This document shows positions 1-64,000 of a DNA stretch of 64,000 nucleotides, piece by piece. Location: contig OX597819.1 of NCBI GenBank assembly GCA_951406725.2, forward strand, positions 110,546,001-110,610,000. Direction: 5' to 3'. Every line of letters starts with the position of its first letter. Positions within the stretch are counted from its first letter, which is position 1. The notes below the pieces were generated by a model. It was given only the letters and a program-made list of their open reading frames with translations. It searched no databases and was not told where the DNA came from. A program made the position numbers and the translations under genes. The DNA is from Octopus vulgaris (taxonomy: Eukaryota).

Positions 1-375
1 ATGACAGGCATTGCTCTCCCAGTCGGTCTCTTGCACATCACAGGCATTTAATGAGGACTTGACACAGTCCTTAAATCGCAGCCTTGATTTCTGCAGAGGT
101 CTCTTTTCACTTACAAGTTCTCCATATAGCATCTGTTTAGAGATTCTGCTATCCTTCTTTCTAATAAGTTGTCCAGTCTCACGTAACCAGTGCTTGTGCA
201 CCATCGCCTCAATACGCAAGATATCAGCTGTTCTCAGGACCTGTATCTGGAGCTTTTAAGGTCAAGCCAGCATTCAGAATGTGTCTTAGACATCTCTGAT
301 GAGAGTGCTCAATTACCTTTACATTACGTTTGTAAAGGGTCCATGTCTCACATGAGTAAAGAAGTGTTGTCAGTA
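1..375 (-). pseudogene. RTE-clade (BovB-like) LINE ORF C-terminal remnant, cut by the window edge
   Basis: Minus strand reads VLTTLLYSCETWTLYKRNVKVIEHSHQRCLRHIL, then a frameshift, then IEAMVHKHWLRETGQLIRKKDSRISKQMLYGEL...RLRFKDCVK, matching the RTE post-RT motifs LLYGCETW, RCLRxIL, LYGEL and RFKD. Confidence 0.85.
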
Positions 376-415
376 CATACATACATACATATGTGTGTAT
401 GTGAAGCAGGGGTAA

Positions 416-458
<43 letters not shown>

Positions 459-1667
459 TGGGGGCGACGGTCGAACAAAATTAAAGAGGTCGCTTGTGTG
501 CATGTATGTCTGTATAAATGTTTATATGTATGCGTGTGCATTTTGAGAGAATGTCGTGAGTGTAGTAAACTCGATGTTTATGAAACGAGGAAGTTGGGTG
601 CGATTATCCAAGTGTATTTATATGTGTATGTGAATGTACGTGTAAGGGTGTGAGTGGGTACTTGCCAGTGTGCCTATATGTAAACGTGTAAATGCATGTG
701 CGTATGAGTGTGGCAATGGAGATAGTGTATGCACGTGTGGGTGGGTGTAGATGTCTGCGGATGTTTATACTGGTTTACGTTTGTGAATGTGTTTAGACAT
801 ACGTGTATATGTATGTATGTAGGTGTGTGCGTGCGTATGTGTGTATGTATGCTTTTGTGTCCATGTATGTATGCATGTATGTATGTGTGCGTGTATGTTT
901 GCGAGTGAATTTCTCTGTGTGTACATGTTTGTATGCGTGCTCCTGCATGCGTGTGCATGCGTAGGTGTATATGAGTGTGTATATGTGATTATCTATTCAT
1001 AATTCAAGCACGTGTGTGTATTTTGTTGCTTCAAGACATAGCCCCGCCTACCACCAGACATGATCAAATTCATATAAAAAATGTGATGCAACAACGGCAA
1101 CAAAATAGGAAAAGTGCAACAAGAAGAGAAGCATGAACTTTTCATGAATAACAACAACAACAACAACAGCAACAGCATAAGCGACAACAACAATAACGAA
1201 AACACCAACAGCTGAACATAGCAAAAACAAGCATGGAATAAAATAATAACAACGAAGGTAATCATGAAAAAGTACGAAAACAATAACAAAAAACAATAAA
1301 AAACCCTAATAGGTCTTACAGATGAACAATAAATAAAATAAATAAATAAAATGAAAGCCGTAAAGATTTCAATAGACATTAAGAAACATATAAATAATGG
1401 ATTGTTGAAAGTAACGAAACGAAAAGAATAAACCCAGACAAAAGGTAGAAAACGGAACGAAACTAAATTACATGTTTTATGTTTTATTTATTTTATGAGC
1501 ACACGTGACTAGTTTGGAACAGTGAAAGTAAGAAAGTTGAGATGGTGTTGGTGTTGGTGGTGGTGGTGCTGGGTAGAGGTTGTAGTTGATAGAAAAGGTG
1601 ATGGTGAGAGTGAAATACATGGTGGTGGTGATGGCGGTGTTATTTGAGACGGTCGTGTAAATCTTTT

Positions 1668-1942
1668 ACCTTTTACTTGCTTCGGTCATTGGACTGCGAC
1701 CATGCAGGGGCACCGCTGAACAAATCGACATTTTAAAAAAAGACTGGGCCTTATTCTATCGGTTTCTTTTACCGAACACTACTAGACTCCAGGAGCGTAA
1801 ACAAACCAATACTGATTGTTAAGCGATGGTCTCACACACACATACACACACACACTTACACACATACACACGCGCGCGCACACACACACGCGCGCACACA
1901 CACACGCGCGCACACACACACGCGCGCACACACACACGCGCG

Positions 1943-1982
<40 letters not shown>

Positions 1983-2137
1983 AACACCCTCAGACACGCA
2001 CTGATATGTAGCGGGCTTCCGTACAGTTTCCGTCTGCTAAATTTATTCGCAACATATTGGTGGATTCGGAACTATAGCAGAATACACTTGAGCAAGGTGC
2101 AATACAAGGTGCAATGCGGTGGGAATGAACCCGAAAC
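1668..2137 (-). mobile_element. tRNA-derived SINE family B, degraded copy with internal (CA/CG)n
   Basis: Shares the blocks gtcattggactgcgaccatgc, ttattctatcggt and cagtttccgtct with the copies at 17060, 34893 and 61032. Confidence 0.75.
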
Positions 2138-2185
2138 GAGCTACTTCACTATTGCTATGCTTGTCGTTGATGTATAATTTAGATC

Positions 2186-2835
2186 AGATATTACAACTAG
2201 TACCTCACCAAGTATATATACATACACATTATAAACAGTATTTAAATTTATGGCTGTTACAAGTGCGTATAACAATTATAACCTGGCAAGCTTTCGCACA
2301 AATTAGTAAATATCTTGTTTACCGATTTCTATGTGTGAAGGAATACTTTTTGAATTAGATTAGAATGTTCGGAGTATATGTTACTGAGTAGACCAAATCA
2401 AGTAAAAACACCGGTGTCTGGCGATTCATCGACGTTCTGATGGAAGCTCTATACTTTGAACACAACTGTCACTTTGAAAAGTTTTCTCTATGACAAAATA
2501 TTACAGCTAGTACTGCCTCATGTATACGTACACATGAATACATGTTACATATAATGATATTTTAATATATGTCTTCTATTTTCAAGTACATTTGCTGGCT
2601 TAATTGTAGCCTGGCTAGCTTTCATATTAATCAGTAACTCTTTTGCTTACTGGTTCTTATATCGGAACCAGAGGCTTTCGGCTAAACTCATCATGGCCCT
2701 GTTATTTGTCACTGAAGTGACCAGATAAAATCGAAACGCCGTGTCTGGTGATCCTCCAGAAATCTGAGCGAAGCTCTGTATTTTAACTCACAGTTCTCTT
2801 TGGGAAGTTTCTCTGAACCAAAATATAATAGCTAG
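2186..2835 (+). mobile_element. Two diverged tandem ~310-325 bp units, each with a type I hammerhead-like motif (Penelope pLTR or retrozyme-like)
   Basis: Both units contain cctggc(a/t)agctttc, gtgtctgg(c/t)gat, gaagctct and aaaatat...agctagt; hammerhead-like cores at 2379-2424 and 2706-2751. Confidence 0.7.
2706..2751 (+). ncRNA. Type I hammerhead ribozyme-like motif (A9U variant)
   Basis: ttgtca-CTGAAGT-ga(ccagataaaa)tc-GAAAC-gccgt-GTC-tggtga: stem I pairs with G-U wobbles, stem II is GA/TC, and the triplet is GUC. Confidence 0.6.
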
Positions 2836-2869
2836 TGTACACACACACAATTTACACACACAGGCACAT

Positions 2870-2937
<68 letters not shown>

Positions 2938-3009
2938 ACGCACAAACCCCTCCCCACACAAACACACAGGATTACATTATATAGTGCGTATATTCTTGTC
3001 ACTGTTGTT

Positions 3010-4055
3010 ATTTGGATCCAGGTCTGTCGGCTTCGAGAAAGCCCATGATCAAATGAGTCCCAGTCAAGGTCATATGATTTCAGGACTTTATTGAAATGCA
3101 TCGCCCAATATGTCCATCCATTTTTCAAGACGGTACATGTAATTTGAGGATGATTTGGCCGTTAATTTTAGCAGATCGAATAATTACGTACAGACTTCTC
3201 GTTGATGTTGGCATTAGAGTTATAATGGCGTTGTTGTTGTCACTGTCGTTGTGGCGTTAATTTTACTGTTGCAAATCTTGATAATGATGATGATGATGGT
3301 AGTGGTAGTGGTGGTACAGCGTAGTTGCTTTTGTCTAAATCAGCTCTAAATCAGTTCTGAGCAACTCCGATCCAGAATACTTATGATCAGAACATTGTAC
3401 TCGCGATCACGTGAACGCACCTTCTTCTTAGGCATAGCGTATCTAAGGATATATTTCCTCATGTGACTTTCTGTAAAGAAGCTATGATATTATATCCAGA
3501 AGTTTTGCTTGCTATTTTTTACGTCATCTCATGGTACTAATGTTGTTGGTGGTGCTATGGATGTTTAACCCAAGGTTAACCTTGGTCAAGCGTATTTGAG
3601 ACGAAGGACATTCCAACTATGACTATTGCACTTTTTAGGCAGTTTCTAAGACTGCATTGTATAATATTACTTCTGTTCTTATTTTAAGAGACTAGGGTGT
3701 GATCTCAGGAAGATTTCGTGGCTACTTCTAGCAAGATGAGCAACCATATTGAGGTTCTCTCGTTGATCGGAACTGATAATGGTGTTGTTGTTGTTGGTGG
3801 TGGTGGTGATGTAGTGCTGTTGGTTATATATTAGTTTTGTTTGTGATTGTGTTATTGTAGATGTCATAGTTTAGCCCTAGGTTTGCCATGATCGAGCAGA
3901 TCATGATCAAATACATTCAGACACGTCTGTTTTAGAAGTAACGTAAGACTACATTACCACTGTAGTGTTCTATTTTTAAGACGATAGAGTGAGGCTAATG
4001 GATATTTGGCTGCTATTTCTATAAACACGAACAACCATAGAAGGTCACTCATCTG
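3010..4055 (+). repeat. Cluster of four degraded copies of a ~200-bp interspersed repeat (family C)
   Basis: Recurring blocks ccaggt...gagcaga..tatgatcaaa..cattcca, ttttaagac.gtagggtgtgat and tttggctgctatttcta at about 3010, 3335, 3565 and 3870; further pieces near 5150, 7380, 19855, 27400 and 50310. Confidence 0.65.
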
Positions 4056-4120
4056 ATGATTGCAAACAACTCACGCGCGCTTTCCTTGTACACTCACTCA
4101 CACACACACACACACACATA

Positions 4121-4718
4121 CATTATCGCTCACATTCACTCGCACACACAAACCATTTACTCATAGACACACACACATACATACACACACACACTATCGC
4201 TCACAATCACTCGCACACACAAACCATTTTCTCATAGACACACATACACAAACACACACGCATACATACACATACACTATCGCTCACAATCATTCGCACA
4301 CACAAACCATTTACTCATAAACACACATACACAAACACACACACATACATGCACACACACTATCGCTCACAATCACTCGCACACACAAACCATTTACTTA
4401 TAGACATACATACGCAAATACACACACATACACACACGCACACACACACGCACACACACACACTATCGCTCAGAATCATTCGCACGCACAAGCCATTTTC
4501 TCATAGACACACATACGCAAACACACACACACACACACATACATACACTATCGCTCACAATCACTCACACACACAAACCATTTACTCATAGACACACATA
4601 CACAAACACACACACGCATACATACACACACACACTCGCACACACTATCGCTCACAATCACTCGCACACACAAACCATTTTCTCATAGACACACATACGC
4701 AAACACACACACGCACAC
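4121..4718 (+). repeat. Minisatellite: 7 copies of a ~50-bp core separated by variable CA-rich tracts
   Basis: Core tatcgctcacaatcactcgcacacacaaaccattt(a/t)ctcatagac at 4124, 4195, 4278, 4361, 4464, 4549 and 4646. Confidence 0.9.
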
Positions 4719-5564
4719 AATCCAGGTAGTAATGGCGGCAGCGGCGGCGGTGGTGGTGGTAGGGGAATTGTCGTTGCCATCGTCGTTGTCGTTATGAGCG
4801 TCAAAGTAATTGTAGAAGTATAAACGGCACAATGCCACACGCCACCGCGCGTCACCACACACCTCCACGTTTCACAATTCAGCACCACGTGAGCCACGTG
4901 GTACATTCAGATAGATCATGTGTATTGCCAGTGTGAACGTATATAATTTTCTTCAGTAGAATAGTAAAACGAGGAAGGGGAGGAGCGCAGTGAACGCCGG
5001 TAAAATAATGTAATAGAAAGCGAGGGTGGTAGGGTGAGGGAGAGAAGAACAGGGAGGAGGAAAAGTGAGGGGTTTAAAAGAGGGAGAATGAAGGGAGGAG
5101 GAGAAGGAGGGGAAGGGTAGAAGGAGAGCAGTTATAAAGTGTTGTTTTTGCTGTTTAACCCCATGTCAGTACTGGTCGAACAAGAATAAAAATCCAAGAC
5201 ATTCCAGCCGTAACTATCCCGACTTTTCGCACTTTTTCCTAAGCGTAGAGAACTCAGAACCGCGTTAATAATGAATCCAGTCTATCTTTTTCTGTGACTG
5301 TTGGGTGTCATTTAAAAAAGATTTGGTTTTGATGTTTAGCATTTTAGGAGAAACACCCACTTTGGCTTGGCTGGTTGTATTGATGGTGGTGGTCTTAAAA
5401 CTGTTAGAGAGACCTATAACCGAAGGCGTTCCAGCCATATTTAACTGCAGATCTGTTATAGCAAACGCCTGATCCACAGTGTTCCAGCCGTAACCATCTC
5501 GTGCTTTTGACGTTTCAGTCTCTGCTATGCATTACTCCACCTTCAGTAGAGTAGGTTCCAATAA

Positions 5565-5960
5565 CTTTCCTACTCTAGACACAAGGCTAAAAATTTTTGG
5601 GGAGGGTGCCATTCGATTAGATCGGCCCAGTACGCTACTGGTACTTAATTTATCGTTCCCGAAAGGATGAAAGGCAAAGTCGACCTCGGTGGAATTTAAA
5701 CTCAGAACGTAAAGACAGACGAAATACCTATTTTTTTACTACCCACAAGGGGCTAAACACAGAGAGGACAAACGAGGACAGAAAAAGGGATTAAGTCGAT
5801 TTTATCGACTCCAGTGCGTAACTGGTACTTATTTAATCGACCCCGAAAGGATGAAAGACAAAGTCGACCTCGGCGGAATTTGAACTTAGAACGTAACGGC
5901 AGACGAAATACGGCTACGCATTTCGCCCGGTGTGCTAACGTTTCTGCCAGCTCGCCGTCT
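5565..5960 (-). mobile_element. tRNA-derived SINE family A with internal duplication and 12-bp TSD
   Basis: Head ggcgagctggcagaaacgttagc, B-box g(a/t)gttcaaattcc, core gcctttcatcctttcggggtcga; flanked by ggttccaataac at 5553-5564 and 5966-5977. Confidence 0.9.
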
Positions 5961-5994
5961 TAGACGGTTCCAATAACGCATCTGTTTTAATGCA

Positions 5995-6205
5995 GCAAGC
6001 TGGTAGAATCGTTAGCACGCCAAGCAAAATGCTTAGCAGCATTTCTTCCGGCCCTGTACGTTCTGAATTCAAATCCAACCGAAGTCGACTTTACCTTTCG
6101 TCTTTTCAGGGTCGATAAAATAAGTACCAATTAAGCAATGGGGTCGATGTAATTGATTTATCTCCTCCACAAAAATTGCTGGCCTTGTGCCAAAGTCTGA
6201 AACCT
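5995..6205 (+). mobile_element. SINE family A copy, head-to-head with the previous copy
   Basis: gctggtagaatcgttagcacgcc...gtcgactttacctttcgtcttttcagggtcgataaaataagtacc. Confidence 0.8.
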
Positions 6206-6330
6206 TTAAGAAAAACTTCTGAGATAACACCTCCCTTCATTTTTTAAGACAGGCTAAGCTAGAAATTAACATGAAAGGGTCAAGTATATGGTTCCCTACA
6301 ACCTTCTTAGTGGGACAAGACGATTTAGAG

Positions 6331-6553
6331 CAGTAGTCCTTAGCCGGATCCATATGGCACTTGGGGTCCATATAAAATTTAACTGTTAAAATTTACCCAG
6401 AATATGAATTTTTTTTTGTACAGTTACTAGTTATAATTAATTATAAAAATGTAATACGTTCTTTAAACATTGAATGGTTAGGAGGCTCCATCCGAGTAAA
6501 ATAGGAATCAAAAGGATCTATAGGTAAAAAAACAAAATGTCTGAGAAACACTG
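6331..6553. mobile_element. hAT (Charlie-like) MITE
   Basis: Ends CAGTAGTCCTTA and TGAGAAACACTG with imperfect 8-bp flanks atttagag/gtttagat; a related copy lies in opposite orientation at 23856-24099. Confidence 0.65.
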
Positions 6554-6852
6554 GTTTAGATTAAGAGCGACTCTAGTCGCTCTTACTTAATATGAAGTCT
6601 GTTAGGACGAAAGGCGAAGCTAACATTTACAGAATTGAAATACAGAGCGCAGAAAGACAGTATAATCACTACAAGGGATTCTGTCCGACTGAACCAAATT
6701 TCCGCCATGTTTTGGACACACACATACACACACACACACATACACACACACACACACACACACATACACACACACAGAGAGAAATAAATATAGGGATAAT
6801 CAAGTTAGACAATATATTAAGTTTTACTATATTAATACATGAAGTACAAGAC

Positions 6853-7246
6853 AGTATGGTAAGAAGCTTGCTTCCCAACCACATGGTTCCGGGTTCAGCT
6901 GCACTGCGTGGCACTTTGCGCAAGTGTCTTTTACTATAGCTTCGAGCCGACTAAGGCCTTGTGAGCTGACTTGGTAGATGGAAACTGAAAGAAGCCCGTT
7001 ATATATATGTATATATATGTATGTGTGTGCGTGTGTGTATACATTTGTGTGACTGTGTTTGCCCCCACCAACATCACTTGACAACCGATGGTGGTGTGTT
7101 TACGTACCCGTAACTTAGCGGTTCGGTAAAAGTGACCGATAGAATAAGTACTAGACTTACAAAGAATAAGTCCTCGGGTCGATTAACTCGACTAAAGGCG
7201 GTGCTCCAGCGTGGCCACAGTCAAATGACTAAAACAAGTAAAAGAG
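6853..7246 (+). mobile_element. SINE family B
   Basis: tRNA-like head tggtaagaagcttgcttcccaaccacatggttccgggttcag, internal TA/TG microsatellite, tail gcggtgctccagc..ggccacagtcaaatgact. Confidence 0.9.
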
Positions 7247-7258
7247 ATACATACATAC

Positions 7259-7302
<44 letters not shown>

Positions 7303-7550
7303 ATACATGCATGTATACACACACACACTCACATAAATATATATGTATAATACAAAAGTATCAAAGGTGTCCTTCACCTTTTAAAGACAGTATGCTAAGG
7401 TTTGAGAAAATTTGGTCGCTACATTTAGCAGGCCGGAAAGCCGTGTAGAGGCTTCTTCGTCGGCAGGGATTATACGGACGGAGCGTTGATAATGACTGAA
7501 GTTACATAAAGAGAAAAGAGAACAGTAAGAGTGACGTACATTTGCGAGTT

Positions 7551-7586
<36 letters not shown>

Positions 7587-8366
7587 CATGTGCGTTTATG
7601 AATATGTGCGTGTATGAGTTTATACGGACGTATATGTATGCGTGCACATGCATGCATATAAGCGTGTATGTGTTTATGTGCACGCTTGTAAGTGTTGGCG
7701 GGAAATTCGAGGTGGGTGCCTTAAAGAATACACGGAAGAGGTGGCAGCTCTGCTGGAGTGACGGCGACGGTGGTGGTGATTGTGTGTGTGTCTGTGGGGT
7801 GGGGTTGTGTCGGGTGTGTCGGCTGGTTGTTCCGGGTTCGAACAATAAACGATGCAGGTGCTTCTTCAGCCCAGCCAGCCAGCCAGCAACAAAATACACC
7901 TCCCCCACTTTTTGTCTTCCGTCGATTAAAGAGAATAAAATAGGAGCCCCCCCCACACACACGCCCACACAAACGTCTTCATATTCCTTTTCGGCACCCT
8001 CCGGCCGCCACCACCCAAATGCACCCCCTACCGCACACACTCACGCGCACATATATTTATATATATATATATATATATATACACACGCGCACATATACAC
8101 ATAACATACAAACAATATATACCAACTCACAATTCTATGTATTCCATGACGAGTTCATTATAATACCTCCACGACAACGGCCACTACCACCACCACCACA
8201 ACCACCACCACCACCACCTCCAAAAGCAACAACAACGACACTACCAATACCACCGTCATGGACAGCATCCACTCCAACGCCTCCGCCATTTTCTATCCTC
8301 TACTCCTACCACCAAACACCCAACGCCACTAACACAACCATCATCATCATCATCATCATCATCAGC

Positions 8367-8406
<40 letters not shown>

Positions 8407-8471
8407 GCATAGCCTCCAAAACACCTACCACCACTACCACCACCACCACCACCACCGCCGCAACCGCCACC

Positions 8472-8502
<31 letters not shown>

Positions 8503-9003
8503 TACCCGCTAACACATCCACCACCAAATTCAACGCACCTTACATGACCACACCACCACTACCACACTATCACTACCATCGCAGCTTCCACCTCCGACAA
8601 CGACCTATCGAACATCCACCCCAACGTCACATTCATCTCACTCAACGCCATCCCCACCCCACCTAACCTCGCCACCTTCGCTATCGCCAACTCCACCCTT
8701 ATATCTCCATATATGTATACATATGTTTATTTGTACGTGTGTATAAATATACACGTGTCGGGGTGGCTATGTGTATATTTGAATCGCTTCTGTAATTTGA
8801 TGTGAATGTAATTTAAATTTGCTCGTGCCAGCGTGACTTTGTATGTATGTGTGACCATGTACGACCATTCATGTGTGTGTGTATATGTATACACACATCT
8901 ATATACGCAACCATGCTGTTTTGACGTTACTCTGAATATGTTCTAAATGAGTGCGCACACACACACAGACGCATACACATACACATACATACTCTATGAA
9001 TAT

Positions 9004-9050
<47 letters not shown>

Positions 9051-9109
9051 CGTATGTGTGTATATATATATTTATATATATATATGTATATATGTATATA
9101 TGTATGTGC

Positions 9110-9141
<32 letters not shown>

Positions 9142-9312
9142 GTATATACGTATGTGTGTATATATATGTATATACAAATGTATATATGCATATATGTATG
9201 TGTGTATATATATATATATGTATATACGTATGTGTATATATATATATGCATATAAATATGTATATACGTATGTGTGTGTATATATATGCATATAAATATG
9301 TATATATGTATG

Positions 9313-9371
<59 letters not shown>

Positions 9372-9380
9372 ACACGTATG

Positions 9381-10385
9381 TACGAGGTAGTATCAAGAAG
9401 TTCGAAACCAGTTATGTTTGATAAAAATAACTTATTTACCTAAGTTTTAACATCATCTGCTTCGAAATAGTCACCGGTCTCAGCATCTTTGCCACCCGTC
9501 CCAGCGTCCCTTCCACCGGTCCCAGCGTCCCTTCCACCGGTCCCAGCGTCCCTGCCACCGGTCCCAGCGACCCTGCCACCGGTCCCAGCGTCCCTGCCAC
9601 CGGTCCCAGCGTCCCTGCCACTTTTGGAATCCGTCCTGGAAGTCGTTTTCCTTAAGCGAGTCGAGGAGCTCCTTACGGTGCGCTATGAATTTCGACAACG
9701 CTGTTAAAACAGCTACCTTTGAGCTGCATTTTCATCTTGGGGAAGAGATGGAAATTTGCAGGTGCTAAACTTGGCGAATAGGGCAGGTGCAGAAACGATA
9801 CCATGTTTGGGTGAGAAACTGAAGAATGAGGAGAGCTCGAGGACAGGGTGCTTTGCCGTTGTGAAGAATCCAACTCTTCAAGTGCCGTAGATCCGGGCAC
9901 TTTTACCAAATGTCCTCTCTTAACGCTTCAAAACATCGCAGTAGAACTTTCGATTGACGGTCTAGCCATGGCGTGGAGAATTCTAGATGCACAACAGCAC
10001 ATTTCCGGAGGTGATGATTCCAGGGCTCTTCATCCACCTTTGAAGCACTCTTGCCACTTGGAACATGACGTATGACCTATTGCCTTGTCGCTTTAGCTTG
10101 CCGAAGCATGCTCAATGTCTTTGTAGCAGACATCCGAAGTTTAACGCAAAATTTCACATTGGCTCTTTGTTCCAACTTCCTGTCCATGACAAAATCGCAG
10201 ACTACAGCATACACGTGAGCACAAAAACACAAATTTCACAACTCGCGAAGTAATGTCACAGCGATGTCACTCGGCACACTGCCTCATGAATCTCACTGCT
10301 AGTTCACACTGGGCACGCAACCGCGTGCTGTCATCGGTTGGATCACTACAGAACTAGTCCGGGAACTTTTTGATATCAGCTCGTA
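9381..10385 (-). mobile_element. Internally deleted mariner transposon with TIRs and TA duplication
   Basis: Ends TAcgaggtagtatcaagaagtt and aactttttgatatcagctcgTA; minus strand encodes LPYSPSLAPANFHLFPKMKMQLKG (YSPDLAP motif) and FQKWQGRWDR. Confidence 0.9.
9490..9621. repeat. 21-bp tandem repeat, about 6.3 copies, inside the transposase remnant
   Basis: Unit t(g/t)ccaccggtcccagcgtccc. Confidence 0.95.
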
Positions 10386-10432
10386 TGTTTGTATCTTCCA
10401 CTTGTGTGTGTGTGTGTGTAAATATAAATATA

Positions 10433-10585
<153 letters not shown>

Positions 10586-11099
10586 CGACACAACGGACCA
10601 AACTATATATGGTCGAACTGCTAGAAATAACACCAAAGTTTCAAATCCAAATAGATTTTGCTCTACGCAAGGAGGCGACGTTAGGTTCGAACCTAGAGCA
10701 GTGTGGTTACCAACAAACATACATACATACATGCTTTCATGACAATATATTTTAGCACGTTTGGTGCCATAGCAAAATCTTCAGGCAATGACTACATGAC
10801 ATATCAAGATAAAAATAGGTTGATAGTATCCATCGTCCTATTTTTAGCTTATGCCATGTGGGCACTGCCTGAAGACTTCGTAAAGGCACCAAACGTGTAT
10901 GGAACTAATAGTAGCACACACAGGTGTGTGTGTGTGTGTGTGTGTGTGTTGTGTACCCTAGGGAATATTATTGAGTTAACAAATTAAGAAATTATGCAAC
11001 TACAAATCTAGTGCCCCATGATATTTTGTTTATCAAGTGAGGCGCTGTATTGTCTCCATCGAGGTTTGTAATGCACCAAAATTGCATGAGTGTAAAACA

Positions 11100-11640
11100 C
11101 AAATACGCAAGTAAGAGCAATGTAACTGAGGTATCAAGCTGTAAGAGAAAAGTATTAACATTAAAATTCCACGATTCATATTAAACTTGTTTAACGAAAA
11201 TTTTATTAACGGAACACAAGCAACAGAAGAAATTCCAAATTTTAGTGAAACGACAAATAACCTAAAAAATGAAAACCGAGTTAAATTGTATATGTCGCCA
11301 TGAAAACAAATTTTACCTCAATAAACCTATCAGAGAACAAATCAAATAAAGTTGAAAGATGCCTCATCAAAAATTAAAAAGAAACTGGTAATCGGATCGA
11401 AATCAACCGGAAGTTAATGACTCATCGTCTGATTATGCAATTTTACTAGAGTTCTCATTGCATGTTACCCTCCACCTGGAGATTGTCGCTGGGCATGAAA
11501 CATTGGTATTTTGTAATTGATTGAACTAAGTAGACACAATCAATTTACTTATAGATATCGATTTCTAATTACTTTGTCTGTAAAGTTAGATGGCACAGAC
11601 AATTACAAATATACCCTCATGAATATAAGTATGATCACAT
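11100..11640 (+). pseudogene. Penelope-like element 3' remnant: GIY-YIG C-terminus followed by degenerate hammerhead motifs
   Basis: 11272-11349 reads KTELNCICRHENKFYLNKPIREQIK*, resembling the PLE endonuclease end LNxRxELxxxCRHxNKF; hammerhead-like cores at 11429-11468 and 11476-11508. Confidence 0.65.
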
Positions 11641-11682
11641 GCATAATGCATGTACGTACGTACGTATGTATGTTATGTTATG

Positions 11683-11716
<34 letters not shown>

Positions 11717-11744
11717 TGTATGTATGTATGTATGTATGTATGTA

Positions 11745-11922
11745 GTCAATCTAAACATGAACAAGCAAGAAAAGACAACAATGCGAGGATGTGGAATAAA
11801 TACAGTGTTATTGGACGCTCAGGAAAGCAAGAACAGAAAGTGGATTTCACGTTTCGAGCGGAGCTCTTCATCAGAAATATAGAAAAAGTCCAAAGAAGGG
11901 AAGACGGAGAAAGAAAATCGCC
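11745..11922 (-). mobile_element. ~180-bp hammerhead-containing element inserted in (TATG)n
   Basis: Unique sequence flanked on both sides by (TATG)n; related to 14740-14925 through the hammerhead and ttcctgagcg..ca..taa.ac...attccac. Confidence 0.7.
11844..11878 (-). ncRNA. Minimal type I hammerhead ribozyme motif with intact core and GUG triplet
   Basis: Minus strand ATTT-CTGATGA-A-GAGC(TCC)GCTC-GAAAC-GTG-AAAT: 4-bp stem I, 4-bp stem II, palindromic ACGT at stem III. Confidence 0.75.
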
Positions 11923-12952
11923 GTATGTATGTATGTATGTATGTATGTATGTATGTATGTATGTATGTATGTATGTATGTATGTATGTATGTATGTATAT
12001 ATGAATGAATGAATGAACGTATGTATATTCTATGACTTACATATCAAACCCAATGCTACTTCAGAGTCTGGAATCTTTACTGAACACGTTACAGGGTTGT
12101 ATAGCAGTGGTGGTGGTTGACATGCTCGCACTCACATATACATACTTACACATGTACTCACTCACGCACAGACACACACACAAGATACACACACACACAC
12201 ACGCACACATACATACATACATACATACATACATACATACATACATACATACATACATACATACATGCATGCATGCATACATACATACATACATATATAC
12301 ATACATACATACATACATACATGCATACATACATGCATAAAAGGAACGATAGAAAACCAGAAAGGAGAAAGTTAATTCGAAGACTACAAATCCAATCCAT
12401 CACTGGAACTGTAAAAATCTGCAAAACCTTCCAAAAGTTTAACGTTTAAATATATATGAGCATGTCTAGATATGTAACTATATGCATGAGGATACATAGA
12501 TAAATCAAAATATACAGATCGATCTGCATATATACATACATACAAACAAAAATACACTGTTGTTGATGTTGAAATTCCAATGAAGGAGGCTTAGATCTCG
12601 GTTAGAAACCGGCTCTTTCTCTATTGGCAAGAAATCTTGAAATAAATCTCAACAATGACATACATACATACACATTCACTCACACACATATGCACAAACA
12701 CACACACAAACGCACACGTACACACACACATATGTTTATATGGAAAAAGATTATCACAGTCCTAGTTATTTCTATGAAATTTATAATTTTGAATTAAAAA
12801 AAAAATCTTTTCCTAAATTATTGCACCTATATCAAGAAAGTTTTTTTCAACTTTGTATACATTGCACACCAATATACATTACATACATACACGCATACAC
12901 ATATATTTATGTATATGTATATAAATACACGTACATAATACATATATACATG

Positions 12953-12995
<43 letters not shown>

Positions 12996-13436
12996 TCAGT
13001 CATTTGACTGCGGCCATGCTGGAGCACCGCCTTAAGTCGAACAAATCGACCCCAGAACTTATTCTTTGTAAGCCTAGTACCTATTCTATCGGTCTCTTTT
13101 GCCGAACCACTAGGTTACGGGGACGTTACACCAGCATCGGTTATCAATCGATGGAGGTGGTGGTGGTGGGGAGACAAACACAGAACACAAACACACACAC
13201 GCTCACACACACAGACACAAAGACACAGACACACACACAGACACACGCACACACACATATATTTATACATATATACGACAGGCGTCTTTCAGTTTCCGTC
13301 TACCAAATCCACTCAAAAGGCTTCTGTCGGCTCGAGGCTGTAATACAAGCCACTTGCTCAAGATGCCACGCAATGGGACTGAACCCGGAACCATGTGGTT
13401 GGTAAGTAAGCAAGTTACTTACCACAAAGCCACTCC

Positions 13437-13439
<3 letters not shown>
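12996..13439 (-). mobile_element. SINE family B
   Basis: Full family B block order with an internal CA tract; head reverse complement ends gccactcctgc. Confidence 0.9.
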
Positions 13440-13479
<40 letters not shown>

Positions 13480-14234
13480 GCAGACATACACACATACACA
13501 CTATTACTCATTTCCTCAGACAATCACCACCAGGCACTATTTAGTCCACAGCGTCCACCTTCTAACCTCTTCTCACTCCATATAACAACCACCGGCCTTT
13601 TACAAATCTACTGCACTTTTGATATTTCACAGTTCCAGGGTTCTCATTATAATTGCTATTCTTGCTACGGTCGTTACTTTTCTTCTTCTTCTTCTTCTTC
13701 TTCTTCTTCTTCTTCTTCGTCTTCTTCTTCTTCTTCTTCTTCTTCTTCTTCTTCTTCTTCTTCTCTCTTCTTTTTTTCTTATTTTCCTTCGCATTATTCC
13801 CGTCTTCGTTTACTCCTCCCTCACCCGTTGCCTCCCTAGCAAGCGCACGCGTCATTCATTCGCTCTTAACCCTCTAGTCATGCTTTCCGTTTCTTCTGTT
13901 CCTTTTTGTGTATTTTTTTTTCACTGCTCCTCCCATCGTTCTTCGCAGCCGACGTTTAAGGTGGATGCCGAACGTTGGCCCAAATGAAGTCGGGGTGGAT
14001 AAAGGATGGGAGAGGGGCGGGCGAAAAAAAAAAGAGAGAGAGAGAGAGAGAGGAGTAAATAATAATTACAATAGATTTCAGCTTTAATCAGAAATTAATA
14101 GCTGTATGAATAAATAAATATAGAAATATACGTACACACGGAAACACTAAGTACGCAACGCGCGGCTGCATACATACGTACACACAAACGAACATACGCA
14201 TGTACGTGCTCTCGCACACAGGTGCGTGTATGCA

Positions 14235-14283
<49 letters not shown>

Positions 14284-14393
14284 GTATATATTTATTTATT
14301 TATTTATATATACATGTATATATATATATACACGTAATCTACCTACCTACCTACCTATCTATCTATCTATCTATCTATCTATCCATCTATCTA

Positions 14394-14431
<38 letters not shown>

Positions 14432-14625
14432 AGTCTGTCTCTTTATCCGTCTGTCTGTCCGTCCGTCCGTCCGTCTGTGTGTCTATAAACGTATCTATCT
14501 ATATTCGTTATATTTTTCAAACTGTAAAGATAAAAAAACACAGTAGTTATTCTGCCGTTCTAGTTTCGTGTTTAGTGTCATTCTTTTTTGAGATTCGAAA
14601 ATATAATATAATACAATATTATATA

Positions 14626-14664
<39 letters not shown>

Positions 14665-14739
14665 CAGTTTGTTCGTATGTGTGTATGTGTATGTAGGTAT
14701 GTATGTATGCATATGTATATGTATATATGTATGTGCACG

Positions 14740-14925
14740 CAATTTTTTTTCTTTCCTTGTTTCTCTCCGTGTTTCTTTTCTGTGTATCTTTCTGTTGAAG
14801 AGCGTAGGCTCGAAACGTAAAAGACTTGTTTTATTTATATTCCTGAGCGCCATACTAATACAATTGTTTGTTTGTATTCCACCTGCCTTCGTCTTTTGTT
14901 TATTTTCATAAAGCTTCCCCCCCCC
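14740..14925 (+). mobile_element. ~185-bp hammerhead-containing element between microsatellites
   Basis: Homologous to the reverse complement of 11745-11922. Confidence 0.7.
14787..14824 (+). ncRNA. Minimal type I hammerhead ribozyme motif (A6U variant, GUA triplet)
   Basis: TCTTT-CTGTTGA-A-GAGC(GTAG)GCTC-GAAAC-GTA-AAAGA: perfect 5-bp stem I and 4-bp stem II. Confidence 0.75.
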
Positions 14926-15437
14926 CTATATATATATCTGTACATATTAATATATGCACGAATATAGGTATGTAAATAGAGGTTATAGAGCCTTGCTTCG
15001 GTTGAGAGCAAATAATATAAATTTTGTCCTATTGTGTGTGTATGTGTGTGTGAATATGTGCGAGTACGCATGTGTGTGAATATACATGATCTTTGACAAT
15101 AATGCTCAAAGCTTTTTTGATGATTTTGTATTTTGCCAGCGATCTCTGTACTGATTTTCCTAATTCCTTAAACTTTCAAAATATTTTTATCGTTTAGGAT
15201 TTGAAGCTTGAAAAGCTGCCAATAGAAACTCGAAATTCAAGACAGCAGCGCAAGCAAAATGAAAACAGAGTTTATCACTTTCGTAGTTTAAAGTATCTTG
15301 TACGTGAATCTTTCCCTTTTCAGCATCCGGCACTTCTACAGGGTAACTACAGGATGAAAAGCAAAGTCGACCTCGGCGGAATTTGAACTCAGAACGTAGC
15401 GGCAGACGAAATACTTATAAATTATTTATTAATTGTT

Positions 15438-16037
15438 AGGGCGGCGAGCTGGCAGAATCCTTAGCACACCGGGCGAAATGCTTTGCGATATTTCGTCTGC
15501 CGCTACGTTCTGAGTTCAAATTCCGCCGAGGTAGACTTTGCCTTTCATCCTTTCGGAGTCGATTAAATAACTACTAGTTACGCACTGGGGACTATATAAT
15601 CGACTTAATCCGTTTTCTGTCCTTGTTCGTCCCCTCTGTGTTTAGCCGCTTGTGGGTAGTAAAGAAATAGGTATTTCGTCCGCCGTTACGTTCTGAGTTC
15701 AAATTCCGCCGAGGTCGACTTTGCCTTTCATCCTTTCGGGGTCGATAAGTTAAGTACCAGTTACGCACTGGGGTTGATAAAATCGACTTAATACATTGTC
15801 TGTCCTTGTTTGTCCCCTCTGTGTTTAGCCGCTTGTGGGTAGTAAAGAAATAGGTATTTCGTCCGCCGTTACGTTCTGAGTTTAAATTCCGCCGAGGTCG
15901 ACTTTGCCTTTCATCCTTTCGGGGTCGATAAGTTAAGTACCAGTTACGCACTGGGGTTGATAAAATCGACTTAATACATTGTCTGTCCTTGTTTGTCCCC
16001 TCTGTGTTTAGCCCCTTGTGGGTAGTAAAGAAATAAG
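15438..16037 (+). mobile_element. SINE family A with three tandem 183-bp body units
   Basis: Head ggcggcgagctggcagaatc; units restart at tatttcgtc at 15489, 15672 and 15855. Confidence 0.9.
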
Positions 16038-16094
16038 TTATTTTTACAGAAAATGGACATGAGAGGAAAGCTTTTAATATAAGGTTTTATTTAA

Positions 16095-16480
16095 AATTCG
16101 ATATGGGCTCCAGATGTCGCCACCAGACCTTTGAGCCGCCCAGGAACTGCGTCAACTGATTTCACCAGGAACACTTGTGGGATGGAAGACATAACCTCTC
16201 GTATTCTCCCTTCAAGTTCTCCCCAAGTCTTTGGATTGTTTCAGTTGATTTATTCCTTTAATCAACCCCCAAAGAAAGAATTTACGGGGTGTCAAGTCGT
16301 TACTCTTGGCTGGCTACTCATGCGGACCACGACGACCCATCCCATCTCCCGGAGAAGTGGGTATTCAGTCAATCACAAACGACAAGAGCAATGCGATTAC
16401 AGATTAAATTCTCATACTTTGAGGAAAAAATTACAATTGATAAATAATTCATAATTGATAAATAATTTATAATTTATAAA
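16095..16480 (-). pseudogene. Tc1/mariner-type transposase C-terminal remnant
   Basis: Minus strand with stops and frameshifts reads RW.GRRGPHE*PAKSNDLTP...PKTWGELEGRIREVMSSIPQVFLVKSVDAVPGRL...GAHIEF*, matching the RWIGRxGPxxWPxRSPDLTP family pattern. Confidence 0.8.
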
Positions 16481-17059
16481 AGTTACTTTGCAATCGTCCT
16501 GTTGTATATCGCCAGATCAAGAAACGAATCGTGCTTGGGCTGATAAACTTTTACATGCATTTATTATGATTCGATGCTTTCTTTATATGCTTTTGTCTCT
16601 TTCTTTCTCTAATAAAACATTTCGTATAATATACTGTAATGTAATATAAATAAATTATAAATAGGCGCTAATGTTCTCTATTCGCTACAGTGAAGAGATC
16701 TAATTAGATCGAAATAGAAGCTGTATACAAATATAAAGATTTCTATTGTTCGAACAGAAGAAAAAGAAAGAAATGTTATTTTAATTAAGCAAATGTGTAA
16801 AGGTAGATATTTTATTCCTTTCACTTCTCTAACGAAAATAAAAAGCAATAGATAAATAAAGAATTCCATGCAAACAGGCTGTCTGCGTGTCTTTCTGTCA
16901 CTGTTTCTGTCTATCTGTCAGTCCCTCTCACTCTCTCTCTCACTCTCTCTCTTTCTCTCTGTCTGTCTCTGTCAGTCTGTCTCTCTTTCTCTCTCTCTCC
17001 TCCTCTGTCTGTCTGTGTCTGTTTCTCCTTCATGGTACTGGCAAAAAGCTTACATTACT

Positions 17060-17476
17060 CTTTACTCTTTTACTCTTTTACATGTTTCAGTCATTTGACT
17101 GCGGTCATGCAGGAGCCCCGCCTTTAGTCGAGCAAATCGACCCCAGGAATTATTCTTTGTAAGCCTAGTACTTATCCTATCGGTCTCTTTTGCCCAATCG
17201 CTAAGTGACGGAGACGTAAACACACCAGCATCGGTTGTCAAGCGATGTTGGTGGAGGGGGGGGGGAAACAGACACACAAACACATACACATATATATACA
17301 TATACATATATACGACGGGCTTCTTTCAGTTTCCGTCTACCAAATCCACTCACAAGGCTTTGGTTAGCTCGAGGCTATAGTAGAAGTCACTTGCCCAAGG
17401 TGCCTCGCAGCGGGACTGAACCCGGAACCATGTGGTTGGTAAGCAAGCTACTAACCACACAGTCACTCCTGCGCCA
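17060..17476 (-). mobile_element. SINE family B, near full length
   Basis: Complete block order; reverse complement starts ggcgcaggagtgactgtgtgg with B-box GGTTCAGTCCC. Confidence 0.9.
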
Positions 17477-17834
17477 TTACGGCATTCTTTTTTCGATGTC
17501 ATTTCCAGGAAGAGCGCAAGCACAAAGTCTTTTTGGATTAATAATATCGGGGAAGTTAAATAAAAAGACAAGAAAACAAACACATTTTGACAATACTAAA
17601 AGTCCTCAACAAATATTTCAGCTGTCTTCTTACTTCTTTAAATTAATCCTAAACGTGAGGGGACGCGATTCAATGCACTACGTTACCAGTACATTCAGAC
17701 GAAAAAATATATGAAAAAAAGAAAGAGAAAAAATACACATACATTTGGATGCCCACGTTTATACACAGAGCACAAAAGCATGTTAGCAATATATATTAGG
17801 CAGAATATTTTAAAATTAAAATAAAATAATAATA

Positions 17835-18147
17835 GTCCTTTTTATTAAAGGCACAAACCTCAGATTTAGTGGGAGAGGACTAGTCGATTTCATCGAGCCC
17901 AGTGTTTCACTGGAACTTGATTTATCGATCCCGAAAGGATGTAAGGCAAAGTTGACCTCGGTGGAATTTGAACTCAGAACATAAAGACAGACGAAATACC
18001 TATTTCTTTACTACTCACAAGGGGCTAAACACAGAGAGGACAAACAAAGACAGACAGACGGATTAAGTCGATTATATCGACACCAGTGTGTAACTGGTAC
18101 TTATTTAAATCGACCCCGAAAGGATGAAAGGCAAAGTCGACCTCGGT
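17835..18147 (-). mobile_element. SINE family A, 5'-truncated with duplicated body
   Basis: Two copies of ccgaaaggatg.aaggcaaagt.gacctcgg about 185 bp apart. Confidence 0.85.
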
Positions 18148-18332
18148 AACAATACGGAGTTACAACCTTTTTACTTGTGCAATTTATATATTTTTTCTGT
18201 GTTAATTGTTAACAAGGTAGAAATACACTGCTTGGCAACCGGTGCTGGTGTGTCTACGTCCCTGTAACTTAACGAATCAGAAACTGAGGTAGCTCCTCAT
18301 ACACCTCATAAATATATCAGTACACACACACA

Positions 18333-18448
<116 letters not shown>

Positions 18449-18834
18449 TCTCATAACATAGCAGTTTTGCAAAATAAACCTTTAGTATAAGAATCCAAAG
18501 ATACCAATGCAGTAAATAGTTATTATTTCACAGCAGCAAGAAAAAAAAATACATGCACACTCATTTACATCCATATGTATACATACATTCCGATGTCTCT
18601 ACGTACGTGTATATGTATGCAGTATAGTGCCAGTTTTGTTTACATGAACGTTCAGGCAATAATGAGGAATTATTTTAAGCAGCATTTACACGAAAATGAA
18701 AAACAAAAGCATTAACAATATTGTAGAGTACAAACAGCTGCCATTCGCGAGCGAGCGATGGTTGTTTGTAGCTAGGACAAGCAATCGCTAATTTAAATGC
18801 TTCCAAGCAGAGATGTAGACATCCTCTCGGTTTC

Positions 18835-19505
18835 TATTACATTTGAACTAGTGAAACATCCATGTTGTGATAGCTGGAATGTGAGAGGCTTGCTTACACT
18901 AGTAACCTGTTGATGCTCCTTGCGGCTGAGTTGATTGGCACAACATGAAATGAATTATCTTGCTCAAGGTAATGTGAAAGTAATTCTCTTGCTCAAGGTC
19001 ACGTGAAAGTAATTCTTTTGCTCAGGGTCACTGGAATTGGCCTTACAGCCTTATGGTTTGACGTCATTTCGTCCGAGGGAACACTTTATTGACATACGAT
19101 ATTCACCAACTCATTGTTGTAGATTTACTCTTTTCGTCTTAGCATGCTTACTGTGGTACAAACGGTTCATTTAGCATTATGGACACTTGAAGTTACAGAT
19201 CGCCATTTTGCACTTCGGTTTGGAATTGTTTCAATGTTTTCGTTTGTTAATAAAGTTATTATCTGGGCACAATATCATTATCCATCTTACGTTATAATAT
19301 TCTCAGCCCCATTACCTTTGAACTAGTGAAACATCTATGTTGTGACAGCGGAAAGGTATGCGGCTTACACAAATAATCTGGATGCTCCTTGCATCTGGAG
19401 TAGATTGGAGCAACGTGAAATAAATTCTCTTGTTCAAGGTCACAATGCACCACTGGAACTGATCTAACAGCCTAATGGTCTTGAACCCCAAACCCTAATC
19501 TCCAA
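18835..19505 (-). mobile_element. Two degraded tandem SINE copies (family D); the first has a ~30-bp triplication
   Basis: tttgaactagtgaaacatc.atgttgtga at about 18842 and 19317; tgaaagtaattctcttgctcaaggt-like unit three times at 18945-19030. Confidence 0.6.
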
Positions 19506-20763
19506 TCGAGCCGACTTCGGATAAAAATCTCAAATAATTACTGGGGTCGATGAAATCGACTTATCCCTTCCCTTGAAATGCTAGCTTTGTACTAAAATTA
19601 GAAATCAATATTGAATAATTAGATATGTCGCTTTAGAGAGGGAGAATTTGGGGTGTATTTGATCACAGAACTGCTGGATTAGTGCTGATTTAGGATTATG
19701 CACTGAATATAACAATAGAAGGCTACTATCAGGTCTCAACTTTATAACTGCACCTGCTAGAGATAACAGTTAAATCGTTCCCCCTCGTTAAGCTCTCCCG
19801 CCTCAAAATCGGAAGAGCTTCCTGTCTGGAGACGACAGGGTTTAACAGGGGCAAGATTTAACTGTTGTTTCTAACGAAGCGAAGAAACACTGTAGAGGTT
19901 TCATTAAATAGTGTCGTGGTTAGATAAATTTTTTAAAAAGTAGTCGGAGCAGGTCAAATATCGATCATCATTGATCGTATATCTCGCTGTTTGAAACTGC
20001 CCTGGAGCTATAGAAAAACAATGGCGACAATGAAAAAACAACAATAATAGTAACAACAACAAAAATAAGGACAATGACAACCAGTGTGATGTTAATATCA
20101 ACCGTAATGAAAGAGTTATCGAAGTAGGGAATACATAAATAGTTATGACTTTCAACACAAGGTATCGAAACCACATCAGCGATTTTGTTCAGCCGAAGAT
20201 TACTTTCTACTCGTCAACAAATCAATAGTAGAACTATAATGATAAATATAGAACTTCTAACGACAGCATCAGCAAGTACAACAACTAAAATAACGCAACA
20301 ACAAAAGCAAAAACAATAACACCTGTGACACTGGTAACATTAATACACATAATGTTGCAAAAAAGCAAAAGCTAACACCAACACCATCTCAACAACAACA
20401 ATACATTACCCATAACACAAACAGCGATAATAAAAAATAAATTTTACATATACCATAACAACTACAGCGGCAACATCAACAAGAAGAATGCCAAATGAAC
20501 CCCACCTCTACACAGAAAAAAAAAGGTAGAAATAATCTATCGCCAACAAATACAAACAACAATATCTAGCAGTAGATATACTTATTAGTGAGGACTTATT
20601 AACAACCATTTCCTTCGTTAGACAAAGTTTACATAAAAAATGGCCTAAAAGCTGTGCACATTTCCCGCACGGAAATACAACTCGTCATTTGATTAAAAAC
20701 TCAAGATCATTTCCTATACATGTAAGCACCAAGAAGCGTTGTGCTTATGTGTGTATGTATTTA

Positions 20764-20809
<46 letters not shown>

Positions 20810-20922
20810 TACGTGCACGTGTGTGTGTCTGTTTGCACGCACTCATGTGTTTGCATGCATAATACATATACACACATATGTATATAAGCACACAGACATA
20901 TATATGTATATATTTATATCTA

Positions 20923-20997
<75 letters not shown>

Positions 20998-21141
20998 ATA
21001 TATATATGTATATACATACACACACACACATAGGCTTACATACACACCATCACATACACACTCATACTCATAAACGTAAAGGTATACAAAATAAAGTCAC
21101 GTATATACATGCATGTATGTATGTATATGTGTTTATGTGTG

Positions 21142-21187
<46 letters not shown>

Positions 21188-21441
21188 CATATAGGTATAT
21201 AGATATATGTATATATGTATAAATATGGATATTTATGTATATATATATATGTATTTACACACACACACACGTATATTATATATGTACATACATACATACA
21301 TATATACATAAACACACAATTGTCTGTGTGAATGCATACATTCATGCACATTTACAAGCATACCTTCTTCATACATACACACACATACATACATACATAC
21401 ATACATGCATACATACATACATACATACATACATACATACA

Positions 21442-21475
<34 letters not shown>

Positions 21476-22013
21476 AACATATAATATTCTTTATTTCACA
21501 CCCAAGTCTAGAACCCCCCCGCCTAACGCCTGAAGCTAGAAGCCAGAAACCAGAAGTGGTAGTCAAAATGGCGAATATTTGTAATGAGTGAGATAACGGT
21601 AGCAAAAATACAAAACAAAAGATAAAAAAAGAAACAGTAAATAAACAAATTGAAACATTGACATACAAAAAAAAAAAATTAAAAGTAAAAAATATGTCGG
21701 CAACAACAGCATAGCAAAGGTGTTACAAAAAACCATAAAAAGACGAACTAGTGATAAATATATTTAAGCGGAAGTTGTGTAGATGATTTAATGTTGTCGT
21801 AAATAACAAATTACTACCAACCTCACATCAAATCATGTTTTATACGAGACTTAAACATTATTATTGTTGCATTTGTTGATAATTTCTATTCAATTATATA
21901 CATTTTTTGCAGCGAAAACTACGTGTGTTTTTCTTTTTTACTTGCCATTAGCCATTTCGGTAATTTTTTTGTTGTTTATTTTTTGCTTTAAACATTTGCT
22001 TTCGTGAGACACT

Positions 22014-22271
<258 letters not shown>

Positions 22272-22593
22272 GTCTGTCTGTCATTCTATCTATATATAAA
22301 ATTTTCTTCCTCATCTTTCTTTTCACCACAGTCTCTGTCTCCTTCAAACTCTCCTCTCTTTCTCCTATTCACTTCCTCTTCTTTTCCTTCTCTCTCCCTC
22401 TCCCTCTCCCCCTCTCTCTCCCTCTCTCTCTCTCTATATATATATATTAATATTTATGTGTATATACATATGCATATATTTATGTATGTGTTTATGTGTG
22501 TGTGTGTTTGTGTGTGTGTGTGCATACGCGCGCACCATTCCTCAACGAATCTTCCGAGTTTTATTACCTATTACCTTTTATTTTTACATTACG

Positions 22594-22646
<53 letters not shown>

Positions 22647-22769
22647 GGTTGACGTCGTCGTTTATTATCTGAAAACTGTCAATAACGTATGACGATCGTT
22701 TTGAAGAGAGAATGATTTTATTTTTATTAGTTTGGACTGAAGGAAGAACGGGTTGGGTTATGTCCATAA

Positions 22770-23760
22770 CCTTCTTCGCGGACCCTCTAAGACCAATGAA
22801 ATTTGATTGGTGTTAATTTTCCGCTCAAACTGTTGCATGTGGACAGCTGCAAAACAGAAATGTGCTGGTAGAGAATTCCGAAGACAAGGTATTCTGCAGG
22901 GAAAAGAATGGCGGAATGGTTAATGTCTGGAGTGTGAATAAGCTGGAGTCTGTATAGGTAAGGAGAAGAAGAAAGAATAGTGAAACGGAAGTGTCTGCGT
23001 TGGGGTTTAAATAAGACCAGTTTGCTTCGATATAGGTCACTGTTGTATTGATAGAAAAGGTAGATTAATGCACGTGGCTTAATGGTTAGGGTATTCGGCT
23101 CACGATCGTAAAGTCATGGGTTCGATTCCTAGCAGTGCGTTGTGTGTTTGAGCAAGGTACTTTATTTCTTGTCGCTGCAGACCATTCAGCTGGCAAAAAT
23201 GAGTTGTACGTGCAGTTCAACAGACCAGCCTCGTCACATTCGGTGTATGACACTGAATCTCCCCGAGGAATACGAAACGGGTACAGGTGTCTGTGGAGTA
23301 CTCAGCCACTTGCACGTTTATTTCACGAGTAGGCTATTCCGTTGATCGTATCAACGGGAACACTCATCGTCGTAGCCGACGGAGTTCCAGACAAGAAATG
23401 TAGAGATAGGACCATCACATTTTTATGGGACCAGAGATTGTTTTAAGAACGGCTTCATGCGAATGGTTATACTTTAGATGCAGTATATTAAGTTTGTATG
23501 GGTTGCAGCAGTTCTGTACCAGATGAAGGAGGAGTACACCAGCGTGGGTCTTACAGAGGCCTTGTAGCGGGTCAGTGTATGTTGGATGAAGTAGCTTCTT
23601 GCTCTGAATAGGAAGGCCAGATGACGTGATGTAGTCTTTGTTAGAGATATGTGTTCGGCAGGCGAGAAACTCACTGATTGTAAGGTTCTCGTATTTGAAG
23701 CGATAACGAGGTGTCTACTTATGTGTTGTTCATCTAAGGTGAGGAGAAATGCAATAACGT
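22770..23760 (-). pseudogene. Degraded CR1/Jockey-group LINE 3' remnant interrupted by a SINE
   Basis: LAFLFRARSYF...YKASVRPTLVYSSFIW (compare YKxxVRPxLEY) and RNSLPAHF...FERKIN (compare WNSLP...FKxxIN). Confidence 0.7.
23068..23392 (+). mobile_element. tRNA-derived SINE family D
   Basis: A-box TGGCTTAATGG and B-box GGTTCGATTCC, followed by ttgagcaag..actttatttc; related heads at 23778 and 62836. Confidence 0.8.
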
Positions 23761-23855
23761 TCTCTCCATATGTGTAGTGAAGGCGCGTGGCCTAGAAGCG
23801 AGGGTCATGCTCCCAAGATCACAAGATCGTGTTTCGTTTCCTGAATCGGTTAGAG

Positions 23856-24099
23856 CTGTGGTTCTCAACAATTTGAACTGCAGATCACTTTGATTCTTAT
23901 TTTACTAGGATTGACCTTGATGGCTATTTGCTATTTAAAAGATCCTATAATGTTTTGATAATTAAATAATATTCGGAATCGCGTAAAAAATAGTTAAAAT
24001 AATTTGTGTATTGTAACTAATTTATTGCACGTAAACTTTAACATCAAAATCTTATATAAAAAAACCAATGGTCATACGGACCCCTGTTGAGACCCCCTG
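23856..24099. mobile_element. hAT (Charlie-like) MITE nested in a family D SINE
   Basis: Termini CTGTGGTTCTCAAC and GTTGAGACCCCCTG; 8-bp flanks ggttagag/gcttagag. Confidence 0.7.
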
Positions 24100-26517
24100 G
24101 CTTAGAGCGTTGTGTTACTCTCAACTCATCTGTAAATTAATAACCCTGCAACGCACTAGCATCCTGTACAAGGGCAATGTAAACCAAACAGCCAAATCTA
24201 TAAGTCTCGAGACAGAAATGGCAATGGTTGATGAGGGTGATGATATGCTCATTAATTGTGCGCTTCTGTGAAATGATAGAGGATTGACACGATTCCGTAT
24301 CAGAGATGTTTTCCAGTCAGTGAAGATGCAAGTTTAGCTATTTGTGCAGGTGACATACATGAATAGATTGTGGTGTGCCTGCCTGAATGGAAGAGGATAG
24401 CTGTGGAGAAGAGTTTTTGAGTTAGTGCAATGTAGATAATCCACATTGGTGGATGAGGTAGTCTCTTCAAACATCTCTTCACATACATACAGGCACACAC
24501 AGACACTCACACACACTCACACACACATGCGTGCACACACACATGCGTGCACACACACATACAAACACATGTATGTATCATTCAACGACGGTAGTAGTTA
24601 AATAATATTCTTAAAGCCGCAGTTTACTCACATGCGGCATCTTTCAGAGCTTGTCGCTAATTCAGTTCCTAATCAAATTAAAAATTGTTAACATTTTCAA
24701 AGAGGACTAGTCCCTAGCTACATTTTGGCATAAAAAAATTGAGATTTGGTCCGGTTGATAAAAGTTTACATAAAAATTTGTACCATCGTTACTAACGCCT
24801 CCAATCAAGTTTAGATCTAAATAACTTTTTTATTTTAAAAGCAAAAAATATTTATCTTAGCTTCAGTGATAGAAGAAAGCATGAGGTATTTCATAGTTTT
24901 GATCCCATTCAACAAAAGTTTGTATAAAATATTTGTAAGGTAAAATATCACGAAAAAGAGTATAAGACAAAAACTGGATTTAAGTACAATTAATTTTAAA
25001 AGTAAACTATATTTTAATTAAGCTTAAATGATAGAGCTCAATTCGAGGAATTTCATGGTACCAATCCTATGCAACGCAGTTTTAAAAGAAAAAAAGTTAT
25101 GAGTGTTCGTTTCTCAAATTTGAGTGTGATAATATAGTTCTATAGGGGGGACCTATATATCTCACCGACATCATTGAAGTAAGGAAAAAATTATCAATGA
25201 CACCGTTGATTTCTCGACCCTGAAAGAATGAAAGGCAAGGTTGAACTCAGCGAAATTTGAACTCAGAACATAAAGTGTCGGAATATTAATAGCTTCTAAT
25301 TGAAGCGATAGCCCACCAATTATGAAGGGAAGAGAGGGGCGGGGGTTTAGTCAGTCACGACGATGCCATTATTTGACTGGTGCTTTATTTTATCAACCCT
25401 AGAGAGGAGAAAGGCAAGGTTGACTTCTGCAGAATTCGAACTCAGAGCACAAAGAGTTGAAGTAAATACGATTGGGTATTCTATTCAATACCTTATTGAT
25501 TCTTCTTGGACGGTAATGGACAGTGTAATTGCATTTTATAAGGAAACGAAAACCAAACTGAAACCACAGAGAAGATGATTTAAATATTCGATCTGAAACG
25601 ATAAACAAACAAGATGAGTTAATTTTATGATGAGAAATTTAAGAGTTAACTGACTAAAGTATGTACACCTTGTTTTCTCCTGTTCAATAACAATCAAAAG
25701 GAATACTCGCATTTATTAGGTTTATTCTGAAAGACATTTATGAATATTTACTATTAAGAGTGTGTTTCATTGTATCAAAGCTCTTGTTATTCGTTTCCTA
25801 CGTTCTAATTAACTGAGCCGGTCTCATATTGTGCGTTGTTTTGAAGTAGTTGCATTGAAATACACAAACACATTATAACAGCAAGCAACGTTGATCACTT
25901 GAAATAGAGAAAAGTATTGTTTAGTTCAATAAATATGGCGTTTACTGATGACGTAATTATCGTCTGCTCCAGTGAAATTGTTGCATAGCAGATACTTCTA
26001 AAGAAAAACAATTGGTGTGTATGGAATTGTGTGATAGGGTGTATATAACACAGAGGGGGAAGGGAAAAAGAGAAGCAGAGAAAGAAAAAGAAATGAATGC
26101 GAGAGAGGCAAGATTCATACTGAAAAGCATAGAGAAAAGCGACAGTGAAGAAGGAGAGAGAGGTTGATATAAAGGTACACACATCGTCACTATAATGGTG
26201 TAAAAAGAGAAAATTAGGATAAATATACATTTAGCTGATGTTAGCTTGCAAGCTTGCGATACATAAAGCTTTCAAGATGCGTAACTAGATTAATACAAAC
26301 AGACATAAATGATAAATATATAATCTGAAAGCTAGAGAAATAGGCTTTCATGTATGTATGTATGTATGTATGTATGTATGTATGTATGTATGTATGTATG
26401 TATGTACGCACACATACACATGTACACATAACCACATAGGTATAAATATTCGGACTTATATACATATGTATGTGTATGTAGGAATACACCATCTCTCTCT
26501 CTCCCTATCTCTCTCTT

Positions 26518-26548
<31 letters not shown>

Positions 26549-26578
26549 ATATATATATATATAGATAGATAGATATAG

Positions 26579-26618
<40 letters not shown>

Positions 26619-27619
26619 ATAGATATAGATATAGATATGTATATATATATATATATATATATGTATATAGAAACTTAAAGTTGCATTGATCGGAAAAGGG
26701 AGGTAAATAAACGCACTGACAACAAATGAGGTAAATCAATAAAGAAAGAGAGGCTCATACTGAAGAGAGTGGGTTGCGGGGGGAGATAAATAATATGACA
26801 ATGATGTCTCCCATCGCACCCAGAATTGCCACCGCTGTCATCACCGTACAACAGTATCAGTATTAGCAATAACAGCCACCACATTATGGTTGTAACCGAT
26901 ACCAGAAGTGCCACTATCCTATCTCTGCTATGGCCACCATTAATACCACTGTCAATACCGTCACCAATCAGTAATACAACAATCGCCACCATTTGCTATT
27001 CAGTTACCACCAGCACCACCACCAGCACCACCACCACCACCACCATCACCAGCATCATCATCCCCCACTACCACCAGCACCACCACCAGTACCACCACCA
27101 CCACCACCACCACCACCACATCAGCACCACCACCACCACCAGCACCAGCACCACCACTACCACCAGCACCAGCACCAGCACCAGTACCAGCACCACCAGC
27201 ACCACCAGCACCACCACCAGCAATAGCACCAGCACCAGCACCACCACAACCACTACCACCAGCACCATTACCACGACCACGACCGCCGCCGCCGCCGCCG
27301 CCGTCACCACTACGACGACGACGACGACGACGACGACGACCACCACCACCACCACCGCCACCACTAACATTATCATTATTAATGCTACAAACGAAAGACC
27401 CTGAACTTGATGGCCTTGATATGTTAGAGATATAAGACAGATCTTCTGTTTATCGCAATCGATCGTCTTATTAAATAAAAAATCAAAAGGCACATTCAAT
27501 AATGTTGTTCTAGATACACTTTAAAAAGAAGATAGTCAAGACAGGAACACATTGAGACATTTTTTTCTGCTCGAACAAGGCTGACCTGCAACCTAACAAG
27601 AACAACAATATTTAAATTA

Positions 27620-28570
27620 GTTTCAAATTACAGCACAAGGCCAGCAATACTGGGAGAAGAAGTAAGTCAATTACATAGATCAAAGTGCTCAAACGGTTTT
27701 ATTTTATCGACCACAAAAGGATGGAAAACAAAGTCGATCCCGGAGGCATTTGAACCCGGAACGTAAAGATGGAACGTAAATACCTATTTCTTAACTACCC
27801 ACAAGGAGCTTAACACAGAGGGAACGAACAAGGACAGACAAACGAATTAAGTCGATTATATCGACCCCAGTGCGTAACTGGTACTTATTTAAACGACCCC
27901 GAAAGGATGAAAGGCAAAGTCGACCTCAGCGGAATTTGAACTCAGAACGTAGCAGCAGACGAAATACCTATTTCTTTATTACCCACAAGGGGCTAAACAC
28001 AGACGGGACGAACAAGGACAGACAAACGGATTAAGTCGATTATATCGACCCCAGTGCGTAACTGGTACTTATTTAAACGACTCCGAAAGGATGAAAGGCA
28101 AAGTAGACCTCAGCGGAATTTGAACTCAGAACGTAGCAGCAGACGAAATACCTATTTCTTTATTACCCACAAGGGGCTAAACACAGACGGGACGAACAAG
28201 GACAGACAAACGGATTAAGTCGATTATATCGACCCCAGTGCGTAACTGGTACTTATTTAAACGACTCCGAAAGGATGAAAGGCAAAGTAGACCTCAGCGG
28301 AATTTGAACTCAGAACGTAGCAGCAGACGAAATACCTATTTCTTTATTACCCACAAGGGGCTAAACACAGACGGGACGAACAAGGACAGACAAACGGATT
28401 AAGTCGATTATATCGACCCCAGTGCGTAACTGGTACTTATTTAAACGACTCCGAAAGGATGAAAGGCAAAGTAGACCTCAGCGGAATTTGAACTCAGAAC
28501 GTAGCGGCAGACGAAATACCGCTAAGCATTTCGCCCGACGTGCTATCGAATCTGCCAGGTCACCATCTTA
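27620..28570 (-). mobile_element. SINE family A with a tandem array of 184-bp body units
   Basis: Unit boundaries at 27781, 27965, 28149, 28333 and 28517; inner units appear nearly identical; head at about 28520-28570. Confidence 0.92.
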
Positions 28571-28949
28571 ACAATATCAATACTGATTGTAATATTGGTA
28601 AAAGGCCAACAATTCCTGGGAAGGGAGTAAGTTGATTACATCGACCCTAGTGCTCAGCTGGTAATAATTTTATCGACCCTAAAAAGATGAAAGGCAAAAT
28701 CGTCCCTGGCGGGATTTGAACTCAGGAGGTATAATCTAAGTAAATGCCGCTAAGCATTTTGTCCGTGGTGGTAACGATTCTGCCAGCTCGTCACCTTAAC
28801 CATACTAATATTACCACCATTAGCACAACCAATTTTATCACCATGACCACCTCCATCACTATCCAGATAACCGTGGTAATGGTCATCGTCTGCCACTACC
28901 ACGATATTCACCACCAACACGAGCAGAAGCAGTGACAGCCACCAAAAAC

Positions 28950-28950
28950 A

Positions 28951-29003
<53 letters not shown>

Positions 29004-29076
29004 CGCTACTACTACTACTACTACTACCGCTACCACTACCATCACCACCACCACCACTACCATCATCACCACCACC

Positions 29077-29129
<53 letters not shown>

Positions 29130-29292
29130 CACTACCATCATCACCCCCACCCCCACCACCACTACCACCACCACCACCACCACCACTACCACCACTACTA
29201 CTACTACTACTATTACTACTACTACCACTACTACAACTGCTGCTGCTACCACTACTACTACTGCTGCTGCTGCTGCTACCCTACTACTACTA

Positions 29293-29327
<35 letters not shown>

Positions 29328-29328
29328 A

Positions 29329-29408
<80 letters not shown>

Positions 29409-29430
29409 GCAGCAGCAGCAGCAGCAGCAG
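28950..29430. repeat. Compound trinucleotide tract (ACT/ACC/GCT)n
   Basis: Direct inspection; similar tracts at 27000-27365, 34160-34475, 38645-39120 and 40018-40170. Confidence 0.95.
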
Positions 29431-29918
29431 TATAATCACTACGAGCAATGCTAACACGACCACCGCAATCAACACGCTTAACACAACCATCTTAACCAGC
29501 ACCAAAGCCATTGCAACAATCATAAGTACCACGACCAGCACCACCACCATCCCGCCCCTCGCCGTCCCACCACCACCACCACCACCACCACCACCACTGT
29601 AATCATTGCCACTGCCATTACCGATAACACTAGCATCAACAGAAGCAATGCTATTACGATCACCAAGACCAACACACAGCTTCCCCCCAACATAATGGCG
29701 ACAATCAACACCGCCAGCGCCGATAGCGCTGCTGCCGCCACCGCCGCCGACACCCTCGTCACGACAATCTCCACCAATACCAATAACAAGCCATGTGATT
29801 TTGTAAAGGAACAAATTAGGATAAATATTTAGACTATATCATTAGTAAAGGTCACCAAATTGAGTGTCATAGAGGCATTTTATAGGTATGCCATCATAGG
29901 AGGTGTCTGTTGTGTGTG

Positions 29919-29953
<35 letters not shown>

Positions 29954-29983
29954 GTATATATACAAATATATAAACACATATAC

Positions 29984-30017
<34 letters not shown>

Positions 30018-30085
30018 TGTATATATATAGTACATATATATGTATGCATGCATACACATACACGAATATATATATATATATATAC

Positions 30086-30139
<54 letters not shown>

Positions 30140-30140
30140 G

Positions 30141-30191
<51 letters not shown>

Positions 30192-30338
30192 TATTTATAT
30201 ACGTATATGTGTGTATACACACACATGTAGACGTGGAAGCATTTTATTAGCATCATATAGAAAATGTGTTGTATATGTATTACACGTATTTATATACGAA
30301 CATACATATATATACATATATACATAGATAATACATAC

Positions 30339-30383
<45 letters not shown>

Positions 30384-30475
30384 TATACATATATATATAT
30401 ATACATATATATATATACATACACTTACACATATATAATATATCTATAATTATATATATTTATAGACGAGTATAC

Positions 30476-30508
<33 letters not shown>

Positions 30509-30603
30509 AAACGTACGTACATACATAGGCTTTCATTATATACATACATACATAAAGTGAGAGAAATTAAGAGTGAGGGAAAGACGGAGAGATGAGAGAG
30601 AGA

Positions 30604-30637
<34 letters not shown>

Positions 30638-30672
30638 GTGAAAGTGACAGTGTGTGTGAGTGTGTGTGTGTA

Positions 30673-30703
<31 letters not shown>

Positions 30704-31025
30704 CTGTACGTCTATAAACAATGTCTAAACATATAACAAAAACTGATAAAGAACTACATATGGGTGCAGAGTTTACGTATCTTATTCGAACAAAATGCAT
30801 GGTGACTGTAACTTCGAAGCAGTATTATTACCAAAAGCTAATCCTTATGTCTAATTTAATATGAATATCATGTTAGAACATCGAATTCTGCGTTATTAGC
30901 CTTCAGAGGACCCCGATATAGGCGCTTGGTGCATAAAAACACCACACATACATAATAGCATACGAGAATCGTCTGTCATGGACGCCGGAAGACCCATATC
31001 ATATGATTTCTTTCTATTATGTACG

Positions 31026-31079
<54 letters not shown>

Positions 31080-31109
31080 CACATATATATGCATATATGT
31101 ATGTGAGTA

Positions 31110-31350
31110 TAGGCGTGGCTGTGTGGTAAGAAGTTTCCTTCCCAGCCGCATGGTTCCGGTTTCAGTCCCTCTGCATGTCATCTTGGGCAAGTGTCTTCTA
31201 CAAATCCTCGGTTCGGCCTAAGAGACATGTATAGTAAGTACCAGGCTTAAAAAATAAGAACTGGGTTCGAAATATTCGACTAAAAATATAAGGTGGTGCT
31301 CCAGCATGACCGCAGTCAAATGACTGAAACAAGTTACAGAATTAAAGAAA
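31110..31350 (+). mobile_element. SINE family B, internally deleted
   Basis: Head ggcgtggctgtgtggtaag joined to tail ggtgctccagcatgaccgcagtcaaatgactgaaacaag. Confidence 0.8.
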
Positions 31351-31390
31351 AAACAAACACATATTTACACACACACACACCTATATATAA

Positions 31391-31503
<113 letters not shown>

Positions 31504-31659
31504 ATCCCTTAAACACACATCAACGTACGCATATTTGTGTATAGTTATATCTATACGTACTCATAAATCGCAGAACTGGCTTTTGTCCAGTGAATTTCAT
31601 GACAAAAAAGAGACATCTGAATCACTGAATAAAATGAATCGAATATTACTGATGATTTT

Positions 31660-32200
31660 ATAGCCTGCTCAGTTGTTTCTTTTATAATGAATTAATTTTT
31701 CTTATTTATTCGTGTTTGATTTATGGTATTGCTTATATATTGGTAAAGTGAGAAAACAGGAAATTCGGGAGATTTGGTTTATTCGCATATGTCCAAATGT
31801 TCACTGAGTGGATTTTTTCTAGTCCTGAAATCTCGTATTTGTTGTCGATGAATCGTTAATCTTATACTTAAGGTGAGTTTAGTTTGTACAGTATTATCTT
31901 TGCTGCGTCCATTGCATTTGATGACATATATTAAAGTTTTTGAAGAATAAAACGTGTTTTTCACAGTGACAACTTGATCTGATTTAAATTTACATGTGTC
32001 GTCAACAAGGTTGTCGCAATTTCTGCAATGGGAGCGACCAAACTTTGTAACTGTTAGAGTTGAGTCTGTAGTTGGTAGTTTTGTGTTGGTAAGTAGAGTT
32101 CTTAGAGATTTTTATTGTCTTTTGCATTTCATCTTTTTTGTATGCTTCACGTGCTTTTTATATTCTTGGCTCTATGTAGTTCACCAAGGAATTTCTTTCT
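31660..32200 (-). pseudogene. Penelope-like element GIY-YIG endonuclease remnant
   Basis: Minus strand reads KCKRQ*KSLRTLLT...KFGRSHCRNCDNL, then SSKTLIYVIKCNGRSKDNTVQTKLTLSIRLTIHRQQIR...PLSEHLDIC, matching the PLE pattern RQPxxL, CxxC, IYxIxC...YIGQT...RxxxH...H. Confidence 0.8.
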
Positions 32201-33539
32201 CTTATTCGCTAAACTTAAAGAGGAAAAAAAAAAACAGCACTTGATCCCTAGACGTACTACATCCATGACTTCTAGTTTAGTACACCATCACGTTCTATAA
32301 CTTTTACATCCTTTCTGATATCATGCTGCATATATCATGCCACATACAACCACAGATCACTTTTCTCAACCAGCACTCTTTGAAGCCGATGGTAGATTTC
32401 AGTAACATGAAAGACGAATAGGTCATGTTGCTGTTATGGTTATGACAATCCTCCTCCTCCTCGTTCCCCTCTTCCTCCTCGTCCTCCTCGTCCTCCTCGT
32501 CCCTCCTCCCCTCTCCTTCCTCCTCCTTCTCCTCCTTCTCCTCACCGCCCTCCTCCTCCTTATCATTATCATTATGATCATCATTATAATCATATTCACT
32601 ACCATCTGTACTATCCAGCAATCATCGCTACTACCTCTACTACAACTGTCATCATCATCATCATCATCATCAGGTCATCATCCTCATTACCATCACACCG
32701 TAAATCGTTGTCTAAGAGTTTAATTACTTTTATAGTGCAGTTTCATGTTAAGAGAAATTAACTACAGCCATTCTAGTGTTAAGCAGAAAATTTATCATTG
32801 CATTCATGAATTTGTTTTGCAAGATTCTTGATGTGAAATCATAGGTTGAAACACATACTGTTATATTTCAGGATAGTAATTTTTTTCTTCTTTTTAGTGC
32901 GTGTGTTTATTTAGCAAGACAAAGAAATGACCATCGCAAAATATAACGAAAAAACATATCCAAAATTTCAAGTTTGATATTCATGACCCGGACATTAGTT
33001 TTATGCAATAGCTTGATCGTTAAGCTTCATATTTTAAACTTCATTGGGCCTGTGTACCAGATATATTGTGCAAGTTTATGACACATTTTGCGCGCGCAAA
33101 CGTCTAGGCTGAAATTTCTAACTTCTATGAATTTAAAGCTTCCTCTCTGTTGATCTAAAATTTCTAGAGGTTGGTTTAAAATATTTCACCACCCACATTA
33201 TCGACAATGGACGGATATATGTCATCATCTCAAAAATATAGAAAAGCACTTCATCATCTAGGTTGAGGAGGTTCTGCAACTAGAGCGGCTCCAATTGACA
33301 CTTCTGTTAAGGCGAAGATTTGAACCACAGTGCTGATTGTTTATATTCATTTACCCCTGTCTGAAACGTATTTAATGTTATTGCAAACCAGGCTGAATCT
33401 TAGCTGCGTTGCGTTATATTTCACCAAGAATGCTTTGAACACTATAAAGATATATTTATATATATACATGTGTGTGTGTGTGTGTGTGTGTATACATATA
33501 TGTATATATATATACATATATATACATATATATATATAC

Positions 33540-33600
<61 letters not shown>

Positions 33601-33821
33601 CGTGTGTGTATGCATGTATGTATGCACATGACTATGCATATATATATGTATATATACATATATGTATACATATATATATATACATACATATATACATATA
33701 TCTATGTGTGAGTGTATGTGTGTGTGTTGTGTGTATATATACATATGAGTGTGCGTGCATATATATATATATATGTACATATATATATCTATATGTATGT
33801 ATTTATGTGTGTATGGGGGTG

Positions 33822-33896
<75 letters not shown>

Positions 33897-34162
33897 ATGT
33901 ACACACACATATATAATGCTTAATGGAGTATGTGTACTTGTTTGGATATCTGCAGTTATGCCCGCGCGCATGTATGCGTGCGTGTGTGTGTGTGTGTTTG
34001 CCGGTATGAGTGTTTATGCTTATGTGCACAATGTGCGCGCCTGTGTTTTCGGGTTTGTGTCAGCTCTCACATTCCCTGCTGTTCAAAATAGAGTGTCAGT
34101 ACTGCATGTGTCATGGCTGTCACCTTTGCTGAAACTAAAAAAAACCAGCAAAAACAACAACA

Positions 34163-34236
<74 letters not shown>

Positions 34237-34253
34237 TGATAATAATAATAATA

Positions 34254-34340
<87 letters not shown>

Positions 34341-34608
34341 GTAATGATGATGATGATGATGATGTTGACAACAACAACAACAAATACAACAATAGTGTCA
34401 TTAGAATGCTGTTGTTTTTTATGATAATCATCATCATTATTGTTATCATCATCATCATCATCATCATCATCGTAAGCATATTCACCCCCATCCGTCATTA
34501 GCATCAACATTATCATCATATTTCACATTACGATGAAAATGATGGCGACGGTGTTGGTGTTGTTGTACAATCACCACCAGCATCGTTATCAACATTACTG
34601 CTGGCACC

Positions 34609-34642
<34 letters not shown>

Positions 34643-34892
34643 CACACACGCACACACACACACACAGAGACACAGACACACACACACACACAAACACATA
34701 CACTCATACACACACACTTACTCACTACCATACTATCTGTAGTCAAACAGTAACCGTCCCAAACATTGCCAATACTGATAGAAGCCTTAACCTTCTTCTA
34801 TGAAGGGCAGACCCCATGAAATCTGCATTTGTTCTTGTCTGCTACTCTATTATATTGTCTGCGGATGAATAAAAGACAAAACTGATTGTCTC

Positions 34893-35273
34893 TCTTTTAC
34901 TTGTTTCAGTCATGTGACTGTGGCCATGCTGGAGCACTGCCTTTAGCCGAGCAAATCAATCACAGGACTTATTCTTTGTAAGCTTAGTACTTATTCTATC
35001 GGTCTCTTTTGGTGAACCGCTAAGTTACGGGGACGTAAACACACCAGCATCGGTTGTCAAGCGATGTTGGGGGGACAAACACACACACACACACACACAT
35101 ATATATAAATACATATATACGACTGGCTTCTTTCGGTTTCCGTCTACCAAATCCACTCACAAGCTTTGGTCGGCCCAGGCTATAATAGAAGACACTTGCC
35201 CAAGGTGCCACGCAGTAGGACTGAACCCGGAACCATGTGGTTCGTAAGCAAGCTACTTACCACACACACCCAC
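34893..35273 (-). mobile_element. SINE family B
   Basis: Full family B block order. Confidence 0.9.
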
Positions 35274-35274
35274 T

Positions 35275-35465
35275 CTGGCATAAGACCAGCAATTGCGAGG
35301 GAGTGGTAAGTCGATTATATCGACCTCAATGTTCAAGTGGTACTTATTTCATGGACCCCGAAAAGATGAAAAAAGTCGGAATTTGAATTAAGAACATGGA
35401 GACGGACAAAATGCCGCTAAACATTTTGCTCGGCGCGTTAACGTTGCTGCCAGATCACGACCTTA
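35275..35465 (-). mobile_element. SINE family A, degraded
   Basis: gtcgattatatcgacc, ccccgaaaagatgaaa and aaatgccgctaaacattttg blocks. Confidence 0.7.
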
Positions 35466-36021
35466 TTTGAGCTGAAAATATTTACGCCATAATAATTGTC
35501 AGTATTTTTCTCTTTATATTTATTGTTTGCATACCAGAGAATTTTGCCAATGCGTTACAAGACTGTTTTCTAAGAACGCGAAGTGGAGGTTTTAAAAATT
35601 CAAGTGATATGTGAGATCTTTTTTTTTTTCGGAAGGTCCCATCAGAGGCTCTCCGGCTCCGGGCCGAGCGACTGGCTGAATCTAGACATTTTACGTTTGA
35701 TTTAGCAATCAGTTAAATAACCCAAGCGTTTGAGTACTCAAAGAAGCAGCATTTGGTAGACCGACCGTCGTTTGTTGCTAGCGTTCGTGAGGGACATTGT
35801 GAACACATCCTAGTAAATTTCACCGTAAGTAAGTAAGTAAGTAAGTAAATATTTGGTTCATGAATGAGCAAGATTGTAAAGCAGCAGAACTTATAAAATA
35901 ATAAACATTATAAATCGGATAGCGTCATTAAAAGAAGTAATGTAACGACTAAATTAAAATACTCACCTGAAATAGACTCCAATTGAAATACCGGTGTATA
36001 TAATATTTATAAAGTGTTTAC

Positions 36022-36180
36022 AGGCGTAGGAGTGGGAGTGTGGTAAGCAGCTTGCTTACAAACCACATGGTTCCGGGTTCAGTCCCACTGCGTGGCACCT
36101 TGGGCAAGTGCCTCGGGCCGACCAAAGCCTTGTGAGTGGATTTGGTAGTCGGAAACTGAAAGAAGCCCGTCGTATATATG

Positions 36181-36269
<89 letters not shown>

Positions 36270-36515
36270 GTGCGTGTGTGTGCATGTGCGTGTGTGTGTG
36301 AGTTTGTGTGTGTGTGGTGTGTGTGTGTGTGGTGTGTGTGTGTATGTATGTTTGTGTACCTGCATTTGTCCTCCTAACATCGCTTAACAACCGATGCTGG
36401 TGTGTTTACGTCCCCGTAACTTAACGGTTCGGCAAAAGAGCCCGATAAAATAAGGCGGTGCTCCAGCATGGCCACAGTCAAATGACTGAAACAAGTAAAA
36501 GAGTAAAGGAGTAAA
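36022..36515 (+). mobile_element. SINE family B with expanded internal TA/TG tract
   Basis: Head ggcgtaggagtgggagtgtggtaag and tail aaatgactgaaacaagtaaaagagtaaa. Confidence 0.9.
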
Positions 36516-36528
36516 ATGTAGAACGGTA

Positions 36529-36780
36529 TTAGTTGTAATATTTTTCTCAGCGAAGCTTTTCAACGAGATTAGAGTGTTAAAAATCCAGGGCTTCGCTCAG
36601 AACACTGTGGATCGCCAGATACGGTATTTCGACCTGAATTGTTCTCCTCGTTGACAAATACATCGGACGTTCTGAAGTAACTTGAAATACTTATGCCCAT
36701 ATAGAAATCAGCAAACAAAATATTTACAGATATATACGACTTACAAAGAAACTTCATATTTTTCGCCACGGTGGTAAAAT
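36529..36780 (-). mobile_element. Solo copy of the ~320-bp hammerhead repeat seen at 2186-2835
   Basis: Reverse complement shares tatttgtca, gt.tctggcgat, tctgagcgaagc.ctg.attttaac and aaaatattaca.cta; motif at 36612-36657. Confidence 0.7.
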
Positions 36781-37832
36781 ATAAAAGAAGCAATGAACTT
36801 ATTTTGACCGGCAAATAGGGGCCCATGAACTTCAGCACGGACTCTTTCGATGCATAATGATCAGCAATTGACTTGAAAGACTCATAAATAACTGATTGAA
36901 TAGTGAATATATTTAAGCAATTCGTATTATTTATTCCCAGTGTGCTGGTATATACAGATGGGCGATGGAGCAAAACCGAGGTTCACATATTTGCAATATG
37001 TTACATGTGGAACATAAACATAGTCTACATACACATACACGTTCATACTCATACACATACACGCACCCATATACATACGCACATATATACATATATGTAT
37101 GTGGGGTTAGAGTGTAAGAATAACGAGGCATACATATAAATAAAAGTATATAAACACGAATCTACATACATACATACATACGCGCACATACACACGTACA
37201 TGTACTCACACGTACACGCACACACACGTATGCACTCGTATATACTGTACTGCTCACGCAGATACACACTCTTGTATAACACCGATAATATAATTCTTAC
37301 AATTTTGCTGAGAATCCTATTGAACTTGGCCAAATTTTATGTGCAACGCGAGTATAGGGGAAATAAAATTGCCTCCATTTATTGTTTGCATTTTTTAAAA
37401 GCATTAGTCTCATTTCTTCCAGTTTCCAAACATTCACCAAGAATTATAAGCAAAACAACAACAAAGTTACCTTTACACACACACACACACACACACACAC
37501 TCATACACAAAGAAACTTTGATTGCATCAATCCCATTGTGTGCCAACAAAACAAAGGATGTTTAAGTTTGTTGCCGTTTTTTGTGACCCCTATTTGTGCT
37601 CATGTTTACATTGCCATTGTGTCTGTTTATTGGCAAAATAATAGACGGAATATAAAAAAGGCAGAGGGAGAAAGAATATAATAACAACAGAATCAAGGAG
37701 GAAACAGAGATGAGAGAAAAAAGAATACCGTCAATAACGGGAAGTACCTTGAATGAGCGCGGAACATTTGGTATCAAATGTCCACCTTTTTTCGTATTTA
37801 CGGTCCAGTTTTTATTGTACAAAATTTAACAG

Positions 37833-37945
37833 CGCCATTTTGTTTCGTTTTTTCACCGCCATTTTCTTTTTTTCGGCGCCATTTTGATTTTTTCTACCAA
37901 ATTCGGAGAAAGATGAGAAATCGTTGATCCTAATTTGAAAATGGC
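37833..37945. promoter_or_regulatory. Cluster of YY1/Pho-type motifs
   Basis: CGCCATTTT at 37833, 37857 and 37877, plus AAAATGGC at 37938. Confidence 0.4.
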
Positions 37946-38672
37946 AGATAAATTATAAGATGACTTTTTAGGCAGTGACGATATGCTACGAAGGTAAAAA
38001 AGTAAGAACAAGAAAAGTTTTAAAGCTGCTTAAAATTTGCTCTTTAATATTTTCATCTACAACGAAAAATACAAATACCACAATAAAATAAAACAAAAAC
38101 AAAAATACAAATATAATGATAAAATATAAATGTACTAATAAAAGCAAACAAAACAACTAGAAAATGGATAATAATAAAGATAAAATTAGTAAAATAAATA
38201 GAATAATGAAGAAGTAAATGATTTTGATGTCTTGGTTCATAAAATAATAAAACAACAAAATAAAGCAAATATAATAAAATTTGAATAAGAATTGAAAATA
38301 AAATAAATAAAGAAATAAAGAAAACAAAGAACCTGATAGAACGAACGATGCTCTTTCTTGTTTTAAATACAGAATCCATGTTGATGCAGCGTGCATGCAG
38401 ATACAAACATACATGCATACATAGATACGTACATGCGTGAATACATACATACGTAGATACGTACATATCTTTGAAAACGTTAACAACATAATGCTAATGA
38501 TAATCAAAATTATGAAGACGACAATGACGACGATGGTGATAATGATGATGATGATGATGGTGGTGGGGATGAAGATGATGACGATGATGATTATGATGGT
38601 AAGATATTTATGAAGATGATACATAAGAGAGCAAAGTCCATCAAATTACTACAACTACCATCACCACCACCT

Positions 38673-38712
<40 letters not shown>

Positions 38713-39073
38713 CACTACTACTGCAACAACTACTACTACTGCTACTACTACTACCACTACAACTACCACCACCACCATCACCACCACCACTACTACTACA
38801 ACAACTACTACTACAACTACTACTACTACTACTACAACTACTACTACTACTACAACCACCGCCACCACCACCACCACCATCACTACTACCTCTACTACTA
38901 CTACTGCTACTACTACTACTGCTACAACTACCACCACCACCACCACCACCACCACTACTACTACTACTATTACTACTACTGCTACAACCAACACCACCAC
39001 CACCACCACCACCACCACCACCACCACCACCACCACCACCACCACCACCACCACAACAACAACAACAACAACT

Positions 39074-39108
<35 letters not shown>

Positions 39109-39546
39109 AATAATAATAATGATTTCTCTATTAGTTGCAGGAGCTCAAAGAGGTACAGAAAATATTAATGATGCTTTCTTTTATGGAAATTAATAAACAA
39201 ATAAAAGAATTAAGATGTTGGATGTCATTTAAAATATGACACCCAACATCTTAATTGATGAATGAATAGATGGAACGAAGGAGAAGTAGAAGAAAGGAAG
39301 GGAGAAGAAGAAGAAGAAGGAAAGACGTGAGCAAAGAAAGAAAAAGATACAAAATAAAAATGAAAGTGCTATATACACCCCCTGCGTTCCCTACACACAC
39401 ACACACACAAAAATCATAAGCGTTAAAAAATAATGACAAATAACAAATACATAAACACATACAAAAACATGCAACTACAACAAGAATAACAATTAAATAA
39501 CAAAGAATCTAAGCTATAACGATGATAATTGTATAAGCGTGTGTCA

Positions 39547-39580
<34 letters not shown>

Positions 39581-40017
39581 GTATATATATATATATATAT
39601 ATTATATATTACTCTATATGTGTATGCAGCTTTCTCCGTGTGTACGTGTTTGTGTGTATACGTGCAAAGGTGAAAGAAAACAATAGCATTTCCGCCATTT
39701 TAGTTTTCATAACGTTCTGCTTTTTTTGTTTCTTGTATTTTTTGTTTGTTTGTCTTTTATCTTTTATTACCCCTGCACCCTTCCGCTGCATGGTGCTCTA
39801 CCATGTAATGACACAAGGGCTGCATACAAACAAAAGTCCGACCCACTTTTCGCTTTCTTGTTTGTGTATTTTCTTATTTGATATATTAAAAGAGAAAGTT
39901 ATTTTATTTCGCTGTTTTTGTTGCAACTATTTTCTTATTTTATTTTTATTTTTATTATTTACCTTTTAGCTTATTATTATAATCATTTTTATATTATTTT
40001 ATCTCTAAAATATTTGC

Positions 40018-40114
<97 letters not shown>

Positions 40115-40438
40115 GTTATTATTATTGTTATTGTTATTGTAATTGTTATTGTTATTGTTGTTGTTGCTGTTGTTAGCTTTTATCCCACCTCTGTAGGTTC
40201 AGTGACATTTAGCATGTCAAAGACGCCGTCGGAAGCACACGTTGTTTTAATTAAGGGAACATGCCGCCCCCTACATCACTCTTACACATGGCCTCCCCCT
40301 TTTGTATGAGACGGGAGTTGAGTAGCAGAGTTCTTGGTTTGATAATTGTTGTTGTTCTTCTTGTTGCTTGGTGCTTCATTAAAAATGATTTCGAGATATT
40401 GAGGAAGGTGAAGAGAGAGATGGAGAAAGAGAGAAAGC

Positions 40439-40493
<55 letters not shown>

Positions 40494-40689
40494 GTAGAGA
40501 GACAAACACTAGGAGTGATAGAGTAACAAAGAGAGAAGAAGGAGCTGTGAGCTCCAAGCCACTTATTCAACAACAATAACAAACCGAAAATAGTCAATTT
40601 CATTTGAACTTAATACATGCTCCATCTCAACTGGCTCTGTTTGCAGACCATTCGGTTTCATTAATACATCTTAACCATTATATGCCCCT

Positions 40690-40756
<67 letters not shown>

Positions 40757-40761
40757 ATATA

Positions 40762-41142
40762 TTCTTTTACTCTTTTACTTGTTTCAGTCATTTGACTGTG
40801 GCCATGCTGGAGCACCGCCTTTAGTCGAGCAAATCGATCCCAGGACTTATTTTTGTAAGCCTAATACTTATCCTATCGATCACTTTTGCAGAACCGCTAC
40901 GTTACGGGGACGTAAACACACCAGCATCGGTTGTCAAGCGATACTGGAGGGGGGACACAGGCATACAAACACACACATATATAAATACATATATACGACA
41001 GTTTCCGTCTACCAATTCCACTCACAAGGCTTTGGTCGGCCCGAGGTTATAGTAGAAGACACTTGCCAAGGTACCACGCAGTGGGACTGAAACTGGAACC
41101 ATGTGGTGTGTACGCAAGCTACTTACCACACAGCTAATCCTA
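40762..41142 (-). mobile_element. SINE family B
   Basis: Family B block order with small deletions. Confidence 0.88.
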
Positions 41143-41147
41143 CACCA

Positions 41148-41240
<93 letters not shown>

Positions 41241-41244
<4 letters not shown>

Positions 41245-42003
41245 ATAATTGAGGGTAAAATTAATTAGTTATTAATCAATTTCACCAAGTAGTGTTCAGT
41301 ATGTAAAATGACCATTTAAGGCGTATTCAAAATATTACATTATACAATTAGGGCTTAGTAAAATAAATTACTTTGCCACACACTGAACTTTCTAGAAATA
41401 GCAGCCCAAAAGTTTTTTTATCCATTTCCACTACTGTAAGAAAAATTCTCTCAGATAATGTCTACTCAAAAATAACTCACGAAGATATGGAGTAAAATAT
41501 CACAGTAAAATATCACAAGTACAAAGATCATTTGAGAACGTCACGTTTCTAGATTAGCCGAAATAAAACTCAGCATTTCCTTCGTCATCTCAACATTTCT
41601 TAGTTTGGATTTGAAAGTACTAAAAGAATGAACATACCCGTCGGGCAATGTATCACCTCAGACAAACACCCTCAAGCTGCCAGTACTAGCAAATTCAAAA
41701 TGTACAAGCGAAGATTCATGCTTATTCCTCTTCCACCCACGTGAGTTATCTAGTAAACATACTATAACGGTGAGAACCGTAGTAACAGAACAGGGAGAAA
41801 GGAATTATGATATCAATAATTGAGGGTAAAATTAATTAGTTATTAATCAATTTCACCAAGTAGTGTCGTGAGTTATTTTTGAGTAAACATTATCTGGGAG
41901 AATTTTTCTTAAAGTAGTGGAAATGGCTAAAAACTTTTTGGCTGCTATCTCTAGAAAGTTCAGTGTGTGGCAAAGTAATTTATTTTACTAGGCCCTAATT
42001 ATA

Positions 42004-42005
<2 letters not shown>
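41241..42005 (-). mobile_element. Penelope pLTR-like element in (TA)n with direct and inverted repeats
   Basis: 55-bp exact direct repeat at 41241-41295 and 41812-41866; ~140-bp inverted repeat at 41341-41482 and 41866-42005; hammerhead-like motif at 41532-41593 on the minus strand. Confidence 0.7.
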
Positions 42006-42067
<62 letters not shown>

Positions 42068-42092
42068 TATATATATATTTATATATATATAT

Positions 42093-42124
<32 letters not shown>

Positions 42125-42830
42125 CATCGTTAGTTCGACATAACATATTCTGCTTCACTTGTATATTCTGTCTCTTCGAAGCAAACTCTCAGGTTTATTT
42201 TTGAGTTCTCATTCTAGGTGTCCAAACATAGTTTCTTTAAACTCGTCACTCGCTGGAATATATATGTTTTCTATGGTTCATGAATAGGAGGATCAGGTTT
42301 ACAGCAAGTTCATTTCACCAGAAAGTATTTCAATACATGTTGGCAAGTGGAAATAAGATCAGTTCCTTTCTAAAGAGTAGAATTGCGTGTCAAAATACAT
42401 ATATGTGTATGCGTGTGAGTGTGCGTGTGTGTATGTGTGTGTATACGTACAGAGACATACACGGACAGTCACACTCACGCAGAAATGCATGCGCAGAGAC
42501 GAGCAAGCACACACACGGAGTCACATTCGCACAAAGACATACATGCACACAAACACCCATACATATGAATGTATAGTTTACCCTTTTACTGGCTTCACTC
42601 ATTGGATTGCAGCCAAACAGAGGTAGTACTGCTTCGAAGTGTATACTTAATCAAATCGAACCCTGTAAGTCTGGCATCTATTATATTGGACCCATTTCAC
42701 TGAACCGCTAGTTTTTGGCTACATAAAAAAATGCAAAGAACAGTTCAGATTGTCTAACTGTGAGACTAACGTAAACATAGAGGTGTGTTCCCACACATGC
42801 GGACACAGATAAACACAGACACACACCTGC

Positions 42831-42923
<93 letters not shown>

Positions 42924-44159
42924 CATAGTATTATATTATATTCCGATGAGGTCGACTTTCTTCTTCTTCTTCTTCTTCTTCTTCTTCTTCTTCTCCTCCT
43001 CCTCTTCCTCCCCCTCTTTCTCCTCCTCTTGTTATTATCACTATCATCATCGACAAAACCATTGATCCCGACAGCATGAAAATTCTGGAAGATTTCCTCG
43101 TTCAAAGCGTGAAAGAACACTTCCTTTATTTGGATTAATTCAAACATCCAATGCAAGTTGCACAACATTGCTTTCGAAAAATAAATGAAGATAAGTTGTT
43201 ATAGGGTATTTGCCTCTTCGTACATTTGTAAATATTAGCGACTACTGCAGCAAAAATGTGCGATAATATCCTATCACAAAATGAAAACTGCACCCAGCTA
43301 AAATAATATTTTTTAGTAGTAAACACAAATATGCACAAATTCACTTGCACAAACACAAATATTAATATCATAATATAAATAAAACATCGGAAGCAAACAC
43401 TCACAAGTTTTGTCGTTGCCTTGCTTTTACAGTGTTGATACTAACACGGAATAATTGAATATGGTAGAGTAGCGTGGCCATGAAGAGTGCTATTCTTCTT
43501 GATCATGTTAAGAAGCGAGAAAAAACAGCGAAAAAACTCATGCATATTTGTTTCTCTAAGAATGTGGCTACTTTCCGTTCACAAACGAAGCAACAGTTAT
43601 AAGTGTCCCTGGCCAATGCAGGGAAGGTCATTATCCCAATGGGTTGAGGTAAAGCGTACGAACGTAAAACTTTCATATGTACACAAATGAAAACAAGCTG
43701 AGTATATGTTGCACAACCTGCCTTGGTCAGAGTGAAGGATGCTTATGACGACTTTAGTTCATCGTTACTGTCGTAACACAGTATTGACAAGCACTGGTAG
43801 TGCTGAAGTCATGAATAATAGCATATGGTCAGGTATGGTGTCACCAGACATAGAAGACCACTTGAGAGACGAAGACGAAAGGAACAGTGCAGGAATATTC
43901 CTAGTTATGAGTAAGTATAGAAGGTGATTAGACTGATATAGAGGACAGAAGGTTTCACTCGCTTTCGCTGTGGTAGATAAAACCCACATGAAAAACCGGA
44001 ATCTGTATGATGGGACAACAAATCAGAAATAAAAATGTAACCATAGAGATAACAATAACGTGTCCCAGGAGGAGCTACCGCAAGCAACTGACGAGGATCC
44101 CGAAGGATCTCTTTCTCCTGGCCTTGAACAGCGATGTAAAGAGATCGGAGAAGGATTCG

Positions 44160-44580
44160 TTCAATAGTGGCAACAAGTATCAGAGCGTACTTGTGGCATT
44201 TCGTCCATCTTCGCGTTCTGAGGTAAAATCCCGCTGAGGTTGACTTTACCTTTCATCATTTCGGGGTCGACAAAATAATATCAGCCAAGCACTGGGGCCG
44301 ATGTAATCGACTAGACCCCTCCCCTAAAAGCCCAGGCCGTGTTCCTATAGTAAAAAGGAGTATTTAAGACAGCGAACTGGCAGAATCGTTACTATTCCAG
44401 ATAAAATGCTTAGCGGCATCTCTACCGATTTCACGTTCTAAGTTCAAATTTCGCCGAGGTCCCTTTTACCTTTTAGACTACCAGGGCCAATCAAATAAAT
44501 ACCAGTTGAGAACTAGGATCGATGTAATCGAATTACCCCCTCCCCTGAACTTACTGGCCTTGTGTCAAGATTAGAAACCA
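44160..44580 (+). mobile_element. Two adjacent degraded SINE family A copies
   Basis: gactttacctttcatcatttcggggtcga at about 44242; second head gcgaactggcagaatcgtta at about 44372. Confidence 0.75.
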
Positions 44581-45436
44581 TCTCTGTTCTTATTATTTGA
44601 TTTTTAGCTGATTTTATTTTTGTTTCCTTTTCCGTTTCAACGTTTCGGTTTTTTTCTATTTAATGTTTATATTTCGTGTGTTTTATATATTATTTAAAAT
44701 CAAAGTAACATTGCAAACGTCTCCCTCCCTACTACAATATATGCCTCTGTATCATGGACTCTCCTTCCTGTCTTCTTCCTACTTAACACTCCTACATTCA
44801 GCTATGAATGCTATACACCCCTACCCGAACTCTCTACCAGCCCACCGTTATTGAGATATCATTAGGAACGGTGTTGGTACTGAAGTATGGGAGGTAAAAA
44901 AAAAACAAAAACAAAAAAGAAAAAAAAATGAAACAAAGATAAAAATAGAAATAAAACCAATATGCTATTACATCTAAAAGTCTCACCTCCCACCGTTTTC
45001 GTTATGAATTTAAACTAACAGAAATAAACATAAAGAAGAACTATATACACAAACACGTAAAAATATACACATACATGTAATACATAGGTTTAAAAAAAAT
45101 TAAGTCGACAACAAAGAGCGCCATATTTCAATGAAACTCATCATCATAATCATCATCAACAGCAGCAGCAGCAGCAGCAGCAGCAGAAACAGCAGCAGTG
45201 GCAGCAGTAGCAGCGACTCCGGCAACAACAGGAAAAGTAACCACATACAGCAAACATTAATGAAGACAAAATGCATTAAAAAGCTGTAAATTTCTAATTG
45301 AGTCCATTAAGAGGCCACATATATTTATATCACAGACAGAAAGACATGCACACACATTCAAATATACACGCACACACACACATATATACGCACAGACATA
45401 CACACGCACACCTGCATATTTGTGTGCGAGTGTAAG

Positions 45437-45474
<38 letters not shown>

Positions 45475-45560
45475 AGTGTGTATGTATATATTGACATATC
45501 TATAATTTGCATCGCTTCACTTCTACAAGCTTAAGCACAAAAAAAGGCAAACATTCATAT

Positions 45561-45612
<52 letters not shown>

Positions 45613-45632
45613 CGTGGGTGTGTGTGTATGTA

Positions 45633-45677
<45 letters not shown>

Positions 45678-45682
45678 TGTTT

Positions 45683-45797
45683 GCATAAACACATACATAC
45701 ATACTATATGTACTATATATATATACACGCACATATATATACATATATATATATATGTACATATATATATATATGTATATATATATATGTGTGTGTC

Positions 45798-45834
<37 letters not shown>

Positions 45835-45850
45835 ATATATATATATATAT

Positions 45851-45881
<31 letters not shown>

Positions 45882-46008
45882 GAGACACACACACATATAT
45901 ATATATACATATATATATATACGTACATATATATATATATATATGTATATATATGTGCGTGTATATATATATATGCATACATATAGGTATGTATGTATGT
46001 GTTTATGC
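45683..46008. repeat. ~325-bp near-perfect palindrome of compound microsatellite
   Basis: gcataaacacatacatacatac... is mirrored by ...gtatgtatgtatgtgtttatgc, and the interruptions cacgcac/gtgcgtg, gtac and gtct/agac are symmetric. Confidence 0.85.
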
Positions 46009-46087
46009 TTACATACATAGTTGAATGTAAACAAACACATTTCTGTGCATATATATTCAGACACACACACACACACGCGCATATATA

Positions 46088-47134
46088 GTGGTAGTAGCCA
46101 ATGGGGCCACTTCCATTAACACGCAAATAGTGCGCGGTGTTCCGCAAGGCACTGTTTTGGGACCACTACTGTTCATAATGGCCTTCTTAGACATGCCCTC
46201 AGCCACGCAGAGAGCCACGATCACAAGTTATGCAGATGATACAAAAGTTTCACAGGCAGTACAGAACCCTGAAGACACTAAGCACCTGCAATGTGAGCTG
46301 GACAAAATATACAAGTGGGCTGAAAAGAATAGCATGCAGTTCAATGCTGAAAAGTTTCAAGCTTTATGCTATCAGCATGCAAAACTAATTGCAATACCCA
46401 ATAAATGCACTGGACCTGGAGGGATTGCAATCCCAGAGGCACAATCAGTGCGAGACCTGAGTATTTACATGAGTGATGATGCAACCTTTCATGTGCATGT
46501 TGCTAAATTGGCAATGAAATGTGCTGACCGATGGATTCTTAGAACCTTTAGAACAAGAGACCAGGAAACCATGATGGTCCTCTGGAGGACACTTGTCCTA
46601 AGCCACTTTGACTATTGCTCTCAGCTATGGTTACCATCCAGTGTCAAGTTAATCACAGAACTTGAGGCGATCCAACGAAGCTACACGAAGAAGATAGCCT
46701 CTGTGCAGCATATAAGCTATTGGGAAAGACTCAAGAGATTGAAACTCTATTCCTTAGAGCGTAAGCGAGAAAGATATGCCATAATATACATCTGGAAGAT
46801 CCTAGAAGGACTTGTCCCAAACTTTGGCATCGAGAGTTACACAAATGCCAAAACTGGGCGCCACTGCACAGTGCCAAGGACTCCAAATTTGCCCTCAAGA
46901 TGTAGGACAAGATACTGTGATAGCCTGGGCTTCCGAGGCCCACAGCTCTTCAATATCCTCCCGAAGAACCTAAGAGACCTGCATGGGGTGGATGCAGATG
47001 TCTTTAAAATAAAACTAGATCTCTTCTTGTCAGGTGTCCCAGATGAACCAACTTCACGGCAGGAGGTGCAGATGAGGGCAGCTGCGTCGAACTCTCTCGT
47101 GCACCAAATGGCAATTGCTAAAAAGCATTCGTGA
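46088..47134 (+). mobile_element. 5'-truncated CR1/L2-group LINE; stop-free 348-codon RT C-terminal frame
   Basis: Motifs GVPQGTVLGPLLF, YADDTK, MQFNAEKF, VRDL, DYCSQLW, LYSLERKRER, LFNILP and FKIKLD; no endonuclease domain or RT N-terminus. Confidence 0.92.
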
Positions 47135-47185
47135 AGTAAAATCATGTAGCAAACCATATATATATGCGCGTGTGTGTGACAATAT

Positions 47186-47460
<275 letters not shown>

Positions 47461-47474
47461 TTTTAGATATCTTT

Positions 47475-47673
47475 CTTGTTTCAGTCATTCGATTGCAGCA
47501 ATGCTGGAGCACTGTCATGGTGGGTTTTAGTCGAACAAGACAACCCCAGTACTTATTTATTTAAGCCTGGAATTTATTCCATCGATGTCCTTTAGACTGA
47601 CTGCTAAGTTATGGTGACATAAATCAAGAGCGGTTGTCAAGCGGCGGAGTGAGAAACACACACACTCTCTCTC

Positions 47674-47759
<86 letters not shown>

Positions 47760-48010
47760 CGAGTTTCTTTCAGTTTCCGTCTACCAAATCTACTCTAAAC
47801 TTTGGTCGGTTCGGGGCTGTAGTAGAAACATTTGTCCAATGTGCTGCGCAGTGAGATTGAACCAACAGTTCTGCAAAAGACACCGATTGCATAACTACAA
47901 GGCTTAAATAACTTGTACTGGGGTTGATTCATTCAACTAAAAATTCTTCAAGTCCGTGCCCCAGTCTGGCCGCAGTCTAATGACTAAATCAAGTAAAAGA
48001 TAAAAGGATT
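47475..48010. mobile_element. Degraded SINE family B (minus) followed by a family B 3' fragment (plus)
   Basis: gtttcagtcattcgattgcagcaatgctggagcac and cagtttccgtctaccaaat, then ggccgcagtctaatgactaaatcaagtaaaaga. Confidence 0.7.
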
Positions 48011-48372
48011 TATCAGAAACTAGAAGATAGAATATGCATTATATAAATTTAAAATATTTTTTTCTACTCTAGGCACAAGGCCCGAAATTTTTGGGGGAGG
48101 GGGCCAGTCGATCAGATCGACCCCAGTCGATTAGATCGACCCCAGTACGCAACTGGTACTTAATTTATCGACCACGAAGGGATGAAAGGCGATGTCAACT
48201 TTGGCGGAATTTGATAAAGGTAAAATATTAGTTTCAGGTTTTGTCACTGTTACAACGTCGGGTGCAATTACCCAAATTAATATTTGGATGTGGTTATCTG
48301 AAATTACCTATCGCAGAGTTATAATGTTCACACAGAACGCACACCATACTGTTCGAACGTAGGTACGATATT

Positions 48373-48777
48373 CTTTTCTACTCAAGGCACAAAGCCCTAA
48401 ATTTTTTTGGGGGAGGGGGCCAGTACATTAGATCGACCCCAGTATGCAACTGGTACTTAATTAATCGACCCCGAATGAATGGATAAAAGGTAAAGCTGAC
48501 TTCAGCGGAATTTGAAATCAGAACGTAAAGACAGACGAAATATCTATTTCTTTAATACCCACAAGGGGCTAAACACAGAGAGGACAAACAAGGACAGACA
48601 AGGGGATTAAGTCGATTACATCGACCCCAGTGCGTAACTGGTACTTAATTTATCGACCCCGAAATGATGAAAGGCAAAGTCGACCTAGGCGGAATTTGAA
48701 CTCAGAACGTAACGACAGACGAAATACGGCTACGCATTTTGCCCGGCGTGCTAACGTTTCTGCCAGCTCGCCGCTTT
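48373..48777 (-). mobile_element. SINE family A with duplicated body and 17-bp TSD
   Basis: Flanked by aacgtaggtacgatatt at 48356-48372 and 48778-48794; further family A pieces at 48060-48215 and 48945-49120. Confidence 0.92.
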
Positions 48778-49319
48778 AACGTAGGTACGATATTAAACCA
48801 ACACACGTCCCAACTAACACAGTACGGTCGACCAACACTGTCAACTGCCACCCGACAGTTCACGCAGTTCTTTATTTATTGAATTCCGTTAGACCACTTT
48901 CAGCCACGTGGGGGTGTACTGGATTCTCCCAGAACAGGAACAATTTCGGGAAAGTGGATAAATCGATTAGATCGACCCCAGTGATCAACTGGCACTTATT
49001 GTACCGATCTCGAACGGCAAAGCTGACATAGGCAGAATTGGAACTCAGAACGCAAAGATGGATGAAATGCCGCTAAACATTTTGCTAGAAGTGCTAACGA
49101 TTCTGCCTGCTCGTCGCCTTAATATAAAGCTAACATACTAAAAGTTCATGGACAGAAGTTTCAAAAGAGATTGGGAGCTATTGTAACTAAACATGCATTC
49201 TCCCAGAACAGGAACAATATATATATATATTCATGTATTTACTTATAGCAGGCTCTACTTCTTTATGGATTTTGCTCTGTATTATGTAGCAATACACACA
49301 TACATACATGCGTACATGC

Positions 49320-49350
<31 letters not shown>

Positions 49351-49373
49351 TGTATGTATGTATGTATGTATAA

Positions 49374-49428
<55 letters not shown>

Positions 49429-49444
49429 CACACACATATTATAT

Positions 49445-49733
49445 TATATTATATTAGAGGAAAATTCAAAACCAAAGCAGAACAAGTATCTCAAGAATTT
49501 ATTCCTTATAAACTGGAAATTTGATTCCTTGTAAACTCTAAAGTTTCCATGTCTAAAATATTCATACCTTGTCTCTGATGACGGAGTATCCAGTGCGTGG
49601 ACATACTAATCTACCACTTGAGTTGTTCCAGTAAGACTTGAAATTCGCCTTACACTAATTAAATTACTCTAAAGGACTTGAGATATTCGTTCTGCCTTTG
49701 TTTTGGTTTTGATTTTTCCTCTAATATAATATA
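49445..49733 (+). mobile_element. Short element with ~55-bp terminal inverted arms and an internal CTGATGA core
   Basis: 49445-49495 matches the reverse complement of 49677-49733 with one ~6-bp indel; CTGATGA at 49575. Confidence 0.6.
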
Positions 49734-49971
49734 CACCTGCTATAACGGAACCCTAATGCGGATCCCTAGATCCGGTCTTAGCTGCGATCTTGGAACCTAA
49801 TGGTCAACCAACTTACTTAAAGTACTCCTCATATTCTCTCTACATATGTGGTGTGTGCGTGTGTTTGTGTGTACATACACACACACACACACACACACAC
49901 AGACACACAGAGACACACAGACACACACACATACACACACACATACACACACACATATATACATATACATA

Positions 49972-50125
49972 TATACGACGGGCTTCTTTCAGTTTCCGTC
50001 TACCAAATCTACTCACAAGGCTTTGGTCGGCCCTAGGCTATAGTAGAAGACACTTGCTCAAGGTGCTACGCAGTGGGACTGAATGCGAACCATGTGGTTG
50101 GTAAGCAACAGCCACTCCTGTGCCT
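49972..50125 (-). mobile_element. SINE family B, 5' half
   Basis: tacgacgggcttctttcagtttccgtctacc...cagccactcctgtgcc. Confidence 0.85.
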
Positions 50126-50677
50126 ATTTAAATATGAGATATAAATCGACTCAGTGAAAGAAGGAATTATATCTATATTCCTAGGCGTTATAAAAAAAGG
50201 TAGAATAAAAGACCAATCAATCAGGAATCGGTGGAATCTTTCAATTTTTAAAGATATATTTAAACGTGTTTACATCCACTAAAAATTTCCGTCTTCCGAT
50301 GCGATCATTGAATCTGTTAGAAATAACAGCCAAATGCGCTTAAAAATCACATCCTTCCGTTTTAAAAATAAAAGCACCTTGAACGATGAAATTCTGCGGT
50401 ATAGTGTTCTTCGGAAAAGAGCGGTCCTGGGTCTTCGTTGGACACCTTTGATTGTAGAACGACTGGATAATAGGTGACCTGGGGCTAAACGACGGAACGT
50501 ACGGCAACAGCCACTTTACAGAGAGAAAGACAGAGAGAGGGTGAGAGACAAGGAGGAGAAGGGAAAGGAGAGGGGGGAAGGTTAATTGATCAAAGACTGT
50601 AACATATTCGACAGTCTGTTTTATCTGTGGCTCCTTATCATGCATGATCAACTTTTTATTCTTCCTAAAACCTTCAA

Positions 50678-52050
50678 GTGGTGATGGTGGTGGTGGTTGT
50701 GGAGGTTGAGGAGGTAGTGGTGGTGGTGGTGGTGGTTATGGTGGTTGTGGTGGTGGTGGTAAGGGTGATAGTGGTGGTGACGGTAGTGGTAATGTTGGTA
50801 GTGGGGGTGATGGTGGTTATGATAGTTAAGGTGGTGGTGTTACTTTTGGTGGTAGTGGTGGTTGTAGTGGTTGTGGTGGCGATGGTGATGGTGCTGATGG
50901 TGTAAGTGATGGTGATGGTGGTAGTGGAGGTTGTGGTGGCGGTGGTAATGGTGGCAGTGGTGGTGATGGTAATGGTGGTAGTGGTGGTGGTGGTGGTGGT
51001 GGTAATGGTAGTAGTGGTGGTGGTGGTTGTGGTGGTGGTAGTGTTGATGGTAGTGCTGATGGTAGTGTTGATGGTAGCAGTATTTCTTTTGTTGGTGATA
51101 GTGGTAGTAGTAGTATTGGTGGTAGTAGTTGTGGTGGTGATAGTCTTTGTAATTGTGGTAATATGATGATCATTGTGGTAGTGGAGTTGTTGATGGTAGT
51201 GGTGATGGTGGTAGTGGTGATGGTGGTAGTGGTGGTGGTGGTAGTGGTGGTGGTGGTAGTGGTAGTAGTGGTGGTGGTGGTACTAGTAGTTGTGGTCGTA
51301 CTAGTAGTTGTGGTGGTGGTACTAGCAGTTGTGGTGGTGTTGGTAGCTGTGGTAGAGGTGGTAGTGGTGGTGGTTGTGGTAGTGGTAGTGGAGGTGGTGG
51401 TGGTAGTATTGGTGGTGATACTGGTAGTGACTGTGGTTGTGATTGTAGTGGTAGCGGCCTATGGAGGTGTGATAGTAATAGCGCTGGTATTGGTGTCCTT
51501 ATTGGTGGCTTTGGTGATGCTGGTTTTCTTGTTAATAGTGGTGATGCTACTGGTGTGTTAACGGTAGTGTTATTGGTGGTGGCGTTGGCGTTCATTGTGC
51601 TAGTGAGAGTGGTGGTGGAAGTATTGCTAATGTTGATTGAGGTGGTGGTGGTAGTAGAAGTAGTTGTAGTGTGGGTAGTGGTGGTGGTAGTTGTGGTGGT
51701 GGTTGTGTTAGTGATGGTAGTTGTGGCTGTGGTGGTAGTGGTGGTAGTAGCGATAGTGGTGGTTGTGGTCGTGGTGGTAGTGGTAGTAGTGGTAGTTGTT
51801 GTGGTGGTGGTAGTGGTAATAGTTATGGTGGTTGTGGTAGTTATGGTGGTGGTAGTTGTAGTAGGGGTGGTGGTTGTGGTGGTAGTAGCGGTTGTAGTGG
51901 TTGTGGTGGGGGTTGTAGTGATAGTAGCGGTGTAGTGGTAGTGGAGGTGGTGGTGGTAGTAGTAGTGGCAGTGGTTGTAGTGCTTGTAGTAGTGGTGTTG
52001 GTGTTGGTGGTAGTGGTGGTGATGGTGGTGATGAGTGTTGTGAGGTGGTG
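50678..52050. repeat. ~1.4-kb degenerate (GGT/AGT/GAT)n tract
   Basis: Direct inspection; source of the poly-Val, poly-Thr and poly-Pro ORFs. Confidence 0.95.
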
Positions 52051-53020
52051 TTGTTGAATGGATGACATGTGGATTGATGGATCGGAAGGGCAGGATAAGG
52101 AGTCGAAGTAAGAGGAATGAGTTCAAGGAGTGGGAGACGGGAAAAGATATGGCGGCAGAGGCGGCGGCGGTGAAGTTGGTAGTTGGTAGTGGTGGTGGTG
52201 GTGGGGTTGGTATGGATGAGGACTGGAAGGAATGGAGTGGTGGGGGTTGTATATTAAAGAGGTTATGTAATGGGTGAACTTCATTTCTAGGATAGTCCAT
52301 TAATTTAGGAAGAGAGAAAGAGAGAGAGAGGGAGAGGGGGAGGGAGAAAAAAAGAGGGAGAAAGAGTGTGAGGGAGAGAGAGAGACAGAGTAAGAATGAA
52401 AAGTGGGAGAATTGGGGTGAGTGATGTTACACGGTAGGAGGGATTAGGGTAGCTTGCAATTGTCTCAATGACACACTAGGCTTCCTAATGCTGGTACTGC
52501 TGCTGATGCTGGTGCTGGTGATGCTGTTGTTATTGTTGTTGTGTCTTGTTCATGCCAAACACCTTCGTCAGTTTTCTCCACCCCAAATTCCATTCACAAA
52601 CATCACTTTTTTCCTCCCTCAATTGCGCTCTCTCATTCTCTTTCTTCCTTTGTTTCTCTCTCCTTCTCACACTCGTTCTCCCAGTTCCATACACACATAT
52701 ATATGCACTTATATCAACGTTAATACGACTATAAAAAGACTTTGGTAGTCTCTTTTCCTTCGTACCTTAAACCCTGGGCTTGTTTACAAATATTACATGT
52801 AGTTCTAGACAGTTAAATGGCTCAATTGGATGCGCAAGGAGCCGTGTTAGCGTTGATATGTGGGTTCGATTCTCGCTGGAGTTAGCTCATCATTTCTCAG
52901 TCAATTGTTTATATAAATGTCGCTTTAATCGGAGTATATATATATTACTAAATAGTTATATATATGTATATATATATGGCCACAGCTCATGAGCTGAAAC
53001 TAGAATCAATCAATCAATCA

Positions 53021-53077
<57 letters not shown>

Positions 53078-53858
53078 TGTGATAGATAGATAGCTAGATG
53101 GATAGATAGTGCGAGAGAGAGAGAGATGTCCTACGTTCTCTAAGACAAACAGGAAGAATGTTGTATAGAAGAGGTCTTATATTCTATAAAATTTGAATGC
53201 GATATGAGACGTACCAACAAAGTACATCTAAAATCACATGTAACATAACCACGTACTCACCAGAAGGTTAATACTCAATTTTGATTATATTGAGGTTGCA
53301 ACAGCAGATTCTTGTGTAGGAAATGATTCGACACATCGTATTAAATATAATATAGTAATATAACCTTATAGCTTCACAAATCTTTCTAGCGCCGAGTTGC
53401 TTGTTTCAGAGCAAAATCTGCTCACCAGACTGGATAAATGGACGAATGTGAAAAAATTAAGTTATATTCTCCGTAAAGGAAATTTCTTGACATCTTCATG
53501 CGTTGCTGACCATCACCAGATGACAGTTATTTCTCTCCCCACTTCTCTCTCTGTCTTGTAATATTTATATTACAAAAAAATTAAAAGAATAATACATTAA
53601 ACTGATTAGAACTACTAGTGAAGTCGTTTTTCTTTTTCAAAAAAAAAAAAATATATATATGTATATATATATATATATGTATATAGATATGTGCTCTATC
53701 TATTAATCGATCTATGTGTTAGCCAGTCCATCACTCACTCACTCGCTCACTCAATCAGTCAATCGATCACCCTTTCTCTCTTTCTCTCTTTCTCTCTCTC
53801 TCTGTGGATAAATGTGTTCTATCTGTCCATCGACCTGTGTTAATTAATCAGTTCATCA

Positions 53859-53934
<76 letters not shown>

Positions 53935-54116
53935 GTCTGTCTGTCTGTCTGTCTGTCAGTCTGTCTCTGTCTGTCTGTCTACATGTCTAGACAGCGATCT
54001 ATTTATGCTTCACTCCTCTCTTTATATATATATATACATATATACATATGTGTGTATGTATGTGCGTGTATGAGTGTGGATGTGTGTGTATATACATATA
54101 TACATATGCATAATGA

Positions 54117-54158
<42 letters not shown>

Positions 54159-54300
54159 TATATATGTACATGCGTATATACATGCATACACACACAAACA
54201 TATGTATATGTATTTGCATATAGCTACATATGTGTATGTATACACACAAATACATATATGCACACACAAACAAAAAACACACACACAAACACACACACGC

Positions 54301-54337
<37 letters not shown>

Positions 54338-54769
54338 TGCACACACTCACACACAAAGATATCATCAGTGTGTATATCCTCTGATCCCTAAACTAAACGA
54401 TGCCCTAAATTTCTTAAATTGCTGATGTTCATAGTAACCAAAGGTCAGGTCACTAGTGTGGCCCTTAGCGACGCTTAAGAAGGGCCCAATGACCTTTTGT
54501 GTTTCGATTCTATTTTGATTGTGCATCCTTTTGTTTCAAAAGCAAATGATACAAAGGGATTGCGGTATAGGAGGTAGTGTGGTGGTGGTGCTGTGTTTAA
54601 GGTGAAATGAGACGTGTTAGTATAATAGACATGGGTTCTGATGGTGGTGGTGGTGGTGGTAGTGGTGAGTGGTTGTGGTGGATTGGCTGCCGTTTTTGTG
54701 GCGTTGTTAGTGTCGGAATAGTTGTGATGGAGGTTGTAATTGTGGGCAGGGGTTTGGTGACTGCTTTTG

Positions 54770-54915
54770 CTGATACTGATGGTAATGATAATGATAATGA
54801 TGATTATGATGATGATGATGATGATGGTGGTGGTGATGAGGATTATGATGATGATGATAATGATAATGCTGCTGCTGCTAATGATGATGATTGTGATGAT
54901 AATGATGATGGTGAA

Positions 54916-54954
<39 letters not shown>

Positions 54955-55123
54955 CTTGATGATTGTGTTGATGATCATGACGATGATGATTATGAGGATA
55001 ATGATGATGATGATGATAATGATGATTGTGATGATGATGATGATGATAATGATGATGATGATGATGATAATGATGATGATGATGATAATGATGATGATGA
55101 TGATGATTACGGTGACAATGATA

Positions 55124-55179
<56 letters not shown>

Positions 55180-55255
55180 AATGATGATGATGATGATGAT
55201 AATGATGATGATGATGATAATGATGATGATGATGATGATTACGGTGACGATGATA

Positions 55256-55303
<48 letters not shown>

Positions 55304-55400
55304 ATGGTTGTGCTGCTGACGGTGATGGAAATGATAGAATTTGTGGCGGTGGGAGTGATGAAGATGATGATTATGATGATGATGATGATGATGATGATGG
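54770..55400. repeat. (GAT)n tract with a higher-order ~132-bp duplication
   Basis: The interruption gattacggtgac occurs at about 55105 and 55237. Confidence 0.9.
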
Positions 55401-55754
55401 TGGCGATAGTGGTGGGGGGATGCTACTACTGTTGTTGCAGATGATGGTGATGGCAATGGTGATGACGATGTTGGTGGTAAAAATGGGAGTAATGATGCTG
55501 ATGATGACGATGATATTAATAATTGTATGGCGATGGTCACAGCATGGAGGAGGTGCTGATTGGCATTTCGGTTTCTTGTCTTAGACAATTGACTAAGACA
55601 ATGAAAGAGAAGGTGAATGATGTGAAGAAGCTGTAAAAAACGAAAGAAGAACAACGTCTGCAATGAAACCCTGAAGAGGGAACAACTAAGACAACAACAA
55701 TACGAAACCCAAGCGTTGTTGAAGATGATGGTGACAGGAAAAGAAATATTGGAT

Positions 55755-56269
55755 GAAGAGGGAAAGAGAGAGGGGAGAGGGGAGAGAAAAGAGAACGAGA
55801 GAGAGAGAGAGAGAGAAAGAGAAGGAGAGGAAGAGGAGAAAGAGAGAGAGAGAACGTGTGGGATGAAGAAGGAAGAAGAGAAAGGGAGGAAGAGGAGAAG
55901 GAAAAGAAGGAAGAAGGAGGATATGATGAAGAAGGAGGAGAGGGAAGGAAGGAGAATGAGGAGGAGGAAAAGAAGCAGAAGAAAGAAGCAAGAAAAAAAG
56001 AAGGATGAGGAGAAGGATTGGAGGAGAAGGAGGAGAAGGAAGAGAAGAAGAGAAAGGAAGGAAGAATAAGAAGGAAGTGGAGGAGGAGAAGAAGAAGAAA
56101 AGAGGAGGAGGAGAAGGAAAAGAAGGAAGAGAAGAAGGAGGAGAAGGAAAAGGAAAAGAAGGAGGAGAGTAGACGAAGGAGAGGGAAAAGAAGGAAGAGA
56201 AGAAGGAGGAGAAGGAAAAGGAAAAGAAGGAGGAGAATAGACGAAGGAGAAGAAGAAGAAGAAGAGGAA

Positions 56270-56304
<35 letters not shown>

Positions 56305-56340
56305 AGAAGAAGAAGAAGAAGAAGAAGAAAAAGAAGCAAC
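55755..56340. repeat. ~590-bp polypurine (GA/GAA/GGA) tract
   Basis: The plus strand is almost entirely A and G. Confidence 0.9.
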
Positions 56341-56799
56341 AGCAGCAGATGATGATGATGACGAAGATGATGATGACGAAGATGATGATGACGAAGATGA
56401 TGATGATGACGATGATTATGATGATGACAATGACGATGGTGATGATGAATAAGCAGGAAAAGAAGTAGCAATGATTTGAATTCTCTTGGCAAATAAGATT
56501 CTTAGAGGTGGAATATAAAAGAAATTGTTAAGCTTTAGAATCCCTTCTGCATCCGACCCCTTTTTTCTTTTTGTACATTCTCATTGTGTGGATGAATTCT
56601 CAGAATCACGAGAAGGTCGGGATATTTAGTTGTGTTAAACTAAGTTCTGAGTTCAACTCTCGCCAACTCCAACTTTGCCTTTCGCCCTTTCGGGCTCGAT
56701 AAAATAAGTAGTAGTTGAGGATTGGAGTTGACTAACCCAATTCTCCAAAATTTCTGACCTTGTGCTTATAGTAGAAAGGGTTATTATTACTATTATTAT

Positions 56800-57304
56800 T
56801 GAGTGATGTTGCATCACACGCCATCAAATTGACGCTGGGGTACAAATACACGAAGCCCAATGTACCCACCATGACTACCCAACTGATAAGGGTACAACAG
56901 GCACATACATCACAAGCATATGTGCGCAGTATGGTGATCTGTATGCCTTACAGGTGGGGCTCAGTTAGAGTTTTCTTTAGGTTGAGTAGCCCATCCCGCT
57001 CGGAAGTTCTCTGTATAAGGATTGTTTAAGGATGATTAACGAAACACCCATGTTCCCAGGTATAAATTATTCAAACTTCAAATAACCCGTCACTACTCAT
57101 GGTTATGATGTTCCCCCACTATTTCTGCTCGTGATCAGAGATGCACATGTCGTCAGCTACCAAGGACACATGCTCAACTGGTTAAGGTCAAACAAATCTG
57201 TGGTGTTCAGCAGAATATTTGTTGTAGCCCATCTTAAATATCAAAACAAAACTTGTACAAGATAACACTTCCATGAGAGCCACTGCTTGGTACTGTATCA
57301 GGGA
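56800..57304. repeat. Unclassified ~500-bp element between (TTA)n tracts, probably an interspersed repeat
   Basis: Complex sequence with sharp (TTA)n boundaries on both sides; family not identified from the window alone. Confidence 0.35.
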
Positions 57305-57426
57305 ATTATTATTATTATTATTATCATCATCATCATCATCATCACCACCACCACCACGACCACCACGACCACCACAACCACCACGACCATGACCACGACG
57401 ACGACGACCACCACCACCACCACAAC

Positions 57427-57492
<66 letters not shown>

Positions 57493-57493
57493 C

Positions 57494-57543
<50 letters not shown>

Positions 57544-57900
57544 CAATACCGGCAGATGACAACGTGTCTCTAAAAGAAATGGAGAAACTCTCAAAATACA
57601 AAGACCTGGTAAATAGAGATAACTAGAATGTGGAACCTGGAAACAGAAACAATTCCTATCATAGTAGGTGCATTAGGCATGATAAAAAAATATTCAGACA
57701 AATACATAACAAAAACACCAGGACTTACAAACACATATAACATACAGAAAATTGCACTACTAGGCACTGCACACATCCTACGCAGAACACTTTCCATACA
57801 ATAACCATCAGAGCATCACAACAAATCACAGCACATACCCAAGGCACACAGAGCTGCGCTCATTAGTGAAGTGAAAGCACGCTATAAAATAAAACTACTG
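57544..57900 (+). mobile_element. R4/Dong-clade non-LTR retrotransposon 3' end inserted in (AAT)n
   Basis: IPADDNVSLKEMEKLSKYKDL, frameshift, EITRMWNLETETIPIIVGALGMI...IQKIALLGTAHILRRTL*, a restriction-like endonuclease tail; (AAT)n on both sides fits the known Dong target preference. Confidence 0.88.
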
Positions 57901-58005
57901 AATAATAATAATAATAATAATAATTATACTACGACCACCACGACCACCACAACCACCACGACCATGACCACGACGACGACGACGATCACCACCACCACCA
58001 CCACC

Positions 58006-58062
<57 letters not shown>

Positions 58063-58141
58063 TTAATTATTATTATTATCATCATTATTATTATTATCAT
58101 AATAATAATTATTAATAATAATTATTATTATTATCATTATA

Positions 58142-58230
<89 letters not shown>

Positions 58231-58247
58231 CATCATTATTATTATTC

Positions 58248-58680
58248 AGGCGGCGAGGTGGCAGAAACGTTAGCACGCCGGGCGAAATGCGTAGCCGTAT
58301 TTCGTCTGCCGTTACGTTCTGATTTCAAATTCCGTCGAGGTCGACTTTGCCCTTCATCCTTTCGGGGTCGATAAATTAAATACCAGTTACGCGCTGGGGT
58401 CAATGTAATCGACTTAACCCGTGTGTCTGGCCATGTTTGTCCCCTCTATGTTTAGCCCCTTGCGGGCAATAAAGAAATAAGAAACGTTAGCAAGCTGGGC
58501 GAAATGCTTAGCGGTATTTTGCCCGTCGCTCTATTCAGAGTTCAAATTTCGCCGAAGTCGATTTTGCCTTTCATCCTTTCGGAGTCGGTGAAGTACCAGT
58601 TGAGTACTGGGTTCGATGTAATCGACTTAGCCACTCCACCTCTCCCAAATTTCAGGCCTTGTGCCTATAGTAGAAAGGAT
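58248..58680 (+). mobile_element. SINE family A dimer
   Basis: Head ggcggcgaggtggcagaaacg; the second unit restarts at agaaacgttagc (about 58480) right after aaagaaata. Confidence 0.9.
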
Positions 58681-60347
58681 CATTATTATTATTGTTGTTA
58701 TTATTGTTGTTGCTGTTGCTGTTATCATTCTGTTATTGCTATTGTTGATATTGTTGTCGGTATTATTACTGTTATAGCTTTCGTACAACTTTGTCAACAA
58801 TAAAAAATAAAATACTGCAACAGCTGTACAACATGAAGTCTACAACGAGAAATTTCATTGTGAGACAGAAGGAAAAAAAAAAAATTTGAGATGCACAAGG
58901 CACGCAGCCATTACATTAAGAAACCAACAACAACACCATCAGCAGCAGCAGCAGCGCACTGACATGTCACTTTGTCAACATTACTGTAAAAACGATGTTG
59001 ATGTTGTAGTTGTTGTTGATGATGATGATGATGACGATCCTCTTCACTTCTGATATCTTCCTCATAAATTATAGCATCCTTTTCTTCACCATTCCCCCTT
59101 TGCTCTTGTTGTTGTTGTTGATGTTCTTCTTCTTCTTCTTCTTCTTTTTCTTCTTCTTATTTTTTTTCTTCTTCTTTTTCTTCTTCTTCTTCTTCTTCTT
59201 CTTCTTCTTGTGGGTGTTCTTCTCTTTGTTCTTCTTGTTCTTCTTGTTCTTGCTCTTGTTGTTGTTGTTGTTGTTGTTGTTGTTCTTCTTCTTCTTCTTC
59301 TTCTTCTTCTTCTTCTTCTTCTTCTTCTTCTTCTTCTTCTTCTTCTTCTTCTTCCCACTCCAAGTCGTCTTCATTTTCATCGTCTTCAGCTTTATCAACG
59401 TAATTTTTACTCACTATCATCAACTTTGTCAACATTAACAACGATAAACTCCAGCAGCAGTGACAACAACAAGAACAAGAACAAAAACAAAAACAACAAC
59501 AACAACAACTGCCACTCCCCCTCTACAATCCACTATCACCACTACTACTACCTCCCTCCATCGCAACAACAACCACAAAAACTTACGCACAATTAAAATC
59601 AATTCCATTAGACATGAAGAGTGAAACGTCTTAAGACAGATTTCAAAAACCAACAACAAATCAAAATCAAATACAAATCTGCAAAAACAACAGCAATAAC
59701 AACAACATCACTATAAGATAAACAAACAAAAGCAAAAAGTTTGCTTTTGCAACCGAACGTTGAAGCGTCTTTCATCTTAAAATCTCGAAAGTTCGCGAGA
59801 CTTCTTCGTCAAACTCCTCCAAAATCTCTTCACCAATATCTTACCGCAAATTTAAACTAGAGCCGACATTTTGATTTCTTGTTGAATAGCTTCTTTTTGT
59901 TATTATTATTATTATTTTTTTTTTTTCGGTTTCATTAAATTTGTTTCTGTTGTTTTGATGTTTTAGTTGTATTTATTGTCGCTTCTTTTATTAATGGTGT
60001 ATGTAAGGCAAAGTCTCGTTTTGGTACTTGGTATTTTTGTGTTTGTGTGTATGTGTGTGTATAAATATACATTTATGTAACGTTCAAACACATTGTATAT
60101 ACATTCACATAGACTTGTTCACAAATACAGACGCACTCACACACACACATACACACTCACAAACACATACACACATCTAATGTACATATTCAAATATTAT
60201 ATATGTGCGTGTGTTTGTGTTTATGTTTTGATATTTCTTATTTAAAAAATATTTATAAACTGAAAACTGTATGAGTGCGTCGTTCTCTTGTGTCGTATGC
60301 TTATACACACATACACACACACACTCACACATACACACACACGCACA

Positions 60348-60394
<47 letters not shown>

Positions 60395-60434
60395 CTACAT
60401 ACCTACCTACATACATACATACAAACCTACATAA

Positions 60435-60484
<50 letters not shown>

Positions 60485-60967
60485 CTACATATTTATATAC
60501 ATGTATCTTGTACATATATATAAACACACACACACACATACACACACACACACATATATATATATTCATATATATTATGTATATATGTTCACACACGTAT
60601 ATATATGTGCATATATATCTATATATGTATATATATATGAGTGTGTGTGAGTGTGTACAGACAAATACACGAATGTTCATATAGCTATTTATATGCATGC
60701 ATGTAAAATATATATAGACCATTGTATGATAAGTAGAAGTGTTCATCTGTGTGTATTTATTTATATACGCCTGCATATATAACAATCGTTGTGTGTACTG
60801 CTTTAAGTTTTGCTTATATACAATGTATTTAAAAAAATATCAAGCAATACGTGCCTTGAATGTATATGCATAAAATCCTCTGCTCGTGTGTGTGTCTATG
60901 TGTATATTGGTATAGTGGTATGTGTGTGTATATGTACTTTTGCCTGTGCAAGTATATGTGCACCTAT

Positions 60968-61019
<52 letters not shown>

Positions 61020-61031
61020 CTCCTTTCTCCT

Positions 61032-61344
61032 TTTACTTTTTTACTTGTTTCAGTCATTTGACTGCGGCCATGCTGGAGCACCGCCTTTAGTCGAGCAAAT
61101 CGACCCCAGAACTTATTGTCTGCAAGCCTAGTACTTATTCTATCGGTCTCTTTTGCCGAACCGCTAAGTTACGGGGACGTAAACACACCAGCATCGGTTG
61201 TCAAACGATGTTAGGGGGACAAACACAGACACACAAACATACACACACACATACTTACATACACACATACTTACATACACACATACATACATACATACAT
61301 ACATACATACATACATACATACATACATACATACATACATACAT

Positions 61345-61398
<54 letters not shown>

Positions 61399-62028
61399 AG
61401 ATGAATATGGTACTTAAGTTGAGGCACCATAATTTAGTATGGCATTATCCATACAATTTAAAATAAGGTGATTAAGATCAAAATAAGCAACAAGGATATC
61501 CAGAGGTAATGCAGTACTATCGTTTCATGTGACTCTATTTAATTGAACAATGCAGTCATTACATCAATTTAAAATGTAGAACAATCTTGAGATGCACAAA
61601 GACATAGAATTTAATCAAATTTGAAGGACACATTAGTATGATTTTACTCCAAATCTCCAAGAGGATAAGGAGATAGACAAAGAACATGTTTTACCAACAA
61701 TATCACAACTGTGTAACTCTTGGAGATTTTGGGTAAAATTATACTAATGTGTTCTTCAAATTTACTTAAATCTGTATTTTTGTGCAGCTCAAGATTGCTC
61801 TACATTTTAAATTGATATAATGATTGCATTGTTTAATTAAATGGAGTCGCACGAAACGATCGTCCTGATATCCTTGTTGCTTATTCAGTTTCCGTCTACC
61901 AAATTCACTCACAAGGCTTTGGTCGGCCCTAGGCTATAATAGAAGACACTTGCCCAAGGTTCCACACAGTGGGACTGAACCCAGAACCATGTGGTTGGTA
62001 AGCAAGCTACTTACCACACAGCCACTCC
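61032..62028 (-). mobile_element. SINE family B split by an insertion in its internal microsatellite
   Basis: 3' half at 61032-61240 and 5' half at 61885-62028. Confidence 0.88.
61393..61885. mobile_element. Foldback Penelope pLTR-like element with a hammerhead-like motif in each arm
   Basis: Inverted arms 61482-61663 and 61717-61885 with a 53-nt loop; motifs at 61783-61867 (+) and 61510-61596 (-). Confidence 0.72.
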
Positions 62029-62545
62029 ATACACACACACACACACATGCATATACTAATCAGAAATGGCTCCGATGTAAGTAGCATTAATTTTCTTAGG
62101 TCTTTCAATTTTCCTAAATTGATCGATAGATCAATTGAATAAACCTATCAGTAATGTTTTTATAATGACTATTGGAAACAGCTGTTAGCTAAATTTGCCC
62201 CAATAAAGGAAAATATGAAATGACTATTATTTTAAACTTGTTTCTTATATGTCACTCTGTGTAAAAAACAGTTTTTCTGGAACCCATCCACGGATTTACA
62301 ATATAGAATTGTTAGGAACCATAACCTTGGACCATAATAAAAGGTAACCTGGAATTCTTCACTGATCTAAGTAATACTGTTAGCCAGGTGTGCCAACAGA
62401 AAGCTTATAAAGTATTTTACCCGGATTGATAATCACTATTTGTATAGATATACACGTGTGTGATTGTGTGAGTCTGAGTTTCTCTGTGTGGCTATATGCG
62501 TGTATATGTGTGTGTGCATTTGAATACAAAAGTTGGTAATGATTT

Positions 62546-62687
62546 CTTTTACTTGTTTCAGTCATTTGACTGTGTCCATGCTGGAGTACCGCCTTATTAG
62601 TCGAGCAAACCGACCCCAGAACTCATTCTTTTAAAGCCTAGTACTTATTCTATCGGTCTCTTTTTGCCGAACCGCCAGGTGACGGGG
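62546..62687 (-). mobile_element. SINE family B 3' fragment
   Basis: acttgtttcagtcatttgactgtgtccatgctggag...gccgaaccgc. Confidence 0.85.
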
Positions 62688-63009
62688 AAAGAATGAAGGA
62701 AAAGAAAAGTTGACACGTAGTAGTTCACTTTCCGTATTTATTCGGCCCAACTGGCTAATAGTAAGTACCAGCTAGATAGAGACAAAGCACGATTGATTCA
62801 ATTGCACACACACATATATGTATACAACTACTGTGAGGGCGCATGGCCTAGTGTTTAAAGTGTTGTTCTTACGATCGTGGGATCGTAGTTGCAATTCTTG
62901 GATCGGGTGGTACTTTGTATTCTTGAACAAAACACTTCATCTTTCGTTGCTTTGCGATCGCTTCGACACTTGACATCTGATGTGTGGTTCACCGTGCACT
63001 TGTTCAGGC

Positions 63010-63300
63010 AACTGGAATAATATTTGCCTCTCAAACCCTCTTTCACAGGGCCAAAGATATGATAGTCTTAAGGCGCTAAATCTGGTGACGAGGAAGTGAA
63101 AACTGTAGTGAAGAAGTGGCTCAAAGAACAGTCAACAGAATTCTAATTCGAAGGTGGAACATTGCTACTGAGAGAAACGGTGACTATGTTGAGAATTATG
63201 GATGTGATCCTCAGAGGACCAGCTTCATTTTGATGTATGATACATGTTACTGTGTTGGTAATTATACCTGTCCTAAATAAAATGGCATTACTTTTGACTC
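63010..63300 (+). pseudogene. Mariner transposase 3' remnant
   Basis: DEEVKTVVKKWLKEQSTEF and RRWNIATERNGDYVE, followed by a TIR-like cattacttttgactc. Confidence 0.75.
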
Positions 63301-63301
63301 G

Positions 63302-64000
63302 GTAAACTACCGCCTATTACTTGTCAAGCTTCAAGCATATAGTTTCCATCCGGATATTGTACGATGGGTTGGTGCCTTCCTCTCAGATCGCTCCTTCCAA
63401 GTCCAAGTAAATGGTTCGCGGTCCGACGTCTCCAGTGCGAGCAGTGGCGTGCCTCAAGGTTCAGTGCTTGGGCCCTTATTGTTCTTAGTCTTCATAAATG
63501 ACTTGGCCCGACGACCTCACGCAACACACCCTTCTATTTGCCGACGATATCAAACTGGTCGCTCCTCGCGGTGATATAGAGGATCTTCGTCGATGCCTCC
63601 ACCAAATTTGGAAGTGGTCTAACGAATGGGACCTGTGTCTGAACGTGTCAAAGTGCTGTCATCTGCCTGTTGGCTCTCCTCCTGCAACTCAACTTGATTT
63701 CGAGCCGGGTCGTCTGCTGCTGGAGAGGACCGATCAGGTAAAGGACCTGGGTATCTTGGTGGATTCCTCCTTTTCACCTTCGGCCCAGTGCGTCCATGCT
63801 GCCAACAAAGCACGCGGAATTCTGTTCTTGATTCGACGGTCATTCGGAATGCTCACAGCAGCCATATTCCTACCACTCTATGTCACGCTGGTGAGGCCCA
63901 TATTGGAGTACGGGATTCAAGCCTCTTCTCCTTATCTCCTCAAAGACATACAGCATCTCGAAAGAGTCCAGAAGCTGGCTACCCGCATGGTTCATGGTCT
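63302..64000 (+). pseudogene. CR1-clade LINE reverse transcriptase, 5'-truncated with one frameshift, running off the window
   Basis: LLVKLQAY...WVGAFLSDRSFQVQVNG...SGVPQGSVLGPLLFLVFINDL, frameshift near 63506, then LFADDIKL...LNVSKC...KDLGILVD...LVRPILEY...LERVQKLATR. Confidence 0.92.

What the first reader, a model, noticed from the sequence alone, without database searches (positions are those of the whole stretch)
2186..2835. Retrozyme-like tandem ~320-bp units, one hammerhead per unit
Two diverged head-to-tail units have cores 328 bp apart: tgtta-CTGAGTA-gac...gta-AAAAC-ACCGGT-GTC-tggcga and ttgtca-CTGAAGT-ga...tc-GAAAC-gccgt-GTC-tggtga. Each copy is broken at different core positions, so the implied ancestor (CTGANGA...GAAAC ACCGGT GTC) is canonical. 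Its palindromic stem III, ACACCGGTGT, is the type that allows dimeric cleavage. Cleavage at both sites would release a ~325-nt monomer, in the size range of retrozyme circular RNAs (inference).
Basis: partly seen in the sequence, partly recalled or inferred. Interest (0 to 1): 0.72.

Follow-up and report, generated by a model that had tools for sequence, protein, structure and literature searches.

The report
Fossil hammerhead retrozyme dimer, Penelope-pasted
These two head-to-tail 320-base units are a decayed copy of an old, dispersed non-coding repeat whose family sequence carries a complete self-cutting (hammerhead) RNA motif; it was likely pasted by a Penelope-type jumping-gene enzyme, is a known kind of element, and this copy is predicted to be dead.

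Summary
Two units (68% identical) lie head to tail, cores 328 bp apart. They belong to a dispersed family (93 loci examined; very roughly a thousand copies) with a 320-nt period. The family majority restores a canonical type I hammerhead with a long stem I. No copy examined is tied to a Penelope-like (PLE) ORF. Copies end at two preferred sites about 38 nt apart and often carry an inverted 5' arm (24 head-to-head joins, 1 tail-to-tail): the PLE insertion footprint. The family is extinct: star tree, 79% identity to the majority, best 84%. In this locus unit 1 has lost G8 and G12 and unit 2 has lost A9, so release of the 327-nt monomer today is unlikely. The perfect palindrome ACACCGGTGT is a minority variant. 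A random sample also turned up a young, intact 359-bp hammerhead family with the same footprint. Verdict: a fossil non-LTR retrozyme, a new member of a known kind. Cleavage, circles and the partner PLE are not shown. The scan has noted other families of this kind in this and other genomes before.

The parts
2169..2866 (+). whole insertion, about 2.2 periods of the 320-nt monomer; firm core 2188-2837 (2.05 periods)
   Evidence: alignment to a multimer of the family majority; both ends gappy; the 3' end falls near phase 139, the first preferred family end
2350..2449 (+). unit 1 hammerhead with extended stem I; core 2384-2418; broken at G8 (2389) and G12 (2405); stem III of the longer palindromic form
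   Evidence: sequence; family model R1 79.3 bits (this copy was in the training set)
2678..2776 (+). unit 2 hammerhead; core 2712-2745; A9>U (2718); stem II keeps 2 of 4 pairs
   Evidence: sequence; Rfam RF00163 17.4 bits, below cut-off; R1 65.5 bits (in the training set)
2419..2745 (+). 327-nt stretch between the two predicted cut sites (one monomer)
   Evidence: folded as a circle -74.2 kcal/mol, z -3.2 against 60 dinucleotide shuffles
2241..2275 (+). internal copy of the ~38-nt 'tail' segment (phase 140-178) in unit 1; coordinates approximate
   Evidence: alignment; tail defined by family ends
2560..2603 (+). internal copy of the tail segment in unit 2; coordinates approximate
   Evidence: alignment
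2839..2944 (.). (CA)n microsatellite at the 3' edge, overlapping the decayed end of the insertion
   Evidence: Tandem Repeats Finder
35950..36739 (-). third family copy in the window: 36514-36739 and 35950-36022, split by other repeats, ending at phase 178 (second preferred end)

Best explanation
This is a dead, two-unit insertion of an extinct non-coding 320-nt repeat family whose majority sequence holds a canonical type I hammerhead, and which was likely copied by a Penelope-like element's reverse transcriptase/endonuclease acting in trans (a fossil non-LTR retrozyme). Shown: the tandem units, the family, the 320-nt period, the restored core, two preferred 3' ends ~38 nt apart, head-to-head inversions, no linked ORF in the loci examined, decay of all copies. 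Inferred: tandem transcripts were cut at GUC by paired hammerheads (stem III is too short for a monomer and self-pairs); the monomers would be circularised by a host ligase; a PLE enzyme would start cDNA inside the RNA, 140 or 178 nt downstream of the cut, and read back across the cut site, giving 1-3 unit insertions with a tail and an inverted arm. Whether the template was a circle or an uncut multimer is not resolved. After one burst the copies decayed; this pair was likely inserted as a dimer, not duplicated later.
For: Majority core and geometry: helix I 6 bp extending into a 28-pair stem, helix II 4 bp, short helix III, matching 'canonical' metazoan hammerheads and not PLE minimal ones as defined in PMC4209133. 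One copy (L011) passes the Rfam cut-off, 36.1 against 34 bits. Majority monomer folds as a circle at z -6.0, GC 42%. 3' ends in the two windows: 36 of 90 against 8 of 90 for 5' starts (windows chosen on this set), and 10 of 22 against 3 of 22 in an independent set (Fisher p 0.045). Joins within 150 nt: 24 head-to-head, 17 same-strand, 1 tail-to-tail. 42 of 168 segments exceed one period, 7 reach 600 nt or more, longest 2.8 periods. No shared flank of note among 117 segments. A young 359-bp family in the same genome shows the same footprint cleanly: 20 of 25 head-to-head loci have one arm at each of the two ends. Tail and inverted 5' copy are PLE hallmarks (PMC8557442); the tail equals the gap between two RT start sites (PMC11167929). 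Window pair shares no more changes than dispersed pairs (0.159 against 0.160 +/- 0.053).
Against: No covariation within the family: score 0.201 against 0.208 in shuffles, so the fold rests on the majority sequence and on a few distant relatives with exchanged stem I pairs read by eye. No cleavage, circle or transcript is shown. No partner PLE was found. No long array of this family was found. The ORF test used only six PLE protein pieces from this genome and flanks of about 1.5 kb, so a remote clade could be missed. The reverse complement of the majority also folds well (z -4.9), so folding alone does not pick the strand. Many copies, including the firm end of this one (phase 93), stop outside the two preferred ends.
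Confidence: 0.8

Rival explanations
1. The units are solo or partial-tandem pseudo-LTR stumps of an extinct autonomous Penelope-like element whose ORF-bearing copies are rare or have decayed.
For: Tail, 5' truncation and inverted arms are exactly what PLE stumps show. The genome is rich in PLEs (148 GIY-YIG matches among 150 scored). GIY-YIG or RT fragments lie within about 1 kb of the unit at 2 of 93 loci (L046, L215).
Against: Upstream of a unit lies the previous unit, up to 2.8 periods, not ORF sequence. Both nearby PLE fragments have their own ends and other sequence in between. 0 of 30 GIY-YIG loci hold the unit. Hammerhead geometry is canonical, not the minimal PLE type. No shared upstream flank.
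Confidence: 0.12
2. A dispersed repeat or satellite-like monomer that was duplicated locally by unequal crossing over; the hammerhead is incidental.
For: Tandem Repeats Finder does not list it among the rows shown and arrays are short; no covariation.
Against: The two units are no closer to each other than random dispersed copies. Fixed ends and head-to-head arms point to reverse transcription. All 11 core positions are in the majority, in a fold at z -5.1.
Confidence: 0.05
3. This locus is still a working source of a ~327-nt circular RNA or has been co-opted by the host.
For: Cut sites are 327 nt apart and the stretch folds as a circle at z -3.2. Core positions across copies change somewhat less than the class average (57 against 102 expected).
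Against: Unit 1 lacks G8 and G12 and unit 2 lacks A9; neither folds into the hammerhead as its minimum-energy form. In a strand-swapped dimer each cut would use the other unit's core, so both cores are needed (inference). The matching locus in organism E (about 90% identical) has a further core change at 2385. The lower core rate is partly matched by like contexts outside the core, and the windowed rate is flat at 0.88-1.17.
Confidence: 0.03

Closest known systems
Metazoan non-LTR retrozymes (Cervera and de la Pena 2020, PMC7229834; seen: passages, mussel section, Discussion)
   Same: Non-coding monomer in the 170-400 nt range, GC under 45%, one canonical type I hammerhead per unit, tandem copies, self-paired monomer, co-occurrence with PLEs.
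   Different: This family is extinct and mostly 1-2 units; expression, cleavage and circles are not shown; the main text of that paper does not mention octopus or cephalopods (supplements not seen).
Non-LTR retrozymes as PLE derivatives (bioRxiv 10.64898/2026.07.22.740005; seen: parts 1-3 of 5, abstract to discussion)
   Same: Monomer, dimer and multimer copies; proposed dependence on PLEs; many inactive copies.
   Different: Their definition of an active retrozyme (two consecutive units with complete hammerheads) is not met by this locus. Their evidence is co-occurrence and pLTR homology; here it is the insertion footprint, and no homologous pLTR was found.
Penelope-like element pLTRs with tail and inverted 5' copy (PMC8557442, passages; PMC11167929, parts 1-2 of 4; PMC4209133, part 1 of 4)
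   Same: Two preferred 3' ends 30-40 nt apart, variable 5' truncation, head-to-head inverted arm, hammerhead inside the repeat.
   Different: No ORF; hammerhead has helix I 6 bp and helix II 4 bp (canonical) rather than the 4-5 bp and 7-8 bp of PLE minimal hammerheads.
Rfam RF00163 Hammerhead_1
   Same: One family copy passes the gathering score (L011).
   Different: The window's own copies do not (17.4 bits and no hit).

Membership tests
Metazoan non-LTR retrozyme | canonical type I hammerhead in each monomer | tested here: met
   Met for the family majority and copy L011; 23 of 71 copies pass a core pattern, 5 of 71 also keep at least 5/6, 3/4 and 3/3 stem pairs. Not met by the two window copies.
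Metazoan non-LTR retrozyme | tandem monomers of about 170-400 nt, GC under 45% | tested here: met
   Period 320 nt, GC 42%; up to 2.8 periods in a row.
Metazoan non-LTR retrozyme | no coding capacity, not attached to an RT ORF | tested here: met
   93 loci, six PLE protein pieces as queries, flank comparison; two nearby fragments inspected and found separate.
Metazoan non-LTR retrozyme | highly self-paired monomer | tested here: met
   Majority as a circle -98.8 kcal/mol, z -6.0 (reverse strand z -4.9); window monomer z -3.2. Prediction only.
Metazoan non-LTR retrozyme | two consecutive complete hammerheads (active element) | tested here: not met
   Window units broken at G8/G12 and A9; no tandem pair among 71 copies has two well-formed ribozymes. 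This lowers 'active', not 'member by descent'.
Metazoan non-LTR retrozyme | self-cleavage and circular RNA in vivo | not testable with these tools
   Needs in vitro transcription and RNase R or divergent RT-PCR; only assembled contigs were available.
PLE-mobilised element | 30-40 nt optional tail (two fixed 3' ends) | tested here: met
   Ends cluster at phase 129-145 and 172-181; tail-only pieces at phase 134-139 to 174-179.
PLE-mobilised element | inverted 5'-truncated copy at the 5' end | tested here: met
   24 head-to-head joins against 1 tail-to-tail in 93 loci; not present at this locus.
PLE-mobilised element | sequence shared with the pLTR of an autonomous partner | tested here: inconclusive
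   No match in 30 GIY-YIG loci, seven 10-kb stretches around such fragments or 800 kb of random sequence; most of the genome's PLEs were not examined.
Autonomous PLE pLTR | flanks an RT + GIY-YIG ORF | tested here: not met
   0 of 93 loci in register.
Autonomous PLE pLTR | minimal hammerhead (helix II 7-8 bp, helix I 4-5 bp) | tested here: not met
   Helix II 4 bp, helix I 6 bp and longer against the definition in PMC4209133.

The most novel reading that the evidence does not exclude
The insertion footprints of this extinct family and of the young 359-bp family are direct genomic evidence that animal retrozymes are reverse-transcribed by PLE enzymes from a circular RNA: cDNA starts at two fixed internal sites far from the ribozyme cut and runs across the cut site for up to 5.7 turns. 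The two families would then be successive waves of one related lineage of circular-RNA passengers, and the young one a tractable system in which to test circle-templated retrotransposition.
Probability: 0.3. Interest if true: 0.55.

Novelty: new member of a known kind. Interest (0 to 1): 0.25.

Why it matters
The locus itself is a fossil and matters little. The family adds a probably unreported lineage to a known class and supplies footprint evidence (tail, inverted arm, internal start far from the cut) for the still mostly circumstantial idea that animal retrozymes ride on Penelope-like enzymes. The young, intact family found on the way is the better object for testing cleavage, circles and the partner enzyme.

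Tried and rejected
Young or long arrays of this family: a long exact core pattern gave 0 hits, a 20-mer gave 3; best dispersed matches 67-86% over short and 72-79% over long stretches; the model search scored 150 candidates, all matched, and the listed places show no run longer than three. Covariation within the family: none above shuffles. Subfamilies: star tree, 6 of 48 inner branches supported. Purifying selection on the core after insertion: inconclusive. Partner PLE: 26 tail-pattern hits were all family copies without an ORF; 28 loci of the young family's tail had no PLE ORF hit. Expression: no RNA holder listed for 2186-2837; this is no evidence either way. Target-site duplication: none evident by eye at this locus; not searched systematically. 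Homology between the old and the young monomer: score 57.5 against 30 +/- 6, max 51 in 100 shuffles, weak. The six Rfam Hammerhead_1 hits in the genome are not members of the family; L034 is a distant look-alike. L325 was fetched at a mistyped coordinate and is uninformative. One hand-written structure string was faulty and its energy is not used. Search of earlier findings by sequence returned nothing.

Full report
Observation. The two motifs are at 2384 and 2712, 328 bp apart, with GTC sites ending at 2418 and 2745. The units align at 68% over 310 columns, far above shuffles (169 against 29 +/- 4). A third copy lies at 35950-36739 on the minus strand. Contigs of independent runs cover the locus almost letter for letter, and a run labelled as another organism (X14) holds the matching locus across the 5' junction with 45 differences and 7 gaps in about 490 bases, so the insertion is real and old.

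Setting. The window is G000:C6:110546001-110610000 of a 2.8-Gb assembly in 227 contigs. Size, repeat content and earlier scan notes suggest an octopus; I did not test the species.

The family. DNA, model and pattern searches of G000 gave dispersed copies (41 and 45 matches from 40 scored candidates each; 150 of 150 scored; 26 tail-pattern hits). After dropping duplicate loci I analysed 93 loci with 168 segments. The majority of 71 aligned copies has a 15-nt terminal redundancy and a period of 320 nt; copies are 79 +/- 4% identical to it, best 84%. The tree of 51 long copies is a star; Jukes-Cantor distance to the majority is 0.24, with CpG sites changed in 41% of cells. A repeat annotation of Octopus vulgaris places a PLE and LINE burst at distance 0.2, about 56 million years (PMC13282606, passages); this fits if the organism is related, which is not shown. 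Copy number is very roughly 900: 2 of 69 known tail copies match the pattern that gave 26 genome hits (wide uncertainty). 80 stretches taken at round coordinates (800 kb) held no close copy and only distant relatives at three loci; the reversed control held none.

The ribozyme. The majority reads CUGAGGA, a 4-bp helix II with a 6-nt loop, GAAA, a short helix III and GUC, closed by a 6-bp helix I that extends to 28 pairs. That is the canonical metazoan geometry, not the minimal PLE type (PMC4209133, part 1 of 4). Copy L011 passes the Rfam cut-off. Pairing is kept in 75% of cells against 30-38% for slid partners, but covariation does not exceed shuffles, as expected for copies decaying from one master. 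Distant relatives in L128 keep the core with exchanged helix I pairs (read by eye, two copies).

State of this locus. Unit 1 has G8>U and G12>A; unit 2 has A9>U and half of helix II. G8 changes abolish cleavage (PMC11167929); the catalytic role of G12 is recalled knowledge. Neither unit folds into the hammerhead at minimum energy. In a dimer of type I hammerheads each cut would use the other unit's core, so both are needed to free the monomer (inference). The locus is predicted dead. The two units share no more changes than random dispersed pairs, so they were likely inserted together.

How it moved. Counting from the cut site, 3' ends cluster at 129-145 and 172-181: 36 of 90 against 8 of 90 for 5' starts in the set on which the windows were chosen, and 10 of 22 against 3 of 22 in a set found through the ribozyme region. 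Pieces made of little more than the segment between the two ends occur on their own. Neighbouring segments join head to head 24 times, tail to tail once. A 30-40 bp tail and an inverted 5' copy are described hallmarks of PLE insertions (PMC8557442, passages), and the tail is the stretch between two internal RT start sites (PMC11167929, parts 1-2 of 4). Ends do not fall at the ribozyme cut, and 42 of 168 segments run for more than one period, so the template was a circle or an uncut multimer.

No ORF. PLEs are abundant (148 GIY-YIG matches; RT plus GIY-YIG confirmed by Pfam for L101), but none of 30 GIY-YIG loci holds the unit. Two of 93 family loci have a PLE fragment within about 1 kb; both have their own ends. 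Flanks of 117 segments share nothing of note after masking common repeats; three locus pairs shared short upstream pieces of 29-94 nt. Limits: six query pieces, short flanks.

A living analogue. One of the sampled stretches (L180) holds a young 359-bp array with intact hammerheads, two copies on one strand and five on the other. The exact core occurs 37 times and its tail pattern 96 times. Of 41 loci examined, 25 are head to head, and in 20 of these one arm ends at 178-181 and the other at 219-228; no PLE ORF was found attached. It shows the footprint of the old family without the decay. Similarity between the two monomers is weak.

Comparison and novelty. It works like, and by descent belongs with, metazoan non-LTR retrozymes (PMC7229834, passages and two sections), proposed to be non-autonomous PLE derivatives (bioRxiv 10.64898/2026.07.22.740005, parts 1-3 of 5). 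It fails the 'active' criterion and the pLTR criteria. Searches for 'hammerhead ribozyme' with 'octopus' and 'retrozyme' with 'cephalopod' listed no paper on such a family, and the octopus repeat paper's main text has no 'ribozyme' or 'hammerhead'; supplements and repeat libraries were not seen and may hold it. The scan has noted other families of this kind. Verdict: real, ordinary in kind, dead at this locus; interest 0.25.

Noticed in passing
L180:2097-4768 (G000:C1:20002097-20004768): Young 359-bp tandem family with intact type I hammerheads, 97-100% identity, head-to-head arms ending at two fixed sites, in (TA)n; 37 exact core hits and 96 tail hits in the genome. Runs X22-X24 (RNA by guess only) hold many contigs of it and of variants; no silent control stretch was laid, so this is a weak hint. 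Its tail segment alone is matched by contigs of organism E.
   Followed up: partly
L128:6228-6320 and 7334-7426 (-); L181 about 8150-8600 (-); L171 about 5400-6050 (+); L034:1498-1548 (+): Distant relatives of the 320-nt family; L128 and L034 keep the core with different helix I pairs; probably older sister families.
   Followed up: partly
L101:4297-6087 (+), repeats at 1930-2385 and 6717-7172: Young autonomous PLE with RT and GIY-YIG and 99% identical 456-bp pseudo-LTRs; many 781-aa open frames of this kind in the genome. No canonical hammerhead pattern hit in L101.
   Followed up: partly
window 31680-32150 (-): Broken GIY-YIG fragment of a PLE, not linked to the repeat.
   Followed up: no
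window 46031-47134 (+): 367-aa open frame with a reverse transcriptase domain (Pfam RVT_1).
   Followed up: no
window 11874 (-) and 55671 (+): Two further hammerhead-core-like patterns unrelated to the family.
   Followed up: no
window 5627-5911, 15489-16043, 27778-28520: Tandem 183-184-bp units of a very common repeat, with an inverted copy at 6054-6160.
   Followed up: no
L313:2281 (-) and L315:3184 (-): Another hammerhead-bearing family related to the 359-bp one (67-79% identity in parts).
   Followed up: no
L031-L033, L036; L005:2415 (-), L012:729 (-), L078: Other hammerhead families in this genome, some with very long helix II.
   Followed up: no
L014:578-901 and L060:1087-1398: Two family copies on C15 are much closer than average and share upstream flank: probably a segmental duplication.
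   Followed up: no
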